Source: Octopus sinensis (taxonomy: Eukaryota). Taken from it: 64,000 nucleotides of DNA. Position numbers and translations under genes: made by a program. The notes beneath the pieces are model-generated. The model made no database searches and was not told where the DNA came from. It was given only the letters and a program-made list of their open reading frames with translations. The stretch lies in the NCBI RefSeq assembly GCF_006345805.1, contig NC_042998.1, positions 21,886,001-21,950,000 of the forward strand, given 5' to 3'. Shown piece after piece: positions 1 through 64,000 of the stretch (its first letter is position 1; each line of letters starts with the position of its first letter).

Positions 1-1304
1 GGAATGTAAGTACCAGTCAAACATAAGGGTTGATGTAATCAGCTTTGACTCTTCTCCCAAAATTGATGGCCTTTGAAACCAATATTATAACTAAACTATA
101 TTATGTAGTCACGTGTGTGTTTGTGGTATGTGTGTGTGTGTGTGTGTGTGCTTGCATGCATGCGTACATATGTATAACTGGTCCTTACTTTACTAGCTCT
201 GAATGGAACCTTAAGAGAACAACTTCCTTAGCTGGATTTGAACTCACATCATAAGAGAAACAAAGAAACTTAATGCTGCAATTAATTTTTGTTGTTTTTA
301 AAGTTCAGTTTTTTTAAACTTAAAAAGACCTATGATCAAAGGCATTCCAACCATGACCATCCCGTATTTTTTTTTCTGTGTGCAGTGAATCAAGGTCCAT
401 ATGAACCAATGTGATGAGGGTGAGGGTAGTTGTGGGGATAGGAGTGGGGAAGTTGATGCAAAAATAAAAATTGTGGAAATACTAAAATAAGTGAAGAAAG
501 AGAAATAGCAACTATTTTTTTTTTTAAAAAAGGGGAGAAAAAATGCAAAAAGAAAGGATAAAAAAATTGGAAATAAAAGATAAATAAGAGGAAAACTTGG
601 TCAAAGTGCTAAAGATGGCAGTGATGGTGGTAGCGGTGGAGGCAGTGCCGGAGGTGTGAAATGAAAGCTCAACTGCATAAAAGAGAATTCCATATAAAGC
701 CAGATCAGCGTGGTTTAGTGATTCCGTCAGTTTACCAAGATCAAAGTTGTGATAGAGGAAGAGACAGAAAAAGTAAAAGACAAGGAAAGAGAGTGAAAGA
801 GAGAGGAAAGACAGAGAGAGGGAAGAGAGAAAGTGAGGGTGAGAGAGTAGGGGTTGTATTGGTAGAGAAAAATTCTTCAATCATACTGCTTTATCCTTAA
901 TAGGTGGTCTGGCTAATAATAGCATGTTATAAGAAGGTCTATAGGAAGCCAGTTAAAAGACCAGGTGCAAAGTTCATGATATAATTTGCTCCATGCACCT
1001 TACTTTCAGTTTAAATTATCAAGGTGAGCGAATGAATGAATGAATGAGAGATTTATGAATGAAAGATTTGATTAAACTGGGTTGGGTTGAGCCAATTGTG
1101 TTGTAAAGAATTGGTCTGGCCAGGATGATATAATAATGTGGTAATAGAATTATTGGAATTCTGGATGTGCAGAAGATTAGGATTATTTATATATTCTTTT
1201 TGACAATTAATCTTTAGCTTTAGGCGAAGAATTTTACTTCCTGACCACATGGTTTCTGGTTCAGTTCCACTGCATGGCACTTTGGTCTACATTGTTTTTT
1301 TTTT

Positions 1305-1960
<656 letters not shown>

Positions 1961-2526
1961 TGGCAAATTTCCTTCAGATCACTTCTCTACAATATTATGA
2001 AGAAACAATTGTAATGGATTATGTAATCTAAGATAGTCGTAAAAAAAAAAATAAATACAGGATGGTCATATCTGGAAATATAGGCCAAGTCAATGAAAGT
2101 TGACCTAGAGTTATACAAGAAGAAGAACAACAACAACAGCTGTAACAATATTTTCAACATTATCATTTATATTGTTTTCAACTCTGGTTTCAGAGTCATA
2201 AGCACTTAACAGAGCTAAATAAAGAAAGAAAGAAAGAAATTGAAACAAGGAATTTAGGCCAAAGTGAAATAGTTTTGGTGAGAGTTTGACATGCAACTCT
2301 CACATTTGCTATCTTTAATAGGGCTTTTGGCATTGCATCATAGCAAAAAAAAGAAAGAAAAAATTAGCTCTGTCCAGTATCTCTTTTGCTGTGGTTTAAA
2401 TTGTAAGGTCAAGTGGTCCTCACTGTAGTTCTGAGAAGTAGTGATTCATCATCGTTGTCTGTTGTTGTTGTTGTTATGTTTGTAAGAGCAGTGGATTGGC
2501 AGAATTGTTAGAGCATTGAGGGTAGT

Positions 2527-3199
2527 GAGGGTGCATAGCTTAGTGATTTGGGTATTCAGCTCACGGTCATACTCTTTTACTTGTTTCAGTCATTTGACTG
2601 CGGCCATGCTGGAGCACTGCCTTTAGTCAAGCAAATCGACCCCAGGACTTATTCTTTGTAAGCCTAGTACTTATTCTATCGGTCGCTTTTGCCAAACCAC
2701 TAAGTTACGGGGATGCAAACACACCAGCATCGGTTGTCAAGCGATGTTGGGGAGACAAACACACACACACATATATATATACACACATATATACGATGGG
2801 CTTCTTTCAGTTTCCATCTACCAAATCCACTCACAAGGCTTTGGCTGGCCCGAGGCTATAGTAGAAGACACTTGCCCAAGGTGTCATGCAGTAGGACTGA
2901 ACCCAGAACCATCTAGTTGGTAAGCAAGCTACTTACCACACAGCCACTCCTGCGTCATAAGGTCATGAGTTTGATTCCAAGTGGCATGTTGCGTCCTTGG
3001 GCAAGAAACTTTATTTCATGTTACTCAAGTCCAGTCGGTTGGCAAATATGAGCTGTACCAGTAATTCAAAGGGCCAGCCTTGTCATATTCTGTGTTACAC
3101 CAAATCTCCTTGAGAACTACGTTAAGGGTACACATATGCTCTGTCACTTAGAATTTAATTACAAGAGCAGGCTGTTCCATTGATTGGATCAATTGGAAC
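2527..3199 (+). mobile_element. tRNA-derived SINE family E (OR-like), split by a family A insertion
   Basis: tRNA-like head gagggtgcatagcttagtg...; continues after 2959 with gagtttgattcc and the tail (gggccagccttgtc...gagaactacgttaaggg...gagcaggctgttcc) also seen at 26932-27232 and 56815-57204. Confidence 0.7.
2572..2953 (-). mobile_element. SINE family A, full length
   Basis: Matches copies at 13730, 34531, 38173, 49730 and 53072; flanked by direct repeat GTCATA (2566-2571 and 2954-2959). Confidence 0.9.
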
Positions 3200-3620
3200 C
3201 ACAGCCGGATTAAGACCCATCAAGGCTCTAAGCACTTAAAAGTTTTGGTGCCACTTAAAAGATTATGTAATTCAAAATTTAAGCAATAACATACCATAAA
3301 ATAAATCTTTACTTTTCAAAACGAAATAAAACAATAAGAGGGAAAATAATGTTTATTTTTGTATGCTTCCACTTTATATTTGAAAAGTTTCCTCCTACTT
3401 TTTTGAATTGCAAATCTTTGATCAGATCCTCAAAATTAATCTTAGGTAACACCTCTGCATCTATACTTAGCAGAGATAAAGGTATCTTGAATATTGTTTT
3501 AGCAAGTTTAAAGTGATTTCTTTTGTGCCGTAAACCATTTACCATTTCTATGGTGCCCCCTCCCCTTCCCTTGATGCCCTAAGCGCGTGCTTATCTTGCT
3601 TAAGGGTTAATCCAGTGCTA
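3200..3620 (-). mobile_element. Non-autonomous hAT-type DNA transposon with transposase C-terminal relic
   Basis: Imperfect TIRs cacagccggattaa / ttaatccagtgcta; minus ORF 3309-3545 contains LSLLSIDAEVLPKINFEDLIKD..FKK, resembling the end of the hAT dimerisation domain; degenerate 8-bp flanks attggaac/atggaaat. Confidence 0.65.
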
Positions 3621-3942
3621 ATGGAAATCTGGCTGCTATTTCTATCAAGTTGCTGTTTTTCTTTAGTCCCAAGTCAACCCTGATTGAGCAGACTAATCAA
3701 GCATCCTGTGACAAGCCCCTCTTACATCAAGGGCTACGTGATTTAACAGAAATTTGACTGTGAACTGATCATGAAATCCTTTCCAGATTTGAGCATTCTG
3801 TTTATTTATCATGTGCAAGAGACCTAGATTCACATTACCTATCATGAACTTGTCTGAAATAGTGGGATGCAATCTGAGGGAGAATTCACTGCTGTATGTA
3901 GCAGTTTGAGTGACTATGCTATGGCCGGGGCTCTCTTGCCTT

Positions 3943-4361
3943 TGTAGGCAACTATAGTTAAATCCATGCCCGACCGTGGGGGGGGTGTCATCTGGAGTTA
4001 TCTCCCTTGGTCACATCGTTAACAATGAGGTGGCGCTCGTGAAAAGGGGATAAAAAGATGACCAGAGAGGGGAGCAGCCTCTTCTTGCTCACCAGGCAGC
4101 TTGCTGCTCACTGCTTTGTCTCCCTCTCTGCTACTAGACTACCCACACCGATTTGAATCGAGTGAAATCCTCTATACCAGTCATGGAAGGGGGCAAGACA
4201 AAAACCCTTTTTGTTCAACTTCATTCTGTTCTCTAAAAATGTTAAATGTTCAAGCTGTGTACGAGTGCTCTCCTCCCGGGTCGGAATAAACGTACCATGT
4301 TCACGAAGGCCTCGAAAACTCACACGAATCGTTGTTGTCTTTCATTGGATTAACTCTTACA
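3943..4361 (+). mobile_element. Possible solo LTR
   Basis: GC-richer block starting TGTA and ending TACA, with TATA-like gataaaaa (~4049) and AATAAA (~4285); no clear TSD or PBS. Confidence 0.35.
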
Positions 4362-4867
4362 TCTATCGAAGGGTTACCGGATATTTGATCAAAATTAGTG
4401 GGCTTTTTCCGAATAAGAGACTATATAATCTAATGTGTCCCGCTTTATACAAAACAATAAGGTGTGATTCGTAGCAGGTCAGAACACTTGGCTGAGATCT
4501 GAGGGAAATTTATTTACTACTTCTTACAGATAAAGTGACACCAGACACATACAGTGTGATTTGAGGGAGAATTAGCTGCTATTTCTAGAAGGTTGAAAGA
4601 CTGGATAGAAGCTCTCTTGTTGACTGTAATTTACAGTACATTTCGTTGAAATGGTATGTTTCTATTTCATGAGTAGATGTAATATGACTACATGATAATA
4701 CATGTGAGATGCCTCATGTAGCTGCTACATTTGGGTCAATGGAGGGAATTTAGGGGAAACTGATTAAAACAGAGATAAATTGCTGGATAGATTTCATTAC
4801 ATGCTCATGGATACATACATGCATACTTACATATATTTGTGTGTGCGTGTATGTGTGTGTATAAAGT

Positions 4868-4898
<31 letters not shown>

Positions 4899-5012
4899 GT
4901 ATACATATATTAATGTATATATATTTCATCTGTATATATTTATGTGTAAAACACACATACTCGCACATCTCTATATATATATGTATGTGTGTATATATAA
5001 TAATACACACAT

Positions 5013-5051
<39 letters not shown>

Positions 5052-5086
5052 GTGTGTGTGTATATATAATATATATATATAATATA

Positions 5087-5117
<31 letters not shown>

Positions 5118-5120
5118 AAA

Positions 5121-5154
<34 letters not shown>

Positions 5155-5232
5155 ACAGGAGTAAGTACATAAATGTGAAACAAGGTGAAAAAAAAGAGTA
5201 CTCAAGTACCAGAGGCTGAGTATTTTAACAAA

Positions 5233-5270
5233 CTGTCCGACGAACAGGAACGTGAAACTCTGAGTAACAG
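5233..5270 (+). ncRNA. Minimal type-I hammerhead-ribozyme-like motif (U4C variant)
   Basis: ctgt-CCGACGA-short weak stem II-GAA-ACTC T GAGT-A-acag; stem I CTGT/ACAG, near-palindromic stem III, GUA triplet. Confidence 0.5.
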
Positions 5271-5307
5271 CTTTTGATATATTTCTGGTGCTTTTAAATA
5301 AAGTATA

Positions 5308-5353
<46 letters not shown>

Positions 5354-5526
5354 AATGGCTACCTCTGATAAGAACAGGGTTACATAATCTGGCTGTTACC
5401 TAACATTCCGTTGAACCTCTAGTGTGAAATAAATCCGTAAAATCGGCTGTAATGGTTATATAATACTGTGCACTTCAATTAATATACATACATACATATT
5501 TATATATGATGATGATATATATGTGA

Positions 5527-5566
<40 letters not shown>

Positions 5567-5908
5567 ATGCCTTTAGATCTTTTAATGAAACTGAAGTCAA
5601 GAGTATGTCTAGCCATTTATGTTTCATGTCACTACAATCTTCAGGTGAAAGTTCTCTCTCTCTGTTTCTCTTTCTCTCTCTCTATCTCTCATATTGAGTA
5701 CTTTATTCTAAGCGGCCAGACATAGCTTCTTTTTGAACTTAGCACACCTTAGAATATATATCTCTATCTATCTATTTGTTTGCCTGCCTGCCTGTCTGTC
5801 TGTCTGTCTGTCTGTATTTATATACAACTGTCTAAGAATTCTAAAGTCAGAAAAAATATGCAGTCATATTTTTATCAATAAAGTGGGTATAGAAATCAAA
5901 GTGTACAG

Positions 5909-5939
<31 letters not shown>

Positions 5940-5968
5940 TACATACATATATATATATATATATATGT

Positions 5969-6174
5969 TGCCAGCCCCGCCTGGCACCTGTGCAGGTGGC
6001 ACGTAAAAGCACCCACTACACTCACGGAGTGCGGTTGGCGTAGGGGATCCAGCTGTAAAACATTGCCAAATTAGACTGGAGCCTGGTGCAGCCTTCTGGC
6101 TTCCCAGAACCCCGGTCGAACCGTCCAACCCATGCTAGCATGGAGAACGGACGTTAAACGACGATGATGATGAT
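5969..6174 (+). mobile_element. Retroposon family C, 3' part with (GAT)n tail
   Basis: ggttggcgtagg...atccagctgta...ccatgctagcatggagaacggacgttaaacgacgatgatg; about ten copies in the window. Confidence 0.85.
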
Positions 6175-6189
6175 ATATATAATATATAC

Positions 6190-6248
<59 letters not shown>

Positions 6249-6251
6249 CAT

Positions 6252-6285
<34 letters not shown>

Positions 6286-6348
6286 CATACATACATACAT
6301 ATATGTGGCAAAGTAATTTATTTTACTAAGCCCTAATTATATAATGTA

Positions 6349-6381
<33 letters not shown>

Positions 6382-6384
6382 TAT

Positions 6385-6415
<31 letters not shown>

Positions 6416-6416
6416 C

Positions 6417-6447
<31 letters not shown>

Positions 6448-6460
6448 CATACATATATAT

Positions 6461-6503
<43 letters not shown>

Positions 6504-6517
6504 CATATAATATATAT

Positions 6518-6550
<33 letters not shown>

Positions 6551-6588
6551 TATATATAACATACATACATACATACATATATATATAT

Positions 6589-6817
6589 AACGGGAAGCTT
6601 TATGAAAATAGACAAAGAGACGAAGGCAGGTTTACGGAAATAAACAAAAGACGAAGGCAGGTGGAATACAAAACAACAATTGTATTAGTATGGCACTCAG
6701 GAAATATAAATAAAACAAGTCTTTAACGTTTTGAGCCTACGCTCTTCAACAGAAAGATACACAGAGAAAAAAAACACAGAAAGAAGGAGAGAAAAAAAAA
6801 AAATATATATATATATA

Positions 6818-6853
<36 letters not shown>

Positions 6854-7040
6854 TATATATAACGGGAAAGTTTACGAAAATAAAAGACGAAGGCAGGTGG
6901 AGTACAAACAAACAAATGTATTAGTATGGCGCTCAGGAATAGAAATAGAAAAAGTCTTTTACGTTTCGAGCCTATGCTCTTCGACAGAAAGATACACAGA
7001 AAAAAAAATAAGAAGAGAAACAAGGAGAGAAAAAAAAAAT
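6589..7040 (-). mobile_element. Tandem pair of a short repeat (family F), each with a hammerhead-like motif; Penelope/retrozyme-like
   Basis: Two colinear copies (6589-6803, 6860-7040) in (TA)n/(TACA)n; third partial copy at 48553-48710; motifs at 6720-6757 and 6955-6992. Confidence 0.65.
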
Positions 7041-7408
7041 ATATATAGGTATGTTGGTGCAAAAAGGAAAAAAAAGAACTCTAAATATGAGTATATGTAT
7101 ATTTTTAATAATATTTAGCAAAAGTAAGAAAGTGGTTCAAGAACCGATTTTTTTCATGTGTTGGCACAAGTGCCAGTGCATGAAACTCTCAGTTCTTGAG
7201 TCACTCTGTTGCTATCTGTCTGTCTGTCTGTCTTTCTGGCTGTCTGTCTATTTATTTATTTTATTTATTTATTTATTTATTTACATGTATGCAAACATAC
7301 ACGTATAACCCTTACAACAAGTGTTTCCAAAGGAATCTCATATTGTAAGGTTTCAAAATTCCAACTGTGAGGAAATAACAGACTCAAATAACTACATATG
7401 TATGAGAA

Positions 7409-7464
<56 letters not shown>

Positions 7465-7769
7465 GGTGGTGCTGCTGGTGGTGGTGCTGGTGGTGGTGCT
7501 GGTAGTGGTGGAAGGAAAAAATCAAGATATGTTATAGTCCTTTATTACGTCTGAGCTATGAACAGGATATCATGACTCAACACGCACGCACGCACGCACA
7601 CACAGACACACACACACATACACACACACACATACACACACACATTGTGCCAACATTCAGAAGAAATTGCATTCTTTCAATGGGTTTCTCTGGTAATGTA
7701 GTAGAATTTACTGAGATTGAATCAGTGCTAATTTACCGAAAGAGAGAGAGAGAGGTTACATATCTACAT

Positions 7770-8122
7770 ACATGCATGCATCTATGTATGTCTGTTTGCA
7801 CGTATGTATGCATGTATGTATGTATCTATGCACTTATGTATGTATTTATGTATGTATGTATATATGTATGTATGTATGCATGTATGTGTGTATGTATGTA
7901 TTTATGTATATATTTATGTATGTATGTATTTATGTATTTACGTATGTATGCATGTATGTATGTATTCGTGTGTATGTATGTATTTGTGTATGTATGCATG
8001 TATTTATGTATATATGTATGTATTTATCTATATATTCATTTATGTATGTATGTATTTGTGTATGTATGTATTTGTGTATGTATGTATTTATGTGTGTATG
8101 TATGTATGTCCATATATCTGTA

Positions 8123-8153
<31 letters not shown>

Positions 8154-8162
8154 CCATATATC

Positions 8163-8200
<38 letters not shown>

Positions 8201-8420
8201 AGTGTATTTATGTATATATGTATTTATGTATGTATTTATGTATGCATGTATGTATGAGTCTGTAATTATGAATGTATGTATGTATATATATATATACATC
8301 TGTATATATGTATATGTGTGTGTATGTATGTATGTGTATGAATGTGTTTGTATGCATGTATATCTGTATGAATGTATGTATATACATCTGTATGTATGTA
8401 TATGTGTATGCATGCATGTT
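7770..8420. repeat. Compound (ATGT)n/(GT)n microsatellite
   Basis: Direct inspection. Confidence 0.95.
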
Positions 8421-8821
8421 TGCCTGCGTTTTCCTCAGTTTCCAGAGTGCATTTCCCAATGGAAAATAAATATTGCTGTGATAGCAGTGCATTAGTTCTG
8501 AGTGTGTGATTGCAGGGAAGGGATAATAATAACAATAATAACAATAATAACAATAATGATGATGATAAGGACATCAACCACAATTACAGCAACAACATGA
8601 GCAACGACAAGAATAAGATTAAGGAAAAGAAGAAACTGGAATCATTTCAACGGCAATGATTTGAAGTTATTACTGCCAGAAACAAACAACTGGTACCATT
8701 ATCATCGTCCCCACCGCTGCTGCTGCTGCTGCTGCTACTACTACTACTACTACTACCACCACCATCACCACCACTACTACTACTACTACCACCACCACCA
8801 CTACTACTACTACTACTACCT

Positions 8822-8879
<58 letters not shown>

Positions 8880-8942
8880 CTCTACTACTACTACTACTAA
8901 AGATGATGAGTGTTGAATGATGATGATGATGATGATGATGGG

Positions 8943-9160
8943 CTCAAAAAATATAAGGATTTGCTCATTGAAATTGAACAGAAATGTAACATTTCATGGC
9001 AAGTATAATACCAGTAATTATTGGAGCACTAGGGATTGATAGGAAAAAGAGAACTGAAAATTATTTGAGAATGATCCCTGGCTTACCATTTCTGCAGGAT
9101 GTGCAAAAGATTATTTTAATGGATAAGTTGCATGTGTTGAGAAGAACATTGGCACCGTGA
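8943..9160 (+). pseudogene. C-terminal relic of a restriction-like-endonuclease non-LTR retrotransposon (R4/Dong-like)
   Basis: Frameshifted translation KKYKDLLIEIE...IIPVIIGALG...ENYLRMIPG...VQKIIL...HVLRRTL*; (TAA)n tract at ~9347. Confidence 0.7.
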
Positions 9161-9364
9161 GGATGATTGTCACCTGTGTTAATATTTTGTTTTTTTTATT
9201 TTTTTGCTATATGATTTTATGCAATTTTGTAAATGAACAATCTGGTGTGTTTATTTTAGTGCCCTATCAATGTATACAGTGAGTTCCTTTGCTCTAGGTG
9301 TTGGGAAGACACTCAGCAAGAAATAGAAATTGAAAGGAGAAAAACTAATAATAATAATAATAAT

Positions 9365-9526
9365 CTCTTCTACTAAAGGTACAAGGCCTGAAATTTTGGG
9401 AGAAGGGGACAAGTCAATTGCATCAACCCAGTACACAACTGGTACTTAATTTATCGACTCCTGAAAGAATGAAAACTGACCTCAGCAGACTAATAATGAT
9501 AATAATAATGATAATAATATAATAAC

Positions 9527-9564
<38 letters not shown>

Positions 9565-9649
9565 TAACAATAATAATAATAATAATAATGATAACAATAA
9601 TAATAATAATAATGATAATAATGATAATAATAATAATAATAATGATAAC

Positions 9650-9681
<32 letters not shown>

Positions 9682-9712
9682 TAATAATGATAATAATAAT
9701 AATAATAAGAAC

Positions 9713-9747
<35 letters not shown>

Positions 9748-10190
9748 GTGGGGAGGGGGCCAGTCAATTAGATTGACCCCAGTACACAATTGGTACTTAA
9801 TTTATTGACCCTGAAAGGATGAAAGGCAAAGTCCACCTTGGCGGAATTTGATCTCAGATGAAATACTGCTAAGCATTTCACCTGGCGTGCTAACGATTCT
9901 GCCAGCTCACTGCTTTCATAATAATAGTAATAATAATGATAATAATAATAATAATAATAATTTCTTTTATTAGTCACAGGGCCATAGATGAGTTTCTTTT
10001 CTGATTTATGCATAAGCTCTGGAATTTTGGTAGAGGAACAAGTCAGTTACATCAACCCCAGTACTTAACTGATATTTATTTCATTGATCCCCAAAAGATG
10101 AAAGCTAAGTCAACCTTGACAAAATTTGAGCCTAAAATATTAAGATGGATGAAATGTCACTTAGCATTTCATCCTGTACACTAAAAGTTC
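9365..10190 (-). mobile_element. Three degenerate family B SINE fragments separated by (AAT)n arrays
   Basis: Repeated cccagtac...ctggtacttaattt...gaaaggatgaaaggcaaagtc at ~9420, ~9780 and ~10055. Confidence 0.75.
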
Positions 10191-10799
10191 ACCGTTTATC
10201 TCTGTCAGTCAATGGAGTATCACTCCAGATGCTTTAACCATCAACAACCACCACTGATTCTTGTCCTCTGTCACATTGTAGAAGGGTCACAACATTGAAA
10301 TATGTCCAGTTCTTTATCCTCCATCAGATGCACTATAAGGAATGGTTTTGGTTAGGGGAATCATGGCTGTGCTCTGTTTAGGAGAGACATAGCCATTAGC
10401 TGAATCAGTTGTTCTCGAGCATCTGAATTCTTTGCTCTTTCTTGGTTCTGCGCCTGGACCACAAGATCAAAGTCCAGCAGGGATATTGATCCTGTGGGAG
10501 TTTGGTGGGAAAATTGGTGCAACGGCTTCTCCATGTGAAATTGAGATCATTATGGTATACTACCACCGCTACTGCTGTTGCTGTTGTTGTTGTTGTTGTT
10601 GTTGTTAAGCAACAAGACAGGTAAGGGCGATTAGGTGATGGTCTAGGGCTTAGGGGCAGGAGACCCCAGACCTTGGAAAAAAAAAAAACTTTGGTCGTCT
10701 TGTTGTAGTTGAGGGCTCTTCATTGACGCCTGACACCACAGGGAGGTGGCCCTCGAAGTCGCTGGAAATGGAGATCTCCAGGTCCAAATTCTTGAACTG

Positions 10800-10831
<32 letters not shown>

Positions 10832-10856
10832 ACTACAACTACTACTACCACTACTA

Positions 10857-10897
<41 letters not shown>

Positions 10898-11349
10898 GCT
10901 GCTGTTGCTGCTGCTACTACTACTACTACTACTACTACTTTTGGTACTGTCAGCATTGCAGTAACAACAAGAGAACACAGAAATCAAGCATGACAACAAG
11001 TACAACAAAACCCAAAGAGACAAAAACAGTATCAACAACAACAACAACAACAATTACTGCAAAAACAATAATGACTGCAGCAGCAACAACAACAATTAAT
11101 GTAAAAAAATGTTACAAAACATGAGCAAAAACTGAAAAAATGAAAAAAAGAAAAAAGCAGGCAGTGTAAAAAACTGAATGAAGTCTGCAGCTGGCTGTAT
11201 ACATTTTTAGAAGTCAGTGAAGTGTGTATATTGTGTATATTAAGTGGTGAGACGGAGCAAGGGGTTGGGGTGAAATTATATTGGTTGATGGCAGCTGAAG
11301 GTCTTGCCCTTCATATTGTGTCTTGACACCGTCTAACGTTAATAAATGG

Positions 11350-11604
11350 TGCATCATCATCATCATCACCCTCATCCTCTTCATCATCATCATCACCCTC
11401 ATCATCTTCATCATTATTATTATCATCATCATTATCATCACCCTCATCATCATCATCATCATCATCTTTATTATTATCATCATCATCTTCATCATTATTA
11501 TCATCATCATCACCCTCATCATCTTCATCATCATCATCATCATCACCCTCATCATCTTCATCATCATCATCATCATCATCACCCTCATCATCATCATTAT
11601 CATC

Positions 11605-11636
<32 letters not shown>

Positions 11637-11780
11637 CCTCATCATCATCATCATCATCGTCATCATCACCCTCATCATTATCATCATCATTGTCATCAAT
11701 ATTATGCTGATGATGGCGATGTCTATAACAAGGATGATGATGACAACCACCACCACCACCACCACCACCACCACCACCAT
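11350..11780. repeat. (ATC)n/(ACC)n microsatellite array
   Basis: Direct inspection; source of the poly-H, poly-D and poly-M ORFs. Confidence 0.95.
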
Positions 11781-12061
11781 CACTGCTACTGCCGCCACCG
11801 GCGCCTCCATTGCCGTCGTTGTTGTCATCATTACCGTTATCGTGGTCATTTATCATCGTCTTCGTTGTCGTTGTCAACTGTTATCGCCGTCATCCATCAT
11901 CATTGTCATAATCTCCGTCATCGTCCTCGTCGTCCAAAACATCCATCATCTGTCACTGTTGGCATCATCATCATCATCGTCAGTATGATGACATTGATCT
12001 CCCCCCAACCTCTTGCAGTACTCCAAATATCAGTTATTATTATTCTGACATCATTATTACC

Positions 12062-12092
<31 letters not shown>

Positions 12093-12514
12093 CTACCACT
12101 ACTACTTCCATCATCATCATAACCATCATCAATTTCCTATTTGTATTGAAACCAGTAATGCGTTATCCAACTCTTCCTTTTCTTAGACAGTCAGCTATAA
12201 TTGCAAAGAAATTTGGCTGCTATCTCTAGCGGATTAATTGGTTAAGTAGAACAGGCAAGAGCAGCATGTGACCCTCAGGACCTTCCTCAATGGTACAACC
12301 AAACACAAAATTACCTTGAACTTTTTAGTTGTGTAGCCTGCCTGATGGTGAGCCCTGTCTCATGTGACCTGCTTCTCGGAAAAGGCTGTTCATGCCTGTT
12401 ATAGGCTTAAAGGGTCTGCAACAAAGTTAGATGGAGCGTATGGGTATGTTTTGATGAGTGATTTTTTTTTTGTCAGTTAGGTGGATGGTCCAGTTTGGAG
12501 AGTTTGGAGAGTAA

Positions 12515-12845
12515 TGACCTCCTTTTGTCATGAATGACCATGGGTTAGCACCTAGAAAGTTCCCCGCTGAGGCACATGTCTGGGTAAGGTTGTTTTATGG
12601 AAGGCCAGCAGATACCCATGCATACCAGCCCCTCCTCTCCATATACCACCGATGTTATCAAAGGAGAAAGTAAAGACCGATATAGCTTGGCACCAGTGAC
12701 ATCACTGCTCATTTCTGACTGAACTGGAGCAATGGTAAAGAAAGTGTCTTGCTCAAGAATACAACACACAACCCAATCCTAGAATTGAACTCACTGCCTC
12801 ATGATTGTGAGCCCGACGCTTTAACCACTGAGCCATGCAACTTCA
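12515..12845 (-). mobile_element. tRNA-derived SINE (E-like head) with an alternative tail
   Basis: Colinear with 17188-17460 (tcatgaatgaccatg...tagaaagt...catgcataccagcc...aaagtgtcttgctca). Confidence 0.7.
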
Positions 12846-13199
12846 TGGAGTCAGCCCTTAATTATTATTATTCCAGGTTTATTCTGACCCAGAACGGTAG
12901 TACCTATCAGGGTCCTATCCATGGCTTAAACATATTCCCCAGGAGTAGAGGATGCTCCTATTACTTTTGATAAAGACATTAGGGAAGGCAGCTCTTCAAG
13001 GAGAAAGATACCCTGACATAAAACTTGCAGTCAAAACTTTACGTTTGATCCTCCTGTGGTCTGTAAAATGAAATGGTATCGAAGGACTGGGATACTAATA
13101 TAAGAAACTTTAACTCCGACCCCTAAAATTGTAGCTTGTATCTGTATTAGAAGCAGTTATTATTTCTCAAAGCACATTTTTATTGCAGGGCTATTTTAT

Positions 13200-13675
13200 A
13201 ATAATAATAATAATAATGAAATTATTGTATACAGTGCTCAGGTGCACCACAACTTGTCAAAAGTGCGTATAAAGCATATGCAGTAATGTACAAATGTCTG
13301 GAAAGCGAGCAGTGTATGAGTCAGATACATGCTTGCGTGTGTATGGAGGGGAGCAAATCAGGTGTAATGTTGGTGAATCTCAGGAAGCATGGAAGTTTTG
13401 AAGGATGCAGTGCTCCGACAACTAACAACTGATGCCGGCAGTTTGTTCCATGCTTCAGCAACTCTTAGCCTGAAAAAATGTTTCCGAAAGTCATGGGAGC
13501 TGTGCTGTTTTCTGTCTTTGTAAACATGTCTGCGGGTGTTAGACAGGTGGAGTTTGAAAAGGTGCTCAGAGTTATTGGTTGTAAGATGGTTAGTATGATG
13601 GTTAGTATTTTGTGAGATAGAAATGTATAATTTCATAAGAAACATTTTAAATGACATATTCAAGATCTGACAAAG
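13200..13675 (-). pseudogene. 5'-truncated CR1-like LINE (ORF2 C-terminus, 3' UTR, (TTA)n tail)
   Basis: ORF 13358-13663: FRKHFFRLRVAEAWNKLPASVVSCRSTASFK, a typical CR1-group ORF2 end; second copy at 55871-56112. Confidence 0.8.
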
Positions 13676-13729
13676 TCAATCCAATCAGTAGCTACATTCT
13701 TCATACAAAATATGAGACCTTGTGCTTAT

Positions 13730-14132
13730 CTCTTTTACTCTCTTTTACTTGTTTCAGTCATTGATTGCGGCCATGCTGGAGCACCGCCTTTAATCGAGCA
13801 ACTCAACCCTGGGACTTATTCTTTTGTAAGCCCAGTACTTATTCTATCGGTCTCTTTTGCCGAACCGCTAAGTAACGGGGACATAAACACACCAGCATCG
13901 GTTGTCAAGCAATGCTAGGGGGACAAACACAGACACACAAACACACACAAGCATATATATACATATATACGATGGGCTTCTTTCAGTTTCCGTCAACCTA
14001 ATCTACTGACAAGGCTTTGGTCGGCCTGAGGCTATAGTAGAAGACACTTGCCCAAGGTGCCATGCAGTGGGACTGAACCCGGAACCATGTGGTTGGTAAA
14101 CAAGCTACTTACCACACAGCCACTCCTGCGCC
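13730..14132 (-). mobile_element. SINE family A, full length
   Basis: Full colinearity with other copies; minus-strand head ggcgcaggagtggctgtgtggtaag...gggttcagtccc with A/B-box-like motifs. Confidence 0.9.
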
Positions 14133-15735
14133 TATATGTTAGAATATTTTATTGGTTTAATGGCTATGTCCACCACTCCTTTTTATCTCCCAATTTCCTT
14201 TGACACCCTTATGAACTTATCTGCCCGATTCTTTGTAACACTTATATGCAACTCCAGGTACCTTGGGGTTACTCCCTGACCACATCTTTGCCACTCTCTC
14301 TCTCTCTCCTTTTTCATCATCATTGTTATAATCTTCACCACTTCACCATCATCACTGTTGTCCAAAACATCCATCATCTGTCATCGTTGACATGGTGATG
14401 ATGGTGGTGGTGGTGGTGGTGATGATGATGATGATGATGATGATGACATCATCATCATCATGATCTTTTTTCTCCACTTCCTCTTCTGCTTCCTCCTCTT
14501 CCCCACCTCTTGCAAAACTCTAAATATCAGTTATTATTACTTTGACATCATCATCATAATCTTCTTTCTCCACCTCCCCTTCTGCTTCACCCTCCTGCTA
14601 CCTCTTGTTATACTCTAAATATCTGTTATTATTATTCTGACATCATCATCACCACAGCAGGTATTACCATGTAATCTCTTCCACAGCAAGGCGCCTATTT
14701 TCTGTCCCCCTATCATCCTCTAATCTCTCGTCATCAGGCACAAGGCCATCTCCCTCAATACTACTCCCTTTCTCGGTCGAGGGATCTTCATCTTACAAGT
14801 TACTCGGTGACCCCACTGGTGCTGGTGCCACATATAAAGTATCCAGTCCACTCTGTAAAGTGGTTGGCATCAGGAAGAGCATCTAGCCATGATAACCACG
14901 CCAAAAGCAAACAACTGGAGCTTGGCACAGTCCTCTGGCTTACTAGCTCCTGTCATAATGTCCAACCCATACCAGCATGGCTAACGGATGTTAAATGATG
15001 ATAGTGACGATGATGATGACGATGATTGTGTTATTGAACTCAAATTCAGTTTTTATTGAGTATGACAGAGTTTGCATTACTTGATTATACTCGTCTTCTA
15101 TATTAAATTACATTATAACATGGATTGTCTTTCATAGTCAGTGATCATTTTACTACTTTCCGCTGCATATAAATTAGGAAGACAAAAAAAATTCATTGAG
15201 AAGTTGTTATCTTATTATCTGTCAACAAAATATAAATAAGCTAAAAGATTAAAAATACTTAAAATACGGATAATGAAAAATAATGCAAAACTCTTTCTAA
15301 ACTTGCCATTAAGAGCATTAAATAGTTGTGCTTTAGGTAAATAAAGAAATATGACTATCTGTTTTGTGTGGTGTTGCAGTGAAAATACATGTGTGTGTGT
15401 ATATATATATATATACATACATGCATATATATATATATACTTATATACATATAAATATACATGGGTGTCGTTTATAGATTTCAGAATGAAAGATTTATTA
15501 CATTTGCGTATGCACAACAAATGCATGCTTGCAGACACTCACACACGTACGTGTGCATATACATACCCACACACACATAGACACCACACATGCATGCATA
15601 AACACATACTCACTTTTCCTACACACACTCACACCTTTACATACATTCAGACGCCCCACATGAATGCAATCATATACAGGTGAATGTGTATGTGGACAAG
15701 TATGTATGCATATGTATGTGCATGTGTGTGTGTGC

Positions 15736-15777
<42 letters not shown>

Positions 15778-16163
15778 GTACCTATGTCCATCTATCAGCA
15801 CACGCATACTCAAAGAGAGAGAGAGAGAGGGAGAGACAGGTAAATAGACAGACAGGTAGATGTACATAACTATAGATGTATATATTATGTGTGTGTATAT
15901 ATTATAAATGTATTTATTTATATAAATTACAAGATTTTATGATGTTTCAAATGCAATTATATAATCTTGATGATAATTTGCCAAAGCACAGATATGTCTT
16001 ATAAAGCATTGAAAACCATAACTGGATTCTGTATTTTTGAATATTATTATTATTATTATTATTATTATTATCATTAGATGACAACTCATATGGTATACAC
16101 CTGGTAGCTTACCGGTAACACTCGTTCATTTTCACAGTGTTCAATGTGTATTTGATTAATGAG

Positions 16164-16296
16164 AGATGGAAGATACAAGAATGTTCATTAATCACTGCAG
16201 TTGTTAAGCCATCTAAGTGTCCCACCTATGAGGGATCGATACTTGATGAGTCGAAACAATTGTAGTGGTTAATAAACATTCTTGTATCTTCCATCT
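16164..16296 (+). ncRNA. Hammerhead-like motif (16222-16268) inside a ~42-bp inverted repeat
   Basis: ccac-CT(-)ATGA-stem II-GAA-ACAATTGT-A-gtgg; IR arms 16164-16205 and 16255-16296. Confidence 0.5.
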
Positions 16297-16322
16297 TCCA
16301 ACTCCCTCGTTAACCAAATATA

Positions 16323-16805
16323 TCATCATCATCATCATCATCGTTTAACGTCCATTTTCCGCTCTAGCATGGGTTGGACGGTTCGACCGGGGTCTGGGAA
16401 GCCAGGGCCTGCACCAGGCTCCAGTCTGATCTGGCAGTGTTTCTACAGCTGGATGCCCTTCCTAACGCCAACCACTCCGTGAGTGTAGTGGGTGCTTTTT
16501 ACGTGCCACCTGCACAGGTGCCAGGGGGGTCTGGCATCGGCCACGATCGGTTGGTGCTTTTAACGTGCCACTGGCACGGAAGCCAGCCAAGGTGGCGCTG
16601 GCATCGGTCACGTTCGGATGGTGCTTTTTATGTGCCACCGACACAGAAGCCAGTCGAGGCGGCGCTGGCATCGGCCACGTTCGGATGGTGCTTTTTATGT
16701 GCCACCGGCACAGAAGCCAGTCGAGGCGGCGCTGGCATCGGCCACGTTCAGATGATGCTTTTTATGTGCCACCGACACAGAAGCCAGTTGAGGCTGCGCT
16801 GGCAT
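16323..16805 (-). mobile_element. Retroposon family C with ~67-bp internal tandem subrepeats
   Basis: ggtgctttt-like motif recurs at 16491, 16553, 16620, 16687 and 16754; (ATC)n tail at the left end. Confidence 0.9.
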
Positions 16806-16814
16806 ATATATATA

Positions 16815-17094
16815 CTGTTGTGTCTGGGGAGAGTCATTTTCTTTTTGTGCCTTATTATGTAACACACCCACCGGTAAAATTTCCACTTTTTTCTTATTTT
16901 TATTTTCCTAAAACTTTCGTTGCATCTTGCTATCTTTTCAATAGTCTTGAGTCAAGAGTCAAGACTATTGAAAAGGTTGCAAGAAGCAACAAAAATTTTA
17001 GGAAAATCGAAATAAGAAAAAAGTGGAAATTTTACCGGTGAGTGTGTTACATTATAAGGCACAAAAAGAAAATGACTCTCCCCAGACACAACAG
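16815..17094. repeat. ~280-bp near-perfect palindrome (fold-back element)
   Basis: ctgttgtgtctggggagagtc ... gactctccccagacacaacag; centre ~16954. Confidence 0.9.
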
Positions 17095-17745
17095 AATATG
17101 CTTCAACACACGAACTCATAAAGAATCTTGCAAACCAAATCCAAAAACGAAATATATATATATACATACATACATAAAGAGTAAAGAACCCCTTCAGTCA
17201 TGAATGACCATGAGATTGCAGCTAGAAAGTCCCCCTCTGAGGCACAAGTCCAGGCAAGGTTGTTTTATGAAAGACCAGCAGTCACCCATGCATACCAGCC
17301 CCCACTCTCCATGACACCGATGTTATCCAAAGGCATCAGGGACATTGCAACTCATTTCTACAGCTGCATAAACTGGAGCAACATGAAATAAAGTGTCTTG
17401 CTCAGGAACACAACACAGCACAGTTCAGGAATCGAACTCACAACCCCACAGTTGTAAGAATTATCTGTTTACAGCTTGACACGGCTCTGTGCAAATTAAA
17501 GTTTCATACTCTTGCATAACAAATGTTGTCTTATAAGGCTTCTAATGGTAGAAAGTGAGATAAATAGATGTCTGATGAAAAACGTCTGTTCCATAAAAAT
17601 TGAAGTTGTTGGAGCTCACTCAAACTCTTATTGAATAATACATATAATTCCTCACAAATGTGTTGAGTGTTACTTTCTTCCGCTTGTCCACTCACCCATG
17701 TACATATATGTATGTTTGTGTGTATATATATATATATTATATATA

Positions 17746-17776
<31 letters not shown>

Positions 17777-17904
17777 CATATATGTGTGTGTGTGTGTGTG
17801 TGAGTGTATATGTTTGTGCCTTCTTGTCTTGACCTGGTGTGATAATTGTAAACGAGCATCAGTGTCATAGAAGCAGTGTCAGTCATTTCCGATTTTCTAT
17901 GAAA

Positions 17905-18268
17905 AATATTGCAATATTCTGCGAGAAAATGTTCCAAGAAGGATAGTGGCTGTCATGAAGAATAATAATCGCAAACGAATGATTTGAATGATTTAAGCCA
18001 TTTCATTCATCCAACACTTAGGTTATGAGAGTCTTCGAAAATCTCAACCTTAACTTCGAAATATTGCTTATGCTTATCATGTGACCAAATTAAAATTTTT
18101 TTTCTTTATGTCAGTAAAAAGTTTAAGCAAAAAGAAATTCTTGCTTATGCAATACATGATATTGTTGAAAAAAACACTTCCAAAATTTTGGTAAAGTATA
18201 TTTTGAACAAATTAGCTTCTATTGAATCTTGTTTCTCAGTTCCATCCAAATTTTGGAATGGCTGTGTG
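17905..18268 (+). mobile_element. Possible Tc1-like transposon 3' relic
   Basis: Translates as NILRENVPRRIVAVMK (cf. Tc1 C-terminal MPRRI.AVI); ends ttttggaatggctg, TIR-like. Confidence 0.35.
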
Positions 18269-18511
18269 GGTAAGAAGATCACTGTGCAACCATGTTTTTT
18301 TTTTAGGTTCAATCCCACTGCATGGCACTTTGAGTAAATGTCTTCTGTCATAGCCCTGGGCTAACAAAAACCCCACGAGTGGACTCAGAAGATAAAAACA
18401 GAAAGAAGCTCATCATCATCATGCTGGCATGGATGGTATATATATATATATATATATCTCCCCCTCTCTCTCTTTCAGAGAGGCACTGAGCAGCTATACG
18501 CACACATATAC

Positions 18512-18557
<46 letters not shown>

Positions 18558-18574
18558 ATATATATTATATATAT

Positions 18575-19007
18575 ATATATAAAACTCAACTTGTGTGTCT
18601 GTGTGTGCATCTGTGTGTGTGTCTGTGTGTTTAACTTCCCGGCACATCTCCTCCTAGCCAACAAATCGTAGAACCACCAAAAATGGGTCACTTAAAGTTT
18701 AGGCGAATGAAAATTGAATTACGCTATTTCTGTTCCGAAATTCATCTCGCAAGTGCAAAAATCGATAATGTGTTTATTTAGGCCTTATCCCATGCATTGA
18801 ATAGTGAACTTTACTCAGTCAGATGTTTGACGTGAACTGTGTTCACCACACGTGCAAGCATGCGTAAATTGCATGAAAAATAAAAAAATCAAGATATAAA
18901 AACGAATTGCCGTAAACATTGTAGAAATTCGGCAAAGAAATGAATTTTCGGGATGTAGCCTGGAGGGTTTTTTCTTATTAATATATATATATCATCATAT
19001 ATATATG

Positions 19008-19049
<42 letters not shown>

Positions 19050-19318
19050 TATATATATATGAGAGTATGATAGAAGAAGGCTAACTCTTCCTTCCGTAGA
19101 AGAAAAAATTCAAATCGGACCATGTTAACACCAAAAATTATTTACATCAAAAAGGTGCCTTTTTTCTATGAAAATCCCTATTTTTTATGATGTTTCGCCA
19201 TTTTTCGATGTATTTCACTTAAAGAGAATAAAAAGCTACATACTGCCAAATTTTTACTTTTCAAAAATTCCAATTCTAAAGGGTCTAAACAAACCACAAC
19301 GCCGGGTGATACTGCTAG
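18575..19318 (+). mobile_element. Non-autonomous Helitron (possibly two pieces)
   Basis: 3' end caacgccgggtgatactgCTAG|T; 19060-19318 matches 43759-44044; 5' ataaaactcaacttgtgtgtc resembles other copies. Confidence 0.75.
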
Positions 19319-20554
19319 TATATATATAAGAATATTTTTATATAAACCTAAAGCTTTCTTTTTTCTGTCAAGGGCTTATATGCCCCATTATTAGATTATT
19401 TTCCTTAGTTATTGCACGGTGATTGCCATAAGCTTTAAGCCTATATAAAAATACGATTATTATTATTTACAGGATTGTAAAAATGGCACCGTCTAAAAGA
19501 AAAACCCATTCTCACCGAAAGCACATACATATATCTATGTATGTATGTATCTATCTATCTATCTATATCTATATATAATATAAAGTGCATTGTGAAACAA
19601 GGAAGAGCATTGTAATCAGTGATGTATGACAACATCTGATAATCTGGTCAATGCAGTGAGAATGATGTGCGCGTGTGTGTGTGTTTGTATCCTTTTCTTG
19701 ATATCATGTGATCCTTCTAAATGATTGTTCTCATCATACAAGCAATGTCCTTCATTGGCAATATTCTGCAAGAGCAAGTCTCGCCATGCTTGGAAACAGG
19801 TGAGGGTTGGCAATGGGAAGAGTACCCAGCCATAGGAAAATTTGCCTCAATGAAATTCATATGACCCCATGCAAGCTTGGAAAAATGGACATTAAAACGA
19901 TGGTGATGACAACGATGACGACATCGATGATAATGACAACGATGTGTATTAGGAATAAAACACTGGAGATTTACCAGCTGGAAATCAAATTAAGCATGTC
20001 ATTATTTATTCAAAATTGATGTGATGCATTAGACTCGGTATTCATAGTAGTAGTAGTAGTAGAAATCATAGTAGTGAAGGCACATGGCTTAGTGGTTAGC
20101 ATATTCAGTTCATCATCATATGGTCATGAGTTCAATACCTGGCAACGCATCATTATACCCATGAGCAAGACATTTTATTTTATATTGTTACAGTCCACTC
20201 ATCTGGCAAAAATGAGTAGCCCCTGCATTTAAAGGGCCAGTCTTGTCACATTCTGTGTCATGCTGAATCTCCAGCTGGACATACATACAGACAGACAAGT
20301 AGGCAGGTGGACGGACAGATGGATAGAGAGATAGACAGACAGAAAGACAAACAGATGCATTGATAGATCGATAGATAGCTGGATAGATACGATGGGATTC
20401 TTTCAGTTTCTGTTTACCGTATCCACTCACAAGGCTTTGATTAGCCTGGGGCCATGGTAGAAGACACTTATCTAAGATGCCACAGTGTAGAATTGAACCC
20501 AGAACCATGTTGCTGGGAAGTAAACTTCTTACCACACAGCCATGCCTGTGCCTG

Positions 20555-20612
<58 letters not shown>

Positions 20613-21345
20613 TCTTTTCTTCTTCTTCTTCTTCTTCTTCTTCTTCTTCTTCTCTTCTTCTTATTATTTTTTTATTATTATTATTTTTTTTCTTCTTATT
20701 ATTTTTTTTCTTATTATAATTATTATTATTTATTATTATTATTGTTGTTGTTGTTGTTGTTGTTTTTCTTCAAGTATTTTTTTCAAATAATTTTTTTCCC
20801 CCCTTAAAATAGGCTAACTGCCATAACCTTATTTTTGATATAATAAATATTCCGCAACCAATTCAAGAAGTTATAATTATAATATTTTTCCTTTTTGAAT
20901 TACAGCCAACACGGATTTCAAAAAATAGTGATTGTCTTGTTTATTAAGAATAAATAAATAAATAAATAAATATATTAAAAGATGAATAATACAAAAACAA
21001 ATAAAATAGAAATAAAGAAACAGTAAAAGCACTTCGTACATAAAATAATTTGGATATAAAGCAACAAAGATGAAATTAAAAAGTCTGTGGAGAAAAAACA
21101 ACATGAAGTCTGTTGCCAAACTTTTTTTTCTCCTTGTTTTATCAGATCATGTAGATTAAGAAAATGTATATATGTGTGTGTGCAGTAATGTATGTGTGTA
21201 TGTGTATGCATGTGGGTATGTGTGTGTGTACGTGTCGAAAATGTATGTGCATGTGTATGTATACACACACACACACACATATATATATATCTGTGCATGT
21301 ATTTGAGTATGCATAAACTGACTATTATCTAAATGCATGCATATT

Positions 21346-21413
<68 letters not shown>

Positions 21414-21414
21414 G

Positions 21415-21448
<34 letters not shown>

Positions 21449-21663
21449 GTATAAATACACTCATACACACACAGATACATATATGTATGTGTATATATAT
21501 GTGTGTGTGTGAATATATATATATGTATATCTATCTTGCTATCTATATATGCATATATACATATATGTATATGTGTGCGTTCGAGTGTATATGCATTCAC
21601 ATATATCTATATAAATGTGTAAATATATATATATACACATATACATATATATACACGTATACA

Positions 21664-21704
<41 letters not shown>

Positions 21705-22477
21705 TTATGCATGTATGTTTGTCTTCTATATGTATATATGTATGCCTATATAAATATACACCTCACCATACATTTATACATTTCAGCTATAAAAATTAGC
21801 TGAAGCAAATATTAAATCGTACATACACCCGAAAAAAGGTAAAACAAACAAAATTAATATGTAGAATAAAGAAGCATAGAAATTGCTTTTAAACGAAGTG
21901 TTGATAGAAGCTTTGTATACACGAAAATTACAGAGTTGTAAAAATTGTAGAACAAAAAAAAACTATTTCCAACAAAATATGTAAATATGGTGTATAAATG
22001 TCTATGTAAATAGTTATAATGTAGAGGTTGAATATCAGTGTATACGAGGTAGTTGAACATGTGTGCATGTGACATACATGTACGTAAATTTGTATGTGTG
22101 TATGTTTAATTATGTGTGTGTTTGAGTGTGGGCTTGTATGTATGTGTGTATGTAGATATGTATTTATGTTTGCATGCATGAATTTATGTGTATATCTATA
22201 TGTGTGTGTATGTATTTAGGTATGTGAATGGGGGTATATTTCCATATGTATTACGTATATACCACCATGATCATCACTACCAGCTCCCAACGCCAGACAC
22301 TAACAAACACAAACAGACCCCCTACACACACACACACATAGACACACATGTATGTGCATATTTATGTGTGTTTATATATACTCTTGTTATCATTGCAAAT
22401 GAAAATGATGAATATTTATACACACAGCGCCACATACACACACACACATATATATATACGTATATACATACATATAT

Positions 22478-22735
22478 GTGAAGACATGTGACCTAGTGGT
22501 TAGGCTTCTGTACTCACTATTGCTAGATCGTGGGTTCGATTCCCAGATCGGGTGCATGTTGTGTTCTTCAGCAAAACACTTTATTTCAAATTGCTCCAGT
22601 CCCCTTTTCAACGGGGGAATATTGGCCTGCTTGCCTAGACAGCCAAGTGGTGTCATTTGAAGGCTAAAACAATGCAAGAAAGTGCATTGTGACCGGCGAT
22701 TTGTAACAACATCTGACCGTCTGGCCAGTAAAGTG
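22478..22735 (+). mobile_element. SINE family E-like with the tail type seen at 35128-35433
   Basis: tRNA-like head (gggttcgattccc) and tail catttgaaggctaaaacaatgc...cattgtgacc. Confidence 0.7.
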
Positions 22736-23116
22736 CTCACACACACACACACATGCATATATATATATGTGTGTGTCGAAAGACACCTGTTGTTATTTTT
22801 TTGTTTGTATTTGTCATTGTGTAACATTTTCTCTGTTGTTTTTTGTCTTTGTTGTTGTACACATTCGCTCGTTTTCTCCCAAAATATTTAATGCACTTAG
22901 ATATTTGGAGCCAACCAGATTTGAACAGTTTCAAGTGTAAGCCAGGCCAAAACTCTAAGGATAATCTGGAAACTTGACTGAGGAGAGAAGGCTATGAATG
23001 ACCTGTCCTTGTATTTTTTTCTGTCCGTTTTTTGTTGTTTTTTTCTGTCCATATTTGTATCATCTGTCCAGATGTTTTATTGTCTTGTTGCATTTATGTT
23101 CCATTTTGTTGGACTT

Positions 23117-23350
23117 ATCATCATCATCATCATTTAACGTCCGTTTTCCGCGCTAGCACGGGTTGGACGGTTTCGACCGGGGTCTGGGGAGCTCGGGACT
23201 GCCCCAGGCTCCAGTCTAGTCTGGCAGTGTTTCTACAGCTGGATGCCCTTCCTAACGCCAACCACTCCGCGAGTGTAGTGGGTGTTTTACGTGCCACTGG
23301 CAAGGTGCCAGAGGGGTCTGGCATCGGCCACGTTCGGATGGTGCTTTTTA
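23117..23350 (-). mobile_element. Retroposon family C
   Basis: Colinear with 16323-16560. Confidence 0.85.
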
Positions 23351-23993
23351 GGGGGGGGGGTGCAGAAATATAGGGGAGCAACAGTGGGAGGGATGGTTCA
23401 GAGGACAGGTACTAGGCAGTAGAACGTAGGATACCGAAGAGGGGTAATGCATGGTGAAATAGCGTATTGAGAGGGGGGGGCTTCAAAGAGTAGACACCTA
23501 TAATGGTGGTGAGGGGGGGTGCAGAAATATAGGGGAGCACCAGTGGAGGGGTGGTTCAGAGGACAGGTTCTAGGCAAGTAGAACGTAGGATATTCGAGAG
23601 AGGGGTAATGCATGGTGAAATAGCGTATTGAAGAGGGGGGTTCAAATAGTAGACACCTATAATGGTGGTGGGGGGGTGCAGAAATATAGGAGCACCAGTG
23701 GGAGGGGTGGTTCAGAGGACAGGTTCTAGGCAAGTAGAACGTAGGATATCGAGAGAGAGGGGTAATGCATGGTGAAATAGCTATTGAAGAGGGGGGTTCA
23801 AAGAGTAGAACCTATAATGGTGGTGGGGGGGTGCAGAAATATAGGGGAGCACCAGTGGGAGGGGTGGTTCAGAGGACAGGTTCTAGGCAAGTAGAACGTA
23901 AAGATAGGATATCGAGAGAGGGGTAATAATGCATGGTGAAATAGCGTATTGAAGAGGGGGGTTCAAAGAGTAGACACCTATAATGGTGGTGGG
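23351..23993. repeat. Purine-rich tandem repeat, ~157 bp x 4
   Basis: tgcagaaata recurs at 23361, 23520, 23677 and 23832. Confidence 0.9.
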
Positions 23994-24334
23994 AGAAACG
24001 ACATCCGGTATAGTTGGAGCAAAATAGAGATATCCGGTATTGGTGGTGGGGGTGGGTAGGGCGGGCGCGCCGCGAAGAAGAATCGGCAGCCAATTTCTAT
24101 CAGCCCTGTAAGGGAGAATAGATCTTAATATCTATAATGATAACTAGTGAATTATACAGAATATGCAAAAACGAGGCGAGGCTGAAATAGTAACAGAGTG
24201 GCGACTAGGGGGATCAGAATAATAATAATTAATAAATAATAATAATAAATAGAAATACGGGATGAATTAAAGTTCAAGGATTTCTTATCTTGGGATCACT
24301 TCGTTTACGGACAGTCTTGGCAAAAGGAATTCGG

Positions 24335-24715
24335 AATCTGAAATCGAAATCAAATTTGATGACTGGCATCTGTTCTAGTGGAGCCCTAAGCGCACCATCT
24401 GAGCATGATTGTTGCCATAGCAGCTAACTGGTTTCTATGCTGGTGGCATGAGAAAAGCACCATTCAAGCGTGATCGTTACCAGCATCACCTTACTGGCAC
24501 ATGAAAAAACATTCAAGCAATGTCCTTGCCAGTGCTGCTGGACTGGCTCCTGTGCAGGTGGCACATAAAAACACCATTTGAGCATGGCCGTTGCCAGTAC
24601 CACCAGACTGGCTCTCGTGCTGGTGGCATGTGAAAGCACCCACTACACTCTTGGAGTGGTTGGCATTAGGAAGGGCATCCAGCTGTAGAAACTCTGCCAG
24701 ATCAAGACTGAAGCA
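24335..24715 (+). mobile_element. Retroposon family C, older copy
   Basis: ggcacataaaaacacc subrepeats; ggttggcattaggaagggcatccagctgtagaaac. Confidence 0.8.
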
Positions 24716-24821
24716 AGCTACTTCTATGATATACGTCAACCGATTGCATTTATATTGTGACATGTCTTACCAAACACTGAAACAGGTAGCATGTAGTAGT
24801 AGTCCTAATATATATATAAAT

Positions 24822-25076
24822 AAATTATAAATTAGGGTATCTACGAGATACCACCATGCTGAAAATAGCAGCCATGAGCTGACTCTAAAACCACCTTAAT
24901 TGTCCATATATTAGGTGGTTTTAGCATCAGATCATAGCTGCTATTTTCAGCATGGTGGTAACTCATAGATACCCTAATTTATAATTTTAATAATTATCAC
25001 CTCTGAAGGTTATTTTTTCCATGCTGGCCACTTGATAAAATCGTTATTTTATTTTTAAATTAACGATCTTATCCTT
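24822..25076. mobile_element. Fold-back element with one-sided extension, flanked by (TA)n
   Basis: Palindrome 24822-24987; same family at 60113-60394. Confidence 0.85.
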
Positions 25077-26562
25077 ATATATATATATATATATATATAT
25101 TACTTTTTAAAGTTACCACAGGTTTTCTATAGAAATCAGAGGCAGCACAGAAAGTTAAGGTGTTTTATATATGAATATATCAATGTAAACAGTGTGATCA
25201 AAGTTAAAATCTAGGTAATGAGTGTATATGCATAATATTTCCAGAGTTATTGCTATTTCATGAGCACCTCATCAAACCCATTCAAATCGAAATGCAAAAA
25301 TGGCCATTCATTGCACAAAACTTTATTAAAATACGTATCAAACTGAAATAAGCTCTAAAACTGAAAGTCAATATAATAAATTAAAACCCACGGAAGATTG
25401 TGCTCCAGCTTGGCCACAGTCCAGTGACCGAAACTAATAAGAGAATTAAAAATTATGAAGTGAAAGATTGCAAATAGCAGAATGATGGTACAATGTTTAT
25501 TGATAAATTCAGCATATAATTTTCAAAGAAATTGCCGAGATGATATCATAGATCTCAAAGGGGTAGACATTCCGTATTAGGAGTTGACAGCCAATATATT
25601 TATTTATATGTTCTAAACCAATGATTTAAATTACTGCTACAACAGGCAGCTCTTTTCTGGCTTACGTAAATGTTTGCTCTTTCTTTCTTTCTTTCCTTCC
25701 TTTTTTGGTAATTTAATTTTTATTTGTAATTTATTTATTTATTTTTTAATTAAAAAAAAAACCCATCTATATTTTGCAAAAATATTTTGTCGTTGCTTTC
25801 ATTTTCTCAGAATATTTTATGGTGTGTTAATTCCTTGAAGTGTAATAAAATGTCTTGAAGACAAAAAAAATACAAACAAAAATAACATTATTTTCTTCAT
25901 TTTAATTCATTGCCAATATTATTTTTCTTTGTAAATTTTTTTTCTTTAAATCAAACACACAGAGACATATAATAAAAACTAGAGAATCACTTTCTTTGAC
26001 CATGTGATGGAGAAGGTTTCTTTTAGTTTTCAATGAATATAATTAGGATAGAGTTAAGAATACATACAATTTGCTATTTTAAATGCATGAAAGGCCAACC
26101 ATTCTTCCAAGTAAAATCAGAAAGAAAATAGAGAGATTATTTACTGTTCTAGGACTTCAGTTATACATTATTTTGGAGTTTAAATTCAAGATTTTACTTG
26201 GAATGGATTTAGTTGATAGAAACTGAAAGCCTACTGTATATACCTATGAAGCCTGTCACTCACACACACTCACAGACATGTATGTATATTTGTATGTATG
26301 CATGTCTCTTCTATTTTTTAATTATTATAATTCTTCCACTGAGGAGGGACTCCATTTCCAACAAATATACAAGTCTCCATCTTTGGGATGTAGTTAACAC
26401 AGACAAATTCACATTTGGAATTTGAGGAAAGTCTTGCATATTGGAATTTCAACATCAACAACAGGGTATTTTTGTATGAATGTATATATGTATAAATTTG
26501 TATGTTTTATGTATGTATTCTCATGCATATAGTTGCATATATAGACATGCTTATATATATAT

Positions 26563-26830
26563 TTAAACGCTAAACTTCTGGAAAGTTTTACAGATTTTTA
26601 CAGTTCCAGTGATGGACTGGATCTGTAATCTTCGAATTAGCTTTCCCCTTTCTGGTTTTGAGAAGCCTAATTTCTCAAGATTGGTCTTTAAGCAATGTGT
26701 TACATATTCCAGGACCCCAATAATTACGGGTATAAACCTGAACTTGTAATCTGGATAGAGTAACTGCAGATTTCTCAACAGTTCAGCATAGGTGTTCTCT
26801 TTTTCACTGATCGTCAGCTTTATGTTAACA
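26563..26830 (-). pseudogene. C-terminal relic of a restriction-like-endonuclease non-LTR retrotransposon
   Basis: EKENTYAELLRNL...FIPVIIGVL...LQIQSITGTVKICK matches the K..Y..L / PVIIG.LG / LQ....GT..I pattern. Confidence 0.7.
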
Positions 26831-26931
26831 TGTATGTATGTATGTATGTATGTAAGCATGCATGCATGTATGTGTGTGTGTGCATGTGCATTTGTGTATG
26901 TTGGTTTCTCCTTGCCCTGACATTTTCTCCT

Positions 26932-27232
26932 GAAGGTGCATGGCTCAGTGGTTAGGGTATTCAGCTAAGGATCATAAGGTCATAAGTTTAATTTCCAGTG
27001 TCACATTTTGTTCTTGAGCAAGACACTTTATTTCACATCGTTCCAGTCCACTCAGCTGGCAAAAATAAGAAGTGCCTGTTGTTCAAAGGGCCAGTGTTAT
27101 TACATTCTGTGTCATGCTGGATCTCCCTGAGAACTGCATTAAGGTTATGCATGTCTGTGGAGTACTCAGGCATTTTCCCATTGATTTAATGAGCAGGCTA
27201 TTCCATTGATTAGATCAACTGGAACTCTCATT
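26932..27232 (+). mobile_element. SINE family E-like
   Basis: gaaggtgcatggctcagtggttaggg head; tail as in 2527-3199. Confidence 0.7.
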
Positions 27233-27585
27233 TTTTTATGATTATTAACCTATTTGTTTTTTTAATTTTTTGACCTCCTACCAATTTGCCCTAATCAGCC
27301 AAGCTGCCAAAGGGCTTAATCTGATTTTTTATGCAATTTCTGAAAATAATTTTTTTGTAATCTTTACTTAATGTAATTGATAAAAAAATATTCAATGTAA
27401 ATTGAATTAATAAATTCATTTATTTATTTATAACTGCCTGTGTGCCATATTTTGTTATCTTTCTCTTAATCATCATCCTTGCATAGCTATTATTCTCTTT
27501 TCAAGAAGTGGAGTCCTTACACCATTTGTGTCTTAGTTTGAACATCCATTTTATAGAACTCATTTCCTTCTCATTTTTGGACTCG

Positions 27586-28032
27586 ATCATCATCATCATC
27601 ATCATCGTCGTTTAACGTCCGTTCTCCATGCTAGCATGGGTTGGACGGTTCGACCGGGGATCTGGGAAGCCAGAAGGCTGCACCAGGCTCCAGTCTGATC
27701 TGGCAGTGTTTCTACAGCTGGATGCCCTTCCTAACGCCAACCACTCTGTGAGTGTAGTGGGTGCTTTTTACGTGCCACCTGCACAGGTGCCAGGTGAGGC
27801 TGGCAATGGCCATGGTCAGATTGGCACGGAAGCCAGTCGAGGCGGCACTGGCATCGGCCACGATTCGGATGGTGCTTTTTACATGCCACCGGCACGGAAG
27901 CCAGTCGAGGTGGCACTGACATCGGTCACGATTCGGATAGTGCTTTTTACGTACCACCAGTCCAGGGGTCCTGGCATCTGCCGGGTGCCAGTCATAGGAT
28001 TGGTTCAAATTCAATTCCGATTTCGATTTCGA
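27586..28032 (-). mobile_element. Retroposon family C
   Basis: Tail nearly identical to 49100-49277; internal subrepeats. Confidence 0.9.
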
Positions 28033-28239
28033 TATAATATTATATTTTATATAATCATCATCATCATCATTTAACATCTGTTTTCCATGCTGGCATGTGG
28101 ATGGTTTAACATTAAAAAATTTTCATGTTGATCATTTTGTACCTTTTACCGTAGGTTCTTGTTAAACTTTCTGTTTTTATTCTTCTCATTTTTTAAGTAA
28201 GCAAATGTGATAGCAATCAGATCTATACGTAACAATCCA

Positions 28240-28783
28240 ATGAACCTATACTAAGAAAATCGTCTCGATGGAACGTATCAGCTACTGGGAAAGACTGAAA
28301 GAATTAAACCTATTCTCCCTAGAATGAAGGCAGGAAAGATATGCAGTGATATACGTCTGGAAAATCCTGGAAGGCCTTGTATCAGACTTTGGCATAGAAA
28401 GATACACAAACAGCAGAATGGAGCACCACAGCATATTGTCAAAGATCCCAACATCACCATCAAAATACAGGACCAGATACTGCAACAGCTTGGGTTTCAA
28501 GGGCCCACACCTGTTTGATAGCCTTCTAAAATGCCTGAGGGACCTGCATGGTGTGGATATGGGTGTCTTTGAAACAAAACTGGATCGCTTCCTGTCAAGG
28601 GTTCCAGATGAGCCTACCTCACGGCAGGAAATACAGATGAAGGCAGCAGCACCAAACTCCCTTATTCACCAAATACCACATATCAGAGGAGGGTTTAAGT
28701 AATGGTGTAGCACAGCCAATGGTGGTGCCCCAGCATGACTGTAGCTTTAAAGCTGAAACAATTTAAAGATTAAAGATTGAAGA
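28240..28783 (+). pseudogene. 5'-truncated CR1-group LINE (ORF2 C-terminus and 3' tail)
   Basis: YWERLKELNLFSLE*RQERY..IYVWKILEGLV...FETKLDRFLSRVPDEP...AAAPNSLIHQ; tail ggtggtgccccagcatg...ctgaaacaatttaaagattaaagatt. Confidence 0.85.
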
Positions 28784-28787
28784 TATT

Positions 28788-29356
28788 TTGGATTGTTCGG
28801 AAAGTTCATGCCAATTTTTAAAGGAAAGAAAAAGGTCAATAAATACTTGCCATTACATTTTTAATCAACCAAATATGAACCATTTTGTTGCATAATGCCT
28901 CTTTAACTTTCCTTTAACTTGAAAATACTCTCTTCCCAGAATTGAAGTGATGGCTTCATGGCAAAGAATTCATCAAGGTATCTTTTTATGTCATCCAAGG
29001 AATCGAAATTTTTACCATTAAGACTATTCTGCAGAGACCTGAATAAGTGGAAATCCGAAGGAGCAGTATCTGGTGAATATGGAGTGTGGAGTAACACATC
29101 CCAGTCGAGCTGCAGCAATTTTTGTGTGATTCCCAAAGAATCAAGTGCCGAAAATGAACTTTCTTATCTTTCATTTTAAAGGGTTACAGAATTAACGCAG
29201 GTTATAGGAACATAAACCTTCTTCCATGAAAAGATAGCTTAAATTGTGCTCTAAATGGAGGTGTAGTCAAATCCTATTTTATGGAATCAGCCATGTTCTA
29301 AAATAAGTCGAAAGGTAAGCTACTATAAATCGGCACAAACTTTCTGGACAACCCAG
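28788..29356 (-). mobile_element. Internally deleted mariner transposon
   Basis: TIRs ttggattgttcggaaagttcatgcc / ggcacaaactttctggacaacccag followed by TA; minus ORFs give N-terminal MKDKKVHFRH and C-terminal WDVLLHTPYSPDTAPSDFHLFRSLQ (YSPDLAP.D motif). Confidence 0.92.
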
Positions 29357-30673
29357 TACATATATACATATGATGGATTCTCCTGTCGAAGATGACATAT
29401 CAGTATAAAGCTTTTTGGCCAAATGACCTGCACAAATGATCTGATTATAGTGATCAGATGTTTGTGCCAGACATTAGCTCATACCCTCCATCAAATCAAT
29501 GTTACCTGAACAGGTGCTATGTGTCAGGTGTTAAAGTGATCACAGCAGAATGTGAGACAAAGTGTTTTGCTCAAAAACACAACACACCACCCTGCCTAGG
29601 AATTGAAACCATAATTTTGTGATTGTGTGTGCAATGCCTTAACCACTAGGCCATATGTTCTGACTCTACATATATACATATACAATTATGTATTTACCTA
29701 TAAAAATCATATACATACATATGTGTGTACATACATATAAGTATGTACATATATAATGTATGGAAGGGCATTAGTGGCGTTAGAAAGGGCATCCAGCTGT
29801 AGAACTCTGCCAGATCAAGATTGGAGCCTGGTGCAGCCATCTGGTTCACCAGCCCTCAGTCAAATCGTCCAACCCATGCTAGCATGGAAAGCGGATGTTA
29901 AACGATGATGATATAATGATACATAATGTACATATATATATGTACATGTATAATTAAGTGGTTGTTTGAGGCTTGTCTTTCTACAAGTTGCTGGCCACCT
30001 CTTTGGGAGTCACTTCCAAATAAGGAAAATAAATAAACGAATAGATGAATAACTATGTAAATAAAAAGATCAGCTTGGGGGAAATTTTTAGAAAGTAAAG
30101 ATGGTGCAGATAGGAGTGGATTCTGAATTGAGAAATGAAATGGAATAAACAAGAGAAATGCTTGGGTCTAAGTTAAACTTTCTCAGTGTTGCATGCTGAA
30201 ATCCGTATTGGGATTGGTTTAATCAAGTATTTCCCCCCCTTAAAAATCTGGTGTGTTACAAATCTGTTGCATTGCGCAATCAATATTTTATGTCCTCAGC
30301 ATGAAACGTTATATAATTCATTTCCAGAAGGTTAAGAAGAAGAAGAAGAAGAAAAAAATGTTTCAAAAAGGAAAAAAAAAAAAAGCCAACGATAAAATGA
30401 AGGAAGAAATTAGGTATCATTCCTAAATTCATTGAGAAATAATTGGTATTAAAAAAGAAAAAAAAAAAGAAAAGAAAAGAAAAAAAATATGAAACAAAAA
30501 TGAAAAAAAAAAAAAAAATTCTTTCAGGAGAAAGAATAAGAATCTGATTCAGCCATCCATAGAAACAAATAAATAGCTAAATATCCAGCAGAACCTTTTG
30601 GAATTGTTACCAATTGGAAACAGGCTATATAAAAATAAAAATATGACCAAGCAAATAAAATAGCCCTACTGCA

Positions 30674-30684
30674 ATCTATCTATC

Positions 30685-30764
<80 letters not shown>

Positions 30765-30772
30765 GTCTGTCC

Positions 30773-30824
<52 letters not shown>

Positions 30825-30847
30825 GACTGTCCTTCTATCTATCTATG

Positions 30848-30881
<34 letters not shown>

Positions 30882-30924
30882 ATCTATCTATCTATCTAAC
30901 TGTCTGTCCTTCTATCTATCTATA

Positions 30925-30966
<42 letters not shown>
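30674..30966. repeat. (ATCT)n microsatellite
   Basis: Direct inspection. Confidence 0.95.
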
Positions 30967-30967
<1 letters not shown>

Positions 30968-30997
30968 ACACACACCCACTCTATATATATATATTAT

Positions 30998-31040
<43 letters not shown>

Positions 31041-31639
31041 TATATATACACACATACATACACTGGTAGATATATATATACACACATACATACACTGGTA
31101 GATATATATATACACACATACATACACTGGTAGATATATATATACACACATACATACACTGGTATATATTTATACACACACACGTGTGTGGTGTGTATAT
31201 TTCTGATTCCTCTCACATTTGCTAACTCCCATGACTTCAAGGATGACTCATTTTCTGCATTATATTCCTTGCTTTTCCTTCATCTTGCACAGTTCTATAC
31301 CGTTCCACTTTTTAAATCAATTTTCTTCATCCATCACTCTTAAATATTATTTTAATACTTTCTGCTATACGTTTCAATTTGCCAAGTACTTCATAGCACC
31401 TCTTTCTCTCTCTCTCTGCCTTTCCCATTCTTCCATCTCCATTTCTCTCTCTCTCTCTCTCTCAACCAGGCACTCTCTCAATTAGTGCCACTCAAAGAGA
31501 GAATATATGGCACTGCAATAGACATTGTAAATGGAGATTCCTGCTAAAGAGACACTTGGAGTAAATTGAAAAATTGTGAATAGGTGTACTGATATGTGAA
31601 TACATTATGTAGATATCTATAAAATGTGAATATATAGGT

Positions 31640-32245
31640 ACAGGCGTGGCTTTGTGGTAAGAAGATCGCTTCCCAACCACATGCTTCCGGGTTCAATCCC
31701 ACAGAATGGCACACTGTGTTAGAATGGCGAGCTGGTAGAAATGTTAGCACACTGGGCGAAATGTTTAGCGGTATTTCGTCTGCCGTTATGTTCTGAGTTC
31801 AAATTCCGCCGAGGTCGACTTTGCCTTTCATCCTTTCGGGGTCGATAAATTAAATACTAGTTACACACTGAGGTCGATGTAATCGACTTAATCCCTTTGT
31901 CTGCCCTTGTTTGTCCCTTCTATGTTTAGCCCCTTGTGGGCAGTAAAGAAATAGGTATTTCGTCTGCCATTACATTCTGAGTTCAAATTCCGCCAAGGTC
32001 AACTTTGCCTTACATCCTTTCGAGGTCGATAAATTAAATACCAGTTACACACTGGGTCGATATAATCAACTTAATCCCTTTGTCTGTCCTTGTTTGCCCC
32101 CTCTATGTTTAGGTCCTTGTGGGCAATAAAGAAATAAGAAATAAAAATGACACACCTTGGGCAAGTGTCTTCTATCATAGCTTTGAGCCAACTAAAGCTT
32201 TGTGAGTGAATTTGGTTGATGGAAACTGAAAGAAGCCCATTCTGT
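31640..32245 (+). mobile_element. SINE A 5' half interrupted by a SINE B insertion
   Basis: Head breaks after aatggcacac (31705-31714) and resumes at aatgacacac (32146-32155) cttgggcaagtgtc. Confidence 0.75.
31724..32145 (+). mobile_element. SINE family B with internal ~185-bp duplication
   Basis: tggcgagctggtagaa head; ggtatttcgtctgcc...gagttcaaattccgcc...ccttgtgggca.taaagaaata occurs twice. Confidence 0.85.
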
Positions 32246-32611
32246 ACACATGCACACACACACATATATTTATTTAAAATTTTTAGACTAATAGGTCCAT
32301 GTCAATTAGTGTGTTGAGTAAAGCTCATTCACAGTTTGGGCTATCTGGTGTCATCAACAGTTGGAATACATTTCCTCTGGATCTATGTCAGGAATTCCAC
32401 AGTGTAAACTGAGATAATAATAATTGATGAAGGAAACAGAAGATAGATTTAGCTCTAGTCTTTATTCTGTACAACAATAATTTCAGCCCATTCTGAAACT
32501 GTCTGTTATATGCATAAAATCCTACCCTCAATGGACAGTTAGCATGATGGGTCAAAATGATTATCATACTAAATAAAAGCCAGTGCTTCCTTCATCAGTT
32601 ACTATTATTAT

Positions 32612-33170
32612 TATTGAGTGAAAGAGCAGTGCATGCCATCAAAGTGGCACTGGGGTAAAATATACGAAGCCCAGTATACCCATCATGACTACCCGTCTGA
32701 TAAGGGTACACTAGGCACATGCATCACAACCATGTGTGCGCGACATGGTGACCTCATATCAAGATAAACAGCACATGACCTTGCAGGTGGGGCCCAGTTA
32801 GGATTTTTTTCTGATCATGTAACCCATCCTGCTCAAAGGGTCCCTAAATAAGGGTTGTTTAAGGATTTTGAATGAAACACCCATGCTTCCAGAGGTGAAT
32901 TATTTGAACCCCTTGAATTCCTCTGAACACATGGCTATAAAGACCCCCCACTACTTCTGCTTGTGATCAGAGATGCACATATTGTCAGCCATGAAGGGAC
33001 ATGCTCAACTGGTTAAAGTCAAACAACTGACAAGCAAATCTGTGGTATTGAGCAGAATATTTGCTGTAGCCCATCTTTTATACCAAGACAAAACAATGTA
33101 CATGATAACACTTCCAGTTATTTAAGATCAGAAGCCATGAGAGCCACTGCCTGGTTTTGCATCAGGTGGT
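32612..33170. mobile_element. Dispersed repeat family D flanked by (TTA)n
   Basis: Reverse-complement copy at 55535-55870 plus 56112-56212. Confidence 0.75.
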
Positions 33171-34247
33171 ATTATTATTATTATACATATATTGGTGCAG
33201 GAGTGGTTGTGGGGGGAAGAAGCTTGCTTCCCAACCACATATATGTATAATAATAATAATAATAATACCACCTGATGCAGTACCAGGCAGTGGCTGGGGT
33301 TGATTTGTTTGACTAAAGGCAGTGCTCCAGCATGGCTGCAGTCAAATGACTGAAACAAGTAAAAGAATAAAAGAATATATTTATATGTGTGTGTGTGTGT
33401 GTGTGTGTGTTTGTACCCCACCATTACTTGACAATTTGTGTTGGTGCATTTGTGTCCCCATAACTTGGCAGTTCAGCAAAAGTGACTGATAAAATAACTA
33501 CCGGCCTCAAAAATAAAAGAAAGTACTTAGTCAATCTGTTTGACTGAAATTCTTCAAGGTGATGCCCCAGTATGGCTACAGTCTAATTACTCGAATAATT
33601 AAAAGATAAAATATATAAATATGTGTGTATGTGTGTGGGTAGTGAAATCCTCCCCAGAGCTCGTTTATAGCCTGTCTGTTCTTCGACTAAACATTCATTA
33701 GGGAGTGGTAAAAATTAAGATATAATTATTATGACTCATTAACATGGTTTATTTTAACATTTTTTTTCAAAATTCCTCTGTGGAATTTTGTGAATAATTG
33801 TTTTATTGATTTACATTTATAGGGGTTTGTTTTTCACAGGTCAATAACTGGTTCATAGCATTTATGATCATAAAAATTACAAAAGATTGTTTGTGTAACT
33901 TGCATGAAATAAATGCCACAAGTTCAATTTTGCTTGAAACTAATAGTTTATCTGTTTTCTTACTGATGGGTACATCTTTCGCTAATATACATTGACCAAA
34001 GTTGCACATAAATATATTTGTATTGAAACCATGAAGATATCCGATCAGCCAGCTGAGGATGGGATTTTCTGTGTTATGTAATGTGTATTTTCATCGTTTC
34101 CTTTGTAGTCCTACTGCTAATCCTAGTAATTTTATTGTATTATTTTATGAAGGGAGTTTGTTAGAGTTTTGTTCATGTGAATGATGATGTTTTCTATTGT
34201 GTGAGTGTGATTAAGTTTGGGACAAAGTTTGCTTTAGAAGCGTTGAA

Positions 34248-34482
34248 ATGTATTGAAAGATACAGATAAGGAATTAATTTATTCTCAAACGCAGAATATT
34301 TCTTACAGAATAGCAGGAACAGGATAAACCGTCCATATTTTGCAGAAGAATTTGCCAGCAGCCATCCATGGCCGGCAAATTTTTCTGCAAAATATGGATA
34401 GTTAATCCTGTTCCTGCTATTCTGTAAGAAATATTCTGCGTTTGAGAATAAATTATTTCCTTATCTGAATCTTTCAATACAT
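34248..34482. repeat. ~235-bp near-perfect palindrome (fold-back)
   Basis: atgtattgaaaga...gcagaatatttcttacagaatagcagg vs cctgctattctgtaagaaatattctgc...tctttcaatacat. Confidence 0.9.
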
Positions 34483-34530
34483 ATATATATATATATGAAT
34501 TAACACTTTGTTTACATTACCATCACATAT

Positions 34531-34747
34531 CTCTCTTTTACTCTTTTACTTGTTTCAGTCATTTGACTGCGGCCATGCTGGAGCACCACCTTTAGTCGAG
34601 CAAATCGACCCCAGGACTTATTCTTTGTTAGCCTAGTACTCATTCTATCAGTCTCATTTTGCCGAATCACTAAGTTACAGGGATGTAAACACACCACCAT
34701 TGGTTGTCAAGCGTTGTTGGAGGGACAAACACAGACACACAAACTCG

Positions 34748-34805
<58 letters not shown>

Positions 34806-34966
34806 CGACGGGATTCTTTCAGTTTCCGTCTACCGAATCCACTCACAAGGCTTTGGTCGGCCCGAGGCTATAGTAGAAGACACTTGCCCAACATTCCACA
34901 GTGGGACTGAACCCGGAAACATGTGGTTGGTTAGCAAGCTACTTACCACACAGCCACTCCTGCGCC
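34531..34966 (-). mobile_element. SINE family A, full length
   Basis: Colinear with other copies. Confidence 0.9.
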
Positions 34967-35127
34967 TATGTATCAATTATTTTCGCATCCTATCTATATT
35001 CGCATTCTGAAGAGATTTTCTTAAACCAGTAAATCGAAACGATCGTAAATGCTACCCTCATCTCTGGTTCTTCCTTCTTTGTTACCTATTTAATTAAAGA
35101 CATACTAGCGTAAACCACGAGTTTCCT

Positions 35128-35433
35128 ATGATCACCGTGATTGACCAGGCTATCAGATGTTGCTACACATCGCTGGTCACAATGCGCTTCGCAATGTTTT
35201 AGCCTTCAAATGACGCTACCCCTCTGGCTAAGCGAGCAGGCCAACGGAAGAAAGAGTGAGAGAAAGTTGTAGTGAAAGAGTACAGCAGGGATCGCCATCA
35301 TCCCCTGCCGGAGCCTCGTGGGGCTTTAGGTGTTTTTGCTCAATAAACACTCACAACGCCTGGTCTAGGAATCGAAACTGCGATCCTACGACCGTGAGTC
35401 CGCTGCCCTAACCACTGGGCCATTGCGCTCCAC
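35128..35433 (-). mobile_element. tRNA-derived SINE family E (OR-like), tail type 1
   Basis: Minus head gcgcaatggcccagtggttagggcagcggactc...gtttcgattcc; 5' ~180 bp nearly identical to 57020-57204. Confidence 0.85.
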
Positions 35434-35924
35434 ATATATATGTATATATATATACACACACACGCATATACAATGGGCTTCTTCCAGTTTCTCTCCACCA
35501 AATCCACTTACAAGGCTTTAATTGGCCCAGGGCTGTAGTAGAAGACATTTACCCAAGGTGCCCACAAAGTGGGACTGAACCCGGAACCATGTGGTTGGGA
35601 AGCAAGCTTCTTGCCTCACATCCACGCTTGCTCCTATGTATAGCCTTATTGTAGTTCCCAGGGAGATTCAGCATGACGTAAGATGTGATGGGGCTGGCCC
35701 TCTGAAATACATGTATTGCTCATTTCTGCCAGCTGAGTAGACTGAAGCTTGTGAAATAAAGTATCTTGCTCAAGGACACAACACACTACTGGGTATTGAA
35801 CTCACGACCTTACAGTTGTGAGCTGACTACCTCTAACCACTAAGCCACTTACCTTTACGGTCATGCTAATAGCTACCAATTAAAATAGCATGAGTAGGAT
35901 AGTATGAGGGTATCATTATGCACA

Positions 35925-36275
35925 AGAATTGGCTAGAAGTAGCAGTCACAAAAATTGGCTAGAAATAGGGGTCACAAAAATTGGCTAGAAATAGCAGTCA
36001 AAAAAATTGGCTAGAAATAGGAGTCACAAAAATTGCAGTCATGAAAGTTGGCTAGAAAGAGCAGTCACAAAAATTGGCTAGAAATAGCAGTCACAAAAAT
36101 TGCAATCACAAAAGTTGCAGCCGCAAAAATTGGCTAGAAATAGCAGTCTCAAAAATTGCAATCACAAAAGTTGCAGTCGCAAAAATTGGCAGTCACAAAA
36201 GTTGGCTAGAAACAGCAGTTAGAAAAGTTGTCTAGAAATAGCAGTCACAAAAATTGGCTAGAAATAACAGCCAAA
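35925..36275. repeat. 26-bp minisatellite (aaaaattggctagaaatagcagtcac) with deletion variants
   Basis: ttggctagaa at 35955, 35981, 36007 and onward. Confidence 0.9.
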
Positions 36276-36632
36276 TTAAAATATTGGCATACATCATATA
36301 GGCAATTCTAAAGAGAGTATCAAACATTTAGAAGCCGAGTCAAATTACTATGACCTCTGTCTCCCCAGAAACATAACTCTGCCTCGTTTGCCACCCACCC
36401 ACCGATACCAATTATTTCCAAACAAGCTACCGCATGCCGAAATTCCTTCTTATGAACTTTTAAAGAGAAACACCCGCTTCCTGCAGATGCATGGAATATA
36501 GTAATCTAGAAAACAGTGTATGATGGATAGGCTTTTGACATCATCAAGCATGTGGTAGGGTAATGATGGCCTGTGTCATTTTGAATTTTTAAACTGTTAT
36601 TTGTGATTCCATTTTGGCAAATGTTCAGCAAA

Positions 36633-36922
36633 GCGCAGGAGTGGCTGTGTGGTAAGTAGCTTGGTAACCAACCACATGGTTCCGGGTTCAGTCCCACTGC
36701 GTGGCATCTTGGGCAAGTGTCTTCTGCTATAGCCCCGGGCCGACCGATGCCTTGTGAGTGGATTTGGTAGACGGAAACTGAAAGAAGCCTGTCGTATATC
36801 ATCATCATCATCGTTTAACGTCCGCTTTCCATGCTAGCATGGGTTGGACGGTTCAACTGGGGTCTGGGAAGCCCGAAGGCTGCACCAGACCAGTCAGATC
36901 TGGCAGTGTTTCTACAGCTGGA

Positions 36923-36982
<60 letters not shown>

Positions 36983-37201
36983 CGTGTGTGTGTTTGTGTG
37001 TCTGTGTTTGTACCCCTAGCATTGCTTGACAACCGATGCTGGTGTGTTTACGTCCCCGTCACTTAGCGGTTCGGCAAAAAGAGACCAATAGAATAAGTAC
37101 TGGGCTTACAAAGAATAAGTCCCGGGGTCGAGTTGCTCGATTAAAGGCGGTGCTCCAGCATGGCCGCAGTCAAATGACTGAAACAAGTAAAAGAGTAAGA
37201 G
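36633..37201 (+). mobile_element. SINE family A with a nested antisense family C fragment (36798-36923)
   Basis: Head gcgcaggagtggctgtgtgg; tail gactgaaacaagtaaaagag. Confidence 0.9.
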
Positions 37202-37301
37202 CAATCACAAACCAGACAAAACTGACTCTTTGTAACCTTTAGATGTCCTTCTTGTTACATACCATCATGGATTAGATTGTACATACCTATACTATAAACT
37301 G

Positions 37302-37549
37302 TGGAGGCGTGTGGCTTAGTGGTTAGGGTGCCAGCGTCATGATCGTAAGATTGTGGTTTCGATTCCTGGACCGGGCGACGCATTATATTCTTGAGCAAAA
37401 CACTTCATTTCATGTTGCTCCAGTCCACTCAGCTGGCACAAATGAGTAACGCTGCGATGGACTGGCGTCCTGTCCAGCTGGGGAATACATATGCCACAGA
37501 AACTGGGTCCATGAGCCTGGCTAGGCTTTAAAAGGGCGCATTTATTTTA
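37302..37549 (+). mobile_element. tRNA-derived SINE with V-domain-like core
   Basis: Head ggaggcgtgtggcttagtggttaggg...gtttcgattcc; gctgcgatggactggcgtcctgtccag resembles the V-SINE core; 13-bp direct repeat tatactataaact at 37288-37300 and 37934-37946. Confidence 0.75.
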
Positions 37550-37932
37550 TCTCTCTCTATATAAACGGCAGTTTGTCTGTGCGTGTTTCTGTGTGTCTGT
37601 TTGCTTGTACCCTCACCCTGACCACGGCTTTCAACTGATTCTGATGAAACTTGACACACACATAGCCCAATGTCATAATTCAAAACTAACGCAGCGAAAA
37701 TTTTGAAAAGTTCCCCCAGTTCTGAAAAAAATCGATAAATTCGACATGGGGTCGAGAATCAGGAACACAAACCACAAACTGTGTAGGGGACGCAACTCCA
37801 CCTTTTTTAACTAACAAAAAAAAATTTACCATCATTTTTTTCCATTTTTTTGCTATTTTTTGGCTAACTCTCTAAAAATGCTTTATAGTTATTTCCCTTA
37901 CAAACCTGAGCAACGCCGGGCGATACTGCTAG
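37550..37932 (+). mobile_element. Non-autonomous Helitron
   Basis: A|TC start, subterminal hairpin cctgagcaacgccggg (37905-37920), CTAG|T end, no TSD of its own. Confidence 0.85.
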
Positions 37933-38172
37933 TTATACTATAAACTATAAGTATGTATCAGGCAATCGGATTTGTTTTTGTATGACAAAGCATAAGCAAC
38001 CATCACAAACACACACACATGCAAAAAAAAAAAAAACAACACATTCATCTACGTAATTATGTTTAAAGTGACGAAAGTACTTGGGCAGAATATTTGTTAA
38101 TTAATTGTAAGTAATCTTATTTGATTGATGCTTAAATCCATAAGGCCCCTTCCGTAATATATAAATATATAT

Positions 38173-38569
38173 ACTCTTTTACTTGTTTCAGTCATTTGAC
38201 TGTGGCCATGCTAGAGCACCACCTTTAGTCGAGCAAATCGACCCCAGGTCTTATTCTTTGCAAGCCTAGTACTTATTCTATTGGTCTCTTTTGCCGAACC
38301 ACTCAGTTACGGAGATGTAAACACACCAGCATCGGTTGTCAAGCGATGTTGGGGGTGCAAACACAGACCAACAAACATATACACACACATACATAAATAT
38401 ATACATATATACGACGGGCTTCTTTCAGTTTCCGTCTACCAAATCCACTCACAAGGCTTTGGTCGGCCCGAGGCTATAGTAGAATACACTTGCCCGAGGT
38501 GCCACACAGTGGGACTGAACCCAGATCCATGTGGTTGGTAAGCAAGCTACTTACCACACAGCCACTCCT
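38173..38569 (-). mobile_element. SINE family A
   Basis: Colinear with other copies. Confidence 0.9.
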
Positions 38570-38679
38570 ATTTTGCAAGATTTCTGATGTGAAATTTTAT
38601 GTTGAAACAGATATTGTTATATTTCACAATGGTCTTTTGTTTTCTCCCAATAAACATGCACACACACATAAGTTTATCA

Positions 38680-38960
38680 TTGTTATTTTAGTGTCCTTTG
38701 TCTTCAATCATTTGTCTCACATCCTGTGACCTCTTCAGTAACTCCCCATCCCATGTGTCACTCCTGTTCTGTTTAGACCATTGAAGAGAATGGATTAAAC
38801 AGGACAAGAGGAGACATGTGAGACGGGGAGTTGCTGAAGAGGTCACAGGAGATGTGAATGGAATAAACGGAACAGGAGGTGACACTTGGGATGGGGAGTT
38901 AGTGAAGAGGTCACAGGATGTGTGATGAAAGATTTCAAACGAGGAACACTAAAATAACAA
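38680..38960. mobile_element. Fold-back MITE-like element with an internal duplicated subunit
   Basis: ttgttattttagtg...cactaaaataacaa; cctgtgacctcttca appears once, its complement tgaagaggtcacagg twice. Confidence 0.8.
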
Positions 38961-39245
38961 TTGCAGTGTGGTAGGTGTTTGTAAGCCATTTAAGAAACAC
39001 ACAAAAGCCGTTCGATTCACTTCAACATTTAAGTTTAATTTGTCAAAATATTTTCGTCACTATAAGACCACGACCTGTTCACTGACAAAAATCCGTAATG
39101 CATCAGAGATTTTTGTCAGTGAACAAGTCGCGGTCTTATAGCGATGAAAATATTTTGTCTAATTAAACTTAAATGTTGAAGTGAACCGAACGGCTTTTGT
39201 GTGTTTCTTAAATGGCTTACAAACACCTTCCACGCTGCAATTGTT
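38956..39245. repeat. ~290-bp near-perfect palindrome (fold-back)
   Basis: ggtgtttgtaagccatttaagaaacacacaaaagccgttcg vs cgaacggcttttgtgtgtttcttaaatggcttacaaacacc. Confidence 0.9.
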
Positions 39246-39551
39246 TCCGTTCCAGCACACGATCTCAGATCAAATCACTTGCTATGCAAGTACATCTCCG
39301 TAAAACACTGAAATAAGAACAATGATAATGCTGAAGTGAAGAACAAGTATACAGTATGTGTATCTATTTTGGAAAGAGCGGAATATATGTCCATCCTGAA
39401 ATATAACATTATATAACCGTGGTAGGATTTGGTAAAACCCAGGCATATCAACAAGTAGGATGCCAAAGATGACTCGATACTTTGTATTGAGTGCAAAGTA
39501 AGGGAAAACAATCCTTAATTGTCATTTGTTGGTGATTCACTGTAAGTATAC

Positions 39552-39584
<33 letters not shown>

Positions 39585-39934
39585 CTTACACAAACTATTC
39601 CAAGAAATAATAACAAAGGGTTGGTTTACATTACAACGGTTTATGTATATACATTTGTTTGAGAAATGGCAGCTATAAACTTGAAGCTACTTTCAATTAA
39701 GGAACTAAAGATAGAATTAGTCATTGGGAATTATGTGTTACTTAACATTATATATATATATACACACATACACATACACACACATATACATATATGTGTA
39801 TATATGTATATATATATATATATATATATCATCATCATCATCATCATATATATATATATTATGTGTGTGTATAAATATATTTGTATATATGTATATATAT
39901 GTGTGTGTGTGTATATATATTTGTATATACATAC

Positions 39935-39979
<45 letters not shown>

Positions 39980-40905
39980 CATACTCACGCATTTACATAT
40001 GTGTATATATGTATATATATACATATATATATGTGTGTGTGTATATGTATATATATATATATATATTTGTATATAGTATAATATATATATGTGTGTGTGT
40101 ATATGTATATATATATATATGTGTGTGTGTATATGTATATATATATATATATTTGTATATATGTATATAGTATATATATGTGTTGTTGTATATATTATAT
40201 ATTTATATTTGTATATATGTATATATGTATATATATATGTGTGTGTGTGTGTGTGTTGTATATATATATATTGTATATATATATACATACACATATATAT
40301 GTATATATATATACACACACACACATACACACGTGTATGTATACGCATACATTCCTAGATCAATTCTTCCATCTTCTGGATCCTCGTTCTACTTTGAGAG
40401 AGCTTAGAATGTGCTGCGCTTTGCCAGCCACTTTGGAAACATTAAAAATGCGAGGAGAAGCGCGTTATCATCAACAGGCTCCAAAATCAGACGTGCGGTG
40501 CTCGTAGCTACAACTCTTCCCGTAAATCATTTCGGAGATTTAGCTGAAAGCAAGCCATAAAAATTTCGTAGAAAAGGAAATGAGGTAAAAGGAATTCCAG
40601 AAGGCTTAACGGTAACATCTGCTGGTAACTGAAGAAGAAGAAGAAGAAGAAGAATGCATCATTTCGTCACAGAAATGTTCTCCCCCCCCCCCCCTCCTTG
40701 CCTTGCCTTGCACCACGAGCAGCTTCTGATGATGAACTGAAATAGCTTGATTAATTTCTGTTTTCCTACTTTAATGCTATTTTCTGTAAGCTATATATAT
40801 ATAATATATATACATACATACATACATACATATATATATATATATTATATATTATATATATAACACACACATATACATATATATATACACATATACATAT
40901 ATATG

Positions 40906-40940
<35 letters not shown>

Positions 40941-41538
40941 CATATACATATATAATATGTATTATATAAAATATATATATATACATATATATATGTATAT
41001 ATATATACTATATATATGTATATATATATATATATGTATATATATACACACACACACACACATATATATACACATACATATATACATACATACATATATA
41101 TATATGTATATATATATGTACACACACATATATATATATAATACATATATATATTACACACATATGTATATATATGTATATATATATATATATATGTGCG
41201 TGTGTATGTCTTTGCATGTGATGCTGTGCGTTTGTGTTTGGTGGAAGCGTAGAAGACGAATTATTAGGCGGAATCTTAAGATTCATCATTCTGAGGATAT
41301 TCTGAAGTAGAGGAGCCTGCTTAGTCTTATCTCACGGCCTTCATTATTTTCCTGAATCTTCGAAGGATTTCGTACCCGTTTTTTTTTCTGCAAGGAAACA
41401 CCTCTTATTTTCTCTTTCCTTCCTCTCTCCCTGCCTCTCGTTCGTCTCTCTGTCTCCTCATCTCTCCCTCTTTGACACTTTCCATTTTACTTTCAAATAG
41501 GATTTAGAATCTGCTGCCAATTCTTTCTTTCTCTCTTT

Positions 41539-41571
<33 letters not shown>

Positions 41572-41684
41572 TTTCTTTCTTTCTTCTTTCTTTCTTCTTT
41601 CTTTCTCTTTTCTTTCTTCTTTTCTTTCTTCTTTCTTCTTTCTTTCTTTCCTTCCTTCCTTCCTTCCTTCCTTTCTTTCTTTCT

Positions 41685-42078
41685 TCTACTGTAGCCTTGG
41701 GGTGACAAAGCCTTGTGAATAAATTTGGTAGATGGAAACTGAAGAAGCCTGTCATATATATGTATATATATGTATATATACATATATATATATGTTTATA
41801 TATATATATATATATACATATATATATGTTTATATATATATATATATATATATACAATATATATATGTGTGCATACGTATATGCTTGTGTGTCTGTGTTT
41901 GTCCCCCCACCATTGTTTGACAATTAATGTTGATATGTTCACGTTCCTGTCTGGCAAAAGAGACTGATAGAATAAGTACTAGGCTTATAATGAATAAGTC
42001 CTGTGGTCGATTTGTTTGACTAAAGGCGGTGCTCCAGCAAGGCCGCAATTAAATGACTGAAACAAATAAAAGAATAAA
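41685..42078 (+). mobile_element. SINE family A, 5'-truncated
   Basis: gatggaaactgaagaagcc...gaataagtcc...aaatgactgaaacaa. Confidence 0.8.
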
Positions 42079-42356
42079 ACAAAAACACATATATGTTTAT
42101 ATATATAAATATATACATACATACATACATATATATATATATACATATATATACATACATAAATATATACACATATATATATAATATTTACCATATGAAC
42201 AGTGATGAAAAATATATGAGAAAGATATGGTATATGATATTTTTTTGTGCAGCAGTTCCTTGAGACATATAATTTATTTAAAGGGTTATGCAAGGGGAAA
42301 AAGGGTGAGAAACACTGCCCTAACCACTAAGCAACACACACAAACACACACAAACA

Positions 42357-42400
<44 letters not shown>

Positions 42401-42699
42401 GCCTTAAATCTCTGAATGAGCACAAAATCACACCCCTTCAGTACTACTCTTCCCTATCCTAGTTGAAGGGTTTTTGCTTTGCAAGATACTTCGTGACCCT
42501 ATTGGTGCTAGTGCCACTTAAAAAGCACTTAAGCTGGTGTCATGTTAAAAGCAACCAGTACACTCCGTAAAGTGGTGGGTGTTAGGAAGGGCATCCAGAT
42601 GTAGAAACCCTACCTAAACAGACAGTGGAACCTGGTTTGGCTCCTGGCTTTGCCAGCTCTTTGCAAACCCTCCAGATGATGCCAGCAAAGAACATTAAA

Positions 42700-43020
42700 T
42701 GACGATGATGACGATGATGATGATTATGATGACGATGATGATGATTATGATGACGATGATGATGATGATGACTATGACGATGATGATTATGATGACGATG
42801 ATGATGATGATTATGATGACGATGATGATGATTATCATGATGATGATGATGATGACGATGATGATGATGATGATTTTGATGACAATGATGATTTTGATGA
42901 CGATGATGATTATCATGATGATGATGAGGATAATTATGATGATGATTATGATGACGATGATGATGATTATTATGATGAGGATGATGATGACGATGATGAT
43001 GATTATAATGACGATGATGA
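42700..43020. repeat. (GAT)n array expanded from a family C tail (42475-42705)
   Basis: Directly follows ttaggaagggcatcc...gaacattaaatgacgatg. Confidence 0.85.
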
Positions 43021-43102
43021 CACGTTGATGCCGACGACGCCAACAACAACAACAATATATGTATATTTGAAAAATGGTTAGAATTTTCTGTACAAGTTAT
43101 TT

Positions 43103-43521
43103 TATATAAATAAACAACAAAAGGGATGAAAATACACCATAAATTTAAAACAGTCCTAATCATTTTGAATGAAAATAAAAGACAAATAACAGATGTTGGG
43201 TCTCATTAAGATGTATTAAATATTTTTAAAATTACATTCCAACCGATTTCCACTCAAAGAGCCGTTCAAGGTAATATTTAGAAATTCAGTAATTACTCTA
43301 TCTGCCTGTCTCCCTTGGTCAGTATAATGCTTAAAAACCCAAAATTCTCATTTTTCCTGGAATTGTTCTAAGTGTGTTAACCAGTTGGAATGTAATTTTA
43401 AAATATTTAATTTATCTACAGGAAATATAACATCTGCTGTTTGTCATTTAATTTATCCAAAAGGATTATAACAATTGTTGGAACTTTATTGTGTATTTTC
43501 ATCCTTATTTTTGTTTATATA
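43103..43521. repeat. Old, diverged long inverted repeat
   Basis: ggatgaaaatacac/gtgtattttcatcc; ttaaaattacattccaac/gttggaatgtaattttaa; cagatgtt/aacatctg. Confidence 0.75.
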
Positions 43522-43649
43522 TACATACATATATACATATATATACATATATATATATATATGAATGCTTACATCTATAAATATATGCATATGTACAGAG
43601 AGAGACATTGATTCAAATAAATAGATAAAAAACTTGAGTTTGAGCATAA

Positions 43650-44044
43650 TCTATCTATGTGTATAAAACTGAAGTTGTCTGTGTGTGTGTGGCAGGTTTG
43701 GTAGCCTTCAACTAACGCTATCTCCTCCGAGACCTTGCGGCACAAATTGACCAAAATTGAGAGTATGATAGAAGAAGGCTCGCTCTTCATTCCGTAGAAG
43801 AAAAAATTCAGATCAGACCAGGTTAACACCAAAAATTATTTACATCAAAAAGGTGCTTTTTTCTGTGAAAATCCCTCTTTTACGATTTTTTGACTGCTGT
43901 GTTGCCACTTTTCGGTGTATTTCAACCAGAAAAATGTTCACTCAAAGAGAACAACAAGCTACATAATGCAAAATTTTTACTTTTCAAAAATTCCAATTCT
44001 AAAGGACTGAAACAAACCCGAGTAACGCTGGGCTATACTGCTAG
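43650..44044 (+). mobile_element. Non-autonomous Helitron
   Basis: A|TC start, hairpin cccgagtaacgctggg, CTAG|T end; homologous to 19060-19318. Confidence 0.85.
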
Positions 44045-45396
44045 TATATATAAAATTGAGGTTGTGTGTGTGTAAACCCGCAGAACTTATGAAGTTCGCA
44101 ACTGATTTTCTCCAAATTGGGTACATACATTACTTATGTTCTAGAGATGGTTTTAGACTCTTAAAATTTTTCACATGGTGGGTAATGGAACCCCTGGGGG
44201 TGGGGTGGAAAACCCCCTTTCTTGGGGTATGTACAACTGCCTGCATGGTCCACGCACTGCTTCTGGTCAAACTGAAGAAGCAGCTACTGAAATGATATAA
44301 GTCGGTTGTATTAAATGGCTGAACAGATGAAGACTTCAAACTGAATTGTCTGAGTGCTAGCAATAATAGCCTGTTCCTGTAGTACCAGAGGAAGCATTTT
44401 AAGGGAATAAAGACCGTTTGGAATGCACTATGTTTATTATGAAAAATATGCTAAAGGCCTTGGTAGCGCAGTAGGCAGCACGCCAGTCTCATAATCAAGC
44501 ATAAAGTTAGAGGAATCTGAAGGTCGTGGGTTCGATCCTCACCTGGGGCACGTAACTTTTGTCCAACCCATGCTAGCATGGAAAACGGACGATAAACGAT
44601 GATGATGATGATGATGATCTTAAATCCTGAGCAACTATTCAGCTATTTTCTTTTAGCTTCAGTGTCAAATTCTTCCTTCTAAGCATAGAGGAAGCCCATA
44701 CAAATATTCATCGGCTATTGATTACAACCTGGAATATCGCATGTACATTAACCTAATAATTTATTGGTGTCTAAGACCCAACCACGTTAGTTAGAAACCG
44801 TGTTCTTAATGTGACTTTGCATGCCCAGAATCTGCATGTAGAATTGTTTTCATTTGGGAGCTGAGTTGTCTTTGCAATGGTCCCATGCTGTTTACATGAA
44901 AGAGTGCACAGTTGAGCCACGACTATTGATTCCAAACTGAAATATCACATGACTGTGTTGTTTTCAAGCGCTTCCTTGCCAATCCATACCCCTTTACCAT
45001 GTCATTTCTTTCATGTAGGTTTTCTCTCATGTGGTGCTGTTGAGCACGCCCACAGGCTTAATTTATCACACAGATGTAGTTCCTATGTCTGCTGATTGTT
45101 CAGCATGGTAGCGGCAGCAGTGCCGACAGGCGCAAAAGAGAGTATATCAACGGAGAGCATTTTGGAGCCTTCAAAAATCACATACCTGCCACCCACTTTC
45201 CCATGACAAGGTTAGGGCTTGGAAGCTTCCAAACAGACACATGTCATGTCACTTAGTCGAATTAGCCCTTCATTTACTCCACAAATGTTTTGTCATCAAT
45301 GCTGCAGTTCCCTGAATCACATGTTTCAACTTAACTGTACCATATATACAAAATATACCCTTTAAATCCTCGACCAACGCTGGGTATGTCTGCTAG
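44045..45396 (+). mobile_element. Larger Helitron-like element in tandem with the previous one, carrying extra sequence
   Basis: 5' tatataaaattgaggttgtgtg...caactgattttctccaaattgggtacatacat resembles 37550-37665; 3' cctcgaccaacgctgggtatgtctgCTAG|T. Confidence 0.65.
44457..44550 (+). tRNA. Elongator tRNA-Met(CAT) with a 21-nt intron (44494-44514); probably a pseudogene
   Basis: GCCTTGGTAGCGCAGTAGGCAGCACGCCAGTCTCATA-[intron]-ATCTGAAGGTCGTGGGTTCGATCCTCACCTGGGGCA closely follows the animal elongator tRNA-Met sequence; intron at canonical 37/38; TTTT at 44557; mismatches C11-A24 and C27-A43, three G:U pairs in the acceptor stem. Confidence 0.85.
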
Positions 45397-45496
45397 TATA
45401 TATATATGCATGTATCCACTTGAGAAGAGAAGGCAGAATTAAAATTTTCAGATGGTTAACAACCAAGTATAAATATATATATATATATATATATAT

Positions 45497-45531
45497 GTTT
45501 CCGATGAAGAGCTCCGCTCGAAACGTTAAAC
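45497..45531 (+). ncRNA. Minimal hammerhead-like motif (family F relative)
   Basis: gttt-CCGATGA-A-GAGC tcc GCTC-GAAAC-GTT-aaac. Confidence 0.55.
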
Positions 45532-45767
45532 CCTCCTTCTTTCCTGAGCATCCAATAATACTATATTTGTTCCACGTCCTGGCGTTGTTGTGTTTTTTTG
45601 TGCTTTCATGTTTGGATTATCTTTATAAATATATATATTTTTTTAATAGAGCAAACTTACTTAGATTACATAGATTCAAAGAATTAGTGTGGAAAAGGCG
45701 TTACATGTCTGACAGCTGTTTCTGAGTGATCAGAGTACTTCATATGTAACCTTTCTGCTGCACCCTG

Positions 45768-45819
<52 letters not shown>

Positions 45820-45946
45820 ATTCTACTTGAATAATGGAACTGCAAATACAATATTATGTATCTTACTTCTATTTTCATTCTTTTACTTCCCTCTGTATTT
45901 CATATCTTCTCTACAATAATTAATACTCAAACATTTTCTCACACCA

Positions 45947-45992
45947 TCTCTGATGAAGGAATATATAAAATATCTCAGAAACAGCTGTAAGA
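45947..45992 (+). ncRNA. Minimal type-I hammerhead-like motif with canonical core
   Basis: tct-CTGATGA-imperfect stem II-GAA-ACAGCTGT-A-aga; palindromic stem III, GUA triplet. Confidence 0.6.
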
Positions 45993-46520
45993 CCTTTTCT
46001 TTATAACTGTTTCAAAAAACTATTTACAGCCTTGGATTTTTTATCTCATTCTGTCAATTTATATATATATATATATATATATGCACGCATGGATTTGTGT
46101 CTCTGTTTGTCCCCCACCATTGCTTGAAACCAATGTTGGCTTGTTTACGTCTCCATAACAAAGCGGTCCAGCAAAATGGGAGCGATAGAATAAATACTAA
46201 GCGTACAAAGAATAAGTCCTGGAGTCACTTTGTTTGACTAAAGGCAGTGCTCCAACATGGGCACACTGAAACTAGTAAAAGAGTAAAATTATATTTTTAT
46301 ATTTAATTTTTTTAAAATTCAGACAGTAATGTGTAATATGAAAGAGATCTGGCTGCTATTTCTAGCTAGTTGAACAACCACATAGATACTCTTTTATTAG
46401 CTTGCGTAAGAAAAAATCCCATTTATTGATATGCATAGTAAACAATTTAGATTCATATTATTATGGGAAATTAATCTACAAAGACAAGTAAATTTAATCA
46501 TTATGTAACATAGCCTTTAG

Positions 46521-46786
46521 CCCTTTCAGCGATTGTGTTTCTGATAAAATACACGGCCTACACATGTTTCAATTTATTCAGAAAAATGATCAAAATTTTT
46601 CAAGGGATTTAGTAAAAGAGCTAATTCCGTCACGGAAAAACAACAAACCAACAAACAAAAAAGGGCTCTTACATAAAATTACAATGTAAAAGTTGTTTTT
46701 TTAAAATTTGAATATGAAAGCATTAAAATGGGAAATTTTGTATCATAAAACCAGAAATGGTTCCGGCTTTGTTAGCGTCAACAGGG
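46521..46786. mobile_element. piggyBac-type MITE
   Basis: ttag|ccctttcagcg ... cgtcaacaggg|ttaa. Confidence 0.6.
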
Positions 46787-46949
46787 TTAACAAATATATC
46801 CTCTCAGGGTTATACAAGAGCAGTCATCTATTATAATTTTATTATTATTTTTTTTTGTTACTTTTGTTCTGCCATTTTACATTTCTTTTTCCCGTGCTAG
46901 CATGAATGATCACAGCAGCAACGGCAGCATCCTTTACGAAAGAGCGTTA

Positions 46950-46983
<34 letters not shown>

Positions 46984-47046
46984 CAATATTGTTGTTGTTG
47001 TAGTTGTAATTTCAGTTGTTATAGTTGTTGTTTTTGCGGGTGTTAC

Positions 47047-47476
47047 TCCTCCTCTTCTTCTTCCTCTTCTTCTTCCTCCTCTTCTTCCTCCTCTTCTTCT
47101 TCCTCCTCTTCTTCCTCCTCTTCTTCCTCCTCTTCTTCCTCCTCTTCTTCCTCCTCTTCTCCTCCTCTCTTCCTCCTCTTCTTCCTCCTCTTCTTCTTCC
47201 TCCTCCTCTTCTTCCTCCTCTTCTTCTTCCTCCTCTTCTTCTTCTCCTCCTCTTCTTCCTCCTCTTCTTCCTCCTCTTCTTCTTCTTCCTCCTCTTCTAC
47301 TCCTCTTCTTCTTCTTCCTCCTCTTCTTCCTCCTCTTCTTCTTCCTCCTCTTCTACCTCCTCTTCTCTTCTTTCTCCTCCTCTTCTACTCTTCTACTCTT
47401 CTTTCTCCTCCTCCTCTTCCTCCTCCTCTTTCCCCTCCTCTTCTTCTTCTTCTTCTTCTTCTTCTTCTTCTTCTTC
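47047..47476. repeat. Polypyrimidine (TCC/TTC)n array
   Basis: Direct inspection. Confidence 0.95.
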
Positions 47477-48522
47477 TATTATCATTATTATTATTATCAT
47501 TGAGTGACAGAACAGTGCATACCATTATTATTATATGTCTGTCTCTGTATTGTCCCCCTCATCCTCCCCCTTGTGGCAAATAAATGACATCATCATCATC
47601 ATCATCATTATTTATATATATTTCAAGCAGTGACTTCCAGTGAACGTTAATTTACATTTCAATCATTAACTAACCACCAACCCCCTGCACTCCACCCTCC
47701 ACCCCCATCCCCCACCGAACCCCCAGCACCCACCCCCACTTTGTAATACTCTGTGCTTTCATTCTTTCAATTTTCGAAAAGCTATTTCTCATTTACTTAT
47801 TTATTCATTCTTTTCATTCATTCATTTTTTTCCTTCTTCCATACTTGCATGGATTGGCAGATTTATAACATGCTAGAGTAAAAAATTTTTATTCTGTTTT
47901 GTAATTGTTTGTATGTGTGTGTATTTGTGTATGTGTGTGTGTATGTGTGTGTATTTGTGTGTGTGTGTCTGTGTGTGTTACAATTCAATTCTCTTCCTGC
48001 TGTTAAATTTACTCAACTGTTAAGTAGGAATGGAAACTATTTCTGTCACTCAGGCAATCAAGTGCAAGCCTAGTTCTAACCTGTACTCAGGGGAACTGCA
48101 CACAATAGCTGAAGTAGTAAGGTTTGAACTCATGACCCCATCGTCAGTAGTTCAGAGCCTAACCATCACAGCCATTGTACCAGCAGCATAGTAGATGAAT
48201 ACATCGTAGTTCAACAAGGATATATATAATTCTGTGCAGGTTTGTAAAATGGTTCAGATAGACAATGTGTATTCTAGTTTTTGTGTGCTAACGTTTGCAG
48301 TTCCAGTCAAATATAAATATACAGATTTAAATTTGTGTCTTCATTATTTAGGTGCAGGCATGACAGTGTGTAAGAATTTTGCTTCCCAACTGCATGGTTC
48401 CAGGTTCAGTCCCACTGCGTGGCGCTTTGGGCAAGTGTCTTCTACTATAGCCTGGGGTTGAGCAAAGCCTTGTGAGTGGATTTGGTAGATGGGAACTGAA
48501 AGTAGCTCATCATTTTATATAC

Positions 48523-48552
<30 letters not shown>

Positions 48553-48553
<1 letters not shown>

Positions 48554-48710
48554 ACGGGAAGCTTTATGAAAATAGACAAAAGACGAAGGCAGGTTTACGG
48601 AAATAAACAAAAGACGAAGGCAGGTGGAATACAAACAAACAATTGTATTAGTATGGCGCTCAGGAAATATAAATGAAACAAGTCTTTAACGTTTCGAGCC
48701 TACGCTCATA
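48553..48710 (-). mobile_element. Family F repeat, truncated within the hammerhead-like motif
   Basis: Nearly identical to 6589-6745; breaks at gagcctacgctc. Confidence 0.75.
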
Positions 48711-48944
48711 TTAACTGTATTAGGAATGAGGAGCTTTGTTAGAGTAACTTACTAGATATTTTAAAAGTTTATTGTTAATGTATAACTCTTTTTGGTACCA
48801 ACTTACCTGAGGTAGCTTCTATATAAATTTTCTGTGATCTAAATTAAAATCTTTTAAATGTTAATTTATATTCCAAACATTAGCTTAATGAGTTAATTTT
48901 AACATTAAAAATCAATGCAACATCAAAAATCAATGGAAACTAGT

Positions 48945-49277
48945 TGTAATCCCTGGGCTGGTGGCACATAAAAAGCACCATCCGAATGTGGCCGATGCCA
49001 GCGCCGCCTTGACTGGCTTCCATGCCGGTGGCACATAAAAAGCACCATCCGAATGTGGCCGATGCCAGCGCCGCCTTGACTGGCTTCCGTGCCAGTGGCA
49101 CATAAAAAGCACCCACTACACTCATGGAGTGGTTGGCATTAGGAAGGGCATCCAGCTGTAGAAACACTGCCAGATCAGACTGGAGCCTGGTGCAGCCTTC
49201 TGGCTTCCCAGATCCCCGGTCGAACCGTCCAACCCATGCTAGCATGGAGAACGGACGTTAAACGACGATGATGATGA
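48945..49277 (+). mobile_element. Retroposon family C with 67-bp subrepeats
   Basis: ggcacataaaaagcacc at 48963, 49030 and 49097. Confidence 0.9.
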
Positions 49278-49630
49278 TAGGTACAGGACTGGGAATTGTG
49301 CCACCGACGGAGGGTGTAGTCCTGACCCAATGGAGGAACAATATTTGGTTTTCTCCAGAAAGTGAGAAGTAATAGGAAAGCTTGTGTGTGTGTGTGTTGT
49401 GTGTGTGTATCCTTGTCTAGATACCACAAGATAGTTGTAAATGAGCCTTGCCATCATACAAGTGATGTTATTCCCCCAGTCTTCTGCACGAAACATGTCT
49501 GGTTATGGGAAAATATTACTTTGCTTGCGGCCTGATGAGGGTTGGTGACAGCGAGGGCATCCAGCCACAGAAAATCTATGTCAACAACTTCCATCTGACC
49601 CTGTAGAAGCATGGGAAATGTTGACATCAA

Positions 49631-49931
49631 CCCATTAGCATTCAGATTATCCTGTCAAACGTAATACATATTTACTTACATTCTTCATCGTGGATTATCT
49701 CATAGCTTTGAGATTCTGATGACGTGATTACTCTTTTACTTGTTTCAGTCATTTGACTGTGGCCATGCTGGAGCACCGCCTTTAGTCGAGCAAGTCGACC
49801 CCGGGACTTATTCTTTGTAAGCCAAGTACTTATTCTATCGGTCATTTTTGCCGAACCGCTAAGTGACAGTGACATAAACACACCAGCATCGGTTGCCAAG
49901 CAATGCTAGGGGGACAAACACAGACACACAA

Positions 49932-49964
<33 letters not shown>

Positions 49965-50240
49965 CGACAGGCTTCTTTCAGTTTCCGTCTACCAAATCCA
50001 CTCACAAGGCATTGGTCGGCCCGGGGCTATAGCAGAAGACACTTGCCCAAGATGCCACGCAGTGGGACTGAACCCGGAACCACGTGGCTGGTTAGCAAGC
50101 TACTTACCACACAGTCACTCCTGATTGTTTAATTTAAAAATGACGTTGTCAGATAGGTGTGAGAGGCTGGATATAATCTGTTTCAGCATAAAGGATGTAG
50201 AGTATTTGGGCCGGATATGGCTGGTTTAAATTCTAAAGGG
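49631..50240. mobile_element. piggyBac-type MITE containing a SINE A insertion
   Basis: tcaa|cccattagcatt ... aattctaaaggg|ttaa. Confidence 0.7.
49730..50121 (-). mobile_element. SINE family A
   Basis: Colinear with other copies; TGATT on both flanks. Confidence 0.9.
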
Positions 50241-50793
50241 TTAAAATGATGACGATGAAGATGATGATGATTTCATTGGCTTAATATTGAGGGAGCTACT
50301 GTGCCCAAGGCATTTTAAAGCCCCTTTGAAGCAATATGATCAATGTGGTTTACACATTACAAAAGCTGACATTCTGGGAAGGAAGGAGCGTGGGCAATAC
50401 ATAGCACAGGCCTTTTGAGGTGGGGGTAGACATATAATACGGGGGTGAGAGGAAGAAATGAATGATTCAAGTGTGTTGTCTGAGAATAGTCAGCATTGAG
50501 GAGCAGGGGTCACTACACTGTAGGGCAAGGATAGTTACCATGCTTGAGGTTGGTGTGTGGGTGGGGGTGGAGATGGGGGGGGGTTCAAAGGACATCATAT
50601 TAATCAGTTGAGTGGTCATCTGGAGGCAGGGGATTCTGCAGTTCACTCTCATCTGGGGGAAGAATCCATTGTTCTTGCAAGACGGAATCTTTTTTAAATT
50701 TATTTCAACCATCAGAATTTTTTTTCAAATTTTCTACATCAATATAGTTTTGTATGCTGACAATAAAAATCCACATTAATTTTTTTTCAATAA

Positions 50794-50830
<37 letters not shown>

Positions 50831-51579
50831 GAGTTACGAGCCTTTTAAAGTTATGTAACTTTAACCAGTCAAAAACGTTCCATCGCTGACATACCGGAAC
50901 CGGTTCACTGTGCTCATGGCAGATGTTAGGAAAATCAAACCTCAGCTAAATCAAATATTTGGCAGAATCCTGGATCAGATTGTTTGGTGACTAAGGATGT
51001 TACACTCTACTTCCATTATAAAAGCCTGACCTGTCCAATGCCTGCTTGGACTATCAAACATTAAGACAATACACTGACATTGTTATTAGTCTTGTAATAG
51101 CTGTTACCATCATGATGATGATGATGATCATAATCATCATCATCACTGCTACCACTGTGGTCATTTTTTTTTGTTAAAGACAAGCTTTTAACCTAAAAAA
51201 AAGTCTCGCTAACATTTTTTAAAACATTAGCAAATGCAAAATTTCCGAGTTTTTTTTTCTCCCTAATTTATTTTCAAAAATTTCCATATTTTCTCCTTCT
51301 TCCTTCCTAAATGCTGACAATGATAATTCCAGAGTAATTTTTAATTATATAATCAATGACTAAAAATATTCTCTGATGGAGATTGATATCATAATGCAGC
51401 ACGATGTTCTGTTCTTTAGGCTCTGATAATTTTCACCGATGATTTGCAAATGTACTTTGATATTGATCTCACCAAGTTATTTTATATTACATAATGTTTT
51501 ATATATCAGTTCTATTTTAGCTTGTCTCATATTGATTATATTTCAATCAGGCAGAAGAACTAACACTGTTTGTGCAGAG

Positions 51580-52572
51580 AATTAGATTTGACTGGCATTT
51601 GTTTAATCGACTCTCCTTCTCTCCAACAAAGGATCAAACAAACACAAAGGTGACCTTGTTCAAACCTGAGAGGGGACCAAACCCAAAGCTGCCGGGTCTC
51701 ATTTCGTCCAATTCTGTCTCTTGTCTCCGGAATCTGCTTCTATAAAATTCTATTGATTTCTTCTACAGGCAAAACAAGATTCTACACTTTTGTAAGGGGG
51801 GAAGGGCTAAAGTTAACAGAATCTGTCCCAGCATATGTTCTGGGTCCTAGGGGGGATAAAAAGTGAAATTAATCCTCATTAGACATTGAGGCTTCAGAAC
51901 AGGGAGAAAAAATTAGATTTGACTGGCATTTGTTTAATCGACTCTCCTTCTCTCCAACAAAGGATCAAACAAACACAAAGGTGACCTTGTTCAAACCTGA
52001 AAGGGACGAAACCCAAAGCTGCCGGGTCTCATTTCGTCCAACTTCTGTCCCTTGTCTCCAGAATCTACTTCTATAAAATTCTATTGATTTCTTCTACAGG
52101 CAAAACAAGATTCTACACTTTTGTAAGGGGGGAAGGGCTAAAGTTAACAGAATCTGTCCCAGCATATGTTCTGGGTCCCAGGGGGATAAAAAGTGAAATT
52201 AATCCTCATTAGACATTGAGGCTTCAGAACAGGGAGAAAAAATTAGATTTGACTGGCATTTGTTTAATCGACTCTCCTTCTCTCCAACAAAGGATCAAAC
52301 AAACACAAAGGTGACCTTGTTCAAACCTTAGAGGGGACCAAACCCAAAGCTGCTGGGTTCATTTCGTCCAATTCTATCTCTTGTCTCCAAAATCTGCTTC
52401 TATAAAATTCTATTGATCTCTTCTACAGGCAAAACAAGATTCTACACTTTTGTAAGGGGGGAAGGGCTAAAGTTAACAGAATCTGTCCCAGTATATGTTC
52501 TGGGTCCCAGGGGGGATAAAAAGTGAAATTAATCCTCATTAGACATTGAAGCTTCAGAACAGGGAGAAAAAA
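51580..52572. repeat. Tandem triplication of a ~330-bp unit
   Basis: attagatttgactggc at 51581, 51912 and 52242; high identity between units. Confidence 0.95.
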
Positions 52573-52847
52573 TAAGGCCAGTCCAGAAATCTATCATTTC
52601 TGTCTCCTCTCTGATGCTATATCGAAGAGGCCAGGGAACAGAAGAAAGAAGACATGCACCCAACACCAGAGCTGAAGACACCTCCAAAAAGGGGTGCCCC
52701 GCCACGTCAAAACGGTAGAGGAGTAGGGACCGTAACCGGACGTGGTTCCTCCTGATGATGTCTTGAGCTAACTGGATCCTATAAAGGAGCTGTTATGGTA
52801 GCATACCATGAAACACGGTTGAAATTCCTGTTGTTGTTGTTATTGCT

Positions 52848-53880
52848 GATTTGTGGGTTTATGTCAAACAGCTGTTGTCTTGTGTGGGTTGTATCCATCT
52901 ATTGGTCAAGTCCATAGTGATGATTGCTCCACTGCTCTCCTTCAGTTGGGCAGGCAAGGCAGTTGTCCTTTGCTTGGTAACTGTGGTGAAAGAGGCTGTT
53001 TGGTGGACGAGGCTGAAAGGCACGGGGACAGATACATTCCACTTTGGTAGAGCTCTCATCGACTTAATCTTACTCTTTACTCTTATTTGTTTCAGTCATT
53101 TGACTGCAGCCATGCTGGAGCACCGCCTTTAGTCGAGCAAATTGACCCCAGGACTTATTCTTTGCTATCGGTCTCTTTTGCTGAACCGCTAAGTTATGGG
53201 GATGTAAACACATCAGCATCGGTTGTCAGGCGATGTTGGGGGGAAAATCACAGACACACAAACATATACAGACATATATATACATATATACTACGGGCTT
53301 CTTTCAGTTTCTGTTTACCAAATCCACTCACAAGGCTTTGGTCGGCCCGAGGCTATAGTGGAAGACACTTGCCCAAGGTGCCATGCAGTGGGACTGAACC
53401 CAGAACCATGTGGTTCGTAAGCAAGCTACTTACCACACAGCCACTCTTGTGCTTTCTTCAAGTTTCACTTGAAAAGGAAATTGAGAGTGGCAAGGGAAGT
53501 GTTGTACTCGAGTAAGTTTATTGAAAGGTGAGTGAAAGTTGCGAAAAATAGCGAGAGTGAATAGTACCTCTCTATGTGTAGAACTTTGAGTCGGGAAAAG
53601 GGAATTGGAGAGGGCACTTGACCTTGATGCTCAGGGAGATTTTGGACAGTGGGGTTCCTTGATTAGCCCTAGAGGTCATCCTGTATCAGGAGGACTACAT
53701 CTCTATTATCCCACCCATTTTCTAAACTTTTGCTTTGTGTGTATATTTCCCTTTTTATTGTATACTTATTTTTGTTTTGTTTATTTGATTTATCATTTCC
53801 TCATATGTAAACCCCCACAATTTATGTCTGTTTTGTATTATCCCCTTCATCCTTCGCTCTGGTGGCAAATAAATGAATTC
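52848..53880 (+). pseudogene. Tx1/L1-like LINE 3' end interrupted by SINE A
   Basis: LWVYVKQLLS...LVTVVKEAVWWTR...RALID | FFKFHLKRKLRV.REVL.SSKFIER(*)V resembles the post-zinc-knuckle Tx1 C-terminus; T-rich UTR ending ggcaaataaatg. Confidence 0.55.
53072..53447 (-). mobile_element. SINE family A
   Basis: Colinear, with a small internal deletion. Confidence 0.9.
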
Positions 53881-54305
53881 CTCCTCCTCCTCCTCATCAT
53901 CATCATTATTATTATTATTCATATACACTCAACAGATTAGATTGTTGGAGAAGAAAAGAATCCTAACATCGGCTACAACAAGTTGCCTTAGGTGCTGAGA
54001 ACCCTCCTAAGTATCCTAGCTGTCCTTAATAACACTGTTCCCTGCAGCTGTACAAAACTGGGTTTTATGCCTATTATTATTATTGCTATTATTAATATTA
54101 TTATTATTATTATTATCATTATTATTATAGTTATTATTATTAAGGTGAGCTGCCAGAATCATTAGCATGTTGGACAAAATTCCACCAAGAATTTTGTCTG
54201 TGTTTATGTTCTGTGTTCAAATTCTGTCAAAGTTGACTTTGCCTTTCATCTTATCAGCGTCAATAAAATGAGTACCAGTCAAATACTGGGGTCAGTGTAA
54301 TCAAA

Positions 54306-54800
54306 ATGATGATGATGATGATAATGATCATGATCATGGTGATGATGATCATGATGATGATCATGATGGTGGTGGTGATGATGATGCTGGTGATGCTGGT
54401 GGTGGTGATGATGACGATGGTGTTGATGTTGATGATGATGATGGTGATGGTGGTGATGATGATGGTGATGATGATGGTGATGATGATGGTGATGATGATG
54501 GTGATGATGATGATGGTGATGGTGATGGTGATGATGATGCTGATGTGGTGATGATGATTATGCTGGTGATGTTGGTGATGAGGATGATGGTGGTGGTGAT
54601 GATGCTGGTGATGGTGATGATGATAATGGTAATGGTGATGGTGGTGATGATGATGATGATGGTGCTGGTGATGATGATGATGATGCTGGTGATGGTGGTG
54701 ATGATGATGGTGGTGATGGTGGTGATGGTGGTGATGATGATGATGGTGAAGATGGTAGTGGTGACAATGATGATGAGGGTGGTGGTGGTAGTTGTAATGA
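54306..54800. repeat. (GAT/GGT)n array following a SINE B fragment (54143-54303)
   Basis: Direct inspection. Confidence 0.95.
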
Positions 54801-55870
54801 TGTCCTTGAAATTTGATAGCTTCTCAATTTCTTTCTTGTCCAATTCTTTGGTCAGAAAGAAACAAAAAGATATCCGTCAGAGCGGCACGATACATTCCTT
54901 TCAGTCTTACATTATGATGATATCAAGACAAGTCCACTTAGGAGCCAGTCACTCCTTCCCTATATTATTAAATATCTCTTCTAAGGGCCAAAAATTTTGG
55001 ACGTCATCATTTCCTGGGAGTTTCCAGTGATTCTGTGTTCTTCCTTTTTTTTCTAATTCCATTTCTCAAGTACTGGCGTCAATGGAATCAACAAGTCTTC
55101 TCCTCTTGAAGCTACTGTCCTTGTGCTTAAACGAAAAACGACTACTACTACTACTACTACTACTAATAATAATAATATGTCTCTTGAGGTCTCTGACTGA
55201 GACTTGGAGTCAACTTGTATAAATACAAAGTAAAAGCCAAACATAATAATAATAATAATAATAAGCAACAACAGTAATCTTTTTTTTATTTTAGCACAAG
55301 GCCAGCAATATTGAGGGGTGGAGAAGTTGATTATATTGACCCCAAATACTTAACTGGTATTTATTTTATTGATTCCTGAAAGGATGAAGGGCAAAGCTGG
55401 CCTCAGCAGAATTTGATCTCAGAACATAAAGTCAGAAGAAATTCCACTTAGCATTTTGACCAATGTGGTAATGATTCTGCAAGCCAATCAACTTACGTAA
55501 TAATAATAATAATAATAATAATAATGCTTTGCCATTCTGCTGAATACCACAGATTTGTTTGTCAGTTGTTTGACCATAACCAGTTGAGCATGTCCCTTAG
55601 TGGCTGACAATATGTGCATCTCTGATCACAAACAGAAGTAGTTGGGGAACATCATAGCCATGTGTTAAGAGGAATTTTTGGAGGTTTGAATAATTCACCT
55701 TTGGAAACATGGGTGTTTTGTTCATCATCCTTAAACAACCCTTATTCAGGGACGTTTCGAGCAGGATGGGCTACTTGACCTGAAGAAAATTCTTACTTGG
55801 CCCCACCTGAAAGGTCATGCACTGTTTATCTTGATATGAGATGACCATGTCGCGCACATATGGTTGTGAT

Positions 55871-56112
55871 ATAATAATAATAATAATGAAATTATTGTAT
55901 ACAGTGCTCAGGTGCACCACAACTTGTCAGCATAAGCAGTAATGTACAAATGTCTGGAAAGTGAACAGTGTATGAGTCAGATACATGCTTGTGTGTGTAT
56001 GGAGGGGAGAAAATCAGGTGTAGTGTTGGCGAATCTCAGAAAGCATGGAAGTTTTGAAAGCTGCAGTGCTCCGACAACTAACAACTAATGCCGGCAGTTT
56101 GTTCCATGCTTC
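55871..56112 (-). pseudogene. Short CR1-like 3' end inserted in a family D repeat
   Basis: Matches 13200-13455; family D sequence continues on both sides. Confidence 0.8.
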
Positions 56113-56358
56113 ATGTGCCTGGTGTACCTTTATCTGATGGGTAGTCATAATGGGTATACTGGGCTTCGTATATTTTACCCCAATGTCACTTTGATGGCAT
56201 GCACTGCTTACTAACTTAATAATAATAATAATAATAATAATAACAAGAACAATGATAAAAACCATAACAAAACAGACATGGAAGTCTGCTGTCAGTTCTT
56301 GTCTGGCCAGCTTGTGTCAAACTGTCCAACCTATAACAGCATGGAAAGCAGACATTAA

Positions 56359-56579
56359 CCCTTTCGTAACTGTATTTATTTTGAGATACTCTGTGTTTCT
56401 TTCAATTACTTTAAATATAACAAAGAATTTAGTAAAATAACTTAGTTATCATTCAGCTAGTGTTAGGAGAGTAAATTGTGACTAAGGTTTGGTGGAAGAT
56501 TTTAATTCAGAACTTGTGAAAACAAGACAATTTGTACTCAGAGCCAGAGCCGGTTTCAGGCGGGTTGGTAATGAAAGGG
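56359..56579. mobile_element. piggyBac-type MITE
   Basis: TTAA|ccctttcgtaac ... gtaatgaaaggg|TTAA, exact TTAA duplication. Confidence 0.85.
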
Positions 56580-56814
56580 TTAAACAATGATGATGGTGAT
56601 GAAGATGAAACATATATGATGGTCTTCTTTTAGTTTCTATCAGAGTCAAGTCTATATATTAGAAGGCACTTCCCCAAGGTGACACACAATAGGAATGAAC
56701 CTGAAACCATGTGGCTGGGAGGCAAACCTCTTACCACACAGCCACCTCCTGTGCCTAGAAGACCAAAATGGGATTCAAGACTTTTGAACTAATATAACAC
56801 ACACCTTTACTTGT

Positions 56815-57204
56815 TCTTGAAGCACTCCGTCGGTTACGACGATGAGGGTTCCGGTTGATCCGAATCAACCGAACAGCCTGCTCATGAAATTAACGTGTAA
56901 GTGGCTGAGCACTCCACAGACACGTGCACCCTTAACGTAGTTCTCGGGGATATTCAGCATGACACAGAGAGTGACAAGGCTGGCTCCTTGAAATACAGGT
57001 ACAACAGAAACAGGAAGTAAGAGTGAGAGAAAGTTGTGGTGAAAGAGTACAGCAGGGATCACCACTACCATCCCCTGCCGGAGCCTCGTGGAGCTTTTAG
57101 GTGTTTTCGCTCAATAAACACTCACAACAACCGGTTTAGGAATCGAAACCGCGATCCTATGACCGCGAGTCCGCTGCCCTAACCACTGGGCCATTGCGCC
57201 TCCA
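56815..57204 (-). mobile_element. tRNA-derived SINE family E (OR-like), tail type 2
   Basis: Head ggaggcgcaatggcccagtggttagggcagcggactcgcgg; tail differs from the 35128 copy. Confidence 0.85.
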
Positions 57205-57634
57205 CTCCACCTTTACTACAGGTTCTAACACTAATGAAGCTATTGCTGTTGTTGTTGTTGTTGTTGATGGCAGATGCATTTGTTCAGATGTTAAGTTGAG
57301 GTTCCTCAAGTTATGAAAGTGGATTCTATTGCAAACTCACTCTTGCGTCCTTCAACGAGACACTTGAAATCTCTCGTCAATTCTGTTCTCATGGAGTTTC
57401 ATTTTAAATTACATGAGCTCATTGTCTTCTACTTTCTTCCTTTTTTTCCTTTCCGTCATTCTCTTCCATACCATCGTTTTAATTAAGTTCACAATCATTA
57501 AGATCACAATAACAGCGATGGTGATAATGGGCTATGATGATGATGATGAAGATGGTAAAGACCATCATCATCATAATCATCAACATTACTTCTACTCTTG
57601 TGGCCATAATTCTTACTACTTCTACTAATTACTA

Positions 57635-58102
57635 ATGGTTTCAAATTTTGCCACAAAGGCAGCCATTTTGTGGGAAGGAAATTAAGTCAATTCCATCGAC
57701 CCCAGTGTGTAACTGGTACTGAATCTATCGACCCCGAAAGGATGAAAGGCAAAGTCGACCTCTGCGGAATTTGAACTCAGAATGTAGCGACGGGCGAAAT
57801 ACTATAAAGCATTACATCCAGTGTGCTAATGATTCTACAAGCTCACTGCCTCAACAACAACAACAACAACAACAACAACAAGGAGGATGATGATGGTACC
57901 ATCACCACCACAATCAACTCTACTGCTGCTGCTACTACTACTACTACTACTACTACTACTATTACTAATGGTTTCAAATTTTGCTACAAGGGCAGCCATT
58001 TTGGGGAAGGGGATGAAGACAATTACATCGACCCCAGTGCATAACTGGTGCTTATTTAATCGACTCCAAAAGGATGAAAGGCAAAGTCAACCTCTGCGGA
58101 AT
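57635..58102 (-). mobile_element. Two adjacent SINE B-related copies
   Basis: aatggtttcaaattttg...catcgaccccagtg...gatgaaaggcaaagtc repeated. Confidence 0.8.
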
Positions 58103-58384
58103 ACTAAAATTGAACCCAACCACTCTGAAAAATTAAGTAAAAACAAAAAGGAAAAATAATCCAGAATCCTTGTGCGGGATCTGATCGATTCCAATGGTAG
58201 TCATGGAATGTGAAGGTGGCTGTAGAAAATTTAGTAACAGTAATAAATAGCTTATCCTTATCTAATACAAGCCAAAGTCAACAATTCACCGTTCAAAATA
58301 GTTACAGCCTAAAGGAAGATAACAGACAGAAAGACTTGAAAGTTAACATAAGATAGTAATCATGTAGAATAAAGTAAATATAAC

Positions 58385-58577
58385 AAAAAATAATCCAGAA
58401 TCCTTGTCCGGTATTGGATTGATCCCAAAGTCTAATCAGTTTGTACCAGTCATGAGGCTAAACATCCCTGAAAGTTTCATCCAAATCCATCCAGTGGTTC
58501 TTGAGATATCATGTCCATGGACAAACAAACAAATGTGACTGAGACAATACCTCCGCCTTAGCGAAGGCAGAGGTAAT
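58385..58577. mobile_element. Helentron/HINE-like non-autonomous element end
   Basis: (CAAA)n followed by terminal hairpin tacctccgccttagcgaaggcagaggta; partial repeat of its start at ~58153. Confidence 0.5.
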
Positions 58578-58596
58578 AAGGTACAAAACCAAGTTT

Positions 58597-58987
58597 TTAG
58601 TTTAATAATTCCCTTATTACCAAATTTTTGGGGAAAAATCTCTCTGCAGCTAACATCCCTTGAGTGCTTGTTTCCTTCAAAAGAATTTTAAAGTTTTCTT
58701 TCTTTCTTGTATGACTTAAGGCCACATAAAGCTGGCCGTGACTAAATATGGGATAGAATATGGATGGTAAATCAAAGTAATACACTTGTCAATGTTCTCT
58801 AGGGGTTGTCTTTTGAGATGTGACATCGATCATCATTTGTTAATGAAAGAATGCTGACTCACACATTCAAACATTCATGTACTTCCCATATACATGCACA
58901 CACACATACACACATAGACTCACACAAAGGAGAAACACTGTTTGATTTTTCTTTTCGGCATGGAATGTTCACCATCCCACTTCCAGT

Positions 58988-59024
<37 letters not shown>

Positions 59025-59225
59025 TTCACATACCTTCCTTTTATATACACACACATATACTCACACAGAGTTGAAATGCTGTTTGATCTTTTTTTCACTG
59101 TAGAATTTCCATCATCCCACTACCAAATTTGCCATCACCCCTTCCTTCCTTATTCCTCTTTCACTTCTTCCTTTCTCATTCGTATGTTGTGACAGAGAAA
59201 TACACAAAAGTATTATTATAGTAGA
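58597..59225 (-). mobile_element. Deleted Helitron with RepHel PIF1-helicase C-terminal relic
   Basis: ORF 58597-58785 PIFSHGQLYVALS...KNLVIRELL matches the Helitron helicase end; minus-strand A|TCtactataataa 5' terminus at 59225. Confidence 0.75.
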
Positions 59226-60066
59226 TATATATATGCTGGTGTCACGTAAAAAGCACTGATGATGGTTCCACATTAAAAGCTTTTGCGCCATATAAATAAC
59301 GTTAATGCTGATGCCACATTAAAAGCACTTGTGCCATATTAATAGCATTAGTGCTGGTGCCACGTTAAAAGCATCTGGTACACTCTCTACAGTGGTTGGC
59401 ATTAGGAAGGGCATCCAGCTGTAGAAGTCATACCAAAGCAGGCAATGGAAGCTGACGCAGCTCCTGGCCTTGTCAACTCTTGTCAAACCATACAATCCAT
59501 GCCAGCATGGAAAACAGATGTGAATTATTATTATTATTATTATTATTATGATGATTATGATATATAGTTGAAATCTGGGTTTTGATTCAGTGTGTTTACG
59601 TCCTTCAAATCTGTTTTGAATGTGGCTTTTTCCTCTCTTGATTTGTGTTAATATGGTTATATGTAATCGTTTAAACACGCAAACACCTGTCTGTAAACAC
59701 GCATCAATAACGGTTTAGTTTATATGTTTGGAACTTTTGTGCATCACTATTCTCATGCCAAGTTCTATATTTGTCATTGTCGATTTTGTCATTTGTTCTG
59801 GCAAAAAAAAATTTTGTGAAGCGCTCACAGTATCATTTGCTGTCAATAGCAAAGATGTGAATCTGAAGAACAACAACAACAATAATGATAATAATAATGA
59901 TATCTGAAGAATGAATGGTAAAAACAAACAATGAAACATGATGGTCATCAATAGAATATACAGACATCTCTCTTTCCACACACACACACACACACACATA
60001 CATACATATATATACATACATACATACACATATGCATACATATATATATATATAATTCACACACAT

Positions 60067-60112
<46 letters not shown>

Positions 60113-60116
<4 letters not shown>

Positions 60117-60394
60117 TATAAATTAGGGTATCTACGAGATACCACCATACTGAAAATAGCAGCTATAATCTGACTCTAAAACCACCTTAATTGCCCATAT
60201 ATCAACACGTGTTGATATATGGGCAATTAAGGTGGTTTTAGAGTCAGATTATAGCTGCTATTTTCAGCATGGTGGTATCTCGTAGATACCCTAATTTATA
60301 ATTTTAATAATTATTACCTTTGAAGGTTATTTTTTCCATGCTGACCACTTGATAATATCGTTATTTTATTTTGAAATTAACGATCTTATCCTTA
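60113..60394. mobile_element. Fold-back element with one-sided extension (same family as 24822)
   Basis: Almost perfect ~190-bp palindrome centred on caacacgtgttg. Confidence 0.9.
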
Positions 60395-60402
60395 TTTATT
60401 TA

Positions 60403-60435
<33 letters not shown>

Positions 60436-62380
60436 CTTAGAAATATTGAATTTCTAAATGTATATAAATGCACTATGATTTGCTGTGATTAGGTTGAAAT
60501 CTTGTTTGACAAGGTTTAACCATTCATTGTATCTAGATTAGTTCAATTATTTCTGTTTATTTATTTCTTATTACATTTTCCGATCAAATTAGTTGGAGGT
60601 TTATAACAGATCAGTCAGTGGTTCATTGCATTCCTGCTGACAATAAGGGCAAGGAAGTGTCTGTAACTGGCTGTAGAGCAAACATTGCAAGAGGCTTCAT
60701 TGAAAAACTTAGTGGTTTGACAAAAGAGACTGATAGAATAAATACTAGGCTTATAAAGATTGATTTGTTCATCTAAAATCCCTTATGGTGGTATTCAAGT
60801 ATCACCACAGTCAAGTGAGTGAAACAAGTAAAAGAATAGAAGAATAAAAGAAAAGGGACAGGAAAAAGTGTTATGAACTTCATTACCTTACAGTTGTTTC
60901 TGCTATAGGAGCAATACATCCATAGTTGAATGCTTGTGTGACACCCTATAATTTCATCAGTGCTTCAAAAATGACGCCTATGTATATTGAGTTCTAACAC
61001 CAGGTTATTAGTATTGTAAATTATATTGGAAGCGTGGAATTATTTCGGCTTTTAAAATGATATGATGCAACACACACACACACATCTTAAGCGCAAGTTG
61101 TAAATTTTATGCAAATTAATATTTGTTTTACATTTAAATAGCTTGGTATTAGATCATAAAACAATAATTTGAAATTTGGAATGGAATTTTTATGACGCTT
61201 TAAATATCTTAACATTTGTGAGCATTAAACCTGCAGGAGACTGTGATGAAAAATTGGAAATGTGCAACATGTAAATGAACAAAGTAATGTTATTAATATT
61301 TTGAGGAATATTAGAAGAGAAGTTAGGGTGATTGGTTATTGATCATGTAAGTTTGACTTTCTCTTGTTTTAATCATCAGATTTGAGGCCATGTTGGGGCA
61401 CCATCTTGTAAACGTTTTAGTCAAATGAATCCACACCGGCACTTCATTTTTTGAAAAATTTTAGTGTTTATTCTGTTGGGTCCTTTTGTTGAACTGCTTC
61501 TTGTAAGCCTAGTACTTATTCTATCCGTCTCTTTTGCTGAGCCGTTAAGTTATGGGGATGTAAATGCACTAGCATCGGTTGTCAAGCGATGTTGGCAAGA
61601 TGGTAGCAATGGTGGTGGTGTTGGAGGCAGTGATGATGATGATGCTGATGATGATAGTGACAATAGTAATGATGATGATGATGATGTTGATAGTGGAGTT
61701 GATGGTGATGGTGGTAACGGTGGTGATGATGACGATGATGATGGTGGTGGTGGTGATGGTGGAAATGGTTTTGGTGACAATAACGATTATAACGATTATG
61801 ATGAGGATGACGATATGCATGTGTTTATTTATGTAGACCACATGTTCTGCATGGATACTTAATGTATTGGAAATAACAGCCAAATATCTCTCGTGTCATG
61901 TGTTAACAATTTAGAATCTGAAGCAAAATAAGAAAAGGACACTTCAGATTAAGTTTGGGTGTAGAAGAGGAGGAAGAGGGGAGGGTCAAGTCTGGTCAGA
62001 GGCCTGGAAAGGAATGTCCTTGATCTTGGATTTGTTTGGCGAGCGGTGACCTACAGCTAAATGACAAAAGCAGCAGCAGCAATGACAACAACAAAACGAT
62101 GTTTATTTGAAGGATAATTGGGACAGATAGCTCGGAGTATTGATCTGTGTGTGTGTGTGCATATGCACGTGTGTATAATGTGCATACACATGCATGCATA
62201 GAAATACTCATGTATGTGCATGCATGCATGTATGTATGTATGCATGTTTGTTTGTGTATATGTTGATTTGTTGTTGTTGCTTAATCCCTGGTCAGCCTTC
62301 CACTGAGCAGACCTATGATCAAATGATGATGATGATGATGACGATGATACACATATACAAATACATATTTGTCTGTCTGT

Positions 62381-62955
62381 CTACCTAACTACTTACCTAC
62401 TACATACCTACGTACCTACCTACCTACGTACCTACCTACCTGCATACCTACATGCCTAACTACCTACCTTCCTACCTACCTACCTACCTACCTGCTTACT
62501 TACCTACCTACCTACCTACCTAGCTACCTAGCTACCTACCTAGCTACCTACCTACCTACCTACCTACCTACCTAGCTACCTAGCTACCTACCTACCTACC
62601 TACCTACCTGCCTACCTACCTACCTGCCTACCTACCCTCCTACCTGCCTACCTCCCTACCTGCCTGCCTGCCTACCTACCTACCTACCTGCCTGCTTGCC
62701 TACCTACCTACCTGCCTGCCTGCCTACCTACCTACTTACCTACTACCTACCTATCTACCTACCTACCTACATACCTACCTACCTACCTACCTACCTACCT
62801 GCCTACCTACCTACCTACCTACCTACCTACCTACCTGCCTACCTACCTACCTACCTACCTACCTACCTACCTGCCTGCCTGCCTACCTACCTACCTACCT
62901 ACCTACCTACCTACCTACCTACCTACTTACCTACCTACTTACCTACCTACCCACC
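62381..62955. repeat. (ACCT)n microsatellite
   Basis: Direct inspection. Confidence 0.95.
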
Positions 62956-63738
62956 CAAAAACCAGGAGCTGCACCTTGTTCCATTGACTGTTTTGGCCAG
63001 GTTTCTACAGATGGATGCCCTTCCTACTGCCAACTTGATTTGTGCTTTGACCGTAATATATGCTTTTTAAGCCTCATAATAATTCTATTGTTTTCATTTG
63101 TCCAACCACTAATTTACGGGGATGTAAACAAATCAACATTGGTTATCATGGTTATCAGTCAGTGGAGAGAGGCACAAACACAATGATAAACATGCACATC
63201 CACACACACACATTTCTAATTATCATTTGTTTCCACACAGCCACATCTACTAAGTTCACTCACATCAGCTCAGGGTTATAGTAGAAAACGAGTACCAAAG
63301 GTACTGTGCAATGGAACTGAACATGAAACCACAAGGCTGCACAGCAAGCTTCTTAACCACACAGCCATGTCAGTGCCAGAATATTTAAAAACAAATTAAT
63401 ATAACTCTTGACTAAACACACCGGTTTCTTTTCTTTTTGTGCTCATTATAATGTAAAGGAATTAACAAGCAATTAAATTCATAAGTAAATAAATGGAAGA
63501 ATATCAGATTCCAATGCTTTAACAAAGAGAACTTTTTTAAAAACCTGATTTGACCTTCTGTGGTTGAGTTTTATTCTGTGTCGTTTTGTAAGGAATTTTC
63601 TTCATTTTCTTCCAATTAGATTCTAAATTAAGCATGTAAATTATATTAAATGTGTGTGTCTCTGTATACATGTATGTATGCATATGTACATGTATATGTA
63701 TGTATCTATATATGTGTGTATATGCATATATGTGTATA

Positions 63739-63781
<43 letters not shown>

Positions 63782-63912
63782 ATCTATCTATACATATATA
63801 TATATATATATCTATGTGTGTGTGTGTATGTATATATAAATATGTAGTGTGTGTGTATGTATCCCTATATATATATGTATGTATATGTGTGTGTTGTATA
63901 TATATGCGTATA

Positions 63913-63967
<55 letters not shown>

Positions 63968-64000
63968 TTATTTATTTATATATATATATTTATATGTATA

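What the first reader, a model, noticed from the sequence alone, without database searches (positions are those of the whole stretch)
6589..7040. Tandem hammerhead-bearing repeat: retrozyme-like unit with a non-canonical core
Seen (minus strand): TCTTT-CTGTCGA-A-GAGC atag GCTC-GAAAC-GTA-AAAGA at 6955-6992 and a sister motif 235 nt away (6720-6757, CTGTTGA, GAAA mutated to AAAA). Both have U at the normally invariant A6 and an extra A after A9; stem III is the loopless palindrome ACGT. Known: minimal hammerheads with palindromic stem III are proposed to act as dimers, and tandem HHR repeats (retrozymes) yield circRNAs in some animals. Inference: a non-autonomous ribozyme retroelement that inserts into (TA)n, possibly with a variant core.
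Basis: partly seen in the sequence, partly recalled or inferred. Interest (0 to 1): 0.7.

Follow-up and report, generated by a model that had tools for sequence, protein, structure and literature searches.

The report
Penelope retrotransposon tails with altered hammerhead
The two repeats are leftover tail ends of a very common jumping gene that likely landed separately in the same TA-rich spot, and each carries that group's known small hammerhead motif, with one normally fixed core letter changed in over 16,000 copies, which likely weakens cutting but is untested.

Summary
The motifs are real, but this is not a retrozyme. Both units are 5'-truncated 3' ends (pseudo-LTR) of a Penelope-like element (PLE). 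A full copy elsewhere (L086) has two 94%-identical pseudo-LTRs, each with this hammerhead, around a reverse transcriptase/GIY-YIG reading frame. The two window units belong to different subfamilies: 85% identical to each other, while unit 6590 is 96% identical to a third copy 42 kb away. They likely inserted separately into one (TA)n tract. Unit 6590 has lost catalytic G12, so two cuts and a 235-nt circle are not expected. The extra A and the loopless palindromic stem III are published features of PLE minimal hammerheads. What is unusual is A6U: 16,186 exact copies against 274 with A6. It is shared by six subfamilies whose flanks diverged (30 of 86 columns vary) while core and stem II did not (0 of 22); a sister lineage keeps A6. 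U6 is predicted to favour an inactive hairpin. I found no cleavage footprint in insertion ends and could not test cutting. My literature searches did not find A6U, but a key paper was not available. The scan noted this A6U variant before on other DNA.

The parts
6862..7040 (-). 5'-truncated 3' end (pseudo-LTR) of a Penelope-like element, C7/GUA subfamily
   Evidence: 95% identical to dispersed copies that share the same 3' end beside (TA)n and differ in 5' extent; upstream extension in longer copies reaches GIY-YIG and RT
6955..6992 (-). Minimal type I hammerhead motif with A6U (U6 at 6984), extra A at 6980, loopless palindromic stem III; predicted cut between 6960 and 6959
   Evidence: sequence; pattern counts; cleavage untested
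6803..6861 (.). TA/TACA microsatellite between the two units; likely insertion target, not part of the element
   Evidence: element 3' ends abut TA tracts genome-wide
6590..6802 (-). Second 5'-truncated 3' end of the same PLE lineage, U7/GUU subfamily, with a 32-bp internal duplication (6599-6662)
   Evidence: 85% to the neighbour, 96% to 48554-48708, 94% to a copy in L056; duplication
6720..6757 (-). Hammerhead motif with A6U (6749) and a private G12A change (6732); predicted dead
   Evidence: sequence; G12 is a catalytic guanosine (established knowledge; PMC9901934 passage on catalytic residues)
6173..6589 (.). Long TA/TACA microsatellite at the 3' end of the second unit
48554..48708 (-). 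Third copy, same subfamily as 6590-6802, truncated at the start of stem II so the CUGUNGA part is missing
45497..45630 (+). Copy of the sister PLE lineage; hammerhead with A6, a U4C change and a 3-nt loop
   Evidence: lineage

Best explanation
The two units are 5'-truncated tail ends of a Penelope-like retrotransposon that likely inserted independently into one TA microsatellite, and their hammerhead motif is the element's pseudo-LTR ribozyme motif with a lineage-wide A6U change that likely leaves it a slow but still constrained self-cleaver. [quoted passage not shown] Inferred: the endonuclease nicks TA repeats, RT primes there and usually stops early, leaving tails like these. Inferred: in master elements the motif would cut only rarely, as a dimer through the palindromic stem III or with protein help, while in the monomer U4-G5-U6 is predicted to pair with A15.1-C15.2-G16.2 and hold it off. 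The window copies themselves are likely decaying fossils; with G12 lost in one unit the pair would give at most one cut and no circle.
For: PLE identity: L086 has 223-bp direct repeats, 94% identical, each with the U6 motif, flanking the ORF region. [quoted passage not shown] Independent insertion: identities; 0 of 30 motif-picked loci with a same-strand neighbour within 500 bp, 1 of 30 within 1.5 kb. A6U fixed: U 16,186, A 274, C/G 468, non-G5 560, controls 0. In copies picked by the 3' tail and not by the motif, 21 of 24 readable motifs (30 loci) have U6 (counted by eye). A6 copies of this lineage are scattered across subfamilies in the tree. Constraint: six U6 subfamilies vary at 30 of 86 gap-free flank columns and 0 of 22 core and stem II columns (Fisher p 4e-4); against the sister lineage flanks are 40-47% identical but 21 of 22 motif columns match. 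The only motif positions that differ between U6 subfamily majorities are N7 and N17, the two free core positions, and N17 is A or U, never G, in 64 of 64 intact copies. Across 27 minimal-hammerhead groups in the fetched loci, stem I pairs 83 of 108 and stem II 66 of 81 cells, 0 of 5000 shuffles as high. Predicted G5-C15.2 mispairing: mean probability 0.64 in 46 U6 copies, 0.12 in 18 natural A6 copies of the lineage, 0.006 in 14 sister copies.
Against: No cleavage data of any kind. Pairwise mutagenesis of a type III hammerhead found low activity for CUGA-turn mutants other than the C3-G8 swap (PMC9901934 passage), and natural A6C is slow in Mg2+ (PMC3088659, PMC7151607), so A6U may be dead. Insertion 5' ends show no consistent pile-up at the predicted cut: 13 of 38 TA-joined loci in GUA subfamilies fit the cut site, against 10, 10 and 3 at neighbouring positions; 7 of 9 in the subfamily of unit 6862 did fit, but only 5 of 25 in a second subfamily. 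All copies examined run about 100 nt past the cut site, so templates were not cut at the 3' motif. Stems show almost no covariation inside the U6 lineage. The loop of stem II is also fixed across U6 subfamilies, so the constraint may not be catalytic. Copies were collected with a motif allowing 4 mismatches and the subfamilies are related, so the p value overstates independence; the shuffles ignore relatedness.
Confidence: 0.55

Rival explanations
1. Same PLE origin, but A6U killed catalysis. The motif is kept as a plain hairpin or sequence signal (RT or host-protein binding, or a promoter element in the pseudo-LTR DNA), and the lineage spread without cutting.
For: U6 is predicted to turn the junction into a continuous imperfect hairpin. 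CUGA-turn mutants are generally weak. No consistent footprint at the cut site. The loop is as fixed as the core. Naiad PLEs spread widely without canonical hammerheads (PMC8557442 passages).
Against: G8, A9, G12, A13 and the palindrome stay fixed while N7 takes all four letters and N17 takes A or U, the pattern expected of a catalytic core. N7=U would extend the hairpin, yet three other letters are tolerated.
Confidence: 0.35
2. One reading: a non-autonomous retrozyme whose 235-nt tandem unit is cut out and circularised.
For: Two same-strand hammerhead motifs 235 nt apart, in the size range of animal retrozymes (PMC7229834 passages). Both units start at the same T run. Retrozymes are proposed to derive from PLE pseudo-LTRs (bioRxiv 10.64898/2026.07.22.740005, abstract and part 1).
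Against: Different subfamilies, a microsatellite spacer, G12A in one unit, close pairs in 0 of 30 motif-picked loci, and direct continuity with an RT/GIY-YIG frame. The hammerhead is the minimal PLE type, not the canonical type of retrozymes.
Confidence: 0.03
3. A6U is compensated (by the fixed 4-nt loop, by Mn2+ or by the element's protein) and the ribozyme is near-normal for a PLE hammerhead.
For: U6 and the 4-nt GUAG loop arose on the same branch. A6C variants cut well in Mn2+ (PMC7151607).
Against: No second mutation rescued CUGA-turn mutants in the one comprehensive study seen. No structural partner for U6 other than the inhibitory pairing was found.
Confidence: 0.07

Closest known systems
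Minimal hammerheads (min-HHR) in pseudo-LTRs of metazoan Penelope-like elements (Cervera and de la Pena 2014, PMC4209133; read: parts 1-2 of 4 of the text, and searches in supplement file 2; file 1 not available)
   Same: Type I, short stem I, unpaired nucleotide between 9 and 10.1, G10.1-C11.1, palindromic 15.2-16.2 without loop, in both pseudo-LTRs, mostly as solo truncated copies
   Different: U at position 6 across a lineage of more than 16,000 copies. In supplement file 2 'CUGU' occurs 3 times, none in a core, against 58 'CUGA'; their descriptor fixed the catalytic boxes. Stem II is 4 bp, shorter than the 7-8 bp given for Schistosoma.
Neptune/Nematis-type EN+ Penelope-like elements (Craig et al. 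2021, PMC8557442; read: passages from two term searches)
   Same: RT with DKG motif, C-terminal GIY-YIG with internal Cys pair, CX2-5CxxC linker, pseudo-LTRs, 5' truncation, microsatellite targets
   Different: Clade not placed by phylogeny here; hammerhead core non-canonical, whereas that paper reports canonical hammerheads for C-terminal EN+ PLEs
Natural A6C hammerhead of phage Bcep176 (PMC3088659 passages; PMC7151607 part 1 of 4)
   Same: Natural change at core position 6
   Different: C instead of U, a single phage example, tested (slow in Mg2+, faster in Mn2+); here a whole animal retrotransposon lineage, untested
Metazoan non-LTR retrozymes (PMC7229834 passages; bioRxiv 10.64898/2026.07.22.740005 part 1 of 5)
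   Same: Hammerhead-bearing units a few hundred bases apart
   Different: Retrozymes are non-coding tandem arrays of intact, mostly canonical type I hammerheads that give circles; this is a chance pair of tails of a coding element, one with a dead core

Membership tests
EN+ Penelope-like element | RT followed by C-terminal GIY-YIG endonuclease in one frame | tested here: met
   L096, 618 aa open: RVT_1 30.1 bits above cutoff, GIY-YIG 16.7 bits below cutoff; GIY-YIG E 8e-4 in L061. The window units are tails without ORF.
EN+ Penelope-like element | Pseudo-LTR direct repeats flanking the ORF, carrying a hammerhead | tested here: met
   L086: 223 bp, 94% identical, motif in both; 1 of 20 long loci showed both repeats
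EN+ Penelope-like element | Frequent 5' truncation with a fixed 3' end | tested here: met
   30 of 30 loci share the 3' end; 5' extents vary
Neptune/Nematis clade | CX2-5CxxC linker before the endonuclease and Cys pair inside GIY-YIG | tested here: met
   C-x4-C-x2-C linker and C-x2-C between the motifs in the translation; definition
Neptune/Nematis clade | Placement in RT phylogeny with reference PLEs | not tested
   no reference PLE proteins fetched; PDB sequence search found nothing
PLE minimal hammerhead | Extra base after A9, G10.1-C11.1, palindromic loopless stem III, short stem I | tested here: met
PLE minimal hammerhead | Canonical core C3 U4 G5 A6 N7 G8 A9 / G12 A13 A14 | tested here: not met
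   U6 in both units and in 16,186 of 16,928 G5 copies of this pattern; unit 6590 also G12A
PLE minimal hammerhead | Covarying stems | tested here: inconclusive
   covariation across groups in the genome and a C-G to G-C swap at 2.4:1.4 against the sister lineage; almost none inside the U6 lineage
Hammerhead ribozyme | Self-cleavage after NUH | not testable with these tools
   needs in vitro assay; genomic footprint inconclusive
Non-LTR retrozyme | Tandem array of one unit with intact hammerheads in consecutive units | tested here: not met
   85% identity, different subfamilies, microsatellite spacer, G12A
Non-LTR retrozyme | Family is non-coding | tested here: not met
   continuous with RT/GIY-YIG frame
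Non-LTR retrozyme | Expressed as unit-length circular RNA | not testable with these tools
   no raw RNA reads offered

The most novel reading that the evidence does not exclude
A whole retrotransposon lineage runs on a natural A6U hammerhead that works as a switch: off as a monomer because U6 zips the core into a hairpin, on only as a dimer, with Mn2+ or with the element's own protein. It would be a natural core variant I did not find in print, paired in one genome with a canonical A6 sister lineage as a ready control for whether Penelope elements need their ribozyme.
Probability: 0.25. Interest if true: 0.65.

Novelty: new variant of a known kind. Interest (0 to 1): 0.38.

Why it matters
The role of hammerheads in Penelope-like elements is open: they cut poorly in vitro and some PLE clades lack them (PMC4209133, PMC8557442). 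Here one lineage changed an invariant core base, kept the rest of the motif and made at least 16,000 copies, while a sister lineage with at least 9,000 tail matches kept A6. That pair gives a direct bench test of whether the cut matters. It also shows that searches requiring CUGANGA would miss most copies of this motif in the genome (16,186 against 274). The locus itself is ordinary: two dead tails in a microsatellite.

Tried and rejected
Rfam at gathering score: no hammerhead hit. Monomer folding z-scores were not significant. Two-strand folding of natural copies gave almost no intermolecular stem III (mean probability 0.004-0.10), so it does not speak to the dimer model. Cleavage footprint: one search seemed to show many TA joins at position 1.1, but the pattern excluded one phase of the TA tract, so I dropped that comparison and the matching sister search. 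In one search, 9 of 41 distinct loci in the first 100 of 742 rows joined at 1.1, but 7 of the 9 are in the GUU subfamily where the join has TA microhomology, and 5 of 41 joined at the TA in loop II (hand count). Searches gave no consistent peak. Expression: no RNA holder listed on record, all runs were contigs; this is no evidence either way. Contigs from four runs under four organism labels (three studies) showed all three other letters at N7 and no row at position 6, but the table also lacked the known N17 variant, so I treat it as a weak hint that U6 is shared by related species. The layout of RNA-guess runs on the full element was not obtained. PDB sequence search with the ORF: 0 hits. A separate A6 sub-lineage inside the U6 lineage was considered; the tree (138 of 202 rows, bootstrap not settled) shows A6 copies scattered. 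Luense, Weinberg and Breaker 2016/17 (about PLE hammerhead dimers) is not held; it and its supplements may list A6U. Literature searches for the variant: 'hammerhead'+'A6U' gave 2 listings on other RNAs (listing only), 'hammerhead ribozyme'+'octopus' 4 unrelated or already seen listings; an Octopus vulgaris repeat paper has no 'hammerhead' or 'ribozyme' in its text (PMC13282606, passages).

Full report
Observation. The window is a microsatellite-rich stretch of a 2.7-Gb animal genome (G000:C2), likely an octopus (my inference from size and repeats, not tested). Both have U6 and an extra A after A9; the unit at 6590-6802 also has G12A. A third, shorter copy lies at 48554-48708 and a copy of a related lineage at 45497-45630. 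Rfam finds no hammerhead and monomer folding is not better than shuffles.

What the unit is. A genome search with unit 6862-7040 gave 2005 candidates; all 30 fetched loci share one end, mostly next to (TA)n, and differ at the other. That is the pattern of 5'-truncated retro-insertions. Walking upstream led through a pyrimidine-rich 3' region into a GIY-YIG domain and a reverse transcriptase on the hammerhead strand. L096 holds both in one 618-aa frame (RVT_1 above cutoff, GIY-YIG weak). The translations show DKG, a C-x4-C-x2-C linker and two Cys inside the GIY-YIG motif, the marks of Neptune/Nematis-type PLEs (PMC8557442). L086 is a full element: two 223-bp direct repeats, 94% identical, each with the U6 motif. 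In one search, 16 of the 20 long loci had the unit downstream of the RT probe.

Why not a retrozyme. The two window units are 85% identical. Unit 6590 is 96% identical to the copy at 48554 and 94% to a copy in L056; unit 6862 is 95% identical to copies on other contigs. They differ at subfamily marks (N7, N17, a 32-bp duplication, the 3' end). A 59-nt TA/TACA tract lies between them. Among 30 loci picked by motif alone, none had a same-strand neighbour within 500 bp and one within 1.5 kb; among 30 picked by tail, none and three. I infer two separate insertions into one target tract. With G12 lost in one unit, a dimer could make at most one cut, so no 235-nt monomer or circle is expected (inference from the dimer model in PMC4209133). 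Both units start at the same T run, which I did not test as a truncation hot spot.

Which features are known. Cervera and de la Pena list the base between 9 and 10.1, G10.1-C11.1 and the palindromic 15.2-16.2 as standard for PLE minimal hammerheads, mostly as solo truncated copies, with low activity even as dimers. Only A6U is unusual. Their supplement file 2 has no CUGU core.

A6U is the lineage state. Exact genome counts with the same stem II: U6 16,186, A6 274, C6 or G6 468, non-G5 560, backwards controls 0. Tail-picked copies agree: 21 U, 2 C, 1 A among 24 readable motifs of 30 loci. Some A6 hits belong to a sister lineage (9,131 tail matches) with A6 in 27 of 28 and 5 of 5 clustered copies; the others are scattered among U6 subfamilies, as expected of back-mutation. 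More distant minimal hammerheads in the genome have A6 and different stems, so A6 is likely ancestral and U6 derived.

Is it still constrained? Of 223 copies, 193 fell into eight clusters of four or more. The six U6 clusters vary at 30 of 86 gap-free flank columns and 0 of 22 core and stem II columns (p 4e-4, with the caveats that copies were gathered by a relaxed motif and clusters are related). Against the sister lineage, flanks are 40-47% identical while 21 of 22 motif columns match. Only N7 and N17 differ between U6 subfamily majorities; N17 is A or U in 64 of 64 intact copies. The loop of stem II is fixed too, which a purely catalytic constraint does not require. Stems covary across 27 groups of minimal hammerheads in the fetched loci but hardly inside the U6 lineage.

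Does it cut? Not shown. Published data point to weak activity: CUGA-turn mutants were low in a pairwise scan (PMC9901934) and natural A6C is slow in Mg2+ but cuts in Mn2+. Folding natural copies predicts that U6 lets U4-G5-U6 pair with A15.1-C15.2-G16.2 (mean 0.64 in 46 copies, against 0.12 in 18 natural A6 copies and 0.006 in 14 sister copies), hiding the palindrome in the monomer. I looked for insertions starting at the cut site. The first test was biased and dropped. The unbiased ones were inconclusive: 13 of 38 loci fit the cut site against 10, 10 and 3 at neighbouring positions, with 7 of 9 in one subfamily and 5 of 25 in another. No RNA reads were available.

Earlier notes of the scan. 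Several unchecked notes describe the same A6U PLE motif, one in this genome and others elsewhere, one of them in a probable shark element. They agree with the reading I had recorded before looking and are not independent evidence; I did not test the shark claim.

Verdict. Real motif, known kind of element, one variant feature. PLE tails: about 0.95. Retrozyme: about 0.03. For the U6 motif: slow but constrained ribozyme 0.55, dead but kept as a signal 0.35, compensated and near-normal 0.07. Interest 0.38.

Noticed in passing
window 45497-45630 (+): Sister-lineage PLE tail whose hammerhead has A6 but U4C (CCGANGA); several sister copies share U4C, so it marks a subfamily.
   Followed up: partly
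G000:C8:80490300-80491211 (listing): Three A6 hammerhead motifs on one strand, 437 and 448 bp apart; a better retrozyme-like array candidate than this locus.
   Followed up: no
L142/L143 (G000:C2:25746051 and 25746481): Two A6 copies of the U6 lineage 430 bp apart on one strand.
   Followed up: no
L022 1129-1677: Direct and inverted truncated copies joined inside the hammerhead loop, the complex insertion shape described for PLEs.
   Followed up: no
window 44457-44550 (+): Weak tRNA match (33.7 bits) with a 23-nt insertion, likely a tRNA-derived SINE head.
   Followed up: no
window 16491-16805, 27823-27958, 48960-49113: Recurring 67-68 bp tandem units of one dispersed repeat family.
   Followed up: no
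window 51580-52573 and 23354-23993: Tandem arrays of 330 bp x3 (96%) and 157 bp x4 (92%); my hammerhead scans found no motif in them.
   Followed up: partly
L084, reverse strand about 5600-5880: The PLE frame is interrupted between linker and endonuclease by a stretch that looks like the end of another retroelement.
   Followed up: no
L249-L277: Many other minimal-hammerhead families with canonical A6 and different stems (354 pattern hits, control 9).
   Followed up: partly

What the first reader, a model, noticed from the sequence alone, without database searches (positions are those of the whole stretch)
45497..45992. Cluster of hammerhead-like motifs from different repeat families
Seen: gttt-CCGATGA-A-GAGCtccGCTC-GAAACGTT-aaac (45497); a minus-strand half motif GAAACAGCTGTC (45711-45722); tct-CTGATGA...GAAACAGCTGTA-aga (45947), all beside (TA)n. 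Across the window stem I differs but pairs (TCTTT/AAAGA, GTTT/AAAC, CTGT/ACAG, CCAC/GTGG, TCT/AGA) and stem III is palindromic (ACGT, ACAGCTGT, ACAATTGT, ACTC-T-GAGT). Inference: a diverse set of ribozyme-bearing, microsatellite-targeting Penelope-like or retrozyme elements; the best candidate here for an undescribed system.
Basis: partly seen in the sequence, partly recalled or inferred. Interest (0 to 1): 0.75.

Follow-up and report, generated by a model that had tools for sequence, protein, structure and literature searches.

The report
Stacked Penelope retrotransposon ends with hammerheads
This is mostly ordinary: three truncated tail ends of Penelope-like jumping genes lie side by side between TA microsatellites, each from a family carrying the hammerhead RNA motif already known from such elements, which is predicted, not shown here, to cut RNA.

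Summary
The motifs are real: 4 strict type I hammerheads in the window against 0.02 per shuffle. The cluster is three different repeats separated by (TA)n: F1 (+), F2 (−) and F3 (+). Each traced to a protein-coding Penelope-like element (PLE) elsewhere in the genome. F1 flanks an RT/GIY-YIG ORF of Neptune or Nematis type on both sides. F2 and F3 lie downstream of Hydra-type ORF remnants. Family-specific helix I, palindromic helix III, an extra base after CUGANGA, solo stubs and (TA)n targeting are all published (PMC4209133; PMC8557442, File S2, which includes an octopus Hydra family). So 'Penelope-like' is supported, 'retrozyme' is not needed, and 'undescribed system' is not supported. One residue: the minus-strand half motif is a truncated copy of a family whose hammerhead has a 102–122-nt helix II arm, with three compensatory changes between subfamilies. 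My two paper searches did not find this form, but this scan noted long-armed Hydra hammerheads before on other DNA. Cleavage is untested.

The parts
45468..45496 (.). (TA)n tract at the 5' junction of F1
   Evidence: TRF, 14.5 copies
45494..45623 (+). F1: 5'-truncated 3' end (pLTR) of a Neptune- or Nematis-type PLE
   Evidence: 2061 first-look candidates, best 40 at 95-100%; 19 of 19 other copies extend further 5'; pLTR-ORF-pLTR in L215
45497..45531 (+). F1 minimal type I hammerhead: 4-bp helix I, CCGAUGA core, extra A, 4-bp helix II, ACGU palindrome; predicted cut after 45527
   Evidence: 5,738 exact pattern hits genome-wide, reversed control 0; no monomer helix III possible
45624..45645 (.). 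short TA/T tract joining the 3' ends of F1 and F2 tail to tail
   Evidence: sequence
45646..45744 (-). F2: 5'-truncated 3' end of an older Hydra-type PLE; keeps GAAACAGCTGTC (45722-45711) but lacks the CUGAUGA box, which lies 102 nt upstream in full copies
   Evidence: Hydra-type endonuclease remnants upstream in L207/L218, L206/L219, L200/L220
45745..45767 (.). about 23 nt of junction sequence not matching the F2 family; origin unexplained
   Evidence: family match starts at query position 27; HMM match ends at 45744
45768..45817 (.). (TA)25 tract between the 5' ends of F2 and F3
   Evidence: TRF
45818..46059 (+). F3: 5'-truncated 3' end of a Hydra-clade PLE
   Evidence: 2630 first-look candidates, best 40 at 84-100%; ORF upstream on the same strand in L134, L139, L141, L142, L144, L148
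45947..45992 (+). F3 type I hammerhead: 3-4-bp helix I, CUGAUGA, 21-nt arm (7-bp helix II in the family, weakened here), ACAGCUGU palindrome; predicted cut after 45989
46060..46082 (.). (TA)n tract at the 3' end of F3
   Evidence: sequence

Best explanation
The cluster is three 5'-truncated terminal repeats of three different endonuclease-bearing Penelope-like retrotransposon families (two Hydra-type, one Neptune- or Nematis-type), lying between TA tracts into which they were likely inserted one after another, and the hammerhead motifs belong to those repeats and are predicted to cut the element's RNA as dimers. Shown: family identity, TA-adjacent 3' ends, link to RT/GIY-YIG ORFs, motif architecture. 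Inferred from known PLE biology: the GIY-YIG endonuclease nicks (TA)n, the RT copies the RNA from its 3' end and usually stops early, leaving 100-240-bp stubs flanked by TA, which are targets for the next insertion. Inferred: in tandem transcripts two same-family motifs pair through the helix III palindrome and cleave, probably slowly and with protein help. The three window copies are likely inert: F2 lacks half of the core, and F1 and F3 have no same-family partner in the cluster.
For: Motif excess over shuffles. L215 has F1 at oriented 1782-1921, ORF pieces at 2037-5113 and F1 again at 7159-7274; the ORF matches another PLE of this genome at E 4e-58 and, weakly, RVT_1 and GIY-YIG. F3 follows Hydra-type ORFs on the same strand in 6 of 20 fetched loci; two more had F3 matches that I did not tie to an ORF. 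F2 follows Hydra-type endonuclease remnants in 3 of 25 loci. 3' ends at (TA)n. Another of six tested hammerhead families lies within 300 nt of 6 of 19 F1 and 5 of 14 F3 copies, against 0 and 1 in a control zone 1000-1300 nt away, so stacking is general. Literature.
Against: No intact autonomous copy was found: all linked ORFs are frameshifted, interrupted or partial. Pfam matches of the F1- and F3-linked ORFs are below the curated cut-offs or absent. For F2, neighbours from other families were not enriched (1 of 24 against 1 of 24) and the ORF link rests on three degraded loci. Many of the best F1 copies start near one point about 100 nt upstream of the motif and one locus has TA-spaced tandem units, which hints at a non-autonomous short unit. 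No cleavage data. In Anolis PAc, cleavage was not needed for insertion in vitro.
Confidence: 0.88

Rival explanations
1. Most F1 copies come from a non-autonomous, roughly 205-230-nt retrozyme-like unit that is cut and circularised by its hammerhead and copied by the PLE enzyme, rather than from truncated full-length elements. This can be true together with the best explanation.
For: Many of the best-matching copies begin near the same upstream point right after (TA)n, and L006 holds three TA-spaced tandem units. A 2026 preprint argues that animal retrozymes derive from PLE pLTRs (first part read).
Against: At least 310 copies extend past that point, several by more than 1 kb into an endonuclease domain. 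Only 1 of 20 loci has adjacent tandem units. The window copy itself is shorter and starts at the motif.
Confidence: 0.25
2. The hammerheads are no longer active and persist only as inherited sequence in the element ends.
For: Most listed F1 matches have C at core position 4. Published minimal motifs cleave weakly. The predicted lowest-energy folds of the window copies are not the hammerhead fold. 5' junctions do not peak at the cut site (2 of 43).
Against: The long-gap scan lists 24 helix III / helix I classes with different stems but the same core in 1.19 Mb of loci (a few may be chance), and compensatory changes separate F2 subfamilies. Both imply selection on the source elements.
Confidence: 0.15
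3. The cluster is one functional multi-ribozyme unit or a host-selected regulatory element, i.e. an undescribed system.
For: Three motifs within 500 bp; F2 and F3 share the same helix III palindrome.
Against: The parts are unrelated families of different age (best copies 95-98%, 80-88% and 84-92% alike) on both strands. F1 and F3 palindromes differ, so they cannot form the dimer. F2 lacks its core. Similar mixed neighbours occur beside about a third of F1 and F3 copies.
Confidence: 0.03

Closest known systems
Minimal type I hammerheads of metazoan PLEs (Cervera and de la Pena 2014, PMC4209133; parts 1-2 of 4 read)
   Same: Short helix I, unpaired base between positions 9 and 10.1, palindromic helix III predicted to need a dimer, many sequence families per genome, mostly solo copies from truncated PLEs, some pairs on opposite strands.
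   Different: F1 mostly has C4 in place of U4. F2 has a 102-122-nt helix II arm and a 2-3-bp helix I. F2 and F3 open helix II with an A·A or A·G apposition.
Hydra clade of C-terminal EN+ PLEs (Craig et al. 2021, PMC8557442; sections 3 and 11, passages, Files S1, S2 and the start of S7 read), e.g. Hydra-1_Obim, Hydra-2_Amil
   Same: (TA)n insertion, hammerhead near the 3' end, DKT, CxCx5C linker, no CCHH, CxxC and CxH in the endonuclease; File S2 motifs show ACTC-n-GAGT and ACAG-nn-CTGT helix III and a mismatch opening helix II.
   Different: F3 elements have 3' UTRs of about 1-1.5 kb and Asn-rich inserts. The F2 and F3 motifs are not the listed Hydra-1_oBim motif. Hydra loop II in File S2 is 3-10 nt; arms here are 21-122 nt.
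Neptune and Nematis clades of EN+ PLEs (as summarised in PMC8557442)
   Same: [quoted passage not shown]
   Different: Neptune and Nematis were not told apart (no tree against reference proteins). The 3' UTR is about 2 kb and CA-rich.
Metazoan non-LTR retrozymes (PMC7229834, search listing only; bioRxiv 10.64898/2026.07.22.740005, part 1 of 5 read)
   Same: Type I hammerhead in a short repeat; occasional tandem F1 units.
   Different: Here the repeats are ends of coding elements and mostly solo, not tandem arrays.

Membership tests
EN+ PLE | RT followed by C-terminal GIY-YIG in the parent element | tested here: met
   F1: L215, L214, L210. F3: L139 RT plus endonuclease region, L141 GIY-YIG. 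F2: endonuclease remnant only. Pfam scores below cut-off.
EN+ PLE | Direct pLTRs flanking the ORF | tested here: met
   F1 in L215: 86% identity over 423 nt on both sides of the ORF. Not shown for F2 or F3.
EN+ PLE | Sense-strand hammerhead in the pLTR near the 3' end | tested here: met
   Same strand as the ORF and about 60-100 nt before the TA-adjacent end in all three families.
Hydra clade | DKT in place of DKG | tested here: met
   DKT in L140, a relative found with the F3-linked protein; L140 itself has no F3 end in the fetched stretch.
Hydra clade | CxCx5C linker; CCHH absent; CxxC and CxH near the C-terminus | tested here: met
   CNCRPGTIC, CKIC and CNH in L142; CICPPGTTC in L141; one Cys between VIY and IYIG. 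F2 remnant is 41% identical to the same region of L136; its own linker was not readable.
Hydra clade | N-terminal RWK motif | tested here: inconclusive
   No F2- or F3-linked N-terminus read; a more distant ORF in L139 has RIRWI.
Hydra clade | Insertion in (TA)n | tested here: met
   F3 12 of 14, F2 15 of 24, background 13%.
Hydra, Neptune or Nematis clade | Phylogenetic placement of the RT against reference PLEs | not tested
   Reference proteins were not available to the script; placement rests on motifs.
Neptune/Nematis | Cx2-5CxxC linker and CCHH in the endonuclease | tested here: met
   CSRSLCNTC / CSRSHCNTC, YCIKCNLC and two downstream His in L215 and L214.
Minimal type I hammerhead | CUGANGA, GAAA and NUH in type I order with helices I and II | tested here: met
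   F3 and full F2 copies have the standard core; F1 has it with C4 in most listed copies. The window F2 copy lacks the first box.
Minimal type I hammerhead | Palindromic helix III unstable as a monomer | tested here: met
   F1: 0 bp as monomer, 4-bp duplex -1.7 kcal/mol; F3: 2 bp as monomer, 8-bp duplex -11.1 kcal/mol.
Minimal type I hammerhead | Site-specific self-cleavage | not testable with these tools
   Needs an in vitro assay; the indirect 5'-end test was ambiguous.
Non-LTR retrozyme | Tandem non-coding units, each with a hammerhead | tested here: not met
   Window copies are solo; 1 of 20 F1 loci has adjacent tandem units; coding parents exist.
Non-circularly permuted hammerhead (type SGC, CSG, GCS; PMC10085705, passages read) | Altered order of the three core strands | tested here: not met
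   All three families keep the ordinary type I order.

The most novel reading that the evidence does not exclude
The F2 lineage carries a working hammerhead whose helix II is a branched arm of 102-122 nt, with only 2-3 bp of helix I. It would be the long end of a continuum (12 to 61 nt in other families of this genome) that published descriptors miss. In addition, F1 5' junctions are denser at and just 3' of the predicted cut than inside the ribozyme, which may be a genomic record of cleavage in vivo.
Probability: 0.4. Interest if true: 0.38.

Novelty: new member of a known kind. Interest (0 to 1): 0.2.

Why it matters
As found, it adds three families to a known association and explains the cluster as a TA-tract pile-up, so it should not be pursued as a new system. 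The one useful lead is the long-armed F2 hammerhead. If it cleaves, hammerhead counts in animal genomes are underestimated, some PLEs scored as having only a 'half core' may carry full ribozymes, and there is a natural series of arm lengths for testing what the ribozyme does for PLEs, which is still an open question.

Tried and rejected
Rfam scan: no hammerhead among the 150 of 403 matches shown, which were mostly microsatellite hits to miRNA models. Repeat finder: swamped by microsatellites. No PLE ORF remnant inside the window by tblastn with 16 PLE peptides. ARAGORN: 0 tRNA genes. F2 and F3 as two arms of one inverted insertion: rejected, only 20 nt alike. The window's minus-strand CTGATCA as a catalytic core: rejected, it aligns to the 3' strand of helix II. 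Scrambled hammerhead for F2: rejected. RNAalifold on F2 copies gave almost no consensus structure; single-copy folds were no better than dinucleotide shuffles (z +0.3 and +0.7); subfamily-majority arms scored z -1.4 to -2.7 against the weaker mononucleotide shuffle. Cleavage footprint: 11 of 19 distinct loci among the first 100 of 124 rows had 5' junctions in the 5 of 31 positions at or just after the cut (binomial 4e-5; counted by eye). The control showed junctions spread over the 25 nt downstream, 2 of 43 loci at the cut and 0 in the 5 nt upstream (first 100 of 276 rows, mixed subfamilies, counted by eye). So there is a step, not a peak, and TA microhomology at TTAAA could contribute. Sequencing runs: no RNA holder listed; the contigs laid say nothing on expression. 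Lunse et al. 2016 on hammerhead variants was not held, so whether C4 or long arms are described there is open. The Pfam family I first asked for is not in the library.

Full report
Observation. The three motifs are at the given coordinates. A strict type I scan finds 4 motifs in the window against 0.02 per local dinucleotide shuffle, with 0 of 200 shuffles reaching 4; the relaxed scan finds 5 against 0.53. The window lies in a 2.72-Gb, microsatellite-rich genome (G000:C2:21886001-21950000). It is likely an octopus; that is my guess plus a word in earlier notes and was not tested.

Anatomy. The cluster reads (TA)14 – F1 (+, 45494-45623) – short TA/T tract – F2 (−, 45744-45646) – about 23 unassigned nt – (TA)25 – F3 (+, 45818-46059) – (TA)n. 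The three stubs share no significant similarity except 20 nt around the helix III palindrome of F2 and F3. Each is a dispersed family: 2061, 109 and 2630 first-look candidates, of which 40 were scored each time. The F1 hammerhead pattern has 5,738 exact matches against 0 for the reversed control. Copies share the 3' end and differ at the 5' end. The 3' end is followed by (TA)3 or more in 19 of 19 F1, 15 of 24 F2 and 12 of 14 F3 copies, against 13% of random 40-nt stretches. These are the best-scoring copies, not a random sample.

Link to coding elements, F3. Two copies share more than 1.4 kb upstream, leading into an endonuclease C-terminus. A 61-aa piece from one of them found 7691 candidates. 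Of 20 loci fetched, 6 have the F3 end downstream of that ORF on the same strand (L134, L139, L141, L142, L144, L148); L150 and L153 also match F3 but I did not tie those matches to an ORF. The proteins show YxDD, a CxCx5C linker, one cysteine inside the GIY-YIG, CxxC and CxH, and a relative has DKT. These are the Hydra-clade marks in section 11 of PMC8557442.

Link to coding elements, F1 and F2. For F1, 310 copies carry a 5' extension. Among 30 fetched, L161 and L162 have a GIY-YIG more than 1.1 kb upstream and L164 and L171 have an RT downstream. L215 has the full layout: F1, two ORF pieces of 340 and 518 aa in different frames, about 2 kb of CA-rich UTR, and F1 again, the repeats being 86% identical over 423 nt. 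The ORF has a Cx2-5CxxC linker and CCHH-type endonuclease, matches a PLE of this genome at 32% identity (E 4e-58), and hits RVT_1 and GIY-YIG below the curated cut-offs. For F2, 3 of 25 copies have Hydra-type endonuclease remnants about 650-750 nt upstream on the same strand. No intact autonomous copy was found for any of the three.

Why a cluster. Another of six tested hammerhead families lies within 300 nt of 6 of 19 F1 and 5 of 14 F3 copies, against 0 and 1 in a control zone; F2 shows no excess (1 of 24 in both). I infer that each insertion leaves TA on both sides and so creates the next target. A shared function is unlikely: F1 and F3 have different palindromes and F2 is on the other strand without its first box.

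Mechanism. Shown: sequence, family, target and parentage. From published work: PLE endonuclease and RT nick AT-rich DNA and copy the RNA; the Anolis PAc hammerhead cleaves only with protein present and was not needed for insertion in vitro (PMC11167929, parts 1-2 of 4 read). Minimal PLE hammerheads cleave weakly and only as dimers or with an extended helix III (PMC4209133, parts 1-2 of 4 read). Computed here: F1 cannot form helix III alone and F3 forms 2 bp, while the palindromes give intermolecular duplexes of -1.7 and -11.1 kcal/mol. The lowest-energy folds of the window copies are not hammerheads. Inferred: the motifs cut tandem transcripts of the source elements, and the window stubs are inert.

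Comparison with print. PMC4209133 describes the extra base after position 9, the palindromic helix III, many families per genome and solo copies. PMC8557442 reports (TA)n targeting, states that canonical hammerheads are universal in Hydra and other canonical PLEs, and lists Hydra-1_Obim; its File S2 tabulates motifs with varied helix I and palindromic helix III. Figures were not visible to me. Lunse et al. 2016 was not available.

The residue. Full F2 copies have CUGAUGA 102 nt before GAAA. A sister set was found from L156; of 25 loci, one had no helix III match and two were dropped as truncated. The 46 copies fall into three groups of 24, 10 and 12, with majorities 16-30% apart and arms of 102, 116 and 122 nt; all keep both boxes. 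Three pairs change on both sides between groups: helix I pair 2 (C-G in 18 of 24, U-A in 7 of 12), helix II position 5 (G-C in 16 of 24, A-U in 11 of 12) and an inner hairpin pair (U-A in 22 of 24, A-U in 9 of 12 and 9 of 10). Against: these are three events on few lineages, not a statistical test; copies were picked by their helix III; helix II has two mismatches in its first four positions; helix I is 2-3 bp; RNAalifold and shuffle tests were weak or negative. Other families in the fetched loci have arms of 12-61 nt. Craig et al. used a 7-17-nt spacer for core searches and marked 35-50-nt cases as half cores. Two paper searches did not find this form, which is a narrow check. Earlier notes of this scan report long-armed Hydra hammerheads in this and other genomes; I reached F2 before reading them, and they are not independent evidence.

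Cleavage footprint. Among TA-joined 5' ends of F1, 11 of 19 loci fall at or within 4 nt after the predicted cut and 8 in the 26 nt before it. The downstream control shows no peak at the cut (2 of 43). Both counts are by eye from truncated listings. This is a hint only.

Verdict. Real feature, known kind: new families of Hydra- and Neptune/Nematis-type PLEs piled up at TA tracts. Interest 0.2; the long-armed variant would merit about 0.38 if shown to cleave.

Noticed in passing
window 6877-7005 (-) and 48605-48707 (-); L067, L068, L069, L076, L079, L084, L147: An abundant family with helix I TCTTT/AAAGA has CTGTNGA in every copy listed by the motif scans, i.e. U in place of core A6, so the change is probably in the source element.
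   Followed up: no
L066 1674-5377, L070; L071 7618-4542: Young Neptune-type PLEs with an upstream ORF (479 aa) overlapping a 775-781-aa RT-EN ORF in another frame; a frameshifted ORF1 is mentioned in the Fig. 1 legend of PMC8557442. No hammerhead of its own was identified near the 781-aa family with the short-arm scan.
   Followed up: partly
L071 4036 (-), L077 5832 (+): A Neptune-type family with a hammerhead (helix III AGTACT) about 500 nt after the stop codon.
   Followed up: no
L135, L136, L137 downstream of the ORF: A Hydra-type family with open frames of 614-645 aa (919 aa in a chimeric copy) has a hammerhead with a 50-nt arm and an ATGGCCAT palindrome; L147 and L152 are interrupted at the same UTR position by another element.
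   Followed up: partly
window 5155-5303, 34997-35056, 16225-16280, 55745-55790, 1985-2020: Further hammerhead-like ends of other families, some degraded; the 5237 motif has the same helix I and nearly the same helix III as Hydra-2_aMil in File S2 of PMC8557442.
   Followed up: partly
window 44457-44550 (+): A tRNA-like Rfam match (33.7 bits, gathering 29) not called by ARAGORN; possibly a pseudogene or SINE head.
   Followed up: no
window 45745-45767: Junction sequence at the 5' end of F2 includes bases complementary to sequence just after its cut site, possibly a snap-back or template switch during copying.
   Followed up: no
L014 887-1216, L004 1316-1447, L011 2010-2233, L186: Perfect or near-perfect palindromic insertions of 130-330 bp beside PLE ends, including a two-armed F2 copy in L186.
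   Followed up: no
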